From: Octopus bimaculoides
Lineage: Eukaryota
NCBI RefSeq assembly: GCF_001194135.2
Contig: NC_068986.1
Coordinates: 80,265,850-80,329,849 of the forward strand
DNA: 64,000 bases
Direction of reading: 5' to 3'
The notes beneath the pieces are model-generated. The model was not told the origin of the DNA, made no database searches, and worked only from the letters and a program-made list of their open reading frames with translations. A program made the translations under genes and the position numbers. Position 1 is the first letter of the stretch. Every line of letters begins with the position of its first letter. This document shows positions 1 through 64,000 of this stretch, piece by piece.

Positions 1-954
1 GATATATATATATATATATATACACACATACACCTTTTTTTGTTTCCATCTACCAAATCCATTACCAAGATCAGCACAAGGCTATAGTAGAAGACAGTTG
101 TCCATGGTGCCACTCAGTGGGACTGAACCAAAAACCATGTGGTTTGAGAAGGAAACTTCTAAACCAAACAACCACAACTGCACCTAATCTGGTGGTATAT
201 ATTTTGCCAAAGCCAGAATTTCAGACACTTTCTTGTCACTACTCTTGACTTCAGAAATAGTGATTGGCTCAACTGGAAATCTATAACCAGTGCTTCTGTC
301 ATACCAAAATACATCGTATAAATTATAATTTTTAAAATTTACTTATTGCTTTCCACCCAACTTCATCACCATCATTACTATTTCAGATGTTTTCCATGCT
401 GGCATGGTTTGGGCAGTTTAATAGGAAACAGTGAGCCAGAGGAGAGTTAAGCTCTACTGTCTGCTTTGGCACAATTTCCATGTCTGGATGCGCTTCCTAT
501 CACCAACCACTTTACAAAATATACTGGGTACTTCTTACATAGCACCAACACGGTTACCACATAACTGAAGGGGAATGGTATTGAGGGAAGTGGTTTTATG
601 CCAGATGATAAGAGGTTAGAGTATGATAGAAGAAGAGAAACAAGTGTCATGGTGTAGAGGAAGTACATGGCTACCCCAGCTAGAAAAGAGGGGAGAGAAG
701 ATAGGATGGTGGTGAAGATGTGCTGGGGCATTCTCTCAATGCACAGGGGAGGTGAATATAAGGGGTACAAAAGAATTGGACACGGTAAATGGGCAGAGAA
801 GTTTGTGGGAAAATGAAAGGAGAGTGAGGGGAGAGGAATGCAGTGAGTGGTTAACATGGGTGGAGGGAGAGAATAATCCATTGTACAAGTTCAAAGACTC
901 CTGATTCTGTTTTGTAAAAGTTCCTTTCCAAACAACAAAAACAATAAAGCTTAC

Positions 955-1098
955 CTTGATAATAAATAAGGATCAAAAGGAAAGAAAGAGTTAAGAATAC
1001 AATCTCTGTCCACATAAGCAATCTGAAATGATTCTTCTTTGAGAATTTCACGCCGGTTTTTCTCAATAATAGTGTCACACATTGCCAACTGGTAGAGT
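955..1098 (-). CDS. RRN3: RRN3 coding exon 13 (LYQLAMCDTIIEKNRREILKEESFQIAYVDRDCILNSFFPFDPYLLS-R); gene continues beyond the window
   Basis: tttttcag|...|gtaagc, 144 nt, phase 2/2; contains the hallmark FFPFDP motif. This reading frame is not the one shown in the ORF track. Confidence 0.96.
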
Positions 1099-1486
1099 CT
1101 GAAAAAAAAAAATATCATTCATTGATTCCTTTTCATGCTATAACTTGGACAGCATCAACATTATTCAATAACAATCCTTATCAAAGTCATCATCCTTATC
1201 GTTTAACATTCACTTTTCCCTGACTGCATGGGTTCAGCAGAGATTTTGTCAAGGCAGATTTTCTATGGCCGGAGGGCCTGCCTCTCACCAACCATCACCA
1301 GTTTCCAAGCATATGTGTATACATATTATATATGTGTGTATATGCAAATGTAAGTGAATATTGATATTTTCACCAAATTCATGTGAGTGGATTTGGTAAA
1401 CATTAAATACTGATGATGATAATCATATTCATTTTCATAATATTAATTATATAGCTCTTACAAAAGCCAACAACAGTTAATATGGC

Positions 1487-1517
<31 letters not shown>

Positions 1518-4500
1518 TAATTCATTAAGCTTGTTCCCAAAGTTAATCAAATATCCTCATATTCTGAAAGAGTTAAAATACTTTTACTTCTTATCATCAT
1601 CATCATTGTTTAACGCCCACCTTCCATGCTAGCATGGACATCTTACCGAAGATGAAATTTTACATGTAAATATTTGATTTACAAGTCCAAAAACAATTGT
1701 TTTCTTCATATTTCTTAAAACTTAAATATTTTATTTCAAAATCAACACAATGTTTTTGTAACTCGTCAGTTGCTTTTGTTGTGAATATTTATTCTATTGA
1801 CATGTAACCAAAAAACTAACAAAATAGTTGAGCTTTTTTTTTTTAATTGTTAAAGCAAAATATATTTATTTCATACTTTCTTTGTATGACAGCATTTTTT
1901 TTTTCTTTAGCCAACTTAAATTACTTATTCCAATGAAGTTTTTAAATATATTATCCACTTCTTTAAAATTTATTTAAATCATATTAGTTATAATTAAACA
2001 ACAATGTAGTATCAAAATGTAAATGAAAATAGGTGAATGAACTAAACCGAAATTGAAGATACTCTTATCATGTACTGTGTTAACATTCATCATATATCTT
2101 TTGTCTGTAACTCATTTAGGTTAATGGACTGTGGGTATGCATGGAAACCCACTTCAAAGGTTTAGTTGAACTTATTTCTAAAGAAGTCTGGTACTTATTC
2201 TATCCCTTTTTACCTAACTGCTTCATTATGGGGACATAAATAAAGCAACATTTGCTGTGGGATGGGGAAGTAAACACAAACACACACATACATAACAGAT
2301 TTCCAGTTTCACCAAATTCACTCAAGCATATAGAAGACACTTAACCAAGGTGCCACACAGTGAGACTGAACTGGAAACCACATAGTTGCAAAGCAAGCTT
2401 GTTAACCACACAGTTAAACATGATAGTTTTTGATTTTTAATTCTTATGCCATGCTTTACATTATTTCATTTTGCCTAATATTTAATACAATATACCATTT
2501 TGTTAGTTTTTAAAAATGCCTGTAGCATGTTACTGAGCAACACTTTAAGCCCTCTCAAGAAATTAAATTCTTCATGTGTTTGTTTTTAACATGATGGCTT
2601 TTCAAAATCCTCAAGACAATTTTTAATAATAAAAAAAACCATTATCAAAACATCAAGCACATTTATTGTGACAGTTTCAAACCTACATGATTTATAAATG
2701 AATCTAACAAATCCAAAAACTGTTATACAACCTAACATTTGTTTTACTACAGATATTTATTAAGAAAAATGAAACAGTGCAATGCAAAGCCAAATGCATG
2801 AAATACACCCATTTCTTAACAGAATTTTGAAATAGAATAAGACATCCAGAATTCTAATCTAAAATTTTCTCTACCTGCATAAATTTTTTACTGTATCTTG
2901 GGAGGGTCATTATGCCGATAAAAAAAAAACACACACAGGCTCTATTTCGCTTCTTTTATTATTAGTCAGTTGGTTACGGCAATGAACAGGCAGAACCACC
3001 AGCACACTAGACATATTGCTTAGCAGTATTTTGTCCACCTTTTGTAAGTTCAATTTTCCAAGGTCAACTTTCAGGGTCAATAGAATAGATACCAGCTTAG
3101 CACCAGGATCATAATCAACCAGCCCCTTAGCCCCTTCCCCGAAAAATTTCAAGCCTTGTACCTATAACAGAAAAGATTATTAATCAGCTTGTTAATCATT
3201 GAACCAATTAATTCATCAATTGCTTGATTAATTGATCAGTGTGAAACAGAGCTGGAGTATCATTGATGAGGTTGCAAACAGCAATGCAAGGAAAGGAAAG
3301 GACTTATATTTTTATCTTATATTCTATCTCATCCTTAATATACTGAGCTGACACATTTTGTGGTGTACAAAAAATTATTTCAATTTTCCTTCTCTTCAAA
3401 TGCACCTCCTATTATACAATTTGGATAATTCATAAGATGAAATTGCAGTAAATTGTAATCTTGAAAGGTCTCTAACTTAAATTAAATTCTTTATATCTAT
3501 GCGTATTATGTGTGTGCATACTCATGCATGCATAATATTTTTATTTAACACTGCTGCACCACAAAAGGCTAAGACATGGTATTCACTTGTACTACATTCC
3601 TAACAATAACATCTGTTAATCCTCCCTAAATTTTTACTTTTTGTTTTCGTTTTTGTTTTTGTTTTTTTCATTCTGAATTCCTTCATGTTGCAATCTAGCC
3701 TTCTAAGCTAAGAGGATAAAAAGAATTTTTTATTTTTTATTTTATCCAAGTTTTTTTTTTTTCATGGTAAGAATATGAAAACATTGTGAGTGATAAGAGT
3801 TAACCAGCTTCTTCAGCCAACTGAAACTAATTGTATAAATTGAGATAAAATAAATAAACGTAATTAAGAAAAGAAGTAAGCGAATAATATTCCACAGACA
3901 ATATCAATAGAAATAGACATATACCATGAAAAACTTTCATCTATCTGAGATAATAGAGAATTAATATTTAGCAATTTTGGCACCTAGACAAGAAATAAAT
4001 AACCTTGACATCGTTCCCAAACACTAAAAACTAGCAGACACTACAGCAGAGAATTATAGCAAGAAATGCAGTCAGCTCGATAAAATTCCAACCTGTACAA
4101 AGTGTTCTTTTATGAAGAAGAATCTAGAAGTTCTTTAATGTCAGCACCATTCTACACATGAATAAGACTTTATTGGCAGAGGGAGGTTGTATCCTTAAAT
4201 AATATATTAAATAAAACAACTAAACGAAGAATTAAAATTCAGCTAAAATATCTAAAATTAAACTTTTGACATCTGCTCAAGTAAATATATTTAAAATGTG
4301 AATTAAGAAATAAACTTTTATCGCTATAATTATTTAGCAAAAAAAAAAATACATATTTTACCCACTGCCATAAATATTAATTTCCATATGTGTAGAGCTT
4401 TCAAAATATGCTGAAAATATAAGTCAGACATGAAAGGACAATGCCTTATGACCGTTTGCAGGAGATACATGGGCGGGGGGCACAGCTGCTGCATTAGGTT

Positions 4501-4887
4501 GCTCACCAGGATATCAAATTTTCCACAAAGCAGAGATTTGAATGTTTTTGCAATAGAGTGAGCTCCACTAAAAGAACTCCACAAAAATTTGGTTTTAAAC
4601 CAGGCAACACATTAAGACTGCCCTCCATTAACAGCTACACTTCATCCATCAGGTTTCCAGCTACTTCATATCACTTAAAAGGCATGAGACAAATCAAATC
4701 TATGATAGAATGATAGACACTTGCACAAAGTACCACACAGTGAGATTGAACCTGGATTTATGTGGTTATGAAGTAAACTTCTTCACCATATAGCCATGCC
4801 AGCACCTATATTAAGTGTAATTACTAGCCAAATGAACAAGAATATTATTACTTTTTTATATTTAGAAATAATAATTTTTAGTTTCAA

Positions 4888-5006
4888 TCTAGTCTAGTCC
4901 TATGAACACATCCAGGACTAAGACACTTGATTAGATGTCTTGCAAACAACTTGACACATCTAATCGAGTGTCTTAGTCCTGGATGTGCTCATAGGACTAG
5001 ACTAGA
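4888..5006. repeat. Near-perfect inverted repeat (51-bp arms, 17-nt loop)
   Basis: Arms 4888-4938 and 4956-5006 differ at 2 of 51 positions. Confidence 0.95.
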
Positions 5007-7742
5007 CACTTGATTATATACAATCCAAGATCAAACCATCTGAAATGTAGCATTGAAATAAATAACAGGAAAACAGTCTTCTCTTAGGACAGCCACAGGT
5101 AAACTGTAGCATGTGGGACTTTCTGAAAGGTCAATGAAAAGTCACCTTGATTTATTTAAGTAGTGTGGCCTGTATGAGGATAAACTATGTCTTGTGCAAC
5201 CCACTTGTCAAAAGGGATTGGCTATGTCTGTCTTAAGAGATTGTCTGAAAACTTTTAATCTCAACAACTCATCTCAAACACCATTTAGATATATTTCACT
5301 CTTTAAGATATTAATTATATATTTGAGTCGATATGGGATTTTTTTTTTTTAATCAAAATGTATCTGTATATGGGCTGAGAGCTGTACAGATTAGCTAGCT
5401 GATAGAAATGCAGTCAAATAATTAGTTATATGGGTTTGGCAGTTCATATGTCACTGGCAGCATATTGTGTCTACAGATAAGTCCATCTAGCTCAGAGTAA
5501 ATTACATAGCATCATGGTAGATTTCTAGAAGAAAACAGTAGCATTACTGTAAAGTCGATAAGTGTCTTGTTAGCTAGTAGTGAGTTCAACTTAGCCTGAC
5601 TGTGTCTCATTCAGCAAGCACAACATTAATCTCTTCTCCCCCAAACACTAACCTTCTGAAATACCCTCCATGCAGCCCACTTTTTTTTTTTTTCAGATGT
5701 TCATGGTTAAACCTTAGTGATCTCTTCAGTCTTGGAAGCCCTGCAGTAAGTCATGTGCAACTGCCCTTCCTAAATTATGCCATAAAAAGAAGGAAAAAAA
5801 AGAATGGGTACTAAGTGAGCAATGCACTCCTGAACAACATGAAGTGCTCTTATGTGAATGTTGACTTGCTAGAAATAGCAACCCAAGTGAAGCCTTACCA
5901 TCTTACCCTTTTTGATATCAATCTGCTTTTACTACCCTTGCATGATCTTATAATACAAATGTTTATCTTAAAAGTGATCAAAACAAAAACCATTCAAATC
6001 AAAATTTCATGATAATTTGTTTCAAACATCCAATTAATAACAAAGTTTTACTAAATCCCTTCATCATCATTTTAATGTCCACTTTTCCATGCTCACATGG
6101 ATCAGATAGAATTTGTTGAGATAGATTTTCTATAGCCTGATGCCCTTCTTGTTACCAACCCTCACCTGTTTCAAAGTGAGATATATTTCCCCAGAATCAG
6201 ACAAGTTTTCATGGAAGAATGAAAATGAAGAACACTGTTTGTATGATGGTGACACTTGCTTACAAGTACCATGTGATGTCAAGTCAAAGAGACAGTAACC
6301 AACACACACACAGATATGATGGGTTTCTTTCAATTTTCATCTACTAAATTTACTGTCTGTTGGTTGACCCAAGGCTGTATGGAAGATATTTTGCCCAAGG
6401 TACCATACAGCAGGACTAAATCCAAAACCATGTGGTTGAGAAGCGAACTTCTTGCCACACAACCAAACCTGTGTTTTCATGATATCTGGAATCTATTTCA
6501 ACAAAGGTAGTGCCTTTCAACAGAAATATAGTAACAAAAAGTTAAATAAGGTTGAACACAATGTGGATAAAAATCTCAGATACATTGAAAAAAAAAAGAA
6601 CAGAAAAGAAAGATATGGTTATGGTTGGAATATTTTTTGCTCAAATGTTTGCTGAGTCAAGGCTGACCCAGGTTAAACAACCACCAGAATTTCTATCTCG
6701 GCTGTATGTAAGCACAAAACATCTAAAGGATGGAATGGAATCTATGAGCAACAAGTAATTATTTTCTTATATTCTATTTTGTCTTTCCTCTTATAATTTA
6801 TAGCAGAATCGCAACTTCTTATAAGTAATATGAAGTCAATGTTTTCTACTCAACAAACTCATGTTATCTAAATCCAAGAATAACTAGCAAAGGCTTTGGG
6901 AGTTATTTTTTTGGTTGTTTGTTTTTTAACTGATAGTATGTATTCATAACAACAAACCAATAACAACAAAACGCCTATGTTGCTTCATTATCACTGCAGC
7001 CCTTAGCAAGATAAGAGAGTTCTAAGGAAAGAAAAATAAGTATTCGGTAGAACAGGTTAAGACATAACAACCAAAAATTTATTATAATTTTCGAAGATAA
7101 AACACACATGCACCACACAGATCAGAAACAGTCTACAAAACTCCATTTTATATCAGAATTTTTAAAAAAATTCTCAATAAAAAACAAGAAAAGAAAATAA
7201 AGTAACCAAAAAAGAAAAGAAAGATAAGCAGCCAAAATGTTCCAATAAATAATAAACTGACAAGATGTGAAGCTCTTGGTAAATAAGACTAAGTGAGTAT
7301 AAAACTAGAGACAACACTAGCAAAAACCAACAGTTAAATCTCTTGTGTTTTGAACAATAAATCTTTGTCCATTCTTTATCATCTCTGAAACTTTTTTTTT
7401 TTTTTTAATTTTATATGTTCATTCATCATGTGCTATCATAGCTGTTTTTCCTCATGTATTTTTTTGCATTGGGTTCAACAGGGTTGTTCCACAAATACAC
7501 ATATTTCACCTCAACTATTTTTACAAGAGAAAAGATTTTTACAGTCAAATACCATTTGTAATATATCAACTAACCAATCTTGAAATGGATGATGATGTGC
7601 CTGGTTTCAGTTAGGTACTATAAGGCAGAAATTGCTAAGTTAGATCCAAGAGACAGGAAGTGCTGAGTAAGAGTAATGATTTAAGGAGTTTGAAGTGGGA
7701 GCAACTTTTTCTCTTTACAATAATTACTTAAGGCCACTTTAA

Positions 7743-7900
7743 CCCTTTAGAATTCAGGTTACACTGTCAAATGTAATACTTATTTATTCATATTGTTTTG
7801 AGTTAATCATACATTATCTCATAGCTTTAAGATTTAAATGGTATGATTGTTTACTTTTAGAATATTGTATGTGGACATGGCCAGTTTAAATACTAAAGGA
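7743..7900. mobile_element. piggyBac-type MITE
   Basis: TTAA|CCCTTTAG...CTAAAGGA|TTAA; same family as the 15556 and 42446 copies, in reverse orientation. Confidence 0.75.
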
Positions 7901-9294
7901 TTAAGTCAATAAGTTCCCAAACTAACAGACACCTTAAATACTCCTGACCAAGTGCAAGCATACAATGCCAAAACATTAACATAACAATGATACCACAGAT
8001 AGGGTAGATAGCTATAGTGTGCAGAACTTAATAATAAAATACGAAACAAAATAACCAACTATCTAGAATACCATTGTCATTTCACATCCGCTTCCCATGC
8101 TGGCATGGGTTGGGCTATACATATATTATTCCAACTATGAAACAAAAATCTTGCAAGTCATTATATCTTTGTGGCCTTCAAATTCCCTTTGTACGTATGG
8201 AACTCTTACGTTGATGCAAGGATTAGTAATGATTTAGTAGTGTTTGCTGTGGTGGGGTGTTGCAGGTTGAATATTAGAATAGAAGGTAGAGAATTTGATG
8301 ATGTTGACTTGTTAGACACATTATTGGAGATCACATTATCATTCAGTAGCTCAGCAGGAGATAAAAAAAGCTGGTGATGTTGGCCTAATGATAACATTAT
8401 CGTGATTAGCAAATGTGCTTGGGGAACGATATTTAAGAGCTATTTGTTTAACTGACACTATCTGAGTCTTTTCATCTCGTTTAATCCAGGCTGTGTTTCT
8501 GCCAGCATATATCAGATAATGTGTATCTGTAAGAAATTTCATTATATTGTTCTTATAATGAACCATTTGTCCAATCTAGTGAAAACAAATTACTGCTACT
8601 CTTAACCGTCTGCCAAGTAATTTCTCATTTCATAACTTGCATGCAATTGAGGCATTAATAAGTTGGTTGAACAAAATCTTAAGTAAATAATCATCAAACT
8701 TTCCAATTAATAACTGTAACCTTTTAATGCAGATTTGATTGTTAGCACAGCTCTATCTACTGCACCATTAGAGCTTGAATTTTGAGTAAGACTTCCAATT
8801 ATCTTACAACTATGTTTAACCAGTATTTTAATGACTTCTCATCCACTGTCTGGTACTACTCTTGTTAGGAAGTCAAATTTAGAGAAAATGGAAAACAGGT
8901 ATTCCCTTGTTCTCCAAACTCCTACTGGAAATTAATAAAAGCTATAATCAAAGTACTGACTGAGACTATGATCAACACATTTCCAAATATTTATTCTTTT
9001 ATCCTTTTACTTGTCTGTCACTTGGCTGTGGCCATGCTGGAGCACCGCTTTGAAGGGTTTTAGTCAAAACAAATCGACCCCAGGATTTTTTTTTTTTAAA
9101 GCCTAGTACTTATCCTGGCAGTCTCTTGCCAAACTGTTAAGTTACGGGGACATAAACACAGGTTGCCAAGCAGTGATTGTGGGGGTGGGGACAGAAACTC
9201 ACACAGGTATATACAAAGAAACATGCCATATATATATATATATATATATCTATATAAACTCTGCTTGCAAAAACCTGCTGGGACAAGCGAAAGC

Positions 9295-9485
9295 AAAATC
9301 GTGATGGCACCTGTGCCGGTGGCACGTAAAAGCACCCACTACACTCTCAGAGTGGTTGGCGTTAGGAAGGGCATCCAGCTGTAGAAACTCTGCCAAATCA
9401 GATTGGAGCCTAGTGTAGCCACCTGGTTCACCAGTCCTCAGTCAAATCGTCCAACCCATGCTAGCATGATGATGATGATGATGAT
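9295..9485 (+). mobile_element. RTE-type 3' tail
   Basis: GTGGTTGGCGTTAGGAAGGGCATCCAGCTGTAGAAAC...CCCATGCTAGCATG(ATG)n. Confidence 0.75.
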
Positions 9486-9555
<70 letters not shown>

Positions 9556-9949
9556 CACATACATGACATGTTTCTTTCAGCTTCCATCTACCAAATCCAC
9601 TCACAAAGCTTTGGTCAGCCCGAGGATAAAGTAGAAGACACTTGCCCAAGGTGCCACGCAATGGGACTGAGCCCAGAACCATGTGGTTGGGAAGCAAGCT
9701 TCTTACCACACAGCCATGCCTGTACCTATTTGTATGTAAACCCAAGAAAAAGACAATCATTTAAACTGCAAGAAAATGCTCAACGTCCAAATATTTTGGA
9801 ATAAACTGTTGGTAATAATAGTTTACCAGCCTTCAAATATCTAAAATTTTTCTTTCAAGTAATTGTTTCAATTAATCCATTAGTACTAGTCTTTTCTGGC
9901 CAAAATGGGAGTTCCTCCAAAGGATCTCTGAAGTAACGTTACTTGACAG

Positions 9950-10230
9950 GATGCACAGCTTGGAGATCAGGGAGTCTCTCCAGGTCAAGTTGCTACTTCT
10001 CCGCATTGAGAGATCACAGCCCCCGTACTACAGACGCACGATTTAGAATGTTGCAGGAAAGAACCACAAAACAGATTCTTCAAGTTGAGCTGACCAGCAC
10101 AAAAGCTGGGAGTAGACCAAGAACAGGATGTTTGGATAATATCCATAGTCTCACTATGTCATGCTTGAAAATCCAGCCAGAAAGTCTAACAGTCGCTTCT
10201 AATAGAAGAGGTGCCCGAGGCTTCTACTCC
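9950..10230 (+). mobile_element. Decayed RTE-type LINE ORF2 C-terminal fragment
   Basis: With frameshifts: IRESLQVKLLLLRIERSQ...RMLQERTTKQIL...SRPRTGCLDNI. Confidence 0.65.
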
Positions 10231-11914
10231 CACAAACCTCTCAGGAATAGTGAGTGGAGAAGATGGCTGGATAGATTTTGTCTATTAGACTATTTGGTGG
10301 CTTGATCCCATCATTTGAAATAGTCATTCCAAGAAAATCTTTAAAGATGCCTGATTAATACATTCATTTGGAGTAATCAATATATTGGACTCTTTTAAGG
10401 CAAGCTGTGACTACATTTTCATTCATTTTCCTTTTGTTTTTTTAGAGGGGGAGGGTGCAAAGACGAGTAAGTTATCCAGATGTCTAATTATGAACTCCAT
10501 ACAAAGTTGGAGAATGGGGCTGCTACTTTTGAGGCCCAGCTACAATCTAATGATAAAATAAACACCTGTCCTTGTATTTACTGCATGCAATTTCTTACAG
10601 AACACATCAAAACCAATCTGCCAATATCCTTTTGAAATCAACTGGTGAAAGAAACATTGGTCCTTGCCCGATATCAACAGTGAAACTTATATTTACTAAA
10701 GGATTAGTAATTATTATACTCATGAGGTGGGACGTAATAGTTGATTGGCAGACTTTGAGAGTATTTATGAGTACCTCATGAAGGAAACAAAGAGCAAGGA
10801 ATTGGGTGATTGTTTCCTTCTTCAAAAACATCCTACTTTTTTTCTGATCATCTTTTCTCCATAAAGTAGTGATAGCTGTTCTGAAAATTTGCTTATCAAC
10901 TATTACACCCATCTCACAAGTGTGAATGGAGAAGCACTAAAACTTTGCTCTTTAAATATCAAGAAACATTGTTTCAAAATCAGGAATTGGATGAAAATAG
11001 CTTGAATTCTTATTTACATATATTTTGTAATCAGCACACATTCTTAATTTTAGCATCTTTCTTTGGCATCCAAACAAGTAGTGATGCACTGTCCACACCT
11101 TCATATAAACATGGAATTATGATTCTCATAAACTGCCAATTCCCATCATCATCATCATTTAAACATTCTAAACTGCGAAGTTTATTTTCAACCTCCTTTT
11201 TTGTATTTTATGTCTACTGGAACAACTGACTACACTGAATAAATTATATATTTAACTCATTCTAAATATTGAAATTTTAGAGGTATAGCTTTTATCAATG
11301 ACATATACTGAAAAATATAGTAACATGACTTTCCAAATATCAGCATCAATTAATCCCAATTGTAGTATTGGTTATTTTGTTTTTTACCTCCAAAATCAAG
11401 AAAAGCTGCTTAATGCCAACTACTCCTGATTTTAAACCATAAATTAAATGTCTATCTTCTTTTATCTTTCTGTACTTGTTCCAGTCATTTGAATGCAGCC
11501 AAATGAACCTCGAGGCCTTTTTTTTACTTTTTAAGCCTTGTACTCATTCTATTAGTCTCTTTTGCTGAATCGCACAATCGCACACTTACAGGGAGGTAAA
11601 CAAACCAATACTCAGGTGGTGGAGGGAGACAGACACACACACACACACACAAACAAACACAAACACAAACAGACATCTTTCAATTTCCATCTACTAAATC
11701 CACTCACAAGGTTTTGGTCAGCCCACGCTACAGAAGACTCATCCAAGGTGCCATGCAGTGGGACTGTACCCAGAACCATATGGTTGGGAAGCAAACTTCA
11801 TACTACACAGTCACACCTGCACCTATCAGGTTTGATGTCAGAATGATAAGAATTCTTCACAGTTACTTCTTCATCAATAGACTGTTTTAAGACTTAAATC
11901 CTAAACATTAATGC

Positions 11915-12120
11915 TATGAGCTGGCAGAAACGTTAGCCAGGTAAAATGCTCAGCAGTATTTCGTCTGTCTTTATGCTCTGAGTTCAAATTCCACTGAGCT
12001 CGACTTTGCCTTTCATCCTTTTGGGGTCAATAAATTAAGTACCAGTTGTGTTCTGGGGTTGGTCTAATCGACAGGCCTTCTCCCGCAAAATTTTAGGCCT
12101 TGTGCCTAGAGTAGAAAAGA
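11915..12120 (+). mobile_element. SINE-like repeat, third family
   Basis: GAGCTGGCAGAAACGTTAG...GAGTTCAAATTCC...CGACTTTGCCTTTCATCC. Other copies at ~2930-3175(-), 45905-46150(+), 52010-52170(+). Confidence 0.75.
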
Positions 12121-14342
12121 TTAATGCTATGAACAGACTTGGTAGATTACCAGGATTTTCGTCTACAGAATTTTATGAAATCATCTATTTTACAATCAAA
12201 GCATTTCTTCCCGTATGAAGACTGGACCAAGAAAGATGAGATGAATCCAATTTATTTTTGTCTTAGTCAATGTACTGTCGCTGTGAAAATTTAGTCAAAC
12301 AAATCAACCACACACATATGATGGGCTTCCATGAAATTCCCATCTACCAAATTCACTCACAAGGCACTGGTCAGCCAGGGGCCATGATAGCAGATTCTTG
12401 CTCGAGGTGCAGTTGGACTGAACCTGAAACCAGATGGTTGCAAAGTGAACTTCTTAACTACTAAGCCATTATACCAGCCGCAATTTTTAACCAGTTCTCA
12501 CTCAGTTACTTTTTGCATAATAGGCTATGTTTGACAAAAGTCCTTACTAGTGACCTAAAATAGGCCTGTATTAGAACTTAGCTGTATCACTGATCCATTC
12601 TGATTGTATTATTACAACCAAGCTAACTAAGTTTGTTTTAACTGCTATATCCTAACCAGGATGCTGAGATTAAGCAGCAAGTTAACTGACCACAGGATCA
12701 TTACTCCAAATCTTATTATGACAGTTTACCTTGATATAACTGGGTAACTAAAAGGTCATATGTGATCGTGGAATGGTTGGTTAGTGATAGAAAAAAAACA
12801 GGCATGGGTTTACAGTTAAAAAGTTTACTCAGTAACACTTGCTCCCAAATTCAATCCCATACTGCAGTACCTTGGGCCAGTGCCTTCTAACAGCCTTGGG
12901 TTGAGCAATATGTTAAGAATGTACCAGAGAGAGACGGGGGAGGGAGAGAGAGAGAGTGTGTGTGTGTGTATGTGTGCGCGCGCATGCGTGTGCACATGTC
13001 CACGCGCGATCATTTAATGCAAGTCCCATGCTGGCCTGGCTTTGATGGTTTGGTAAGCTTCAACGGACCAGCAGAGTATGTCAAGTACCAATGTCTGCTT
13101 TGGCATGGCTAGTACAACTCGGTGCTCTCACACCAACTACATTACAGTGTACTGGGTGCTTTTTTTTCATAGCACCAACAACAGTGGAGTCACCAAGTAA
13201 CTTGCAGGACAAAGAATAAAAGTCTCCTCAGCTGAGTGGGGTGGAGTGGATGGGGGGAGGGGCTTTATTCAGGTGTTGAGAGGCTGAAGAATGATAGAAG
13301 AGGTACAGATATATTATATAAGGGTGACTAGGATAGCTGGAAAGACAGAGATGGTGGTAACAAGGTGTTAGAACATACCCCTAAATTACAAGAATGTGAA
13401 TATAAGGAAACACAGACCATGGATCGAGAAGGGTGGGTAGTTAAGTCCATTAGAGTGAGAAAGGTGAGTGACAGATGGTTAGATGGGTGGTGGGTAGAGG
13501 TGAATGTAATGAATGATGTTCAGGGGTGGAGGTGATTAATGGTAAATATCAGTTGGAGGAGATGAAAGTGGAAGGAACAAGAATGACATGAGAGGGAGGA
13601 GATGATAAGTGGCAGGACAGGAAGGGTGGAGAGCAGCAGTATAATAAACATGTAGAAAGATAAAAAACAGAGTGATGATATGTAGGATGGGAAAGTGGAA
13701 GTAGAGGGAAAGAGATACAGTGACAGAGATGGATGTCAAATATGCATAGGGGTGAATATAATGAATAGAGGTGAGGGCATACTGACAGCAAATGAGGTAT
13801 TGACAATAAGATGTAGTTCAAAAGGGAGGGTGAGATAACTGGAGGCACAGAAAGCAAATGATCAGTGGAAGTAAAGTGGGAAGGACTGACAAATGCAACA
13901 ACATTATAAGATGCAGATGTGACTGTATGGTTAAGAACCACATGATTTCATGCTCATGTGCCTTCAACTACAGTCCCAGGTTGGCCAAAGTCTTGAGAGG
14001 ATTTGGTGGACAGAAACTGAAAGAAGCCCATCATATATACATATATATATATATATATATATTGTTGTACTTGGGGGTGGTCATATTGCCAGTTTAGCCA
14101 ATAAAAACACACGCACTGTATATTTGGTGTTAATTTGCTTCAGCTTTATATTACATTAATCTTAATCTTATTTCGGCCAGAGCTCTTTCGTCACACTTCT
14201 GTGACCTCATCAGTGGTCCTTTGTTTCCTTCTTTCTTATGTGTGTCTCACCTTGCTAACTATCAGCCATTTTGTATCTTGTATTCCTATTGTACAACATC
14301 TGTTTCAACACACGATTTCACATCAAAAATCTTGCAAAACAA

Positions 14343-14373
<31 letters not shown>

Positions 14374-14389
14374 CACACACACATACATA

Positions 14390-14780
14390 CAGGTCATCAT
14401 CGACTTACAACCAATCAACTTTACGATGATTGGCACACCAGCTCCCAGCAGCAATAATAAATATTCCAGTTGAAATCTAACGGGTTAAATTTCTTAGAAA
14501 TTAACCCATCTACGGATGATGTCAGCTAACAAACGCTTCGATGACCATCGAGGTAACTTTGTATTTGTTTATAAGATGACTGTTTGAGACTCCAAAATTT
14601 TTGACTAATGCCAGTATAATGGTATAATACAGAATGTTGTGTGACTTTTCCCTGAGAATCTACCTTAAGAATGTAAAAATATGAAACAAAACTATGTAGG
14701 CCTATAGGCTGATTTACGACCAAATCGACTTACAACCAGTCAGTCAGAACCAACTGTGGGTATAAGCCAATAATGACCTC
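14390..14780. mobile_element. pogo/Tigger-like MITE
   Basis: TA-flanked imperfect TIRs CAGGTCATCATCGACTTACAACC / GGTATAAGCCAATAATGACCTC; CGACTTACAACCA is repeated internally. Confidence 0.6.
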
Positions 14781-14822
<42 letters not shown>

Positions 14823-14825
14823 TAT

Positions 14826-15280
14826 AATGCTGCACATAGGTATAAACTCTTCTAGAAAGGTAAGTGATGAATAGGGAGTGTGGGCATACTTCTTGCAGAG
14901 AAATAAGGTCATAGAGGTAGTGAGGGTGTGCGATAGAGTTCTTAAACTCAGGCTAGTCTTGCAGAATGGAATAGCTATAATTATCTCTGCCTACACCCCA
15001 CAAGCAGGACTATCAAATGAACAGAAGGATCACTTTTATGATATTCTTCTGCAGGTTACCTCAAAGACGAGTGACAATGATCTCATCTTTGTGGCTGGAG
15101 ATTTTATGGGCATGTCGGACAGCATCCTGGTATCTTCCATGGTGTACATGGGGGCCATGAAGTTGGTACCAGAAATGAAGAGGGAACTAGGCTCCTGCAG
15201 AACTCCTATTGATCTGCAACTCCAACTTCAGGAAGCCAGTTAGCCACCTGATAACCTATCAATCAGGTGACTCTGCTGCC
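14826..15280 (+). mobile_element. RTE LINE apurinic endonuclease fragment
   Basis: VIEVVRVCDRVLKLRL...IISAYTPQAG...FYD...IFVAGDF. Confidence 0.85.
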
Positions 15281-15555
15281 CAGATTGATTTCATTCATTA
15301 ATTGAGAGCATTTAAAGACAGGTTTTAATGAAGGATTCAAAATTCTGAAAATAGTAATGACTATGACAAGCACTTGAAGAAAGCTAGAAGGTAGAAACGT
15401 CTGAAATGTTGGGACCTATAACAACTGAAATGAGGACCCCAGTCCAAATATATCAGTGTATAATAATGTTATGGGTTTATTTGAGATACGCAATGGCCAA
15501 GCTTTGGTGCAGTTGAATAAGATTAAGTTAGGTCCTTATTGCAGAAAGTTTTTAA

Positions 15556-15764
15556 CCTTTTAGCATTAAAACCAGCCATATCCAGCCCAAATGTTCTACT
15601 CATCTTGTGCTCAAACTGGCCACATCTGCCTCTCACACCATACCATTCTAAAAATAAGTAATCACATCATTGAAATCTCAAAGCTACAAGATCATGCAGG
15701 ATTAATTCAAAACAATGTGAATACAAGGTATTACATTAGACAGAGTAATCTGAATGCTAAAGGG
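15556..15764. mobile_element. piggyBac-type MITE
   Basis: TTAA|CCTTTTAGCATT...AATGCTAAAGGG|TTAA. Confidence 0.8.
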
Positions 15765-16459
15765 TTAAAGTATTCTTTTTAAAAGAATGTGCAGACATGC
15801 CAGGAATCATTATGGTTCCATAACGTTTAGCCATTAAGTTATCTCTGATCAAGTAGATCAAAAGAAGGCATCTAAGCCATGACCATCTTGTCTTTTTATA
15901 GATGAGGCACTACATTAGTCAATGTATCTTTTTCTTCAGATGGAAAGGAAGAGGAACATCATCATCTTCCATGCATGCATGGGTAGGGCGATTGACAGGA
16001 GCTGGCCAGGTAGAAAAACTACCCTAAGCTACTGTATCTGTTTTGGCAGAGATTTCACGGCTGGATGCCCTTCCTAACACCAACCACTCCATAGAGTGGA
16101 CTCAGTGCTTTTTACATGGTACTAGCACAGGCAAGATTAGTTTCGCCACGATTTTTACAGATGGATGCTGTTCCAAACACCAACCACATTATAGTGTGGG
16201 CTTTTAACGTGGTGCCAGCTTTTAATGTGGCACCAGCACTGGCAGGGTAACCAAGTAACTCACAAGACAAGGAATTACGAGAGGAGCAAGGCATTTGAGG
16301 AGGGGAACTTGTGTTAGAGGATGAAAGGTTAGAGTGTGTGACAAAGACAGAAGTAGGCGTCTCACCACAACAGAGAGGAATCAGATGATGAAAGGTTAGA
16401 GTGAAACAAATAGCGAGGCAGAAATAAATGTCTTGCTACTGAGGAGGTGTGTGGTTAAC

Positions 16460-16495
<36 letters not shown>

Positions 16496-17797
16496 ATAGA
16501 GAGAGAGAAAAGAAATAGAGAGAGAGAGAGGTACAAGAAAGAGGCCAGAAACGTGTGCTGATGTAAAGGAGACAGTTACCTAGTCAGAAGAAAAACAAGA
16601 GGAGAAAGAGAAAGAGAGAGATAGAGTAGGAAACAACATAAGTGGAAGAGAGAGCAGAAGAGAGATGGTGTAGTGCTAGGGTATACTCACAAGTAACAAG
16701 AATATGAGTGTAGAACCTGAGTAGAAAAATAGGGTGTGGGTGTTGATTACTATTTCAAGCAGGTCAAGCTATCACACATTCCCTCTTTAGCTCATGGCTG
16801 CATATGGATAAAGGATGGACAAAATGAGGAGGAACATACAGTGCTTTGTGGGTTGGGTATCTAGAGAATATTCAGTTGATTTATGATGCTTTAGCACAAA
16901 TGTCAGAAAACTAGTACCAAGGATTTGAGTGACAGCAAATAGTTCTACCAAAAGGTTCTATAGCTAGATGCAACTAAGAGCTTTGCTGATATCAAGAGTA
17001 ACAACTTTCTTTACAAAAGAGAGAGAGAGGTGGAGTGTTGCTCTAACATACATGTAATCCTGTGTGATTGATGAAGGAAGAAGGAAACGGTAAGAAGTAT
17101 TATAAGGGGTAATTATATGATGATGATATAAAATCAAGAGCATACGTTCAATACACTACGACAGTTGTTTTGCTTCTCTTAAGCTGTCAAGCAAGATTAT
17201 ATGCACCACTAGTAGGCTGTCTGAGTTTACCTATGCGACATAGGTAATTATAAAAACCAATATTCAGTTTTGAAGTAAGGGCAACAGTAATAAATTGAAG
17301 GCTTTAAAAAGTTTTTCACTCATTGGGGTGACAAAATTTTCTGTAGCTCAGTTTATATACTGAGAAAAAGGAAAAAAAAAAATTAGCAAATTTAAGAGTC
17401 TGGTATGGACAGGGTCCAATTTCAAAGCAATGCTTCTGGATGATGATTGGGAAGAAATTACTGCAGTATGCACTGAATAATGGACATGAAAAGACGATTC
17501 AAATTCTTATTTCTGTAACAATTTAGTTGAATATCAAAGCAAGCTCAGCCAATGATAACATTCCCATTGATGGGTCCGACCCATGCAAGCATGGAAAAGT
17601 GGATGTTAAAACAATGATGATGAAGCGTTGTTAAGTTTTTTGTCTGTCCTCACCAAAATGGATAACAAAACATAATGAATTATAATAATAAAAAACAATT
17701 ATAATAACAGTTTTGCTTGCTTTTCTCAAAGTAAAGAAATGGAAACATTCTGCAATATAAAAAAAGATTATACATAAAAAAAAAAGAGTTTACATAC

Positions 17798-17906
17798 TCA
17801 GTTATTGAAGCAAACTTGTTCACTAGCTGGGGCATACAAAATTTCAAAGGATTTAAATAGCAGGTGATGATACGTTGAAAATTCCAACTAAGAGCTCTTC
17901 TAATGG
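17798..17906 (-). CDS. RRN3: RRN3 coding exon 12 (A-IRRALSWNFQRIITCYLNPLKFCMPQLVNKFASIT-E)
   Basis: ctttcag|...|gtatgt, 109 nt, phase 1/2; matches human NFERIVMSQLNPLKICLP. Confidence 0.96.
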
Positions 17907-20192
17907 CTGAAAGAAGATAATAAAAAAAAATTCTTAGAACAGGGACAAAAATATAAAAAAAATAAGCACCACACAAAAACACTTCTTTGTTACACATGCA
18001 AGATTTTCAGGGATAGAAAAATAAGATTAACGACATAAAAAAAAGCAATACATAAACAACAACTTATTTTATATAAATTGGGGTGGTTGTATGGTTAGAA
18101 ACTTTGATTTCCAACCACATGGTCCTGGATTCAGTTCCCAGCAAGTGTCTTCTACTAAAGCCTTGGGCTGACCAAAGCTCTGTGAGTTCTCTTGGAAGAA
18201 GGAAACTGCAAGAAACCTCTCTCTCTCTCTCCAGATGGAAAGCTCAAATAATCAAGCCTCTATAGCCCTCCACCTATCTCTTTCCTGTGCCAGTCTGCAC
18301 AGTTCTGCAAAACCTCTGCCACTAGTTCTTTGATTTTATCACTAAATCTGGTTTTAGGTCTTCCTCATGCTTCCTATTGACCCTACACCAGAAGCTCTCA
18401 ACATGAGCAATGCTACCCTGAAGGGGGCACTGGGCATATCAAAGGAATCATTAAGGCTTTATGGGGCAATGAGGTAACATAATTAACATACTAAATTTTA
18501 CCTATAGTAGTAATTATATAATACATGATAAAAAACTAGTAATGGTTATTAAAATAAAATGGGATCTCATAAGGCACAGGGAAGTCATTAACTTATAATG
18601 TATAAAGTAAATTTACAACTTTTGTCTTTATTAATTTTTTATCATTTCACTGTTAAAAGCTTATACAATCCATTTTTAGAGTAAAATTTATAAATTATCA
18701 TCAGTGTTAATTTAGTTTAGTCATGATACTGCATTTGCCACTTAGGTGTGTGCTGGGCATAACAACTACTTAAAGAGTGGGAGCTACAAAAAAAAAAAAA
18801 GTTTAAGGGCCACTGCCCTATGCAAATCCATTTTTACCTCTGGGAAGGAGTGATCCTTATTAGTCTGCCCTCTATGCTTTGACCTGACCAGCATAGACAA
18901 CCCTACCAGGAACTTGCATTCTGCTGACATAGTTCTCAGTCACTCAGGCAAATAAACCACCACATCACAAGGACTGGGTTATTTTGTTGTGGCACTGATT
19001 AACTTTGTAAGCATAAAATGAAAGCAAACAAAAATATGAAACTTAACCAAACTTTTGAACATATTTCTCTGCTCTGCTTAATGAGCCAGGCACCAGAGGA
19101 ATGGGAAATGGTTTTCTAACCTGTCTAGGAGAGCGGTAATTCAGATTAAGAACTAACTCAAACTTTAATGACCTGCTTAATTTCTACTAGCATGGAAAAC
19201 AGATGTAAAATGAGGACAATGATATCATATATACCATTCTTTCATTTGTTTTACAGCCATTTTACCATGCTAGCATGGGTTAGGTGGAATATATTAAGGC
19301 ATTGTTTTACAGATGAAGGTCTTTTTTATGTTGCTAACCCTTACCAGTTTTTCAAGTAAAGGATCTCTTATTCCACATCTTAAAAAGTCAGTCTCACACA
19401 AACACATACATTACATATATGTGACGGAGTCTGTACTGTAGGTTTCCTTCAGTTTCCACTTACCAAATCCACTCACATGGCTTTGGTTGACCCAGGAAGA
19501 CTGAACCTAAAACTTAACTTCACAAATCACACAGCCATATCTCTACTTAAATATCACTACTTTACAAATTCACTAAGTCTAATTGGCATAATAGTCAACT
19601 TAATGATGATGATGAGATAGATATATATGTATATCATATTTATGTACATATATATCATACACTAAACACATAATCAACATATGTGAACAACTTTTGTTTT
19701 TGTTTTTGGAAGTGCCAAATGTGTTTCGAATTATACAGACAAGAAAGTAATATTTCAAATGTAGTATAGCTGCAAAAGCAGCAAAAAGACTGGTTATTTT
19801 ACCTTTATAAGATGGAAAAAGTTTTGTCTGTATAATATGAAATACATTCAATGCTTCCCAAAACACAAAAAAAGTTTGTTTACATATGTTGTTGCAGTCC
19901 AAAAATGCCATATTTAGAATTTAATTTGATGGAGATTGCTGTCAGTGGGCAGTTCAGTTTAATGGTAGAGTACTCAGCCAGCATCTGAGAGGTGCAGGTT
20001 CAAGTCCCATGGCTGCCTGCTAGCAGCTTTTGACATCTTATAAGGGTACAATACCCAATCTTTCTGCTGTTTTCACAGTATACTGCATTCAAAATATTAC
20101 TTTGTCTGTATTATACATTCATAATTATACTATGACAAATAAAGTGGTAATAGAATAATAGATATAATAGAAAAGCAGTTCATTATTCTTAC

Positions 20193-20374
20193 CTTTTTCA
20201 GAATCGAGAATGTCACGAACTCGGAAGACAAATACATAAAATACAGCTTGGCATAAATAATAAAATGGTTCGTGGTTTTTAAGAAATGCTGGTTTCTTGT
20301 CTTTATTGTTACTAGCCATATCAATGTAGTCGTGAATCCACTGACAGAATACTTCAAGGCATACTAATAAAGAA
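20193..20374 (-). CDS. RRN3: RRN3 coding exon 11 (S-SLLVCLEVFCQWIHDYID...HEPFYYLCQAVFYVFVFRVRDILDSEK)
   Basis: tttttcag|...|gtaaga, 182 nt, phase 2/1; matches human HGPFYSACQAVFYTFVFR. Confidence 0.97.
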
Positions 20375-22711
20375 CTGAAAAAGAAGATAAAGAAAATACT
20401 GAAAATAATAATACTTTTTCACTATCACAATCTGGTTGACTAATGGCTTATGAATGAAATTTTGTGCATGGAAACTGAACAGAAACCAACTGAGTGTGAG
20501 TGTGTGTGAGTGCATGTATGTGTACGTGTGTATACGCATGGCTGGATGTGTGGTTAAAAAGCTCACTTTACAGGACATGCTTTGGGTTTCGTCCCACTGT
20601 GTGGCTCCTGGGGCAAGTGGGAGGGGATCTGTATTCGTAAAAAAGAAAAAAAATTATATATGAAAAAGTCCCATTCTATGCTAATTACTCAGAGTGTATC
20701 CTTCTTTATGAGGTGATAAATGAATCAATTTCAATTATGAGGTGATAAATGAATCAATTTCATGCACTTCCAAAATGGAATGACTGATAGATAGATTCAT
20801 TGACACCAAACCCACAACTCACAGAAGCAAAGTTTCCACTATCACATATTTTTGATCATCTCGACATTTTCTTCTAGGTAGAATACACTTCTTTGTATCA
20901 TTTATTAAGATCAGGTATCTTTCATTTATGTACTTGCACCCATGTTGATGGGTGCAATAATGTAAATCTTTATGAAAGACGCACAACCTTGCAGAACAGT
21001 CATGTAAATACAAGCAAAAGCCTGTGCATTCTGGGTAGGTGAGCATTGTGGATGGTCTCTGGAGTATGTTTCTTGCAGTACAAGTATAACTTTTGACTAA
21101 TTGCCAGCCCGTGTTATCACAGATCAACCTATGACAAGCAAAACATAGTTCACAATTGAGCATACTATGTTATCCCAGATCAGTGATGAAGGAATTAATG
21201 ATAAACAAGGCTACATGTATAAAATATTGCAGTAAGAATTTTGTGTAATGTCAGCAATGACTAACAAATTTCGATTTCATTCACACCATTTGGGTGAAGG
21301 AACAAAGTGGCCTTTTTCTCAATGAGACAGAGTGGACAATGTTACTTAGAAAGAAAATTACCAACAAGGTAAGATGCAGCACTGCCAGAGTCACCTATGT
21401 CTGTTCTCTGAAGGACAATGTTCACTGCTTTTAAAACAGTGGTTCATTTTTCACTTGACATCACTTACACTCGCATCAATTTTGTAATTTGTGTTGTCCT
21501 CCTTGCCTCGCCAATAAAATGGTCACTTTGGTCTAAAACATGAACGATTTGAACAAGAAGTTGAACGTTATCAGTCACTATAGTCACTGCATGAAATTCT
21601 AGATGCAAGATAGATATGATCAATTAATTAATATCTAACAGAAGATATATTTATCATCTTGCAATACATATTGTCTCCCTTGCACCATTTATGACAGTTT
21701 AACATCACCTTTGTACTACGTCTTACTATATTTATACTATATCAGTAGTAACATGCCACAGGGGTCGATTTTACCTTTTATCCTTTCAGATCAATAAAAT
21801 AAGTACCAGTAATCGACTAACTCCCTCCCCCGAAATTGCTGGCCTTGTGACAGAATTTGAGACCATTATTACCAATAACTTTCGATTTTTTTTTCTCTTG
21901 TCATGCACTTTTGCAAAGTTCATTTTTACAGTTGCACAAAAATAAAACAGAAGGGCATTAATTTTTTCAAACGTTTTTTTTTTTCTTTAGGTGCAAACCC
22001 AACCACATGGTGTCAGGTTCAGTCCCCCTATAACACTTTGATCCAGTGTCTTATATTATAACTACAGGCCAACTAAAACTTTAGAAACTGAAAGAATCCT
22101 GTCATGTGAATATATTTATTTGTATATGTGAGTGAATCTGTGTGCATTTCTCTTTTATTTGTTTGTCATTTGACTACAGCCATGCTGGAGTACCACCTTT
22201 AGTCAAACAAACTAACCCCAGAACTTATTCTTTGTAAACCTAATATTTATTCTGTCAATCTCTTTACCAAACAGCTAAGTTACAGGAATGTAAACACACC
22301 AGCATCGGTTGTCAAGCTATGGTGGGTGGACAAACACACACACAACGGGCTTCTTTCAGTTTCTGCTTACCAAATCCACCCTCATGGCTTTCGTCGGCCC
22401 AAGGCTATATTAGAAGACACTTGCCCAATTTGCCACGCAGTGGGGCTGAACCCAGAACCATGTGGTTGGTAAGCAAGCTACTTACTACACACCCACTCTT
22501 GCACCGATGTACACAAATGCTTCTTGGTGGTGTCATTTGTTTGTAGTCCAAAACAAAAGCATGTCTCTGAGCTGTTTGTAGTTCAGTAGAACAAGAGATT
22601 ATTACCTCACTTGTAAACAGGTGGCAGCTGGTAACAGGAACTGTCCAAACATTCTCTCCTGACTCATACAAGCAGGGAAAAATAGAATAAAATGATAATT
22701 ATATGTGTGTA

Positions 22712-22773
<62 letters not shown>

Positions 22774-24947
22774 CATATCATCCCCTTTTCCATGCTTGTA
22801 TAGGTTAGACAGAGTTTATTGAGGTAGATATTTTTTATAGTCAAATGCCCTTCCTGGCACCAACCCTGTCCTGTTTCCAAACAAGGTAATATCTCCCCAT
22901 GGCCTGTCATATCTTTGCAGAATATTGGAAATGACAGTGCCACTCAATCATGACAATCATGCAATGCCAAGACAAGGAAACAAATACACACGTGCACACA
23001 GACGTGTGTGTGTGTGTGTGTATGCACCACACACACACATGACGATCTTTTTACAGTTTCCATCTCTCAAATCTACTCACAAATTTAAGAATGTAAGAAA
23101 TATATACAAAATATAATGAAATGATAACAATTGTAAGAAATAGTTATTGATGAGGTGTAGTTGGGTTAATCACTCTCAATTATGTTATTGGACATACAAG
23201 TTTGGAAGACAGAAACAACAATGACAGCTTTTGATCATAGTTACTACTGAAAGTTACGCTTAGTTTTGTACTGTCTTTCGTGTCATTTAATTCCCCGTTG
23301 TAAAGTAAGGATTCCTAACAGAGGCTAACGGTCATAGATATGTAAAGGAAGGGTAATTCAGTATGGAGAAGAATGTGAATCAAACTCAACTCTGGAAGAA
23401 TTTGGCCTCAGCTTACATGCATTGAGTCCTTTCATTTCTGGCAAATATGCCATGAACAAGGATAAAATATGCTTAGCCTTTAATGCAAATAGTTGGCATT
23501 TTATCTTTAGTCTATTAACTAGAATGTGATTCGAGTTTCAAACCACCTAAAAATTGATAGATGATAGTATTTCAAATTAGGGGAGCTAATTCATAATAGT
23601 AAAAAAAAATGTTACTCAGGCTATTACCTCCCCTACATTTGTCTTTTATTAATTTAATATATTGGACGTCAATTGTGATATTAACGCTTTAACATTCATT
23701 ACATCGCTTGTATGTGTGGAGGAGAGTTCGGTCATGAAGTATATCGCCGTCATTTGACCTCACCACTTTTTCTCACGTCCCTCTTCCATAAGTAGCTTCT
23801 AACGTCAGTACATAATACATTTTTAACCCGCATCCATCACCTTTTCACATTAAATATTCTTACTAATAGTCGAATTTCAACTCACTCTCAGCTCAGTTCA
23901 GTTCCAATTCTCCAGCTAATCATACACAATTTATTTCCAACTAGCCTTCATAATTCTTCCAGTAAATGTTTCATAGTCTAACTTTTGCAAAGATAGAAGG
24001 TATTTCTTCCCAACCATTTTCTTCACCTAACTACATTTTCTTATCCTTCATAATATTGCTAATTTGGAAAAAGTATGGTAATAGCACCAATATAATAGAA
24101 ATTAATCTTATCAAAAAGCAGTAGCATTTATTTTACCACATCCAACCAATAGAAGTTTAGTCCGTAGATGCAGGGAGCCCTTTGTTTTTTGAATCAAGTT
24201 ATTTAAAGAAAGTGTTCAAGTTAACATATGGCAAAGTAGAAGGTTTGACAATGAAGGGTTAGATATTGTTACATAAACACAGCACCAATGACAAGAATAG
24301 AAAGTGCAACAGATGTTCAGAGTGCAATGAGCAAGCTTCTAGAAAAGAGATAGAGGGGCATGGATTGAAAACAAAAACTGAAGATTCTTATTCTAACTAG
24401 ATTTTCACCCACAGAATCTATAAAATATAAAAAATTTTTTAAAGACCTTGAGCATTTAAACAACACAAAAATAACAGCTAAATACCCTTTCTAACACTGA
24501 AGAGAGGGCAGAATACATTTTCAGGTAGAGATCCAACTAAGTAGAATAATGCATTAGGTCAAAAGAATCACTACAAAGCCAAATAGAGGGTTCAACCATA
24601 GATTCTTTGAATTATTCCTGGCATTTAAAGCCCATTGATAATTGCACCTCATCATCATTTAATGTCCATTTTCCATGCTGGCATGGTTTAGATGGTTTGG
24701 CTGGGACTGGTAAGCCAGAGAGGTGCATCAGACTCCAATCTGTTTTGGCTTGGTTTCCATGGATGGATACCTTTCCTAACGCCAACCACTTTACAGAGTG
24801 TACTGGGTGCTGTTTACAGGTCACCAGCATGGGTGCCTTTTACAGGTCACCTCTAATGAGCAAAAGAGAGAAAGTAAATGAAAGCAATGTGTTTGTAGTA
24901 AAAAGAATTGCTCACAAAATATAGAGATGTAAGAAACTGAAACAAAC

Positions 24948-25078
24948 CTGACAGGTACATATTTCGACCTAGCAAGGAAACTCCCCAAATAAGAACTGCA
25001 AGTTACTCGGAAAATTGGTTCTGTATTTGGGTTGCTGAATTTTTTCCAGAGATAATCCAAAAATCCATCACACAATAA
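24948..25078 (-). CDS. RRN3: RRN3 coding exon 10 (LLCDGFLDYLWKKFSNPNTEPIFRVTCSSYLGSFLARSKYVPV)
   Basis: ttttcag|...|gtttgt, 131 nt, phase 0/2; matches human FLEHLWKKL...YIGSFLARAKFIP. Confidence 0.96.
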
Positions 25079-27635
25079 CTGAAAACATTAAAATTGAAAC
25101 CCATATTAAAATACAATTCCATACATATAAAATCAACATTTTTTTGCAAGCAAAAACAGTACATTTTTGATACACAAGCACCTACTGAAGAAACATTGGT
25201 TGAGCAGTCAGTATATTAAGATACTTACTAAAGTTTACAGATGGATGTAGGTTTGAACTGCTCCCAAGTGTGTGCAATAATCTTAATGTCTCAAGCAATA
25301 AGTGTGTCAATATTTTCCAAACAACTATAGCCACCTTTCACAATTTTAAACAGCTTGTGGTACATATGGTTGTAGGGTGAAATGTTTGAAAGTTGGGGGG
25401 ATTTTATAGATTCCAGCCACACTCAGAAATAGTTTCAACTCTGTACACATAGCTGGAGAGATGACAAACTAGTATATCTATTAAATGTACAACCACCAGA
25501 TCAAGAAAAGTTTAAATGAGAGCCTTCCAGAAACATTTATGAAATTTAACCTAAAACACCTCATTGAAATTATGATAAATACCATTAACTTAGCAGATAT
25601 CACATTGAAAATAATTCTTGAGTATTATACTTACACCAGCTGACAATGTGCCATCAATAATGACAGCTAATTGCAGTATTTTATATATAAGGTACATAAT
25701 CACACATACAAACATTCACATACTTCCCTTGTACACGCACACACATATACTCACACAGAGTTGAAACACTGATTTTTTTTTTTCACCCTTTCTTTTCTTA
25801 TTCATCAATCACCCCTTTCTTTCTCTCACTCTCTCTCAGTCAGGGCTATTACTCTCACTACTTCTTCACTGAATTACTATTTTCTCTCCTCTTCCACATC
25901 CAGTGTGATCCTGGACAAATATATAAAAACACTATGTTCATTATTATATTAGGAGATAAAGCCAAACAAAGACCTATACTAGTAACAGAAAATTCTATAT
26001 AATCCACCTACAAAATTATTAAAAAAACTTAATAATATCAACAAGAACATAACTTATTAATTCTGACAAAAGGTATTTAATTGTGCTACACATATTTAGA
26101 ATATGGTGATAAAAAGCAGATTTGAAGAGAAACAGGTTATGTGAGTTAATGGATCGATGTATAGGTACATAAGAAAACCAAGAAAAGAAAAATTTTCTGG
26201 TTCAATCTATCCTTTAACTAGAATGTATATTGAAGTATAATCAAAAATTTACCATTCATCATTTTTATGTCTGGTTTTTCCATACTGATACGTACTAGAC
26301 ATAACCTTGTTCATGAGAAAAAATTTCTCCACTGGTAAAGTTGCTATAGTTGTATGAAAAACAAAGCCAACCTGATAGCTTAACGAGATAGGATTGAAAA
26401 TAGGAATAACATAAATCTAGCACCAAAATGCAACTGCATGTCTTACAGAAGTACTAGTATACAAAGACATCTTCAGATAATTCAGCTCACAGAGCACACA
26501 TTGAAGAACAGGTATGCACAGCATGCATAATCTTTCCCAAACAGAAACCAAAGTTAATTCTCTCACTTGTGTAAAATTATAGAAACACAGACCAAAAGTA
26601 CTCTCAACATTGCAGCCAATCTCCCTCAAATTACACCATACCATCTTAAAAAGAAAGATATCAAACAATGTAGCCTTAGGTATACAAAATGATAGGATGG
26701 TAACGGAACACCTTTGATCAAGTCTGTTAAATAAGGACTGACTAGGTAGGAACTGGAGAAATTTCTGAAACTACTACATAAATTCTAAGGCTGACTCCAA
26801 ACTATTCATGCTCATCAATTTGCATAATTATGACAAGATTATAAAAAACGTCTAAGATTAAATATGTGATTTTGTTCAGACAGAATTTAAGAGTGAGTTG
26901 TCAAAAACTTGTGGATCTGACAATCAGATAATTTCATTTATGGTATAGACGAGACATTTATTTTCATACTTCAGGCTAGCAAACTTACACTCCAATCCAC
27001 AGCAGACAAACTGTAAATAATATATTTAATGCAGTGAGCATCAAAAACCGATTTAGAAATATTTATGCAGGCTTGATTGGCTGGTTAAGAAGCTTCTTTC
27101 ACAACTATGTGGTATTTCAAGTTCAGTTTTCAATGTGTGGCATCTAGGGCAAATAAGCTTACCATGTGTGTGTATGTGAGAATGGATATGTGCTCATGTG
27201 CACACTTGTCATGATATTGCATATGTGTAAGTAATTGTCACCGTCATGCAAATGCTGATGTTTGTTTCCAGTCTTCTATGACAAACATGTCTGGCCAAGG
27301 GGAAAAATTCCCTTGCTTAGAAACAGGTGAAGGTTGGTGACAGGAAGGGCAACCAGTTGTAGGAAATCAAAGAATTCTATCTGATCCATGCAAGCATGGA
27401 AAAGCAGACATTAGAATGATGTTGATGCATTGATTAGACAGCATTAGTTCAGATTAAATAGATTAATATTATAATCCTATTTACAAATACAGAAAACAAC
27501 TCCAAGAAATATTTTGGTCATTTAGACCTTAGTAAAACTAAGGCTTTGATATTCTTACTGAAGCATTAATGAAAGAATCATTAAATAGATATAGGATACT
27601 GCTTACAGGTAAGCATGGAAAATTACAATATTTAA

Positions 27636-29103
27636 CCCTTTCGTTACCATATTTCTAACCAAATTACACCCCTTATGTGTTTCAATTAATTTCTAACATT
27701 ATCATAAATTTAGGCTGGTTTCATTAAACAACTCTAACTTTTTTATTTATCAACATATTAATGTGATTTTTGGAAGATAAATTAACGAAAGGTTCTCAAC
27801 CAATTCTATACCAAAATTTTTGTCACAAAGTGACTTTAATTACAGGTAAATACAGGTAAATTCAACAAAATATAAAATTATTTAAATTTTTGTTCAAACA
27901 TCGCTATAGAAAATGGGTTATTAGCTAATATTCAATTGGGTATACAACAAAATATTATTATAGAAGAGTTGTGCACATTACTGGNNNNNNNNNNNNNNNN
28001 NNNNNNNNNNNNNNNNNNNNNNNNNNNNNNNNNNNNNNNNNNNNNNNNNNNNNNNNNNNNNNNNNNNNNNNNNNNNNNNNNNNNNNNNNNNNNNNNNNNN
28101 NNNNNNNNNNNNNNNNNNNNNNNNNNNNNNNNNNNNNNNNNNNNNNNNNNNNNNNNNNNNNNNNNNNNNNNNNNNNNNNNNNNNNNNNNNNNNNNNNNNN
28201 NNNNNNNNNNNNNNNNNNNNNNNNNNNNNNNNNNNNNNNNNNNNNNNNNNNNNNNNNNNNNNNNNNNNNNNNNNNNNNNNNNNNNNNNNNNNNNNNNNNN
28301 NNNNNNNNNNNNNNNNNNNNNNNNNNNNNNNNNNNNNNNNNNNNNNNNNNNNNNNNNNNNNNNNNNNNNNNNNNNNNNNNNNNNNNNNNNNNNNNNNNNN
28401 NNNNNNNNNNNNNNNNNNNNNNNNNNNNNNNNNNNNNNNNNNNNNNNNNNNNNNNNNNNNNNNNNNNNNNNNNNNNNNNNNNNNNNNNNNNNNNNNNNNN
28501 NNNNNNNNNNNNNNNNNNNNNNNNNNNNNNNNNNNNNNNNNNNNNNNNNNNNNNNNNNNNNNNNNNNNNNNNNNNNNNNNNNNNNNNNNNNNNNNNNNNA
28601 ATTCATTCTCTTTATCGCTATCATTGGAGCTCTCGGATTCACTGCTTTCACTTTCGGAAAATGAAACCTCAGATTCATTATCAAATACCACGTGCTTTTT
28701 TTTTTTCGGTTACAGAGTTAGATTTATCAAGGTCTTCAACGGAAAATCCTTCGAATTCTGACTCGCTGCTTGACAGAATAAAATTCGTATCCAAATTTTG
28801 AAAACACAACAGGAACAAATTTGGAAAAAAATCTCCCAAAATTCACAAAATTAAAAAAACATGTTGATCATCATACAAAACTGTAGCTGAACTGTTTACA
28901 CAAATAATCACGAATGTACTAACGAGATTTGCCCAGATATTCTCATTTAAATATGAATAGGTGATTACGGGCGGTTTTGGGCAGCTTGGNNNNNNNNNNT
29001 CTCATTTAAATATGAATAGGTGATTACGGGCGGTTTTGGGCAGCTTGGTCACATGAACCAAAATTTTTTTCGGGCAGCTTTGGGCGGTTTGGTAACGAAA
29101 GGG
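27636..29103 (-). mobile_element. piggyBac-type element, internally deleted or gapped, with a transposase N-terminal remnant
   Basis: TTAA TSDs at 27632-35 and 29104-07. Perfect 14-bp TIR CCCTTTCGTTACCA. Minus-strand acidic SSSESEFEGFS...SESESSESESSNDSD, typical of piggyBac transposase N-termini, frameshifted at an A run. Confidence 0.85.
27985..28600. other. Assembly gap (N). Other gaps: 33001-33434, 49815-50720, 58100-58310, 58879-58978, and 10-N joins at 28990, 48202 and 54508
   Basis: Runs of N. Confidence 1.
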
Positions 29104-29209
29104 TTAACAAAATAAATTCTTGCAGTTAATTACAGACATAACATACAGAAATAATTATGCAAAAAATAAAAAAAGGAGGAAACAAAATAGAAAAAAAAAC
29201 TCTACTTAC

Positions 29210-29379
29210 TATATGATATTTACATATATAAAACATGAAAAACTGTACATGATAAGTTTTGTGAGTTGGTAAGATGACATTCTCAAATATAAGTAATAAT
29301 TCACGATACAGTTTCTTACAACTAGGCAAATCGATTTTAGTTTGCATATTACCATCCGGTAATGAGGTATTCTCAAAAT
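29210..29379 (-). CDS. RRN3: RRN3 coding exon 9 (N-FENTSLPDGNMQTKIDLPSCKKLYRELLLIFENVILPTHKTYHVQFFMFYICKYHI)
   Basis: attag|...|gtaagt, 170 nt, phase 1/0; contains the hallmark LPTH..HVQFFMFY motif. Confidence 0.97.
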
Positions 29380-30282
29380 CTAATAATGAAACAAAAAAGA
29401 CAATGGTTTAAAAATTTATGGATCACTTGTAGCATCTTAAGTTTAAGTTTACAGCCTCAACATTTTCAATTCTAACACCTCCACTGATGACAAAATATAG
29501 ATGAAATCGTATACAGAGAAAAATTAAATTACATCAATACTGACTACAATGCATTTTGTCACAGATACACCCACAAAATACCTACTGATGTGTATTTCAT
29601 ATTTTTTAGATAACATTTATGTACAATGTATTAACAGGCCTTCCATATATAGAGCCACACTCAAGAACAGTGTTAAACTTTTCTGTTCTGTGAGTGTCTA
29701 CAGTACTATCTCATGTTACAGAAAAGAGATCAAAACAGATAATGTTAAACCCAACAAGGACAGCAGAGTGACAGACTCATTTGAGCCTGAAGCTTGAAAT
29801 ACTGTGATATTTGTTCCAACTCTTTATGTTGTGAATTCAAATCACAGAGAGGTCAATAAATTAAAGTATCAGTCAAGTATTGCAGTCTACCATCCTGCCT
29901 CAAATTTCTGGCCCAGAAGCTATGTTAGAAATAATTATTAAATAAATAAAAAAAAACAGTGAGATAGTTAAAATTAATAGTGCTGAGCAAAATATTGGCA
30001 TTTATTTTGAGTTTAAATTTGCTTTGCCTGTCATCTCTCTAAATAGGAGGCAGTAATCAGATCAAGTATACTTCTTTATATCTTTTCTTGCAATCATGGA
30101 CTTGTGGTAAAGCTAAAAATCATTGATACACACACTGCCAAATATTTGTTTAAATCTATATATAACTCATTCATACACAAGGTGGCCTGTATAACTTGAA
30201 TAACATTTAAATGCTTATATGAACAACACAAAAATATACATTTACATTTGATGGATATTTGTCCTCATCTTGTTAGTTGTTA

Positions 30283-30325
30283 ACATGTTTCAGCTGATAT
30301 ACCTTCCAGCCTTCATTAGGTGTCT
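30283..30325 (-). ncRNA. Degenerate hammerhead ribozyme motif (mirror arm)
   Basis: Reverse complement reads GACAC-CTAATGA-A-GGCTG(GAAGGTATAT)CAGCT-GAAAC-ATGTT. Confidence 0.55.
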
Positions 30326-30642
30326 TGGGAAAATTTCGAACTTGGGTTCCCATTCCTAAGGTATTTTTTGATGTTGTTGTTATTATTATTATTATTAAGG
30401 TCACTGCCTGGAATCAAAGTCAGAATCTTGGGGTTAGTAGCCTGTGCTCTTAACCACTATGCCATATGCTCATGGGCATATGGCACAGTGGTTAAGAGCA
30501 CGGGCTACTAACCCCAAGATTCCAAATTCAATTCCAGGCAGTGACCTGAACAACAACGGCAACAACAACGGCAGCGACGATGACAACAACAACAAAAAAA
30601 AAGTACCTGAGGAATGAGAACCCAGCTTCAAAATTTCCCCAA

Positions 30643-30688
30643 GACACCCAATGAAGGCTGGAAGGTATATCAGCCGAAATGTTGTGTT
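30643..30688 (+). ncRNA. Degenerate minimal type I hammerhead ribozyme motif
   Basis: GACAC-CCAATGA-A-GGCTG(GAAGGTATAT)CAGCC-GAAA-TGTT-GTGTT. Stems I and II are present; the core is mutated relative to CUGAUGA. Confidence 0.6.
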
Positions 30689-31364
30689 AACAACAAACAG
30701 AATGAGGACAAATATCTGTCAAATGTAAATAATGTACATAATTCCTCATCTCTTAAATATAGAACTGTAACACAAAAATAGTATGGGACCTTGGTCAGAG
30801 GAGAAAGAGAGGTACACAGCTCAGTTTTTGAAGGAGTTGCAATAGTGGAGGAAACAGAGGAAGAAACCAATGCCTCTGGGTTGCTGCAGCAGGACACAGC
30901 AGATCAAGATATCATGCCATCCTCAGATCAGAAATCAAATTGCAGTGCTCTAAGCAGAGTGGTGTTACCTACAAGGGTGTCAGTGTTAAACCAGGTGATA
31001 GATAAAGTCTACCACCAATGAACAAGTACAGTCCATTCAATGAGCTTCAATACCATGTCTATAAGGCTTGGAACAAATGAAGACAATGGTAAAAGGCATT
31101 TGCCAAAGGTGTCATACAGCTGGATCAAATCCCAAAACGTGACTGGAAAGTGAACCTCTTCAGCATACTGGCACAACTTATGCAAGATATGTTCAGTATT
31201 ATACATAATCATTTATACATTTGAGTGTTTTATGTCCATCATTCTATGCTAGGATGATTTGGATAGAACTTATTTGAGGCAGTAATTTACAGCCACGTAA
31301 CCTTCATGTCCTGAACCATCACCTGCTTCTCCACTGATCTTCAAAAGCACATGGCTATATAATA

Positions 31365-32229
31365 CAAGATCTGATCAATAAGTATCCAGATTGTTGCAAC
31401 AGTAACAAAGCTAGAGCACACAGAGTGAAGCTGCTTGGCACAGAGTGACCTTGGACTCTGCTGTGCATGCACACTAAGCTTTAACATTCTAGCTCACTTC
31501 CACAGTTTACAACAGTGTTTGGCGGGAAAGTGTGTAGTGCGTGATTGTCGCATTGACCATGACAGACAAAGTTACCATGGCAAAAGCTGCTCAGAGGCCT
31601 ATATTAAGTTGCAGAAAGTGTATGGAGAGGAGTATATGAGCCACATGCAAGTGTACGAGTGGGTCAGACGTATCCAAGATATCTGATAAAATGTTGATAG
31701 TGACAAACGTTCTAGGAGACCCGCAACCAGCAGAACTGAGAAAAACACCGCATATGTGCATGCAGCTGGGAAATTGTCGAATCACCATCTGTGAGTTATC
31801 AGAGGATGTGCAGATTAATTACAGTTCATTATCACTAAAGATTTAGGTATGAGACAGGTCTACCAGATTTGTGCCAAAACTGCTTTCAGCTGACCAAAAA
31901 GACACTCCAGTTTCAGTCGCACAAGATCTTAATTGTGTTGAGAACAATGAAAACTTTTTGAAAACTTTGTGTAGGCCTCTGAGCAGGTATCACCAAGTTT
32001 TTGGCAAAACTTGAAGCAGATTCTCTGCTCAACTTTCTCTGTGATGGTCAATACAATTATCACAGGCTACATACATTTCTTCCAAGCAAGCACTGCTGTA
32101 AACAGCAGAAGTGAGCTAGAACATTAAAAATTAGTGCGCATGCACAGCAGAGTTCAAGGTCAATCTGTACCAAGCAGCTTTAGCTTCATTACTATGACAA
32201 CAGTCCAAATACTTACTGATCAGACCACG
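31365..32229 (+). mobile_element. Internally deleted mariner-type transposon with ~140-bp inverted ends
   Basis: TA flanks and long imperfect TIRs. Remnant transposase N-terminus EAYIKLQKVYGEEYMSHMQVYEWVRRIQD...DSDKRSRRP. Confidence 0.85.
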
Positions 32230-32872
32230 TATACTCTTTGCAAGGAATATAATCCCCACATCACAGTTTGCTCATAGCATAACACATAGCATAAAGACAT
32301 GCAATATAAGCATTCACTCATACACACAGGAACAAACATATGCAAGTGCACATGAGCACATGTGTGCATGTATGTATTTATACAGCTCCCAGAGGCAATG
32401 TCAAGTGACCAAACTTATGGTGAACTGCTGTGCTCGAGAAGACACATCAAGCTAAGTGAAAGTGTGGTCATGGCCAGTGACATGTGAAAGGCATCTATGC
32501 CGGTGACACATAGAAGAGACACCCAGTACACACTGTAGAATGGTTGGCATTAAGAAGGGTATCCAGCTGTGGAAACTAAGCCAAAACAGACAACTGGTGC
32601 CCGGTGCAGCTCTCTGGCTTACCATCCCAGTCAAACTATCAAACCCATGCCAGCATGGAAAACAAATGCTGATCACACACACAATTATCAATTCAACTCG
32701 CAGAGCATTGGACAGTCCAAGGGTATCAGGACCTACCCAAGGTACTAGGCAGTGAGACAGAACCCAAAACTACATTATGGCAATTCCATATCCACACAGC
32801 TACGCCTGAGCCTAAACGTAACATTTAACCATTCATACATTGTAAACAACAATAGTTATACAATGCACTTAC

Positions 32873-32990
32873 TATTATAGGCCACATTCTGTATGTGAGA
32901 TAACAGTATGTTCATGAGAACATCTAACATTTCAGCTTGTGGATGTTTCATCAACTGGTTAGTATTAAGATCAAATTCAGTTTTAGCAAC
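32873..32990 (-). CDS. RRN3: RRN3 coding exon 8 (VAKTEFDLNTNQLMKHPQAEMLDVLMNILLSHIQNVAYN)
   Basis: tttgtag|...|gtaagt, 118 nt, phase 0/1; matches human MVHPVAERLDILM. Confidence 0.93.
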
Positions 32991-33434
32991 CTACAAAAAA
33001 NNNNNNNNNNNNNNNNNNNNNNNNNNNNNNNNNNNNNNNNNNNNNNNNNNNNNNNNNNNNNNNNNNNNNNNNNNNNNNNNNNNNNNNNNNNNNNNNNNNN
33101 NNNNNNNNNNNNNNNNNNNNNNNNNNNNNNNNNNNNNNNNNNNNNNNNNNNNNNNNNNNNNNNNNNNNNNNNNNNNNNNNNNNNNNNNNNNNNNNNNNNN
33201 NNNNNNNNNNNNNNNNNNNNNNNNNNNNNNNNNNNNNNNNNNNNNNNNNNNNNNNNNNNNNNNNNNNNNNNNNNNNNNNNNNNNNNNNNNNNNNNNNNNN
33301 NNNNNNNNNNNNNNNNNNNNNNNNNNNNNNNNNNNNNNNNNNNNNNNNNNNNNNNNNNNNNNNNNNNNNNNNNNNNNNNNNNNNNNNNNNNNNNNNNNNN
33401 NNNNNNNNNNNNNNNNNNNNNNNNNNNNNNNNNN

Positions 33435-33467
<33 letters not shown>

Positions 33468-33471
33468 ACAG

Positions 33472-33905
33472 CTGCATAAAGAAGTGCCAAACTCTAATTG
33501 TGGAGGGAAGCTGTGGAAGGAGTAGACCCAAGAAGATGTGGGACAGAGTGGTGAGATGAGATCTTTGGACGCTCGGCTTCACTGAGGAAATGACAGAGGA
33601 CCAGGAGATGTAGCAATTTGCTGTACTTGAGAAGACACATCAAGCTAAGTAAAACTACTGTCATCCAAACATACAGGATTCTCCTTTATAGATGCTGATG
33701 CCACATAAAATGTACTCGTGCCAGTGCTGTATGAGAGCACCTAAGCTAGTGGCACATAAGCGCCCAGCACACTCTGAGAAGTGGTTTGTATCAGGAAGGG
33801 CATCCAGCCCAAGAAATTAGACAATTGGAGTCTGGACAGCTCCTGTCAAACCATCCAACTTCTACTAGCATGGAAAACAGATGTTAAACAATAATGATGA
33901 TGATG
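33472..33905 (+). mobile_element. RTE 3' fragment and tail
   Basis: GGAAGGAGTAGACCCAAGAAGATGTGGGA (GRPRKTW-like), followed by the shared tail and (GAT)n. Confidence 0.75.
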
Positions 33906-34140
33906 ATGGTGGCAGTGGTGGTGGTGTGGTGTGTGTTTGGCCCCCAATTGATAACTAGTGTTGGTTTGTTTACTTAGTGATTTGGCGAAAGAAACCAATA
34001 GAATAAGTGCCAGATTTTAAAGATAAGCACTGGAGGCCAATTTGTTTGACTAAACCCTCCAAGGAGGGTGTGCCAGCTTGGCTACAATTCAATGACTGCA
34101 ACAAATAGAAGAACTGATAAATTCTGGTTATCAAACTTAC

Positions 34141-34209
34141 CACATCAATCATCTCAGTCAGATCATCACTTTCATTCTCAGCAAATATTTCATGGTGAGG
34201 ACTCAGCAA
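34141..34209 (-). CDS. RRN3: RRN3 coding exon 7 (LLSPHHEIFAENESDDLTEMIDV)
   Basis: ttgtag|...|gtaagt, 69 nt, phase 0/0; acidic loop at the expected position. Confidence 0.85.
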
Positions 34210-34684
34210 CTACAATGAAAAGTAGTCAATTCATATCATACAAGCAGAAAAGTGAAAAGATAAGAAAAAATAATTCTTTTTTCGAACTGAATCTAGAAGC
34301 AAATTTAAAGCTACAAACAAAAGCATATAAACAATGGGCTGAAAAACCCTTTTGAATAGAAAAAAAGTCAAAGGCTACTGGAGCCATGCGCCTTCACATA
34401 AATACATAATGTATAAATTCTGAGTTTAACAATGTGCAAAACAGATAAAAGTAAATAAAAATGAAGGAAGAGCTCAACCCATGTCAAACTCTTAAAAAAA
34501 GTGGCATGGCTATGTGATAAGAAGCTTGCTTCACAACCACATGGTTCAGGGTTCAGTCTCACTGCATGGAACCATATGCAAGTGTTTTCAACTATAGCCT
34601 TGGACGAACTTGTGAGTGGATTTAGTAGACAGAAACTAAAACCTGTCATATGTGTGTATGCATATACATGCGTGCGTGCGTGTG

Positions 34685-34716
<32 letters not shown>

Positions 34717-34861
34717 TGTATGTGAGAGTTCTCCACCACTTCCATCACATCCCTTGACAACTGTAACTTAGCAGTTCAGCAAAAGGCACCAACAGAATAA
34801 GTACCAGGCTTTGATAAAATAAGTAATAAGGTTTGAAATAGTCAAAAAAATTTCTTCATGG

Positions 34862-35021
34862 CACAGGCGTGGCTGTGTGGTAAGAAGCTTGCTTCTCAAC
34901 CACATGGTTCTAGGTTCAGCCCCACTGCATAGCACCTTGGGTAAGTGTCTTCTACTATAGCCTCAGGCCAACCAAAGCCTTGTGAGTGGATTTGGTAGAC
35001 AGAAACTGAAAGAAGCCCATC

Positions 35022-35117
<96 letters not shown>

Positions 35118-35320
35118 GTGTGTCTGTGTTTGTCCCCCAACCATCAGTTCACAACATTTGTTGGTATATTTACATCCCTTAACTTAGTGGCCTGGCAAAA
35201 GAGACCGAAAGAATAAGTACTAGGCTTACAAAGAATAAGTCCTGGAGTTAATTTGTTTGACGAAAGGCAGTGCTCCAACATGGCCACAAACAAATGACTG
35301 AAAGAATAAAAGAATAAAGG
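34862..35320 (+). mobile_element. tRNA-derived SINE, near full length, with internal (GT)n(TA)n; representative of the most abundant family
   Basis: A-box TGGCTGTGTGG and B-box-like GGTTCAGCCC. Many partial copies, e.g. ~40-185(-), 9555-9725(-), 11650-11822(-), 18085-18215(+), 22335-22500(-), 34500-34650(+), 37300-37450(+), 46395-46540(+). Confidence 0.85.
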
Positions 35321-35432
35321 TGATGCCCCAGCATAGCCACAGCCTAATGACTGAAACAAAAAAAAAAAAATGGACACAAATTGAAACTTTTTCCTAAGTG
35401 ACTACACTAGAAATTAAATACTTCTTACTTAC

Positions 35433-35601
35433 ATCAAAATTAACCATTTTTGTTATGATAAGTTCCAAGATTTTGTAACGATGATCAGGCATGAACATTG
35501 AAATCTGTAGTAAATTTCGAGTATAGCATTCTACCGTGAAAACATTGCCTTTGAAATAAGGAAATTCTTTCGAAAGAAGACTCATTAAGACATTCGGCAT
35601 C
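35433..35601 (-). CDS. RRN3: RRN3 coding exon 6 (MPNVLMSLLSKEFPYFKGNVFTVECYTRNLLQISMFMPDHRYKILELIITKMVNFD)
   Basis: tttacag|...|gtaagt, 169 nt, phase 2/0; strong match to human FPF...ECYVHNLLRIS...ILELIIEKLLKLD. Confidence 0.97.
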
Positions 35602-35730
35602 CTGTAAAGAAGAAAAGGAAAAGATAAAAAACCATTGTTTACAGTTTCCTGGTGTTATCAAGATAGAGGCAGACAGGTGAAACAAGGAAAATTATACAAG
35701 AGAAAAAGTAAACAAAATGGGATAACTTAC

Positions 35731-35833
35731 ATAGGCATATTGCCAAAGATAGATTTCAGAGCAAGCTGAATGTGACCACATAATATCAAATGTTCTTTTT
35801 GTTGAATATCCACAGGAACAGAAGAATTTAACA
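35731..35833 (-). CDS. RRN3: RRN3 coding exon 5 (V-LNSSVPVDIQQKEHLILCGHIQLALKSIFGNMP-M)
   Basis: ttttag|...|gtaagt, 103 nt, phase 1/2; matches human CHRALQIIARYVP. Confidence 0.9.
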
Positions 35834-35959
35834 CTAAAAAAAAAAAAATACAATAAAAGTTATACAAACCAGGCCAGCAGATTTATTCTGCAATATTTAC
35901 AAAAGAATAACTTAATTAAAAGAAAAGTTTGAAATTCTGAGCATTTTTCAACTCTAAAA

Positions 35960-36264
35960 GATAGCATGGTTTAGTGTTTAGGGTGATCGGCTCACAATCG
36001 TAAGATCAGGAGTTCAATTCCTGGCAGCGCGTTGTATTCTTGAGCAAGACACTTTCTTTTACATTGCTCCAGTTCACTCAACAAGCAAAAATGAGTTGTA
36101 CATGTAATTCAAAAGGCCGGCTTTGTCACATTCTGTGTCATGCTGAATCTCCCTGAGAAATGCATTATGGGTACATGTGTCTGTGGAATGCTCAGCAACT
36201 TGCACATTAATTTCACAAACAGGCTGTTCCATTGATCAGATCAACTGGAATCCTTGTCATAACC
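35960..36264 (+). mobile_element. tRNA-derived SINE, second family
   Basis: A/B-box-like head (GAGTTCAATTCC) and central CTTGAGCAAGACACTT...CTCCAG domain. Confidence 0.8.
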
Positions 36265-36269
36265 AACAT

Positions 36270-36815
36270 TTTTCATGCTGGCAAGGGTTGGATGGTTTAA
36301 CTGAAGTTTGTGAGGCAAGGAGTCACACCTAATCCCATGGTCTGTTCAAGCATGGCTTCTATGGCAGGAGGTACCTCCTAATGTCAAGCCCTCCACTGAG
36401 TATATAGAGTGCTTTTTATGTGGCACCAGCACTGGTATCAATTCAGCTGTGACAGATAGGTCTTCTTGAGTACAGAAAGGCACTAGATATCTCGATCCTT
36501 AGTCATCTCCTTTGTAAGGTTCAGTGTCTTGAGATCGGCCTTCGATATTTGGTCCCATGTCTTCCTGGGTCTTCTTCCACAATTTCCTTCCAGTTTAAGT
36601 GATCAGCACTTCTGTATGCAACTGTCAACATCCATATGCATCATATGACCAAACCAGTGCAATCTTCTCTCTTGCACACTGCATCTAATTCCTCTTATGT
36701 CCAACTTTTCCCTCGATACACTGCCACAAATGTACAGACATGTGTTCATATACATGTATCATACAATCTTCCTTTCATTCGGGGAGAGAGAGAGACCTTT
36801 GGTTGCCAACAGGAA
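36270..36815 (-). mobile_element. RTE 3' fragment
   Basis: Reverse complement of the tail plus the GRPRKTW-coding segment (CCCATGTCTTCCTGGGTCTT). Confidence 0.7.
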
Positions 36816-37551
36816 TCAGTATACAGAAAATAAAAAGGGTATTGTCCCAGCATGTCCACAACCTAGTTACTATTAACTATTTAAAAAATTAAAATGCTGC
36901 AACAACTCCATTGAGTTTATCAAATACAACACCCATCATAAACTATGCTGTTCTACTGATTGTATGGTTCTAAGTTCAATCTCATAACTGCAATATTTTT
37001 TTGTTTTGTTTTGATAGTGTTAATGAGGACACACAGAATCAACATTCACACATAAACAGGTTTCTTTCAGTTTCTGTCAAGCAGATCCGTTTATAAAGCA
37101 CTGGTCACCCCAAGGTGACCAGTGTTTTATATATAGTAGAAAAAACTTGCACAAAATGCCATGCATTGAATATGAAATCACGATTTCAAAACTAACTTTC
37201 TAATCATACATCTATGCTTGCACCTAAATGTACGTTTGTGCCTATTACATGTCATCAAAAACACCAGGTGAAATGACAGACAAAAATAAATACACACATA
37301 GGCACAGGCATGGCTGAGTGGTTAAGAAGTGCAACCCATGTAATTTCAGGTTTAGTCCCATTGCACAGCACCTTGATCAAGTATTTTCTACTATATCCCT
37401 AAGTCAACTAATGCTTTATGAATGAATACACTAGATGGAAACTGTGTGGAAGCCATTCATATGTATGTGTGTGTTTCTGTGCATATATATACGTATATAC
37501 ATACACATACATATATAGATATATAAAAAAAACAAAAATAAGAACTCTGTC

Positions 37552-37848
37552 AGTTATGATGACGAGGGTTCTCGTTCAACAGAACAGCTTGCTTGTGAAA
37601 TTAACATGCAAGTGGCTGAACACTCCACAGACACACATACCCTTAACATAGTTCTCATGGAGATTCAGCATGACACAGAATGTGCCAAGGCTGATCCTTT
37701 GAAAAATAGGTACTACTCATTTTTGCCAGCTGAGTGGACTGGGGCAACATGAAATAAAGAGTCTTGCTCAAGGACACAATACATCCCCAGGAATTGAACT
37801 CACACTCTTACGATCATGAGCTGAATACCCTAACCCACACGCCTTCAC
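37552..37848 (-). mobile_element. tRNA-derived SINE, second family, inverted relative to the 35960 copy
   Basis: Reverse complement aligns over ~300 bp with 35960-36264. Confidence 0.8.
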
Positions 37849-37879
37849 ATTCCTATATATAGATATATATATATATACA

Positions 37880-38200
37880 TCATCATCATCGTTTAACATC
37901 CGCTTTCCATGCTAGCATGGGTTGGACGATTTGACTGGGGACTGGTGAAACCGGATGGCAACACCAGCTTCCAATCTGATTTGGCAAAGTTTCTACAGCT
38001 GGATGCCCTTCCTAACGTTAACCACTCAGAGAGTGTAGTGGGTGCTTTTACGTGTCACCTGCACGAAGGCCAGTCAGGCGGTACTGGCAACGGCCACGCT
38101 CAAAATGGTGTATTTTATGTGCCACCCGCACAGGAGCCAGTCCAGGGGCACTGGCAACGATCTCGCTCGAAAATCCTACGAAGGCCAGTCAGGCAGTACT
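37880..38200 (-). mobile_element. RTE 3' tail with 2-3 units of the 66-bp UTR repeat
   Basis: catcatcatcgtttaacatccgctttccatgctagcatgggttgg... Confidence 0.8.
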
Positions 38201-38398
38201 GGTGTTTCTGTTGCCCTCTAGCAGGAAGGGAAAAAGACCAACAGAATAAGTATCACACTTAAAAGTAACTATTGGGGTCAATTTATTTGACTATATTGTT
38301 CCAAGACGGTGCCCCATCATGGCTACAACAGTCCAATGAGTGAAACAAGCAAAAGATAAAAAGATAAATCTATAAATTTTCAAATCATTATTACTTAC

Positions 38399-38525
38399 CA
38401 GGTTTAAAATGTTGCAACAACTTCTGAAGAATGAATTTTAAGTGAACAGGTTGTGCCACAACCAATCTTTTAAGAAATGATAGATAGTGTTTGCTCAGAG
38501 CTTCATTTACAAACCAATTTACAAT
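38399..38525 (-). CDS. RRN3: RRN3 coding exon 4 (IVNWFVNEALSKHYLSFLKRLVVAQPVHLKFILQKLLQHFKP)
   Basis: ttttcag|...|gtaagt, 127 nt, phase 0/1; matches human LPW...YLAFLGNLVSAQ...HFVP. Confidence 0.92.
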
Positions 38526-39104
38526 CTGAAAAAAATGCAAAAGAAAGTGTTATGATGTTAGTATACAAGCATGGTGTAAATTGGTATTACACAAATAAAT
38601 AGTCAGTTGCGGTTATCTAAAAATAACATGCCGCAGAAATATATATTAACATAAAACGCACTCCGTACTACTTCAACATAGGTACAATAGTCAGTAATCA
38701 CTGTTCAACTACTGACTGTTAGTTTGTCGTGTGTTGGTTTAACATAGTCAAATTAACAACATCAACTGTCCTCCCTGACAGTTCACTCAGTTTTTATTTA
38801 TTGCAATCGGTTAGTCCACCTTCGGCCATGTGAGAGAGTTTAGAGTTCTCCCATAACTGAGAAAAAAGAACATCACTATTTTGGCTGAATCCAAAAATAA
38901 AATTATGCAAAAAACGATGTACAGTTAATTAAACACCTCAGATAATCAGAAAACAAAAAGTTGGTTTGAGGAGGATCTGAACATAGACACTGAACAGATG
39001 ACAACAGAGTAATACAGGACTTTATAAGGCAAGATGCAGGAAATTTTAACAAACACATATGTAGTGTGCAAGAGAGAGTACTGTGCTGGTATGGTCATAT
39101 CATC

Positions 39105-39510
39105 ATCGTTACCATTTAATGTTCACTTTCCATGCTGACATGGGTTAGACAGTTTAACCAGAACTGGTAAGCTGGAGAGCTGTACCAGGTTCCAGTCTGA
39201 TTTGGCATGGTTTCTACAGCTGGATGCCCTTCCTAATGCCAACCACCTCAAGAGTGTCTTTTACAGCTCACCGGCATGGGTGCCTGTTACAAGTCACCAC
39301 CACAACTATGATTTTCACTTGGCTTGACGAGTCTTCTCAACCACAACAAATCACCAAAGGTCTCGATCACTTGTCATTGCCTCTGTGAGACCCAACATTT
39401 GAAGATCAGGTTTCACCACTTCATACCATGTCTTCCTGGGTCTACCTCTGCCACAAGTTCCCTCCACAGTTAGCAATCAGTACTTCTTTTACACAGTTGT
39501 CCTTGTCCAG
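39105..39510 (-). mobile_element. RTE 3' fragment
   Basis: Shared tail plus CATGTCTTCCTGGGTCTACCTCT. Confidence 0.75.
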
Positions 39511-40629
39511 TTGTATAAAAAAAAAAATGTCAAGTGCTCAAAACAAATGGAACCTTTCCAAGGAGACCTAGAAAGACATAAGACGCTGAATCTCATAATG
39601 AGATAACAAAGAATTGTGACAAGCTGCAGCACATGGAACTGAAGAAGATCTACCACCCATATAAACGTGGCAAAATGGATGTTAAAATAGTGAGGATGGA
39701 GGTTGGAATGTATATCTTCATTTGAGTTATTTGCTGATTATTTTCTCCATCTACTGCCTCCCCACCTCTTCTATCTACTCTCTCATATTCACTATAATAT
39801 TGCCTGCTGTATAATGAAAGATAACACTAGCTCTGCTTGTATTCAATCCTCACCAATCATTAAGGAAAGCATTGGATGTCCATACAAAATACCCACCACC
39901 CACACAAAAATTTGACAAAGCAGGAATAAATGGGTTAATTTTATATAAATTATTCCCTGCAGCATTCACATTCATGAAAACATGGAAAAATATTCACAAG
40001 ACAAGCCACTTACCCAACATGAACTTATACAGTTTCAACACACCAGCCACATGGTTAATTAAACAGATATGAGAACTAGATTTTGAAGTTTTTTTGTTTT
40101 TTTTTTAACGGTTTTGATCTCTTGTTTGTTGTATTAATTATATTTTATGTTACTCATTTACTTGCTACTTTTTATTCACATGACATTTTACTTAAAATTT
40201 CACACTGTATGAAAAACTTTCATCATCATCATTTAACATTCATTTCCCATGCTGGCATGGGTTAGACGATTTGACTGGAACTGCTAAGCTAGAGAGCTGC
40301 ACCAGACTCCAGTATGTTTTGGCTTGGTTTCTATGGCTGGATGCTCTTCCTGATACCAACCACTACACAGTGTATTGGGTTCTTTTACATGTCAGCAGCA
40401 CTGGCCATGACCAGGATTTAACTTAGCTTGACACGTTTTTTCAAGTACAGCAAATTGCCAGAAGTCTCATATTCTTCTTCAACAAAATTCCTTACACAAC
40501 ATCTTGAATAGCATTTATTCTGCATGTATTACTGAAAAATTAGGTATTAATTATAAAACTGAAGAACAGGAATGTGCTTATTAGTAATAGTCTTTAATAT
40601 CTTTGTGAAAACTGGGAGACAGCATATTC

Positions 40630-41525
40630 TGGTCGTTGTTTAATGTCTGCTTTCCATGATGGCAAGCTAGAAGGCTGCACCAGGCTCCAATCTGATCTGG
40701 CAAAGTTTCTACAGGTGGATGCTCTTCCTAACGCCAACCACTCTGAGAATGTAGTGGGTGCTTTGTCATGCTTCACCACCTCATCCCAGGTTTTCCTGGA
40801 TCTACCTCTTCCACAGGTTCCCTCTACTGCTAAGGTGTGACACTTTTTTGCACAGCTGTCCTCATCCATTCACAACACATGACCATACCAGCGCAGTCGT
40901 CTCTCTTGCACATCACATCTGATGTTTCTTCAGTCCAACTTTCCTCTCTGTTGTGCAAGTACACTGGCATTACACATCCAGCAGAGCATACTTGCTTCAT
41001 TCCTTGCAAGCTTACGCATGTCCACAGCAGTCACGGTCCATGCGTCAAACAATCTACCTTTTACTCTGAGTGAGAGGCCTTTTCTCTCTAGCAGAGGTAG
41101 GAGCTCTCTGAACTTTGCCCATACTATTCTTATTCTAGCAGCTACACTTTCAGAGCATCCAACCCCGCAACTGACTTGGTCACCTAGATAATGGAAGCTA
41201 TCAACTACTTGTAGTTTTTTCCCCTGGAATGTGATGGAAGCTGTTGTCTTCACATTTTCAGTGTTTATTGGTCCTGAGCATTTGTCACACACAAAAACTA
41301 TCTTTCCAGTTAGCCTTCCTTTGATATTGTTGCACTTCTTATGTGTCCATAGCTTACACTGGGTATATTTTATGGAGTTTCTACCTACGCCTTTTCTACA
41401 AATCAAGCAGGGCCATCTACCTGAATGGATTTGTGGCTTGTCTGCCTTCCTACTTATTAAGACTTTGGCTTTTGCTAGGTTGATTCTAAGGCCCTTCAAT
41501 TCTAGACCTTGCTTTCATACCTGAA
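40630..41525 (-). mobile_element. RTE-clade LINE 3' fragment (ORF2 C-terminus and tail)
   Basis: KGLRINLAKAKV...VVDSFHYLGD...ARIRIVWAKFRELLPLL...GRGRSRKTWDEVV; the 3' tail is shared with many other copies. Confidence 0.9.
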
Positions 41526-41700
41526 ACTGCTGTAGTTCTGTGGTTACAAAAGGTTTTACAAAGTTAAAACCTAAAAGTAAGGCAACACATCCCATGCTGT
41601 CACCATATCACTAAGAAACACATCCCATACGAATTTTTTAGAGATGCCAAGCAACTAATCAAAAAAAAAAAAAAAAAAAAAAAAAAGCAGCATTACTCAC

Positions 41701-41790
41701 CGATACATCTCGCACAAAATCATAGTAACGCCCATCCAGGAGACTAACACAATCCTGGAAGTCAGTCAGGTAGGCTTTTAATAACTTCAC
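41701..41790 (-). CDS. RRN3: RRN3 coding exon 3 (VKLLKAYLTDFQDCVSLLDGRYYDFVRDVS)
   Basis: ttctcag|...|gtgagt, 90 nt, phase 0/0; same length and position as the human DDQIINWLLEF...IIL exon. Confidence 0.85.
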
Positions 41791-41866
41791 CTGAGAAAAA
41801 GAAATGTAACAATACATTCAATGCATTCATTTTGATAGAATTTCTATTTACAAGGAAGCTTATTAA

Positions 41867-42023
41867 TCCTTTTAATACCAACCCACTCGGAACCACCCCT
41901 GGTTCTGTGATGTTCTGAATACCCGCTTAGTAAACATAAATTTATTTTAATATATTCTTCATTATATTTTTTAATTAACTGAAATAAAGAGTGTTATTCA
42001 AAAGAACTATGGTAATAAAAGGG
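41867..42023. mobile_element. piggyBac-type MITE (second family)
   Basis: TTAA|TCCTTTTAATACCA...TGGTAATAAAAGGG|TTAA; the TIR resembles that of the 27636 element. Confidence 0.7.
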
Positions 42024-42445
42024 TTAATGAACAGCTCAAGAAAAGTATGCTGATAATAAGAAATATTGTATCTTCACAAAATTATATAGATACACTTCTT
42101 CTGGTCAACTATTGTACTATTGTCAGTCAATATAGCATAATATTCACGAATATGAGAAGCTACTACTTACCTGATTAAGGGGTGAGGGTTGATAGATGAA
42201 AGCGAAAAAGGTTTTAAAACTACCAACATGATAAATAGCATACTTACAGGAAGCTATTCAAATTTTAACAAATTTTAAACTATTTTTTCAACAACTTTGA
42301 CTCTTTAAACATACAGAAAGCAACTTCCATAATTATACAATGAACCTCAATTCTAACTCAGTAATTCCCCAAAACAAACAGGATTTCATTGATAAAAAAA
42401 ATCAGGTATCTTAGTTTAGGTGGTCTTCTCTGGCTTATTGGTTAA

Positions 42446-42665
42446 CCTTTTAGCATTTTAACTAGCCACATCCAGTCTAAATATTCTACTTGATGTATGC
42501 TCAAATTGGCTAGATTCTGCTTCTCACAGCTACCCTACAATGTTATTCTAGAAATATACAATCACATCATTCAAATTTCTAAGCTATAAGATAATGCATG
42601 ATTAATTCAAAACAATATGAATACATAAGTATCACAATTAAAAAAGTAATCTGAATGCTAAAGGG
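42446..42665. mobile_element. piggyBac-type MITE
   Basis: TTAA|CCTTTTAGCATT...AATGCTAAAGGG|TTAA; alignable along its length with the 15556 copy. Confidence 0.8.
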
Positions 42666-42781
42666 TTAAACATAACATAAGAATTTAAAATGAAAATTTA
42701 AAAAAAAAATTGATAAATAATTTTAGCCATTCAAACAATTACATGTTACAATGATCTACAATTGTACAATCTCTTACTTAC

Positions 42782-42835
42782 ATCTTGATACTTTTTTAAC
42801 TGGGTCATAAGATCCAGGTAGAGGTCGTTTTTCCC
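42782..42835 (-). CDS. RRN3: RRN3 coding exon 2 (GKNDLYLDLMTQLKKYQD)
   Basis: tttcag|...|gtaagt, 54 nt, phase 0/0; matches human GETNDFELLKNQL. Confidence 0.85.
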
Positions 42836-43279
42836 CTGAAATAAAAAATATAGAAAAACAACTGAATGACAATATTCATCCTTATCAAACTATTTAGAAA
42901 ATAATGATAAAAATGTGAGCAAAAGAAAATCCAAACGAGAAACATTCCAAAGTTTAAATTGAATTTTGTTTTTTTTTTTTAAATCTTTCCATTTTAGCAG
43001 GAGCTGAACATTTTGGATATCTGAAAGAACTGTTGAAACAAATGTTTCACAAGAAGATGCTTTTTATAAAGACACTGTACACTGATAAGTAAGCAGACAC
43101 AAATAGAATAACATACCTATTCCAGAGTGCAAAGCGAAAGGGCTAAATTGTGATTTCTAAGACAGTATCTCTATAATTCATTACTGAATCACAAATTAAC
43201 ATCAAGTCTGCTCTGATCCACTGGAAGCATTTGAAGACAATTTGTGTGATCTGGTGACAGGTAATGCAATATCAACATA

Positions 43280-43740
43280 TCTTTGCGATTCAGAAATGAC
43301 GGCTCAGTCCATAAGAATGGCATCAGATCTCTTCTCCAAAGCTTAAGAAGTTCAAGAACCAGTGATCAGCAGAAGACATGATGACTGTTTTGGGGGATGA
43401 CAACGGTGTTAAGCTGCTTGATTCTCTGAAAGGTGGCTGTACTATGAAACACTTAAGAAGATTAGGGAAGCCATTAGAAAGGAGAGACCAAAGAATTTGA
43501 GAACACATGTTTGGCAACAAATTAGCAAACTGAACTGATCAGTGGTCCCCATTCAGTGTACAACCCAGATCTGGCACCCTCCAACTTCCATCTGTTCAAT
43601 CCAATGAAATTTTCAAGGACAATGATTCGATGACAAAGGATAGTGAAAGCAGCTGTGAAGTAGATGCAAAAGGATTAAAGAGGTGAATTCAAAAGATGAT
43701 ACAGGTGATGTCGCTTGTGATGGAGACTATGTTAAATCTT
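43280..43740 (+). mobile_element. Decayed mariner transposase C-terminal remnant
   Basis: Translates to HSVYNPDLAPSNFHLFNPMK (YSPDLAP-type motif) and DGDYV near the end. Confidence 0.6.
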
Positions 43741-44627
43741 ACTGTTGCATAGAAGAGTTACTGTATCAACACTTGCAATTTGAATAACTTGTCAGTTAAT
43801 AAGAGTTATGGCCATTTTTGCATGACTTTCAGTACAACCTTCATGATTCACTCCAGCTCCAAAACAGCTAACTGGAAAACAGAAATCATTCCCCGAGGCC
43901 CGACTCATTGCCTCCACCACACAACTAGACTCTGTAGCCATAAAATCCCAAGTGATTCACTTGCAAATGTACTGTAACAATAAAAGTAAAGAAAGAATAC
44001 AAGCTACAACATGAGATAAGTACTACTCCTATTGAAAAAGCCACCATAATTGCTACCCACTATAATCTCTCTCCATCAATAGGAGTCTATCCTAATCTTT
44101 AGAAACATAATCCCAAGAAGAGCAACCTCTAAGATTTTGCTATTTACAATCCCTCACTCTTGCTTCTAACATCAGAAAGGTAATAGAAACAGTTATTAGC
44201 AATCACCCCTATCTCTTTTTAACCTCTGTTACAGAGAGAGGGAAAAAAAAAAAAATCAGTGTTAACAGCTACAATTAACATTTCTGACAAATGAACGTCA
44301 ATTTATTGGGAGTTAATATGGTCAGAATTCATTACTTTAGGTTAATGGCTTAAAATTAGGGGTAAATAGCAGGAAGAGAAAATAAGAGCTAACTAATCAT
44401 AAAACAACAGCTAGCAGCAATTGTTAGTGTAGGAGATTCATTCAACTGACTAATAACTCTTCCCTTCCGAAAGGTGCATGCTCGTGTGGTTCTGGGATCA
44501 AGCCCACTGTACTGTACTTTGAGCAAGCGCTTTCTATTATAGTCTCAGGTTTACCAATACACTGTTTATACAATTCTGGAAAAATCTATGCAAAAGTTCA
44601 CTCCATGTGAGTGTGTATTTATGTTGT

Positions 44628-45720
44628 CATCATCATCATCATTGTTTAACGTCCGTTTTCCATGCTGGCATGGGATGCACGGTTTGACTGCAGTCTGGAG
44701 AGCCAGCAGCTGCACCAGGCTCCAATCTGACCAGGCAATGTTTCTACAGCTGGATGCTCTTTGTAACACCAACCACTCCGAGAGTGTAGTGGGTGCTTTT
44801 TATGTACCACCAGCACAGGAGCCAGTCAGGCGGACTTGGCAACGATCACGTTCAGGTGGTGCTTTTTTACGTGCCACCGGCCCAGGAGCCAGTCAAGGGG
44901 TACTGGCATCAGTCACAATCGGTTGGTGCTTTTTACGTGTCACCAGCACAAGAGCCAGTCAGGCAGACTTGGTATTGACCACATTCAGATGGTGCTTTTT
45001 ACGTGCCACTGGCATGGGAGATAGACTCAGGGTACTGGCATCAGGCCACATTCAGTTGGTGCTTTTTACGTGCCACCGGCAGGGGAGCCAGTCAGGCAGA
45101 TCAGGCATCGACCACATTCGAATGGTACTTTTTACGTGCCACTGGCACGGGAGCCAGTCAGGGTCTTCTCAATCACAGCATATTTCCAAAGGTCTCGGTC
45201 TCCTGTCATTGCCTCTGTGAGGCCCAATATTCGAAGGTCATGCTTCACCACCTCATCCCATGTCTTCCTGGGTCTACCTCTTCCACAGGTTTCTTCTACA
45301 GTTAGGGAGTGACACTTCACACAGCTGTTTCCATTCATACATAACACATGGCCAAACCAGTGCAGTCGCCTCTCTTGCACACCAAATTTGAGGCTTCTTA
45401 TACCCAATTTTTTTCTCAGGGTGCTTACATTCTGTTGTGTATGCATACTGACATTACACATCCAGCAGATCATACTAGCTTCATTTCTTTCAAGCCTACG
45501 CATGTCCTCAGCATTCATGGCCCATGTTTCACTGCTGTGTAGCATGGCAGTTCACACACATGCATCATACAGTCTACCTTTCACCCTGAGCAAGAGGCCC
45601 TTAGTTGCCAGCAGAAGTAGGAGATACCAGAACTTTTCCCAGGGTATAATTACTATAGTCGCTACACCCTCAGAGCAACCACCCCCACTACAAACTTGGT
45701 CGCCTAGGAAGCAGAAGCTA
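44628..45720 (-). mobile_element. RTE-clade LINE 3' fragment with a 3' UTR tandem repeat and (GAT)n tail
   Basis: MLHSSETWAM...ERRLHWFGHV...GRGRPRKTWDEVVKHDL; ends in (CAT)n on the plus strand. Confidence 0.9.
44790..45165. repeat. ~66-bp tandem repeat, ~6 units, alternating A/B types, in the RTE 3' UTR
   Basis: GGTGCTTTTTACGTGCCAC recurs at ~44792, 44858, 44925, 44991, 45058 and 45124. Confidence 0.85.
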
Positions 45721-46968
45721 TTAACTAGTTCTAGTTTTTTTTCCCCCCTAGCATGCGATGGAATGTTTAAATCCTATAACTTAGTGGTTCAACAAATACA
45801 GAAGTTAGGACCTGAAATATGTAGGGGTGAGGGGTCTATATGCACAAGGCACTAAACCCCTGAAGCAGTATCTTGGCATAGGTGCAGTTTCATGACTGAA
45901 ACCAGTGGCAGAGTTAATGTTAATTCAAAAGGCCAGAGGATTTGTAGAATTGGTATAGTGCCAGACAAAATGCCTTGTAGCATTTAGTTGCATACCTTTA
46001 CATTCTGAGTTCAAATTTCACTAAAGTCAACTTTGCTTTTCCTTCTTCCTCGGTTGGTAAAATAAAATACTAGTCCAGTAGTGGGTCAATATAATTGACT
46101 GTCCCTTCCTTCCAACTAACAACATTTGTGACTTTTGTGCCTTTGTAAGAAATTCATATCATTGACAGCAATATCAGTAAAGAAATAGTCAAAATACCCA
46201 GCTGTATTTAGTACATCTCTTTTTGGTTGTAAGTTCAAATCCTACTAAGGCAACTTTGCCTTTCATCCTTCACAAATAAATACCTGTCACGTACTATAAG
46301 TAGATTATATCAAATACACTCATATCCAAAATTTATGGTCTTGTGGTAAAGTAAATAACAGAAATCATTATCATTACTATTAAATGAAGTGGCACAGGTA
46401 TGGCTAAGTAATTAAGAAATTCACTTTGTAACTATGTAGTTTCAGGTTCAATCCCACTGCATGGCATTGTAGGCAAGTGTCTTCAACCAAAGCTACAAGT
46501 GGACCAACACCTTATAGATGAAAGTTAGACAGAAAAAGCTGTCAAAACACCTTTCTTGTTCTTTAGATACTGGACAATCCATCACTCAAGCCATGGGAGC
46601 CTTTAGGAGTTCACTTTATTGCAAAATTTTGAGTTAGATCTCTGGTCTTTGGATAACATCCTCCAACCAATCAAAAAACACATGGACACTGTCCTTCTTC
46701 TTTTGATGAAACCATTAAAAAATTGAAAATACAACTCATATGCATGCCCTATCAAGAAAATTTCTCAGTAAACAACATAGACAGCTTCACTTATGGTATT
46801 AACTCTTCAGGAAAGCAAAAATGCTATCATATGTTCTATTAACTCTATATTATTATAACTAGTAGATTAGCGAAATTTACAGACTAATCATAAAATAAAT
46901 GTAATATCATTGCTCCCAGTTATTCCAAGCAAAAGCCTTAATTAAAAAGTGAAATTAAAAAGAAAAAC

Positions 46969-47052
46969 CTTTTTGTGTTCTTTCAATGCCACAGCAACAT
47001 CAAACTTTTTCTGAATATAGGGTTTCTTCTTAACAGTTTTCTTACTCATCAT
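46969..47052 (-). CDS. RRN3: RRN3/TIF-IA coding exon 1 (start codon; MMSKKTVKKKPYIQKKFDVAVALKEHKK)
   Basis: ATG at 47052 has in-frame TGA TAA just upstream. Acceptor ttgcag| at 47073 and donor AAG|gttttt. Aligns by eye with human RKTVRF...VLLKYKK|G at the same intron position. Confidence 0.8.
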
Positions 47053-47157
47053 TGAAGTTTATCAAGAAAAACCTGCAATTTGAAATAAAAACTAGTTTAT
47101 TATTACTGAATCTCATGAATATTTTTTTGTTACTATAATGCATAAGGATGAGGACAG

Positions 47158-47728
47158 CTGCATAAAGAAGTACTGAGCTCTAATTGTGGAGGATACCTGT
47201 ACAAGGGGTAGACATAGGATGATGTGGTGCACTGAGGAAAAGACAAGGGACCAGGTGATGTGATGATTCGCTGTACTTGATAAGACATGTTAAGCTAAGT
47301 AAAATCAGTCTTCCACACATACAGGATTGTCCTTTCAGGTGCCGGTGCCACATAAAAAGCACTTGTGCTGATGCTGCATAATCACACCCAGCACACTGTT
47401 TAGTGGTTGGCATCAGGAAAGGCATCCATCTGTAGAAATCCTGCCACAACAGACAGTTGGAGTCTGGACAGCTCCCTGCTAGCCAGCTCATGTCAAGTTG
47501 TCCAACCCATGCCAGCATGGAAAGCCAACACGAAATGGTGATGAAGCTATTAAAACATGCTATTTCATGCGCCAGTTACACATAAAAACACTCAGTATGC
47601 ACTGTAAAGTGGTTGGCATTAGGAAGGGTATCCAGATGTAGAAACCAAGCCAAAATCAGACTGGAACCTAGTGCAGCTCTCCGGCTTACCAATGCCAGCA
47701 TGGAAAATGGATGTTAAATGATGATGAT
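47158..47728 (+). mobile_element. RTE 3' tail fragments (two consecutive tails)
   Basis: ACCCATGCCAGCATGGAAA...GTTAAATGATGATGAT tail motif occurs twice. Confidence 0.75.
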
Positions 47729-49565
47729 TAAAGCATGAAATACTTAAGATATTCAACTAAAAGCATTTTTCCTGAATATGCACTATAGAAACTGGGGTCC
47801 ATCTAAATATCCCTATGTATCTTTTACACCATCAAATATGCTAATTAGATTAAAACATTATTACCATCATCATCATTGTCCACCTTCCACACTGGCATGG
47901 GTTGGATAGTTTGGCTAGGTAGAAGCCTGCACCATACATCAGTGTCTGTTTTGGCATGGTTTTTTAAGGCTGGATGTCCTTCCTAACACTAACCATTCGG
48001 CAGACTGGGCCAGTGCTTTTTACATGGCACCAGCACAAGCAAGGTCAGTTTTGACATGGTTTTTACAGCTGAATGCCCTTCCAAATGCCAGTCACTTTAC
48101 TGTGTAGACTGGATGCTTTTTAAGTGGCACCTGCACTGGCAGGGTCACCAAGTAACTTTGCAAGACAAGGAATCTTTGAGAGGGGAGGAGGAATTGGAGG
48201 ANNNNNNNNNNACTGGCAGGGTCACCAAGTAACTTTGCAAGACAAGGAATCTTTGAGAGGGGAGGAGGAATTGGAGGAGGTGGTCTTGTGCTAAGTGATG
48301 AAAAGTTAGAGTGTGACAGAGAGACAGCAACAGATATCTTGCTGTAGAGGAAGTACGTGGCTACCCAGAGAGAGTAGAAATAAAGGATCCTAGTTTGAGC
48401 TAAGCCTGGCACTATGTACAGACAAGAATAGATAAGGGAACAAATGTTAGGCTAGCAGTTGAATTTTTTTTTTTTTACCTTCTTCTAAACCTTGTTAAAA
48501 TAATGATGTTAATATACATGTATGAAACAAACAATATCAAGAAAGATAGACTTGTCAGAAACAACCTGACAAACATATGAAAATTCATAAAACTGAACCA
48601 ATGGCAAAAACCACTATACGGTCATTCCATCTGCTAGAAATAGTGAGTTATGTGGCTTGGAGTACGACACTAAATTTGTGATATCTACCAAACCTAATTG
48701 TCACGTTAGTAAAAACAATATCACAAAGCTTAGCAATGTGTAACAAGTGCAGCTATTCATAGTGAAGCGAGCCTAGTAATTCATGTCAAAGTATATACAT
48801 GGTTACCCAAAGAGAGAGTAGAAATAAAGGATCTAGTTTGAGCTAGGTCTGGTACTATGGACAGACAAGAATAGATACCTTGATAACACAGCGAACAAAC
48901 GTTAGGCTAGTCGTTGGGATTTTTTTTTTCTTATCTTCTTTTTCACTTTCCTCTTCTAAACATTAAGATAATGATGTTAATAATATACATGTAAGAAACA
49001 AACAATATCAAGAAAGAGAGACTTGTCAGAAACAACCACGACAAATTTGAAAACATCCAAGTTAACACAAATGCTGAAGCTATGAGGAAGGCATTCATAT
49101 CAATCAACATGGAAGAAAAAAGAGCATGCTCGGCTTTCTGCATTCATATTCAGTCAACAGTAACTGTTGATGTGGAGATATTGGACATCATCTCAACACA
49201 AACTCGAGTAAGCTGTCCAAAGTTAATTCATTCATAACTCATTAAGAACTGTTCGTTCTTGTATTTAAACAGTAAATAGAGAATTTGTTGATGGGCACAC
49301 ATCAAGGGGCTATAACATGGGGCAGAGACAGCAAGAACTCTACTCGATTCATACAGGAAAGATTTGTGTAGTGACCTGCATTTCACGATATCTTATAACT
49401 ATTATAAGATATCAGTCTTCATTATCCATGTAATTAATATGTGAATACATAAAGAATTGGAATCCTAATTACTACTTTTGGGTAGTTGGCTGCGTCTCAT
49501 GTTTCCGAGCTTGCAATCCAGTTCATTTTCTTGGGTGTTTGAACAGCAGATGGTACCGCAATCCG

Positions 49566-49814
49566 GTACTACTGAAGCAGCGTGGTTCCGAACGCGCAGT
49601 CGCGCGTCCGAGGTAGCTAGTCGCGAGTGGTCGATCCAACAAAAAGTGTGCGTGTGCGCGCGTGCAAATGAATACGTGTTTAGGGTTAGGGTTAGGATTG
49701 ACCACTCACGACTAGCTAGCGCGGACGCGCGACCGCGCGTTCGGGACCACGCTGCTTTAGTAGGTACTACTAAAGCAGAGTGGTCCCGAACGCGCAGTCG
49801 CGCGTCCGAGGTAG
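49566..49814. repeat. CpG-rich ~72-bp unit in alternating orientation (foldback array) with a TTAGGG spacer
   Basis: Forward unit 49566-49637, reverse unit 49695-49767, then a forward unit running into the N gap. Confidence 0.8.
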
Positions 49815-52529
49815 NNNNNNNNNNNNNNNNNNNNNNNNNNNNNNNNNNNNNNNNNNNNNNNNNNNNNNNNNNNNNNNNNNNNNNNNNNNNNNNNNNNNNN
49901 NNNNNNNNNNNNNNNNNNNNNNNNNNNNNNNNNNNNNNNNNNNNNNNNNNNNNNNNNNNNNNNNNNNNNNNNNNNNNNNNNNNNNNNNNNNNNNNNNNNN
50001 NNNNNNNNNNNNNNNNNNNNNNNNNNNNNNNNNNNNNNNNNNNNNNNNNNNNNNNNNNNNNNNNNNNNNNNNNNNNNNNNNNNNNNNNNNNNNNNNNNNN
50101 NNNNNNNNNNNNNNNNNNNNNNNNNNNNNNNNNNNNNNNNNNNNNNNNNNNNNNNNNNNNNNNNNNNNNNNNNNNNNNNNNNNNNNNNNNNNNNNNNNNN
50201 NNNNNNNNNNNNNNNNNNNNNNNNNNNNNNNNNNNNNNNNNNNNNNNNNNNNNNNNNNNNNNNNNNNNNNNNNNNNNNNNNNNNNNNNNNNNNNNNNNNN
50301 NNNNNNNNNNNNNNNNNNNNNNNNNNNNNNNNNNNNNNNNNNNNNNNNNNNNNNNNNNNNNNNNNNNNNNNNNNNNNNNNNNNNNNNNNNNNNNNNNNNN
50401 NNNNNNNNNNNNNNNNNNNNNNNNNNNNNNNNNNNNNNNNNNNNNNNNNNNNNNNNNNNNNNNNNNNNNNNNNNNNNNNNNNNNNNNNNNNNNNNNNNNN
50501 NNNNNNNNNNNNNNNNNNNNNNNNNNNNNNNNNNNNNNNNNNNNNNNNNNNNNNNNNNNNNNNNNNNNNNNNNNNNNNNNNNNNNNNNNNNNNNNNNNNN
50601 NNNNNNNNNNNNNNNNNNNNNNNNNNNNNNNNNNNNNNNNNNNNNNNNNNNNNNNNNNNNNNNNNNNNNNNNNNNNNNNNNNNNNNNNNNNNNNNNNNNN
50701 NNNNNNNNNNNNNNNNNNNNACATTTGTTTACACAGGTTGCACTATTTTTTTCTGATTTTCGTTTCCGGTTCAAGTTGTAAACATTAACAAAAATGGCTT
50801 TACTATAAGTGAAAAAAAAAAAGAAGTAAATTTAAGACGAAACAATAAATTTAAGTCAGTCATTTATTGACGAAAACAACTCTCATAGTATCGTGGCATT
50901 AAATGTATGTTTTCCTGCGACTTCTTTACCCAAGATTCTAACACCCAAAGCAATTAATTGTAATCATATTATTAAACGCCGATAAATTATCATGTGTTCA
51001 TTAGAAACGTAAATTAATGCTTAACATTATATATATGTGTGTGTGTACCGATATCATAAGACTGCATGCAGTAAAATCACTGTAGTGAACCAGAATCTGT
51101 TTCATTGCAAATGTTCAAGCTGTTCATCGCCTGCACTAATTTCACTCATCTAAAGGGTCTGCAAAGGACCTCCTCTGATAAATTCATAAATAAACTAACA
51201 AGGGAAATTAGCAGCCCCAAAAAAAACGCCTTTAAATGAGACCCCAAATGTCTTCCAATAAGAACAGAGCTACCTTGTCACAGTTATACAAAAAGGCGAG
51301 ATAGTCACGGCTGGAGAGCATTTTGTCACAGATATGCTATATAAGTGATAACCTGAAGGCTAAACAACAACTTTTAAGAAATATTTGTAAAAGAATATGC
51401 ATACATAGAAAATGTAGTGAGGAAAGATAATTCCAGCTACATACATTTCGACCACGTGTTACAATGTTTAAATAAAATATGGCATAAGCAAATAAGGAAA
51501 AAAAGCAAGCATTTTTGCAAGTACAACTGGAGTTTTAGGGGTGAAAATTTATCATTTTTAAAAATACAAAAATTACCAAAACAGCAAATTAGTGTAAAAT
51601 TTTTCGACAAGCCAGCCTTTTATATTTTGACGAAAATCATTTCAGGCCGAAATATGTTCCCAATGTTTAAGCAATTAATGATCTCTATTTAGAAATAGTT
51701 AATGGCTTATAAAATAGAATAGGTTCCTTATAAGTTTATGTGTTAGTTTTTATTCTCAAAATGTAACAAAAATAACTACTTACTTCAAAATTTCAAGAAT
51801 ATGCAGATATTATACCATGTGCAACAATTTTCAGAAAGAACGTTGAGTGAGAGAGGTTTGTCAAATTTATATACGCAGTTTCGTATTTTCAAATGCAAAG
51901 TCAGCTTACATTTATCGGTATTATTAATTTTTATTATCCTGAGTGTTTCAATTATAAGATTAAGTATCAATATACATTATTTTAATATTATTGTTATTAT
52001 TAAAGCGAAAAGCAGGCAGAACTGTTAATGCGTCGCGGTGTTTCTTCTGACTATTTATGATCTGAGTTCAAATTCCACCGAGGTCGACTTTGCCTTTCAT
52101 CCTTCGATACTGGAGTAGATGTAATCGACTATCCTATTTCCCTAATATTTTATGCCTTGTGCCTATAGCAGAAATGGTCGTTGCCGTGGTGGTGGTGGTG
52201 GGAAGAAATGGAAATTTGGAGCTCCGTAAGCCTGTTCAGTCAATTATTTTGTAATAACTATTTTGCTGACACTGTGTAGAGTGTAACTCAGTGATATTTA
52301 TTTTACATTTATGTGAAAACAAAGATTTTGCATATTTTTCCACTTTATAAAAAATGTCGGGATACGTCAAAATAATAATAATTGACGGTGAACAGCGTTC
52401 TGTCGACCCACTTTTAATTCCAAATGTAACCATGGCCGGAGTTAAAATAAATAATCTACACAAAGCAATGGAATTTAGTCTTGTTGCTATGACGACAGCA
52501 AAACCTGCAAAGATACAAGTAACAGCAAA

Positions 52530-53234
52530 GGGATCTATTTTAAAACGGGGGCCACAGTTTTCATTAATGTTTTACGTAGTGTTTTTAGTACCGAAAGACT
52601 TTCAAACTTCGTATACTTATCTATTTTGTGTTATAGAACAGAAAAATATTTTTGTATTCGAATTTATTTCATGTAAAAAATTGTCTTATTTCGATAATTT
52701 CAACCAATCACTGACAAGTATTCGGTTGTTTATATTTACTCCTTTGGCTGATTAAGCGGTGTAAAGTGTATTTAATATTTGCTTTTTCATTTTAAATTTG
52801 CTTTTTTCATTTTCTTTTTTTTTTCTTCGTTTTATTTGCCTTTTTGTTTTTAAATTTGCTGTTTTACCCTAACCCTAACCCTAGGGTTAGGGTTAGGGTT
52901 AGGGTTAGCCTATAATAGAAAGGTTTATTAGCTACTGCCAATATGCTTCAGCCATTTTTTGACAAGGAAATAATAATTTTATCACCGATAGAATTGTTTC
53001 AGAATCGTTTGTTTATGTAGTCGGCACTTAATGTATATCGGCTGAATGGACGTCAGTGATTGGTTGAAATTACAGAAATACGACAACTTTAACATGGAAT
53101 AACTTAGGGATTTCTTTTTTATTTTAAGAAGACTAAGAGAAAAAGATGTTTTATATGACACATTCTACCAGTGTTCCAAGTTTCAAAGTGTTTCGTTAAG
53201 AAAATACTGTGGTCCCCGTTTTAAAATAGATCCC
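52530..53234. mobile_element. 705-bp non-autonomous TIR element with a 6-bp TSD and a central telomeric palindrome
   Basis: 28-bp TIR GGGATCTATTTTAAAACGGGG(G/A)CCACAG with 1 mismatch; AGCAAA duplicated at 52524-29 and 53235-40. Confidence 0.88.
52866..52908. repeat. Interstitial telomeric repeats, (CCCTAA)n abutting (TTAGGG)n
   Basis: taccctaaccctaaccctagggttagggttagggttagggttag. Confidence 0.9.
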
Positions 53235-54049
53235 AGCAAAGACAGTGATAGCAGCAACAGTAACGGCAATGCGCACAACAGCAGAAATAGTAGAAACAAA
53301 AATAATAGCAACATCAACAACGTGAACAACAAGATTGGAAATAACAACAGCGAACAACGAAAATAAGAATGCAGTTATCAATGGTAATTGTAGTAATAAC
53401 AACAACAAAAACAAAAGCAGCAATAATAATATTTTTAAAAACCACAACGACTCTTCATCTTCTCGTGGGCAGTTAGCCAGTGAGCTGTGTATTGCGTGCA
53501 AGATGTGAAAAGAAACGTCCTCCGGTACAAAAATAATACAGTAACACTAGGTGTTATGTCCTTTAGTGAGGAGGGAAAAACTTAATAAGAACAAAAACCA
53601 TTTCTCTCAAGGAGAGGAAACTTAAATTTCCTACTCCGGCAGAAACAGAAAAATGCCTCCAGGATGTGTGGCTGTCAGTGCTACACATATATAAAGGAAA
53701 ACAATATGGGGCGGTAGCTGCTACATGCAACAGCTAACTAGAAGCCAGAAGAATGACAACAATTATTTGCACATCCCAGGCCTTTATAATGATTCCCCAT
53801 TATATCAGTAAAAGGTTTACTCGAATTCGAGTCAAGAACGTGTCAGTTCACCATGATCTAGGAAGGGTCTTAACCATTCTGGAGAGCATAAGGAGATTGT
53901 AGAGGTGAAGTCCACCCTTCATTTCAACAGGACTGGAATTCTTATGGAATCCTAGGTACTACTTTCTCCACAAGAAATAAATTGCATTCTCGATTTTTTT
54001 CTGTTTCTCACTTCTATCTTTTCTGTTGTCAAAGAAAATATTCCTACAG

Positions 54050-54480
54050 CGTTCGCTATTTAACTCTCGTTCTGGTCTACCGACCCTCCATGTTTGTTTT
54101 CATTCGGTTTCCTTGTATGTCTTCACTGTCCTGTTTTTGTTCCTAACTTTAACCCTCTGTAGTAACGCTGTGCGCATGCGTGGAATTCAACAACCAAGCT
54201 TTCCCGCTTCATTCTGTCTCTTTCTTGCTGGCCAGCGATTGAGCAAGGACGTGTTTAGTTGTCTCTCTCCATCTTTCGAACTTACGCTAGACAGCTCGCT
54301 CACATCTACATACCAACGTCCCAACAACCTCGCTCACACACACAGAAGCTGTAACAACAAACAAGAGCTAAAGATGTATATATTAACCACCTTAAATAAA
54401 TGTTGTTAGGTTGATAGTCTGGAGTTCAGCGTTCCGTTAATTTCTAATTTTATATAGGAAAGTCAGGTATACATCTAATG
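54050..54480. promoter_or_regulatory. CpG-enriched candidate RRN3 promoter / non-coding first-exon region with an NRF1-like motif
   Basis: Non-repetitive, CpG-richer segment upstream of the first coding exon, which starts at a splice acceptor and so needs an upstream UTR exon. TGCGCATGCG at 54171-54180. Minus-strand donor-like C|GTAAGT at 54286/54285. Confidence 0.4.
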
Positions 54481-54604
54481 ATGTATAACCCACTTTCCTA
54501 TACCTCCNNNNNNNNNNTCAGCGTTCCGTTAATTTCTAATTTTATATAGGAAAGTCAGGTATACATCTAATGATGTATAACCCACTTTCCTATACCTCCA
54601 TAAA

Positions 54605-55140
54605 TCCCAAATTTTATTTTGGTACTCAGGGCGCAACTGTCTTCGAAGACTCATATTGTCGTCCAATGCTTGAAATGAGGAGTAGGTAGGCAGCCGACAA
54701 CTGACGAAGGGTCGTTTCCCTGTGCCTGTGAAATCTTGTATCCCTGCCGTAAGTCTTTATTTCCACACACGCCAGCTTAATTTAATTCGTCCTTAGTCGA
54801 AAGACAGCTGTTATGTCCTGTTATTTGTATTTGTGTAACATTCTCCGGTTTTCTTTCCGTCTTTGTTTTCGTATACATTGCTACTTTCTTCCAATGAATC
54901 TAATGCTTTTAGCTTAGTTTTTCCTCGAGGCTGGCCAGATTGGAGCAATTTCGAGTATAACCAGCCGAAATTGCAAGGATAATCTGGAACTCGACTAAGG
55001 AAAGAAAACTCCGAATGATCCGTCCTTGTTTTCTTTGTATCGTCTGATGCTTTGTTGTCCCTTTTTTGTAACACCTGTCTGAATGTTTTGAGTTCTTGTC
55101 CCATTTTGTATTTATCTATAATATAAATTGAACATGGGCG
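54605..55140. repeat. Structured GC-richer segment, possibly a Penelope-LTR-like repeat
   Basis: CTGACGAAGG, GGCTGG...CCAGCC-GAAA and an 11-bp inverted repeat TCCTTAGTCGA/TCGACTAAGGA; family not identified. Confidence 0.35.
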
Positions 55141-55249
55141 ACCGTTGTATTCTTTCTTGTCTCGAGGTTCACGGCCAAACGGCTGGGTGGATTCTCATGA
55201 AAATGGCAAACATGTGGAGACGGGTGCATATTTTGGAATGCGGGGGGTG

Positions 55250-55520
55250 AAAATTACTTCCTGGAAAATTCCGAACAGGGGGGGTTACTTCCTGAAAAGT
55301 TCCGAGGAGGAAGGGACGAATTACTTCTTTGAAATTTCCAAGGAAGGGGAGGGGGAGGAATTATTCATGGAAAGTTCCGAGGAAGGGGTGAATTAATTCC
55401 TGAAAAGTTCCGAGGAGGGGGAGGAATTACTTCCTTGAAAATTCAAAGAAAGGGGAGGAGAGGGAGGAAATACTTCATGGAAAGATCAGGGTGGAGCGAA
55501 TTACTTTCTGGAAAGTTCCC
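55250..55520. repeat. Minisatellite A (~33-42-bp degenerate unit TTACTTCCTGGAAAGTTCCGAGG...), ~8 units; shorter related array at 56125-56212
   Basis: Visible tandem periodicity. Confidence 0.8.
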
Positions 55521-55559
55521 CTTGTCTTAGCGGTTAAGCAATGGCGATCGATAAAATGT

Positions 55560-56118
55560 CAGACAGAGAGAAACGAAAAGAGAGAGAAAAAGAGACAGAG
55601 AGTGAGACAGAGAGAGAGCGAGCGACACAGAGAAAGAGAGACAGAGGAAGAGAAAGAGTGACAGACATCGAGAGATAGAGAGAGAGAGACAGAGAAAGAG
55701 AGAGACATAGAAAGAGAGAGACAGACAGACAGAGAGAGAGAGAGACAGAGAGAAAAGGGAGAGAGAGAGAGAGAAAAAGAGAGAGAGGAGAAGAAAGAGA
55801 CACAGAGAGAGACAGAGAGTGAGAGAGAGAGACAGAAACAGAGTGAGAGAGAGACAGAGAAAGAAACAGAGTGAGAGAGAGACAGATAGAGAGAGTCAGA
55901 GCGGGAGAGAGAGAGGCAGAGAGACAAGCAGAGAGAGAGAGACACACACACACAGAGTGAGAGACAGAGGGAGAGAAAGAGAGAGATAGACACAGAGAGA
56001 GAGAGAAAGGGAGAGAGAGAGAAAGAGATAGAGAAAGGGAGAGAGAGAGACAGAGAGATGCAGAGAAAGACAGAGTGAGAAACAGAGAGTGTGAGAGATA
56101 GAGACAGAGAGAGTGAGA
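55560..56118. repeat. Cryptic (GA)n/(GACA)n microsatellite; a second block lies at 57108-57332
   Basis: Direct inspection. Confidence 0.95.
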
Positions 56119-56212
56119 CGGAAATACGTAATTCCTGGAAATTTCCAAGGACTTCCTGGAAAGTTTCGAGGATTTCATGGAAAGTTCCTAGGATTTCATG
56201 GAAAGTTCCGAA

Positions 56213-57108
56213 GATAGAAAATGTCAATGTAACTTAGCGGTTCGGCAATTGATATCGATAAAATGTCCCGTAACTTAGCGGTTCGGCAATGGATATCGAT
56301 AAAATGTCCCAAAGAATTTAGAGGATCGGCAATGGAGATCGATTAAATGTCCCCTGAACTTAGCAGATCGGCAATGAACATCGATGAACTGTTCCCGTAA
56401 TTTAGCGATTCTGCAATGGAGATCGATAAAATGTCCCCGAAACATAGCGGTTCGGCAATGGAGATCGATAAAATGTCCCCGTTATTTAGCGGTTCGGTAA
56501 TGGAGATCGATAAAAAGTCTCCGTACCTTAGCGGTTCGGCAATGGAGATCGATAAAAAGTACCCGTATCTCAGCGGTTCGGCAATGGAGATCAATAAAAG
56601 TACCCGTATCTTAGCGGTTCGGCAATGGAGATCGATAAAATGTCAATGTAACTTAGCGGTTCGGCAATGGAGATCGATAAAATGTCCGCGTAACTTAGCG
56701 GTTCGGCAATGGAGATCGATAAAATCTCCACATAACCTAGCGGTTCGGCAATGGAGATCGATGAAATGTCCCCGTAACTTAGCGGTTCAGCAAGAGAGAT
56801 CGATGAAATACCCACATAATCTAGCGGTTCGGGAATGAGGATCGATAAAATGTCACCGTAACTTAGCGGTTCGGCAAGAGAGATCGATGAAATACCCACA
56901 TAATTTAGCGGTTCGGCAATGAGGAACGATAAAATGACCCCCGTAATCTAGCGGTTCGGCAATGAAGATCGATGAAATGTACCCGTAACTTAGCGGTACG
57001 GCAATAGAGATCGATAAAATGTCCACGTAACTTAGCGGTTCAGCAAAGCAGATCGAAAAATTGTCCCCTTAACTGAGTGGTTCAGCAATAGCGATCGATA
57101 AAATGTCA
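56213..57108. repeat. Minisatellite B, 41-43-bp unit AACTTAGCGGTTCGGCAATGGAGATCGATAAAATGTCCCCGT, ~21 copies
   Basis: Units start at 56231, 56272, 56315 and so on. Confidence 0.95.
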
Positions 57109-57332
57109 GACAGAGAGAGAGCGAAAAAGAGAGACAGAGACAGAGAGAGGGAGAAAGACACACAGAGAGACAGACAGCGAGAGAAACACAGAGAGAGAGA
57201 CAGAGCGAGAGAAAGAGAGAGACAGAGACAGACACATGCAGAGAGAGAGAAAGAGGGAGAGAGAGAAAGAGAGAGATAAAGAAAGAGAAAGAGAAAGAGT
57301 AACAGAGAGAGAGAGAGAAAGCGACAGAGGAA

Positions 57333-58878
57333 GAGTTCGTTCGTTCGTTATTTCGTCATTTCGTTCGTTCGATATTTGGTTCGATCGTTCGTTATTTCGT
57401 TCGTTTGTTCGTTCGTTCGTTCGTTCGTTCGTTATTTCGTTCATTTATTCATTTGCTCGTTCGTTATTTAGTTCGTTCATTCGTTCGTTATTTCGTTCGA
57501 TCGTTCGTTCGTTATTTCTTTCCTTCGTTCGTTTGTTCGTTCGTTCTTTCATTCTTTCGTTATTTCTTTCGTTCGTTATTTCGTTCGTTCGTTCGCTATT
57601 TCGTTCGTTCATTCGTCCATTATATCGTTCGTTCGTTCTTTATTTCGTTCGTTCGTTCGTTCGATCGTTATTTCGTTCGATCGTTCGTTCGTTACTTCCT
57701 TCGTTCGTTATTTCGTTCGTTCGTTATTTCGTTCGTTCGTTAGTTCGTTAGTTCGTTCGTTCGTTCGTTATTTCGTTAGTTCATTCGTTCGATCATTCGT
57801 TCGTTCGTTCGTTCGTTATTTCGTTCGTTCGATATTTTGTTCATTTGTTCGTTCGTTCGTTCGTTATTCAGTTCGTTGTTTCGTTATTTCGTTCAGACGT
57901 TCGTTCGTTATTTCGTTCATTCGTTTGTTCCTTCGTTCGGTCGTACGTTCGTTATTTCGTTCGTTCGTTCGTTCATTATTTCGATCGTTCGTTCATTCGT
58001 TCATTGGATATTTTGTTCGTTCGATCGTTCATTCGTTCGACAGTTCCTTCGTTTTTTCATTCGTTCGTTATTTCGTTCGTTCGTTATTTCGTTCGTTCAN
58101 NNNNNNNNNNNNNNNNNNNNNNNNNNNNNNNNNNNNNNNNNNNNNNNNNNNNNNNNNNNNNNNNNNNNNNNNNNNNNNNNNNNNNNNNNNNNNNNNNNNN
58201 NNNNNNNNNNNNNNNNNNNNNNNNNNNNNNNNNNNNNNNNNNNNNNNNNNNNNNNNNNNNNNNNNNNNNNNNNNNNNNNNNNNNNNNNNNNNNNNNNNNN
58301 NNNNNNNNNNTTCGTTCGTTCATTATTTCGATCGTTCGTTCATTCGTTCATTGGATATTTTGTTCGTTCGATCGTTCATTCGTTCGACAGTTCCTTCGTT
58401 TTTTCATTCGTTCGTTATTTCGTTCGTTCGTTATTTCGTTCGTTCATTCGTTATTTCGTTCGTTCTTTCGTGAATTTGTTCATTCGTTCGCTATTTCGTT
58501 CGATCGTTCGTTCGTTATTTCCTTCGTTCGTTATTTCGTTCGTTCGTTGGTTCGTTCGTTCGTTATTTCGTTCGTTCGTTCGTTATTTCGTTCTTTCGCA
58601 CGTTCATTCGGTATTTCGTCCGTTCGTTCCTTCGTTATTTCGATCATTCGTTCGTTATTTCATTTGTTCGTTCGTTATTTAGTTCGTTCGTTCGTTCGTT
58701 ATTTCGATTGTTCATTCTTTCATTCGTTCGTTTGATATTTCGTTCGTTCATTCGGTCCCTATTTTGTTCGTTCATTCAATCGTTCGTTATTTCGTTCGTT
58801 TGTTATTTCGTTTGTTCGTTATTTCGTTCGTTCCTACGTTTGTTCGTTATTTCATACGTTCGTTATTTCGTACGTTCA
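57333..58878. repeat. Cryptic (TTCG)n / TTATTTCGTTCG satellite
   Basis: Direct inspection; interrupted by an N gap. Confidence 0.95.
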
Positions 58879-58978
58879 NNNNNNNNNNNNNNNNNNNNNN
58901 NNNNNNNNNNNNNNNNNNNNNNNNNNNNNNNNNNNNNNNNNNNNNNNNNNNNNNNNNNNNNNNNNNNNNNNNNNNNNN

Positions 58979-59011
<33 letters not shown>

Positions 59012-59229
59012 CGAGAGAGAGAGAGAGAATAGGATAGAATAATAAATCAAATGAGGAAAGCTTCTAACAGTGTTGAGATGAAAGTTGAAAAACCTCTATA
59101 TATTTCCAGTGTTTTCAACCTTCTATTTTTTACATCTATTTTCCTCCCGTCTTTTCTTATATTTTCTCTTCAAAAGAGTACAGTCAAAAAAATGTGTGTC
59201 TGCGTAGATCCTACCATTTGGATAGCCGG

Positions 59230-60410
59230 ATGGGTGGTAACCCCGTTTTATTCCAGTGCTTGTGCCAAGAGCTTTTGAGTGTTTTACTGTAATAGGTCGG
59301 TTTAAGAACATTAAGAATAAGCATAGGGATAGATTCACTCAGTTCGATACTACAGATTTTTTTCCCTCTGTACTGTGATCATTGCTTGATAAGGCGATTG
59401 AATTTAGTAAATCACATGTTGATATAGACCCTGTAAACTGTGACTTTATCATGCATGCGAAAAAATGGATAAAACAAAGTTGGATTCTGATGAATTGTTC
59501 GATGTATCGATGGGATCATACGACAGTACTCACATCTGCGATCTTGTAGGTTTCTTTGTGCTAAGCACATTGAGATCCAAATACTCATCCCAGGACGTCA
59601 GTCTATACAGAGACGATGGATTAAGTATTTGCTATGGCTGTGTTGGTCACACACTAGATAAATTTAGGAAACAAATCATCTCTGCCTTTAGTCAATCTGT
59701 CAAAAGTCAATTTTTTAAAAGATGTTTCTCTAGAGCTAAACTCTTCCTCTTATAAACCTTACCATAAGCCGAACGAGAAACTTCCCTACATATACAAACA
59801 TTCTCGTCACCTCCCCATAGTGTTTAAACACCTGATAGTCAACATTGCAACAGAATATCTAACCCTTCTTCTAAAGACATTTTTGAGAAGGTAGCCCCTA
59901 TCACAACAATGCCCAAGCCAATAGAGGCTTTAATGACGAACTAATTTACAACCCCTCTAGTAATAATACAAATAACAAAAATAGACTTTAAAATAGACTT
60001 AGGAGAATAATTTAGTTTGCCCCCGCTCCTTTTTCCTTAATGTTAAAACCAACATAGGTAAAAAAAATTCCTGTTTCTCTTAGACGAACATTTACCCGTA
60101 AATCACAGGTGCAGAAAAATATTCATCAGGCGTTCAGTCAAATTATCATGTAGCTGCTGTCTCAATATGAAGAGCATTATTTTTCGCAAACACCACCAAG
60201 AACCTACTTCCAGTTTTAACTGTCGAGACCCAGGAACCTGTCCACTCGTCCAGGGGTGCATGCCTAAATCCGTCATATATGAAGCAGAAGTTACAGCAAC
60301 GCTAAATGAAAGCATAACCGAAAAGAAGAGTTACATCGGGTTATGTGAAGGTGACTTCAAAAATCGCTATGCTGACCTCATATCTTTCTTCCGGTACAGG
60401 GGAAAAAATA
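59230..60410 (+). mobile_element. Decayed Penelope-like retroelement (RT + GIY-YIG endonuclease)
   Basis: RT motifs QFDTTDFFPS, FDVSMGSYDSTHICDLVG, LYRDDGL. C-terminal NCR...CPL..C...VIYEAEV...YIGLCEGDFKNRY (GIY-YIG). Multiple frameshifts. Confidence 0.88.
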
Positions 60411-62134
60411 AAGTCACACCACATACAATCAAATAAACAATAGTTGAAATGTCCACACCATATGTTAACGAATCAAAAATTGTAAGCTATATGTAGCTGA
60501 AAAATCCCAGATCATTTTCAGATTTAAGAACTTCACAATACTGCTGAATTCTAGAACTGAAATTTTCAGCGTATGTAAACACATGAATAAGTTCCTGTTG
60601 GCGAATTGGAAAATACCAACCTCCCTGGATTGTGTAATTGTACTGCAGACTCTTGGCCCCTATCTTTTCAGCCTTATGACTTTACGGTCAAAAGAGAGAT
60701 AACTCTAACTCTAACCTTAATTTTTTTCCTTTTCGTTTCGTTTTTCCAGTGTTTTCAACCTTCCACCATTTACATTTATTTTCTTCTCATATTTTCTTGT
60801 ATCTTCTCTTATTTTACCGTTTTAGCTTGTTATGCCATGTACGCAGTGTGAAGATTGCGTTAAGGCACCAGGCGTATTATAAAATGCTGTCTGAGTTGTT
60901 TTCATCTCATGAAACAATTAGTAACTCATAGAAATATATACTATGTTTATTAAGCAATATTTATCTCTCACCAGATTGAGTATTTGTTGTTGACTTTAGC
61001 TTCATGGGTCAATATACTACATACGCGCGCGCGCGCATATATATATTATTTTGGTCAGTCTCCTGTTGCTCTGAGCTTCGCCTGTGGCTACACAGGATCC
61101 TCATGCAAGTTATGATTGAAAATTGCAGTATTTGTTCATCTATTTATAGGTTTCTTGTCATTGAGTGCGGTGGTGGCGAATGACTCGACCAAAATCATTC
61201 AACTACGGTAGTAGTTGAATAATATTCTTAAGGCTGCAATTTACACACACGCAGCCTATTTCAGACTTTGTCGCTAACTCAGTTCTCAACCAAATTGAAA
61301 GCTGTTAACATTTTTGGAGAGGACTGGTCCCTAGCTACATTTTGGCATAAAAAAATGAGATTTGGTCCAGTAGAAAAAGGTTTACATCAAAATTTGTAGC
61401 AACGTTATAGGAGAGTAAGTAACGCCTCCAATCAAGTTTAGATCCAAATAACTTTTTTTTATTTTAAAAGCAAAATATAAAAGAAAGCATGAGGAATTTC
61501 ATAGTTTTTGTCCAAATGTTTGTATCAAAAAAGTTGTGAGGTAAAATATCCTGACAAAATATAAGGCAAAAAATTAGATTTAAGTATCATTAACTTTTTT
61601 TATTTTGAAAACAAGACATATTCTAATTAAGCTCAAACGATAGGGCTCAATTCGAGGAATTTCATGGCATCAATCTCATGCAATGAAGTTCTAAAAGAAA
61701 AAAGTTATGAGTGTTTGTTTCTCAAATTTGAGGGTGATGATATAGTTCTATACTTTTTTATGAATATAGTTCTATGAGGGGACTTTTAATATATGTCACC
61801 GGCAACACTGAGGTAAGGAAAAAATTATCAACGACACCGCGAGGAATTTCATAGTTTTGGTCCCATTACATTAAATATTTTTTTTTTGTTTTTATATATC
61901 AATTAAAAAATAAAATTTACGCACTCAAATCTTTCACATTCATAATTTCATTGACAATTAACTCGCTTTCGGATTGGAATTCTAAATACTACAATTTTAA
62001 AATAAATTAAACAAGTTTGTTTAATAATCCAATTTTTCAGCTGTCCAATGACTGGTTGGTGGGGGATTACTTGCTTTCATAAATAACTTCATATTAATTT
62101 TTTCTTTAAACAACCTAAATTATTCAATAAAATA

Positions 62135-62217
62135 TAGCTACTCGTGACTGTCTCTATGAGCAGCACTGAGTCATGTAGTAGGGTTGTTCAGAAAAGGCAC
62201 AATTTTAAGTGTTTATA
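62135..62217 (+). ncRNA. Conserved hairpin A1 (candidate pri-miRNA or snoRNA-like RNA)
   Basis: Paralog of A2 and A3; stem GAGCAG/TTGTTC. Confidence 0.4.
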
Positions 62218-62403
62218 GTTTATATTACTTTTAATTTTAATTTTAAATTTATTTATTAGCAATGAAGTTATTTATATGCTTTGATAAATTATGTCATTGA
62301 CCAATGTTAATCAATTTAAATTTATTACATAACACAAGTGTTTATTTTCATTTCAATTAGCAACAATTATTATTATTTTCATTAACACAAGATCTATGTG
62401 ACT

Positions 62404-62475
62404 TAAGGTGAGCCTAGTCACTGAAAATTTTGGGTTCTTGCAATTTGTTATCGTTTGGTGAGCCATGTTGCAAAT
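62404..62475 (+). ncRNA. Conserved hairpin B1
   Basis: Stem TCACTGAA/TTTGGTGA; paralog of B2. Confidence 0.4.
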
Positions 62476-62640
62476 TCAAGATGATGATTATATTGTAGTT
62501 GTTGTTGCTTGTTATGAAATCAATAAATTCTTGCTTATAAATATGCATATAATTTATTAATAATTGCAAGAAAATAAATTTGCATAATTTTTTGTTTTAT
62601 CTTTATTTTCTTTAAAATTCCAAATTCACTTGATAGAATA

Positions 62641-62727
62641 TAGACATTTCTGGTTGTGTCTCTATGGGCAGTACTGAAGTCATGTAGTAAGACTCTTCAG
62701 AAAAGGAATTAGTCAAAAGTGCTTATA
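62641..62727 (+). ncRNA. Conserved hairpin A2
   Basis: Stem GGGCAG/CTCTTC, inner stem TACT/AGTA. Confidence 0.4.
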
Positions 62728-62985
62728 TTTTACAACCTATTTTTAAACTTTAATATTTAATTAATAAAGTTATTTGTAAAATGCTGATGCACTTAAGTAA
62801 GTTTAACTTTTATTATTAATTTTCACTTTCAGCCTTACTTGCTTTCTACGTTTTTTTTTGTTTTTTTTGCTAATTTCTTTTTAGTTGCTTCCCTTTTTCT
62901 TTTAAGCTAATTATTTAATCAGGCAAGTTCATTAATCTTTTATATGCTTCAGATATACATATCTAATTTTATTGGGGAAAGAATA

Positions 62986-63071
62986 TAGTCATTTTTGGCT
63001 GTGTTTCTATGGGCAGTCTGAAGGCATGTAGTAAGGCTGTCCTGAAAAGGCATTGTTATAAAGTGATTATA
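62986..63071 (+). ncRNA. Conserved hairpin A3
   Basis: Stem GGGCAG/CTGTCC, basal stem TAGTCATTTT/AAAGTGATTA. Confidence 0.4.
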
Positions 63072-63268
63072 TTCTAAACTTATTATTTAATACCGAAATT
63101 AATTTAAAAGGATTTTCATATATCAGTTTTTGTATTATGGGAATGTAGGTAATTTTCACTTGTATATATGCGCTATGCTTTCATAATTACTGTTGTATTG
63201 AATCATTATTGATATATCTAGAGCAGCAGCAGTCATTGCTATTATCACCAACTAAAAATCAAGGTTAA

Positions 63269-63342
63269 TTAAGGTGAACCTGGTAACTGATGGTTTTGGG
63301 TCTTGTTTGTAACCGATTGGTGAGCCGTGGTGCAACCTTTAA
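63269..63342 (+). ncRNA. Conserved hairpin B2
   Basis: Stems ACTGATGGTT/AACCGATTGGT and TAAGGT/ACCTTTA. Confidence 0.4.
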
Positions 63343-63950
63343 ATGGTAAAATTCTCTGCCATTACTTTGGTGTGGATGGGTAATATTAGTAGCTGTTGCT
63401 CTTTGAAAATTTATCGAATTCAATTTTCAATAAGGTGATCTTAGATTATTAATTGACAGATTGTTAATTAGCATAATAGCGTAACCTGGAAAAACATGGA
63501 TTACATGGAAAAATGCGAGCAAGAGAAATAATATTATTAAGACTATAAACCTGGAAAAGTTCAGGACAACTTATTACATCTGGTAAAGTACAAAACGAAA
63601 ATTTTTACTTAAAATATTGCAGCTAAGGATAAAATTTGAATATTAAGAATTATCTGATTTAAATTTACAAAGTAACATTATAATTAAAAAAAGTACCATC
63701 ATTTTTGTAAAATATTGACGCATTAGAATACTTAAAACATGAGAGCCAGAAGTACCAGTATAGCTGAAGTTTTATGCAAAGCAGGATAGTATATATGGTA
63801 GGCAAATTCATTATGTAAAAAATAGGCATATATATAAAGCGGAATGTAAGCATGGAAATAAACAACAAAATATAAAAGTAAAGGAAATAAAGATATGTAT
63901 CAAGGTGTCGTTTTCTAGTGTCTAGTACTACCTAGCACTTCCACATTACA

Positions 63951-64000
<50 letters not shown>

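Follow-up and report, generated by a model that had tools for sequence, protein, structure and literature searches.

A tandem array of plus-strand RNA hairpins in Octopus bimaculoides: a plausible but unproven clustered miRNA-like family

Conserved islands of an AT-rich tandem array

We found three paralogous islands of one family (A1, A2 and A3) and two of another (B1 and B2) in the 64-kb stretch of Octopus bimaculoides DNA that was analysed (hereafter the window). The five islands follow one another in the order A1-B1-A2-A3-B2 over about 1.2 kb (Table 1). The A islands share 77-85% pairwise identity and align with z = 14-22 against shuffles, whereas their 100-nt flanks align with z < 2, save for the block downstream of A1 and A3 in which family B sets in. 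AT-richness marks the final 2 kb of the window (28% GC), and the spacers between the islands are repetitive, with 15-30% GC. In a sensitive self-comparison, a few blocks of 10-12 nt were seen to persist in these spacers; together with the shared unit order, they indicate that whole units were duplicated. The A islands are thus what has stayed conserved after an old tandem duplication at this locus. Two motifs are identical in all three aligned copies: CATGTAGTA, which lies in the terminal loop of the hairpin described below, and GAAAAGG. A first-pass annotation, made from the letters alone, had placed three conserved islands here among unalignable AT-rich spacers and had pointed to the invariant CATGTAGTA; our alignments bear this out, with the extents of the islands slightly wider than first given.

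A covariance model built from family A (R1) finds three copies in the window, all within 1 kb and all on the plus strand. A scan of metagenomes with the pattern CTATGRGCAG-N7-10-CATGTAGTA returned eight matches, which are chance matches because none of them fits R1. An exact-protein look-up of five small open reading frames over or near the islands returned none on record.

B1 and B2 share 79% identity, B1 following A1 and B2 following A3 at a distance of 135-150 nt; after A2, family B is present as a degenerate trace only. The conserved span of B starts at an AG that follows a T-rich tract, contains two 5' splice-site-like motifs, stops about 12 nt past the second of them (TTG/GTGAGCC), and has stop codons in all plus-strand frames. 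B may be a noncoding exon of about 100 nt in a host transcript, with an alternative donor, and its motifs would then be a second, independent pointer to transcription of the plus strand. We also considered B as a second hairpin family and rejected this, as B1 and B2 have no structure in common on either strand (consensus fold -8 kcal/mol, z -1.3 to -1.6); B2 alone forms a weak hairpin (-20.2 kcal/mol, z -1.6).

The spacers carry further repeated blocks. One of them, present three times, consists of TAATTTTCACTT followed after 6-14 nt by TGCTTTC(ATAA), and a related block, TTTATATGCTT, is found twice. The first copy of the former adjoins a CCAAT and a ATAAATAA motif just upstream of A1, a stretch that could be a promoter or branch-site region, or chance. 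Just upstream of the whole cluster lie three copies of a block, GAGGAATTTCAT(A/G)G, that is found nowhere else in the window. Some 3.5 kb of low-complexity tandem repeats (8- and 12-nt periods, (CT)n and (TA)n), with several N gaps, divide the cluster region from the remaining window, and the assembly of the window as a whole contains N gaps and many repeats. Telomere-type interstitial repeats occur at two sites, one of which is a head-to-head CCCTAA/TTAGGG palindrome. The sole Rfam match at gathering threshold in the whole window is a tRNA-like element (30.1 bits, against the Rfam tRNA threshold of 29); ARAGORN calls no tRNA there, and the element is probably a tRNA-derived SINE or a pseudogene.

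Table 1. Features of the A/B array and of the surrounding window. A slash within a motif marks the splice-site-like border.
Feature	Position	Strand	Remarks
Hairpin A1	62128-62222	+	Weakest copy: 12 consensus differences in paired columns
Hairpin A2	62634-62732	+	Paralogue of A1 and A3
Hairpin A3	62980-63075	+	Sole thermodynamically convincing copy; 35 bp, 14-nt terminal loop, 4x5 internal loop
CATGTAGTA	62172-62180 (A1), 62681-62689 (A2), 63025-63033 (A3)	+	Invariant, in terminal loop
GAAAAGG	62191-62197 (A1), 62700-62706 (A2), 63044-63050 (A3)	+	Invariant
Island B1	62359-62474	+	AG 62359-62360; AAG/GTGAGCC (GT 62408); TTG/GTGAGCC (GT 62458)
Island B2	63225-63335	+	AG 63225-63226; AAG/GTGAACC (GT 63274); TTG/GTGAGCC (GT 63320)
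Trace of B after A2	about 62860-62960		Degenerate
TAATTTTCACTT spacer block	62067-62082, 62817-62846, 63150-63186	+	Three copies
TTTATATGCTT spacer block	62271, 62939		Related to the preceding block
CCAAT	62045-62049		Upstream of A1
ATAAATAA	62079-62086		Upstream of A1
GAGGAATTTCAT(A/G)G block	61472-61513, about 61645-61680, 61822-61863	+	Three copies
Broken transposon	59250-60440	+	1.7 kb upstream of the cluster
Low-complexity tandem repeats	55500-59040		Several N gaps
Telomere-type repeats	52855-52910, 49680-49700		Interstitial
Palindromes	4895-4997, 30418-30525, 49711-49810		Near-perfect, about 100 nt; probably foldback or MITE-type repeats
Transposon ORF	40930-41499	-	Matches reverse-transcriptase proteins
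tRNA-like element	19948-20018	+	Probably a tRNA-derived SINE or pseudogene

A shared hairpin of the plus strand

RNAalifold folds the three A copies into one unbranched hairpin of 32 pairs, made up of a basal stem of 16, a middle stem of 6 and an upper stem of 10 pairs and closed by a 14-nt loop. The basal stem proposed in the first-pass annotation is part of this consensus. Standard pairs occupy 92.6% of the sequence-by-pair cells; shifting the 3' side by 1-3 columns lowers this share to 45-49%. A1 and A2 each keep 29 of the 32 consensus pairs. Three column pairs (4/98, 35/65 and 40/60) show a full stepwise compensatory series across the three paralogues (A-U, G-U, G-C or C-G, U-G, U-A); pair 18/84 has also changed on both sides, but in a gappy region, giving three or four double changes in all. 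The earlier examples of stems that keep pairing through different sequences are borne out: GAGCAG and TTGTTC pair at 6/6 positions with two G.U pairs, GGGCAG and CTCTTC pair with one C.C mismatch, and GGGCAG and CTGTCC pair perfectly.

Shuffling of the alignment columns matched the observed covariation in 44 of 500 trials, three sequences giving such a comparison little power. We also simulated neutral change, starting from the consensus and giving each copy its observed paired-column substitutions, with transitions at twice the rate of transversions. Broken cells number 7 in the alignment, against 13.5 +/- 2.3 in the simulation (P 0.004), and pairs that changed on both sides and still pair number 4, against 0.54 (P 0.001); both P values are optimistic and partly circular, because the structure was derived from the same alignment.

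The pairing is strongly asymmetric between the strands. A DNA palindrome that decays neutrally is expected to show G.U and A.C equally, whereas family A has seven G.U pairs per copy and shows G.U in 13 paired columns against A.C in 2 (one-sided binomial P about 0.004 versus neutral palindrome decay). On the minus strand, the consensus structure has an energy of +1.2 kcal/mol in A1, +5.5 in A2 and -4.2 in A3. R1 scores the family at 98-111 bits on the plus strand and 13-19 bits on the minus strand (97.7 vs 13.1 for A1; 110.9 vs 15.7 for A2). The true palindromes of the window provide the contrast, as they fold at -72 to -86 kcal/mol equally on both strands: that at 4895-4997 reaches -71.6 kcal/mol on one strand and -73.7 on the other, that at 30421-30520 reaches about -84 on both, and each of these two has equal R1 scores on the two strands. 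On the G.U/A.C asymmetry, the minus-strand energies, the R1 asymmetry and the contrast with symmetric palindromes, the A hairpins are RNA-type structures of the plus strand. The plus-strand bias of the G-U pairs reported in the first pass holds accordingly, and a plus-strand RNA hairpin family with maintained pairing is supported.

Thermodynamic stability is unevenly distributed among the copies. The minimum free energy (MFE) structure of A3 (-37.2 kcal/mol) is also its centroid, with z -6.3 and 0 of 200 shuffles as good, and its minus strand reaches -10.4 kcal/mol (z -0.1). A1 (-19.3 kcal/mol, z -0.4) and A2 (-18.1 kcal/mol, z 0.0) fold no better than shuffles; their MFE shape is still the long hairpin, and in their ensembles the basal stem alone is stable. 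Thus, the three stem-loops of the first-pass annotation share a pairing register, and A3 is the one for which thermodynamics agrees. With about 35 bp in an unbranched stem, AT-rich single-stranded flanks and a 14-nt loop, the predicted fold of A3 matches a Microprocessor substrate in its geometry; its MFE per length per GC is about 1.0. An unbranched, imperfect stem of about 35 bp with single-stranded flanks, as expected of a miRNA, is convincing in A3 only. Among the terminal-loop columns, 12 of 14 are invariant, an excess over the island average that is not significant by our own estimate (P about 0.1).

A miRNA-like reading and its rivals

Our reading, held tentatively and at somewhat below an even chance, is that A1-B1-A2-A3-B2 is a polycistronic plus-strand transcript with miRNA-like hairpins, A3 being the competent one. 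The tandem array would be transcribed as one primary transcript, in which the A islands would be paralogous pri-miRNA-like hairpins. Drosha and Dicer would release a duplex of about 22 nt from A3, and A1 and A2 would be weaker paralogues that keep the pairing register and may undergo little processing or none. Islands B1 and B2 would probably be short noncoding exons of the host, the repeated unit consisting of an intron with a hairpin plus an exon. We infer transcription, Drosha/Dicer processing, the choice of the mature arm and the exon nature of B from the DNA alone. The earlier proposal of candidate novel miRNAs is plausible for the predicted hairpin A3, with its 35 bp and low z; A1 and A2 are weak hairpins.

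Several lines of evidence favour this reading. Conservation is sharp-edged and stops exactly at the hairpin base. One 32-pair hairpin fits all copies, with three compensatory series and fewer broken pairs than in the neutral simulation. G.U exceeds A.C and A3 folds on the plus strand only, while the palindromes in the window are strand-symmetric. All copies share one strand and a span of 1 kb, an arrangement known from polycistronic miRNA clusters, and the 5' splice-site-like motifs in B indicate the plus strand too. GAAAAGG is invariant at the predicted 3p seed, and the sequence 3' of it is variable. Finally, many new miRNA families are known from the Octopus lineage (PMC9699675), in agreement with the first-pass statement that coleoids gained many lineage-specific ones.

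The predicted cleavage registers of A3 are less favourable. With a Drosha cut 13 bp above the basal junction, GAAAAGG would form nucleotides 2-8 of a 3p product starting at 63043; this product would have its 5' end in the 4x5 internal loop, a position that should promote its loading. This basal register has the shared seed, yet 13 paired duplex positions (a MirGeneDB-style criterion is at least 16), and the apical register, 22 bp from the apical junction and with predicted arms at about 62998-63019 and 63034-63056, has 17 paired positions, yet lacks the shared seed. Each plausible register therefore fails one expectation, which argues against a miRNA. The same is true of the z of about 0 in A1 and A2, which is unusual in real pre-miRNAs, though these copies are conserved as well as A3, and of the terminal loop and one internal loop, which are conserved as much as the arms. 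When the A copies are read directly, neither a conserved basal UG nor a conserved downstream CNNC is present. Covariation support from three sequences is weak (44/500), and the neutral simulation is partly circular.

Rfam 15, run over the whole window at gathering thresholds, gives no family match at the A islands, and the best matches of a permissive search are noise (DdR6, 21 bits against a gathering threshold of 90; mir-6130, 17 bits against 117). No Rfam miRNA model reaches threshold; the first-pass annotation had likewise recognised no known miRNA. Deep small-RNA annotation of O. vulgaris and O. bimaculoides reported 94 genes in 90 novel families, with no scaffold common to two novel families (PMC9699675); an expressed three-copy family would have stood out in that work, which counts against a miRNA. 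So does the outcome for those rows of the paper's supplementary tables that we covered, seed rows included, where we found neither the island motifs nor any of six candidate seed sites.

Alternatively, a plus-strand transcript, be it intron, UTR or lncRNA, might carry the A hairpins as structured cis-elements that are bound by protein or serve as ADAR substrates and are not cut by Drosha or Dicer, which we regard as a minority possibility of some weight. The recognition surfaces would be the invariant loop CAUGUAGUA and the internal loop CUAU / GAAA. This would suit the position of the terminal and internal loops among the best-conserved parts, although the loop does not significantly exceed the average conservation of the islands, and A1 and A2, conserved yet weak, fit a constraint on sequence plus modest structure. 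In animals, however, tandem same-strand hairpins of about 100 nt and about 35 bp are mostly miRNA genes, and the known elements do not match: by eye, IRE, SECIS, histone stem-loop and K-turn do not fit, and Rfam finds nothing. A comparison by eye that extended to the Sm site, Y RNA and vault RNA gave no candidate that fits all three copies, with Rfam in agreement; a AUUUUUGG Sm-like string occurs in A3 only. Hairpin ADAR substrates are reported to be abundant in octopus introns and 3' UTRs, and the supplementary rows of the same paper that we covered contain no miRNA with the candidate seeds (PMC9699675), both of which favour a cis-element.

Only slightly less likely than this, in our estimate, is that the A islands are remnants of foldback elements or MITEs, or simply the more complex portion of tandemly duplicated DNA in neutral decay. 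In that case the hairpin would derive from terminal inverted repeats, and the spacers would be unalignable only through fast slippage of AT-rich, low-complexity DNA. Indeed, the basal stem of A3 can be read as terminal inverted repeats matching at 14/16 positions, with TATA on both sides in all copies; TATA is self-complementary, however, so that what looks like a target-site duplication may just as well belong to the stem. The low GC content and repetitiveness of the spacers, in which residual blocks show whole-unit duplication, agree with a neutral origin, and, given a recent duplication and faster-changing spacers, an island divergence of 15-23% need not reflect strong constraint. The window is also full of repeats and true palindromes. 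Against this, the 64-kb window has only three copies, which share one strand and a span of 1 kb, and there are fewer broken and more compensatory pairs than the neutral simulation yields. The 13 G.U columns against 2 with A.C and the strand-asymmetric folding set the family apart from the real palindromes of the window. Equal folding of both strands is expected of a MITE or foldback element, and A3 folds at -37.2 kcal/mol on the plus strand against -10.4 on the minus strand. A MITE origin would in any case be compatible with a derived miRNA.

A distinctly improbable version of the host-gene idea is that the locus is a noncoding host gene of repeated units, each with exon B and an intron whose lineage-specific hairpin A lies outside the current octopus miRNA catalogues. 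Such a gene would be built like the mammalian C19MC or SNORD115/116 arrays, and its units might run on past the end of the window.

The A islands are very unlikely to be tandemly duplicated exons in which a hairpin pairs their own splice sites. Each island does begin just past TATAG and end at AA/GTG, but indels of 1 and 2 nt separate the copies, and all plus-strand frames contain stops. The 3' site has no pyrimidine tract, and on a rough position matrix the 5' site (AA/GTGNTT) reaches about 3 bits, where the motifs in B reach 9-12.6. We rejected the exon reading for its weak splice signals and a coding reading for the indels and in-frame stops.

The least credible alternative, which we consider hardly worth retaining, is that the A islands are snoRNA-like guide RNAs, either H/ACA with a single hairpin or C/D of a non-canonical kind. 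Each hairpin has ANANNA-like and AUA motifs at its two ends, as the first-pass annotation had observed, CUGA/CAGA tetramers occur inside, and there is a very weak match to the Dictyostelium C/D model DdR6 (E 1.1-5.4). The motifs do exist, but they lie inside the basal stem and are base-paired (pairs 3-11 with 91-99); the columns of the would-be pseudouridylation pocket (19-23 and 78-83) are the least conserved, a second hairpin is absent, and no Rfam family reaches threshold. The H-box/ACA layout suggested earlier therefore fails. For the C/D version, AUGAGCA or AUGGGCA stands in place of a RUGAUGA C box, a D-like CAGA box is found in A1 and A2, and the box-like strings lie 15-20 nt away from the terminal stem.

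We also noticed that 14 nt of A2 (TCTCTATGGGCAGT, 62655-62668) are shared with the Ion Torrent P1 adapter, which accounted for the only full-text motif matches. We take this as coincidence and reject contamination, given the divergence among the three copies and the absence of any further adapter sequence.

Relation to known hairpin families

To our knowledge, coleoid cephalopods are the sole invertebrate lineage with an expansion of miRNA families on the vertebrate scale. Family A is plausible but unproven as a new clustered family of miRNA-like hairpins. If it is one, three paralogues at differing stages of hairpin quality stand side by side; if it is not, the locus still illustrates, within a small span, how selection acts on a hairpin at the RNA level in a genome full of repeats. 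The locus is also a concrete one for testing how well structure-only evidence predicts processing.

Lineage-specific clustered miRNA families that arose by tandem duplication include vertebrate mir-430 and primate C19MC. Family A resembles these in its stem of about 35 bp in A3, its place in a lineage with a burst of new miRNA families and, if B is an exon, in a C19MC-like unit of intronic hairpin plus short noncoding exon. It differs from them in the low thermodynamic stability of two of its three copies and in a loop conserved to the same degree as the arms, and the family is known here from DNA. Hairpins of about 100 nt on one strand, spaced by a few hundred bases and separated by diverged spacers, are features shared with mir-430 and C19MC and with the coleoid 'Novel' MirGeneDB families (PMC9699675). 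As a miRNA family, it would nevertheless represent an unusual, tandem and clustered mode of miRNA birth for coleoids, because coleoid families, including nearly all published octopus novel ones, are reported to be almost wholly single-copy and unclustered (PMC9699675).

Likeness to box H/ACA snoRNAs is limited to a hairpin with internal loops and to the ANANNA-like and AUA-like triplets near its ends; family A departs from them in its paired motifs, single hairpin, unconserved pocket and lack of an Rfam match. Among miRNAs of transposon origin, the hairpins of the human mir-548 family are derived from MADE1 elements, a kind of MITE. The A element is likewise a short palindrome, whose ends resemble inverted repeats and whose flanks are rich in TA. 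In contrast to mir-548/MADE1, the A copies are few and local in the window and have many G.U pairs on one strand only.

Two transposon-related features lie elsewhere in the window. The broken transposon upstream of the cluster contains ORF fragments that we take, by eye, to be reverse-transcriptase-like (FDTTDFFPS) and GIY-YIG-like (VIYEA...YIG), as in Penelope-like elements; its 96-aa ORF has no Pfam match and a single homologue, with 45% identity. The transposon ORF on the minus strand matches reverse-transcriptase proteins of O. vulgaris and O. bimaculoides with 63-86% identity.
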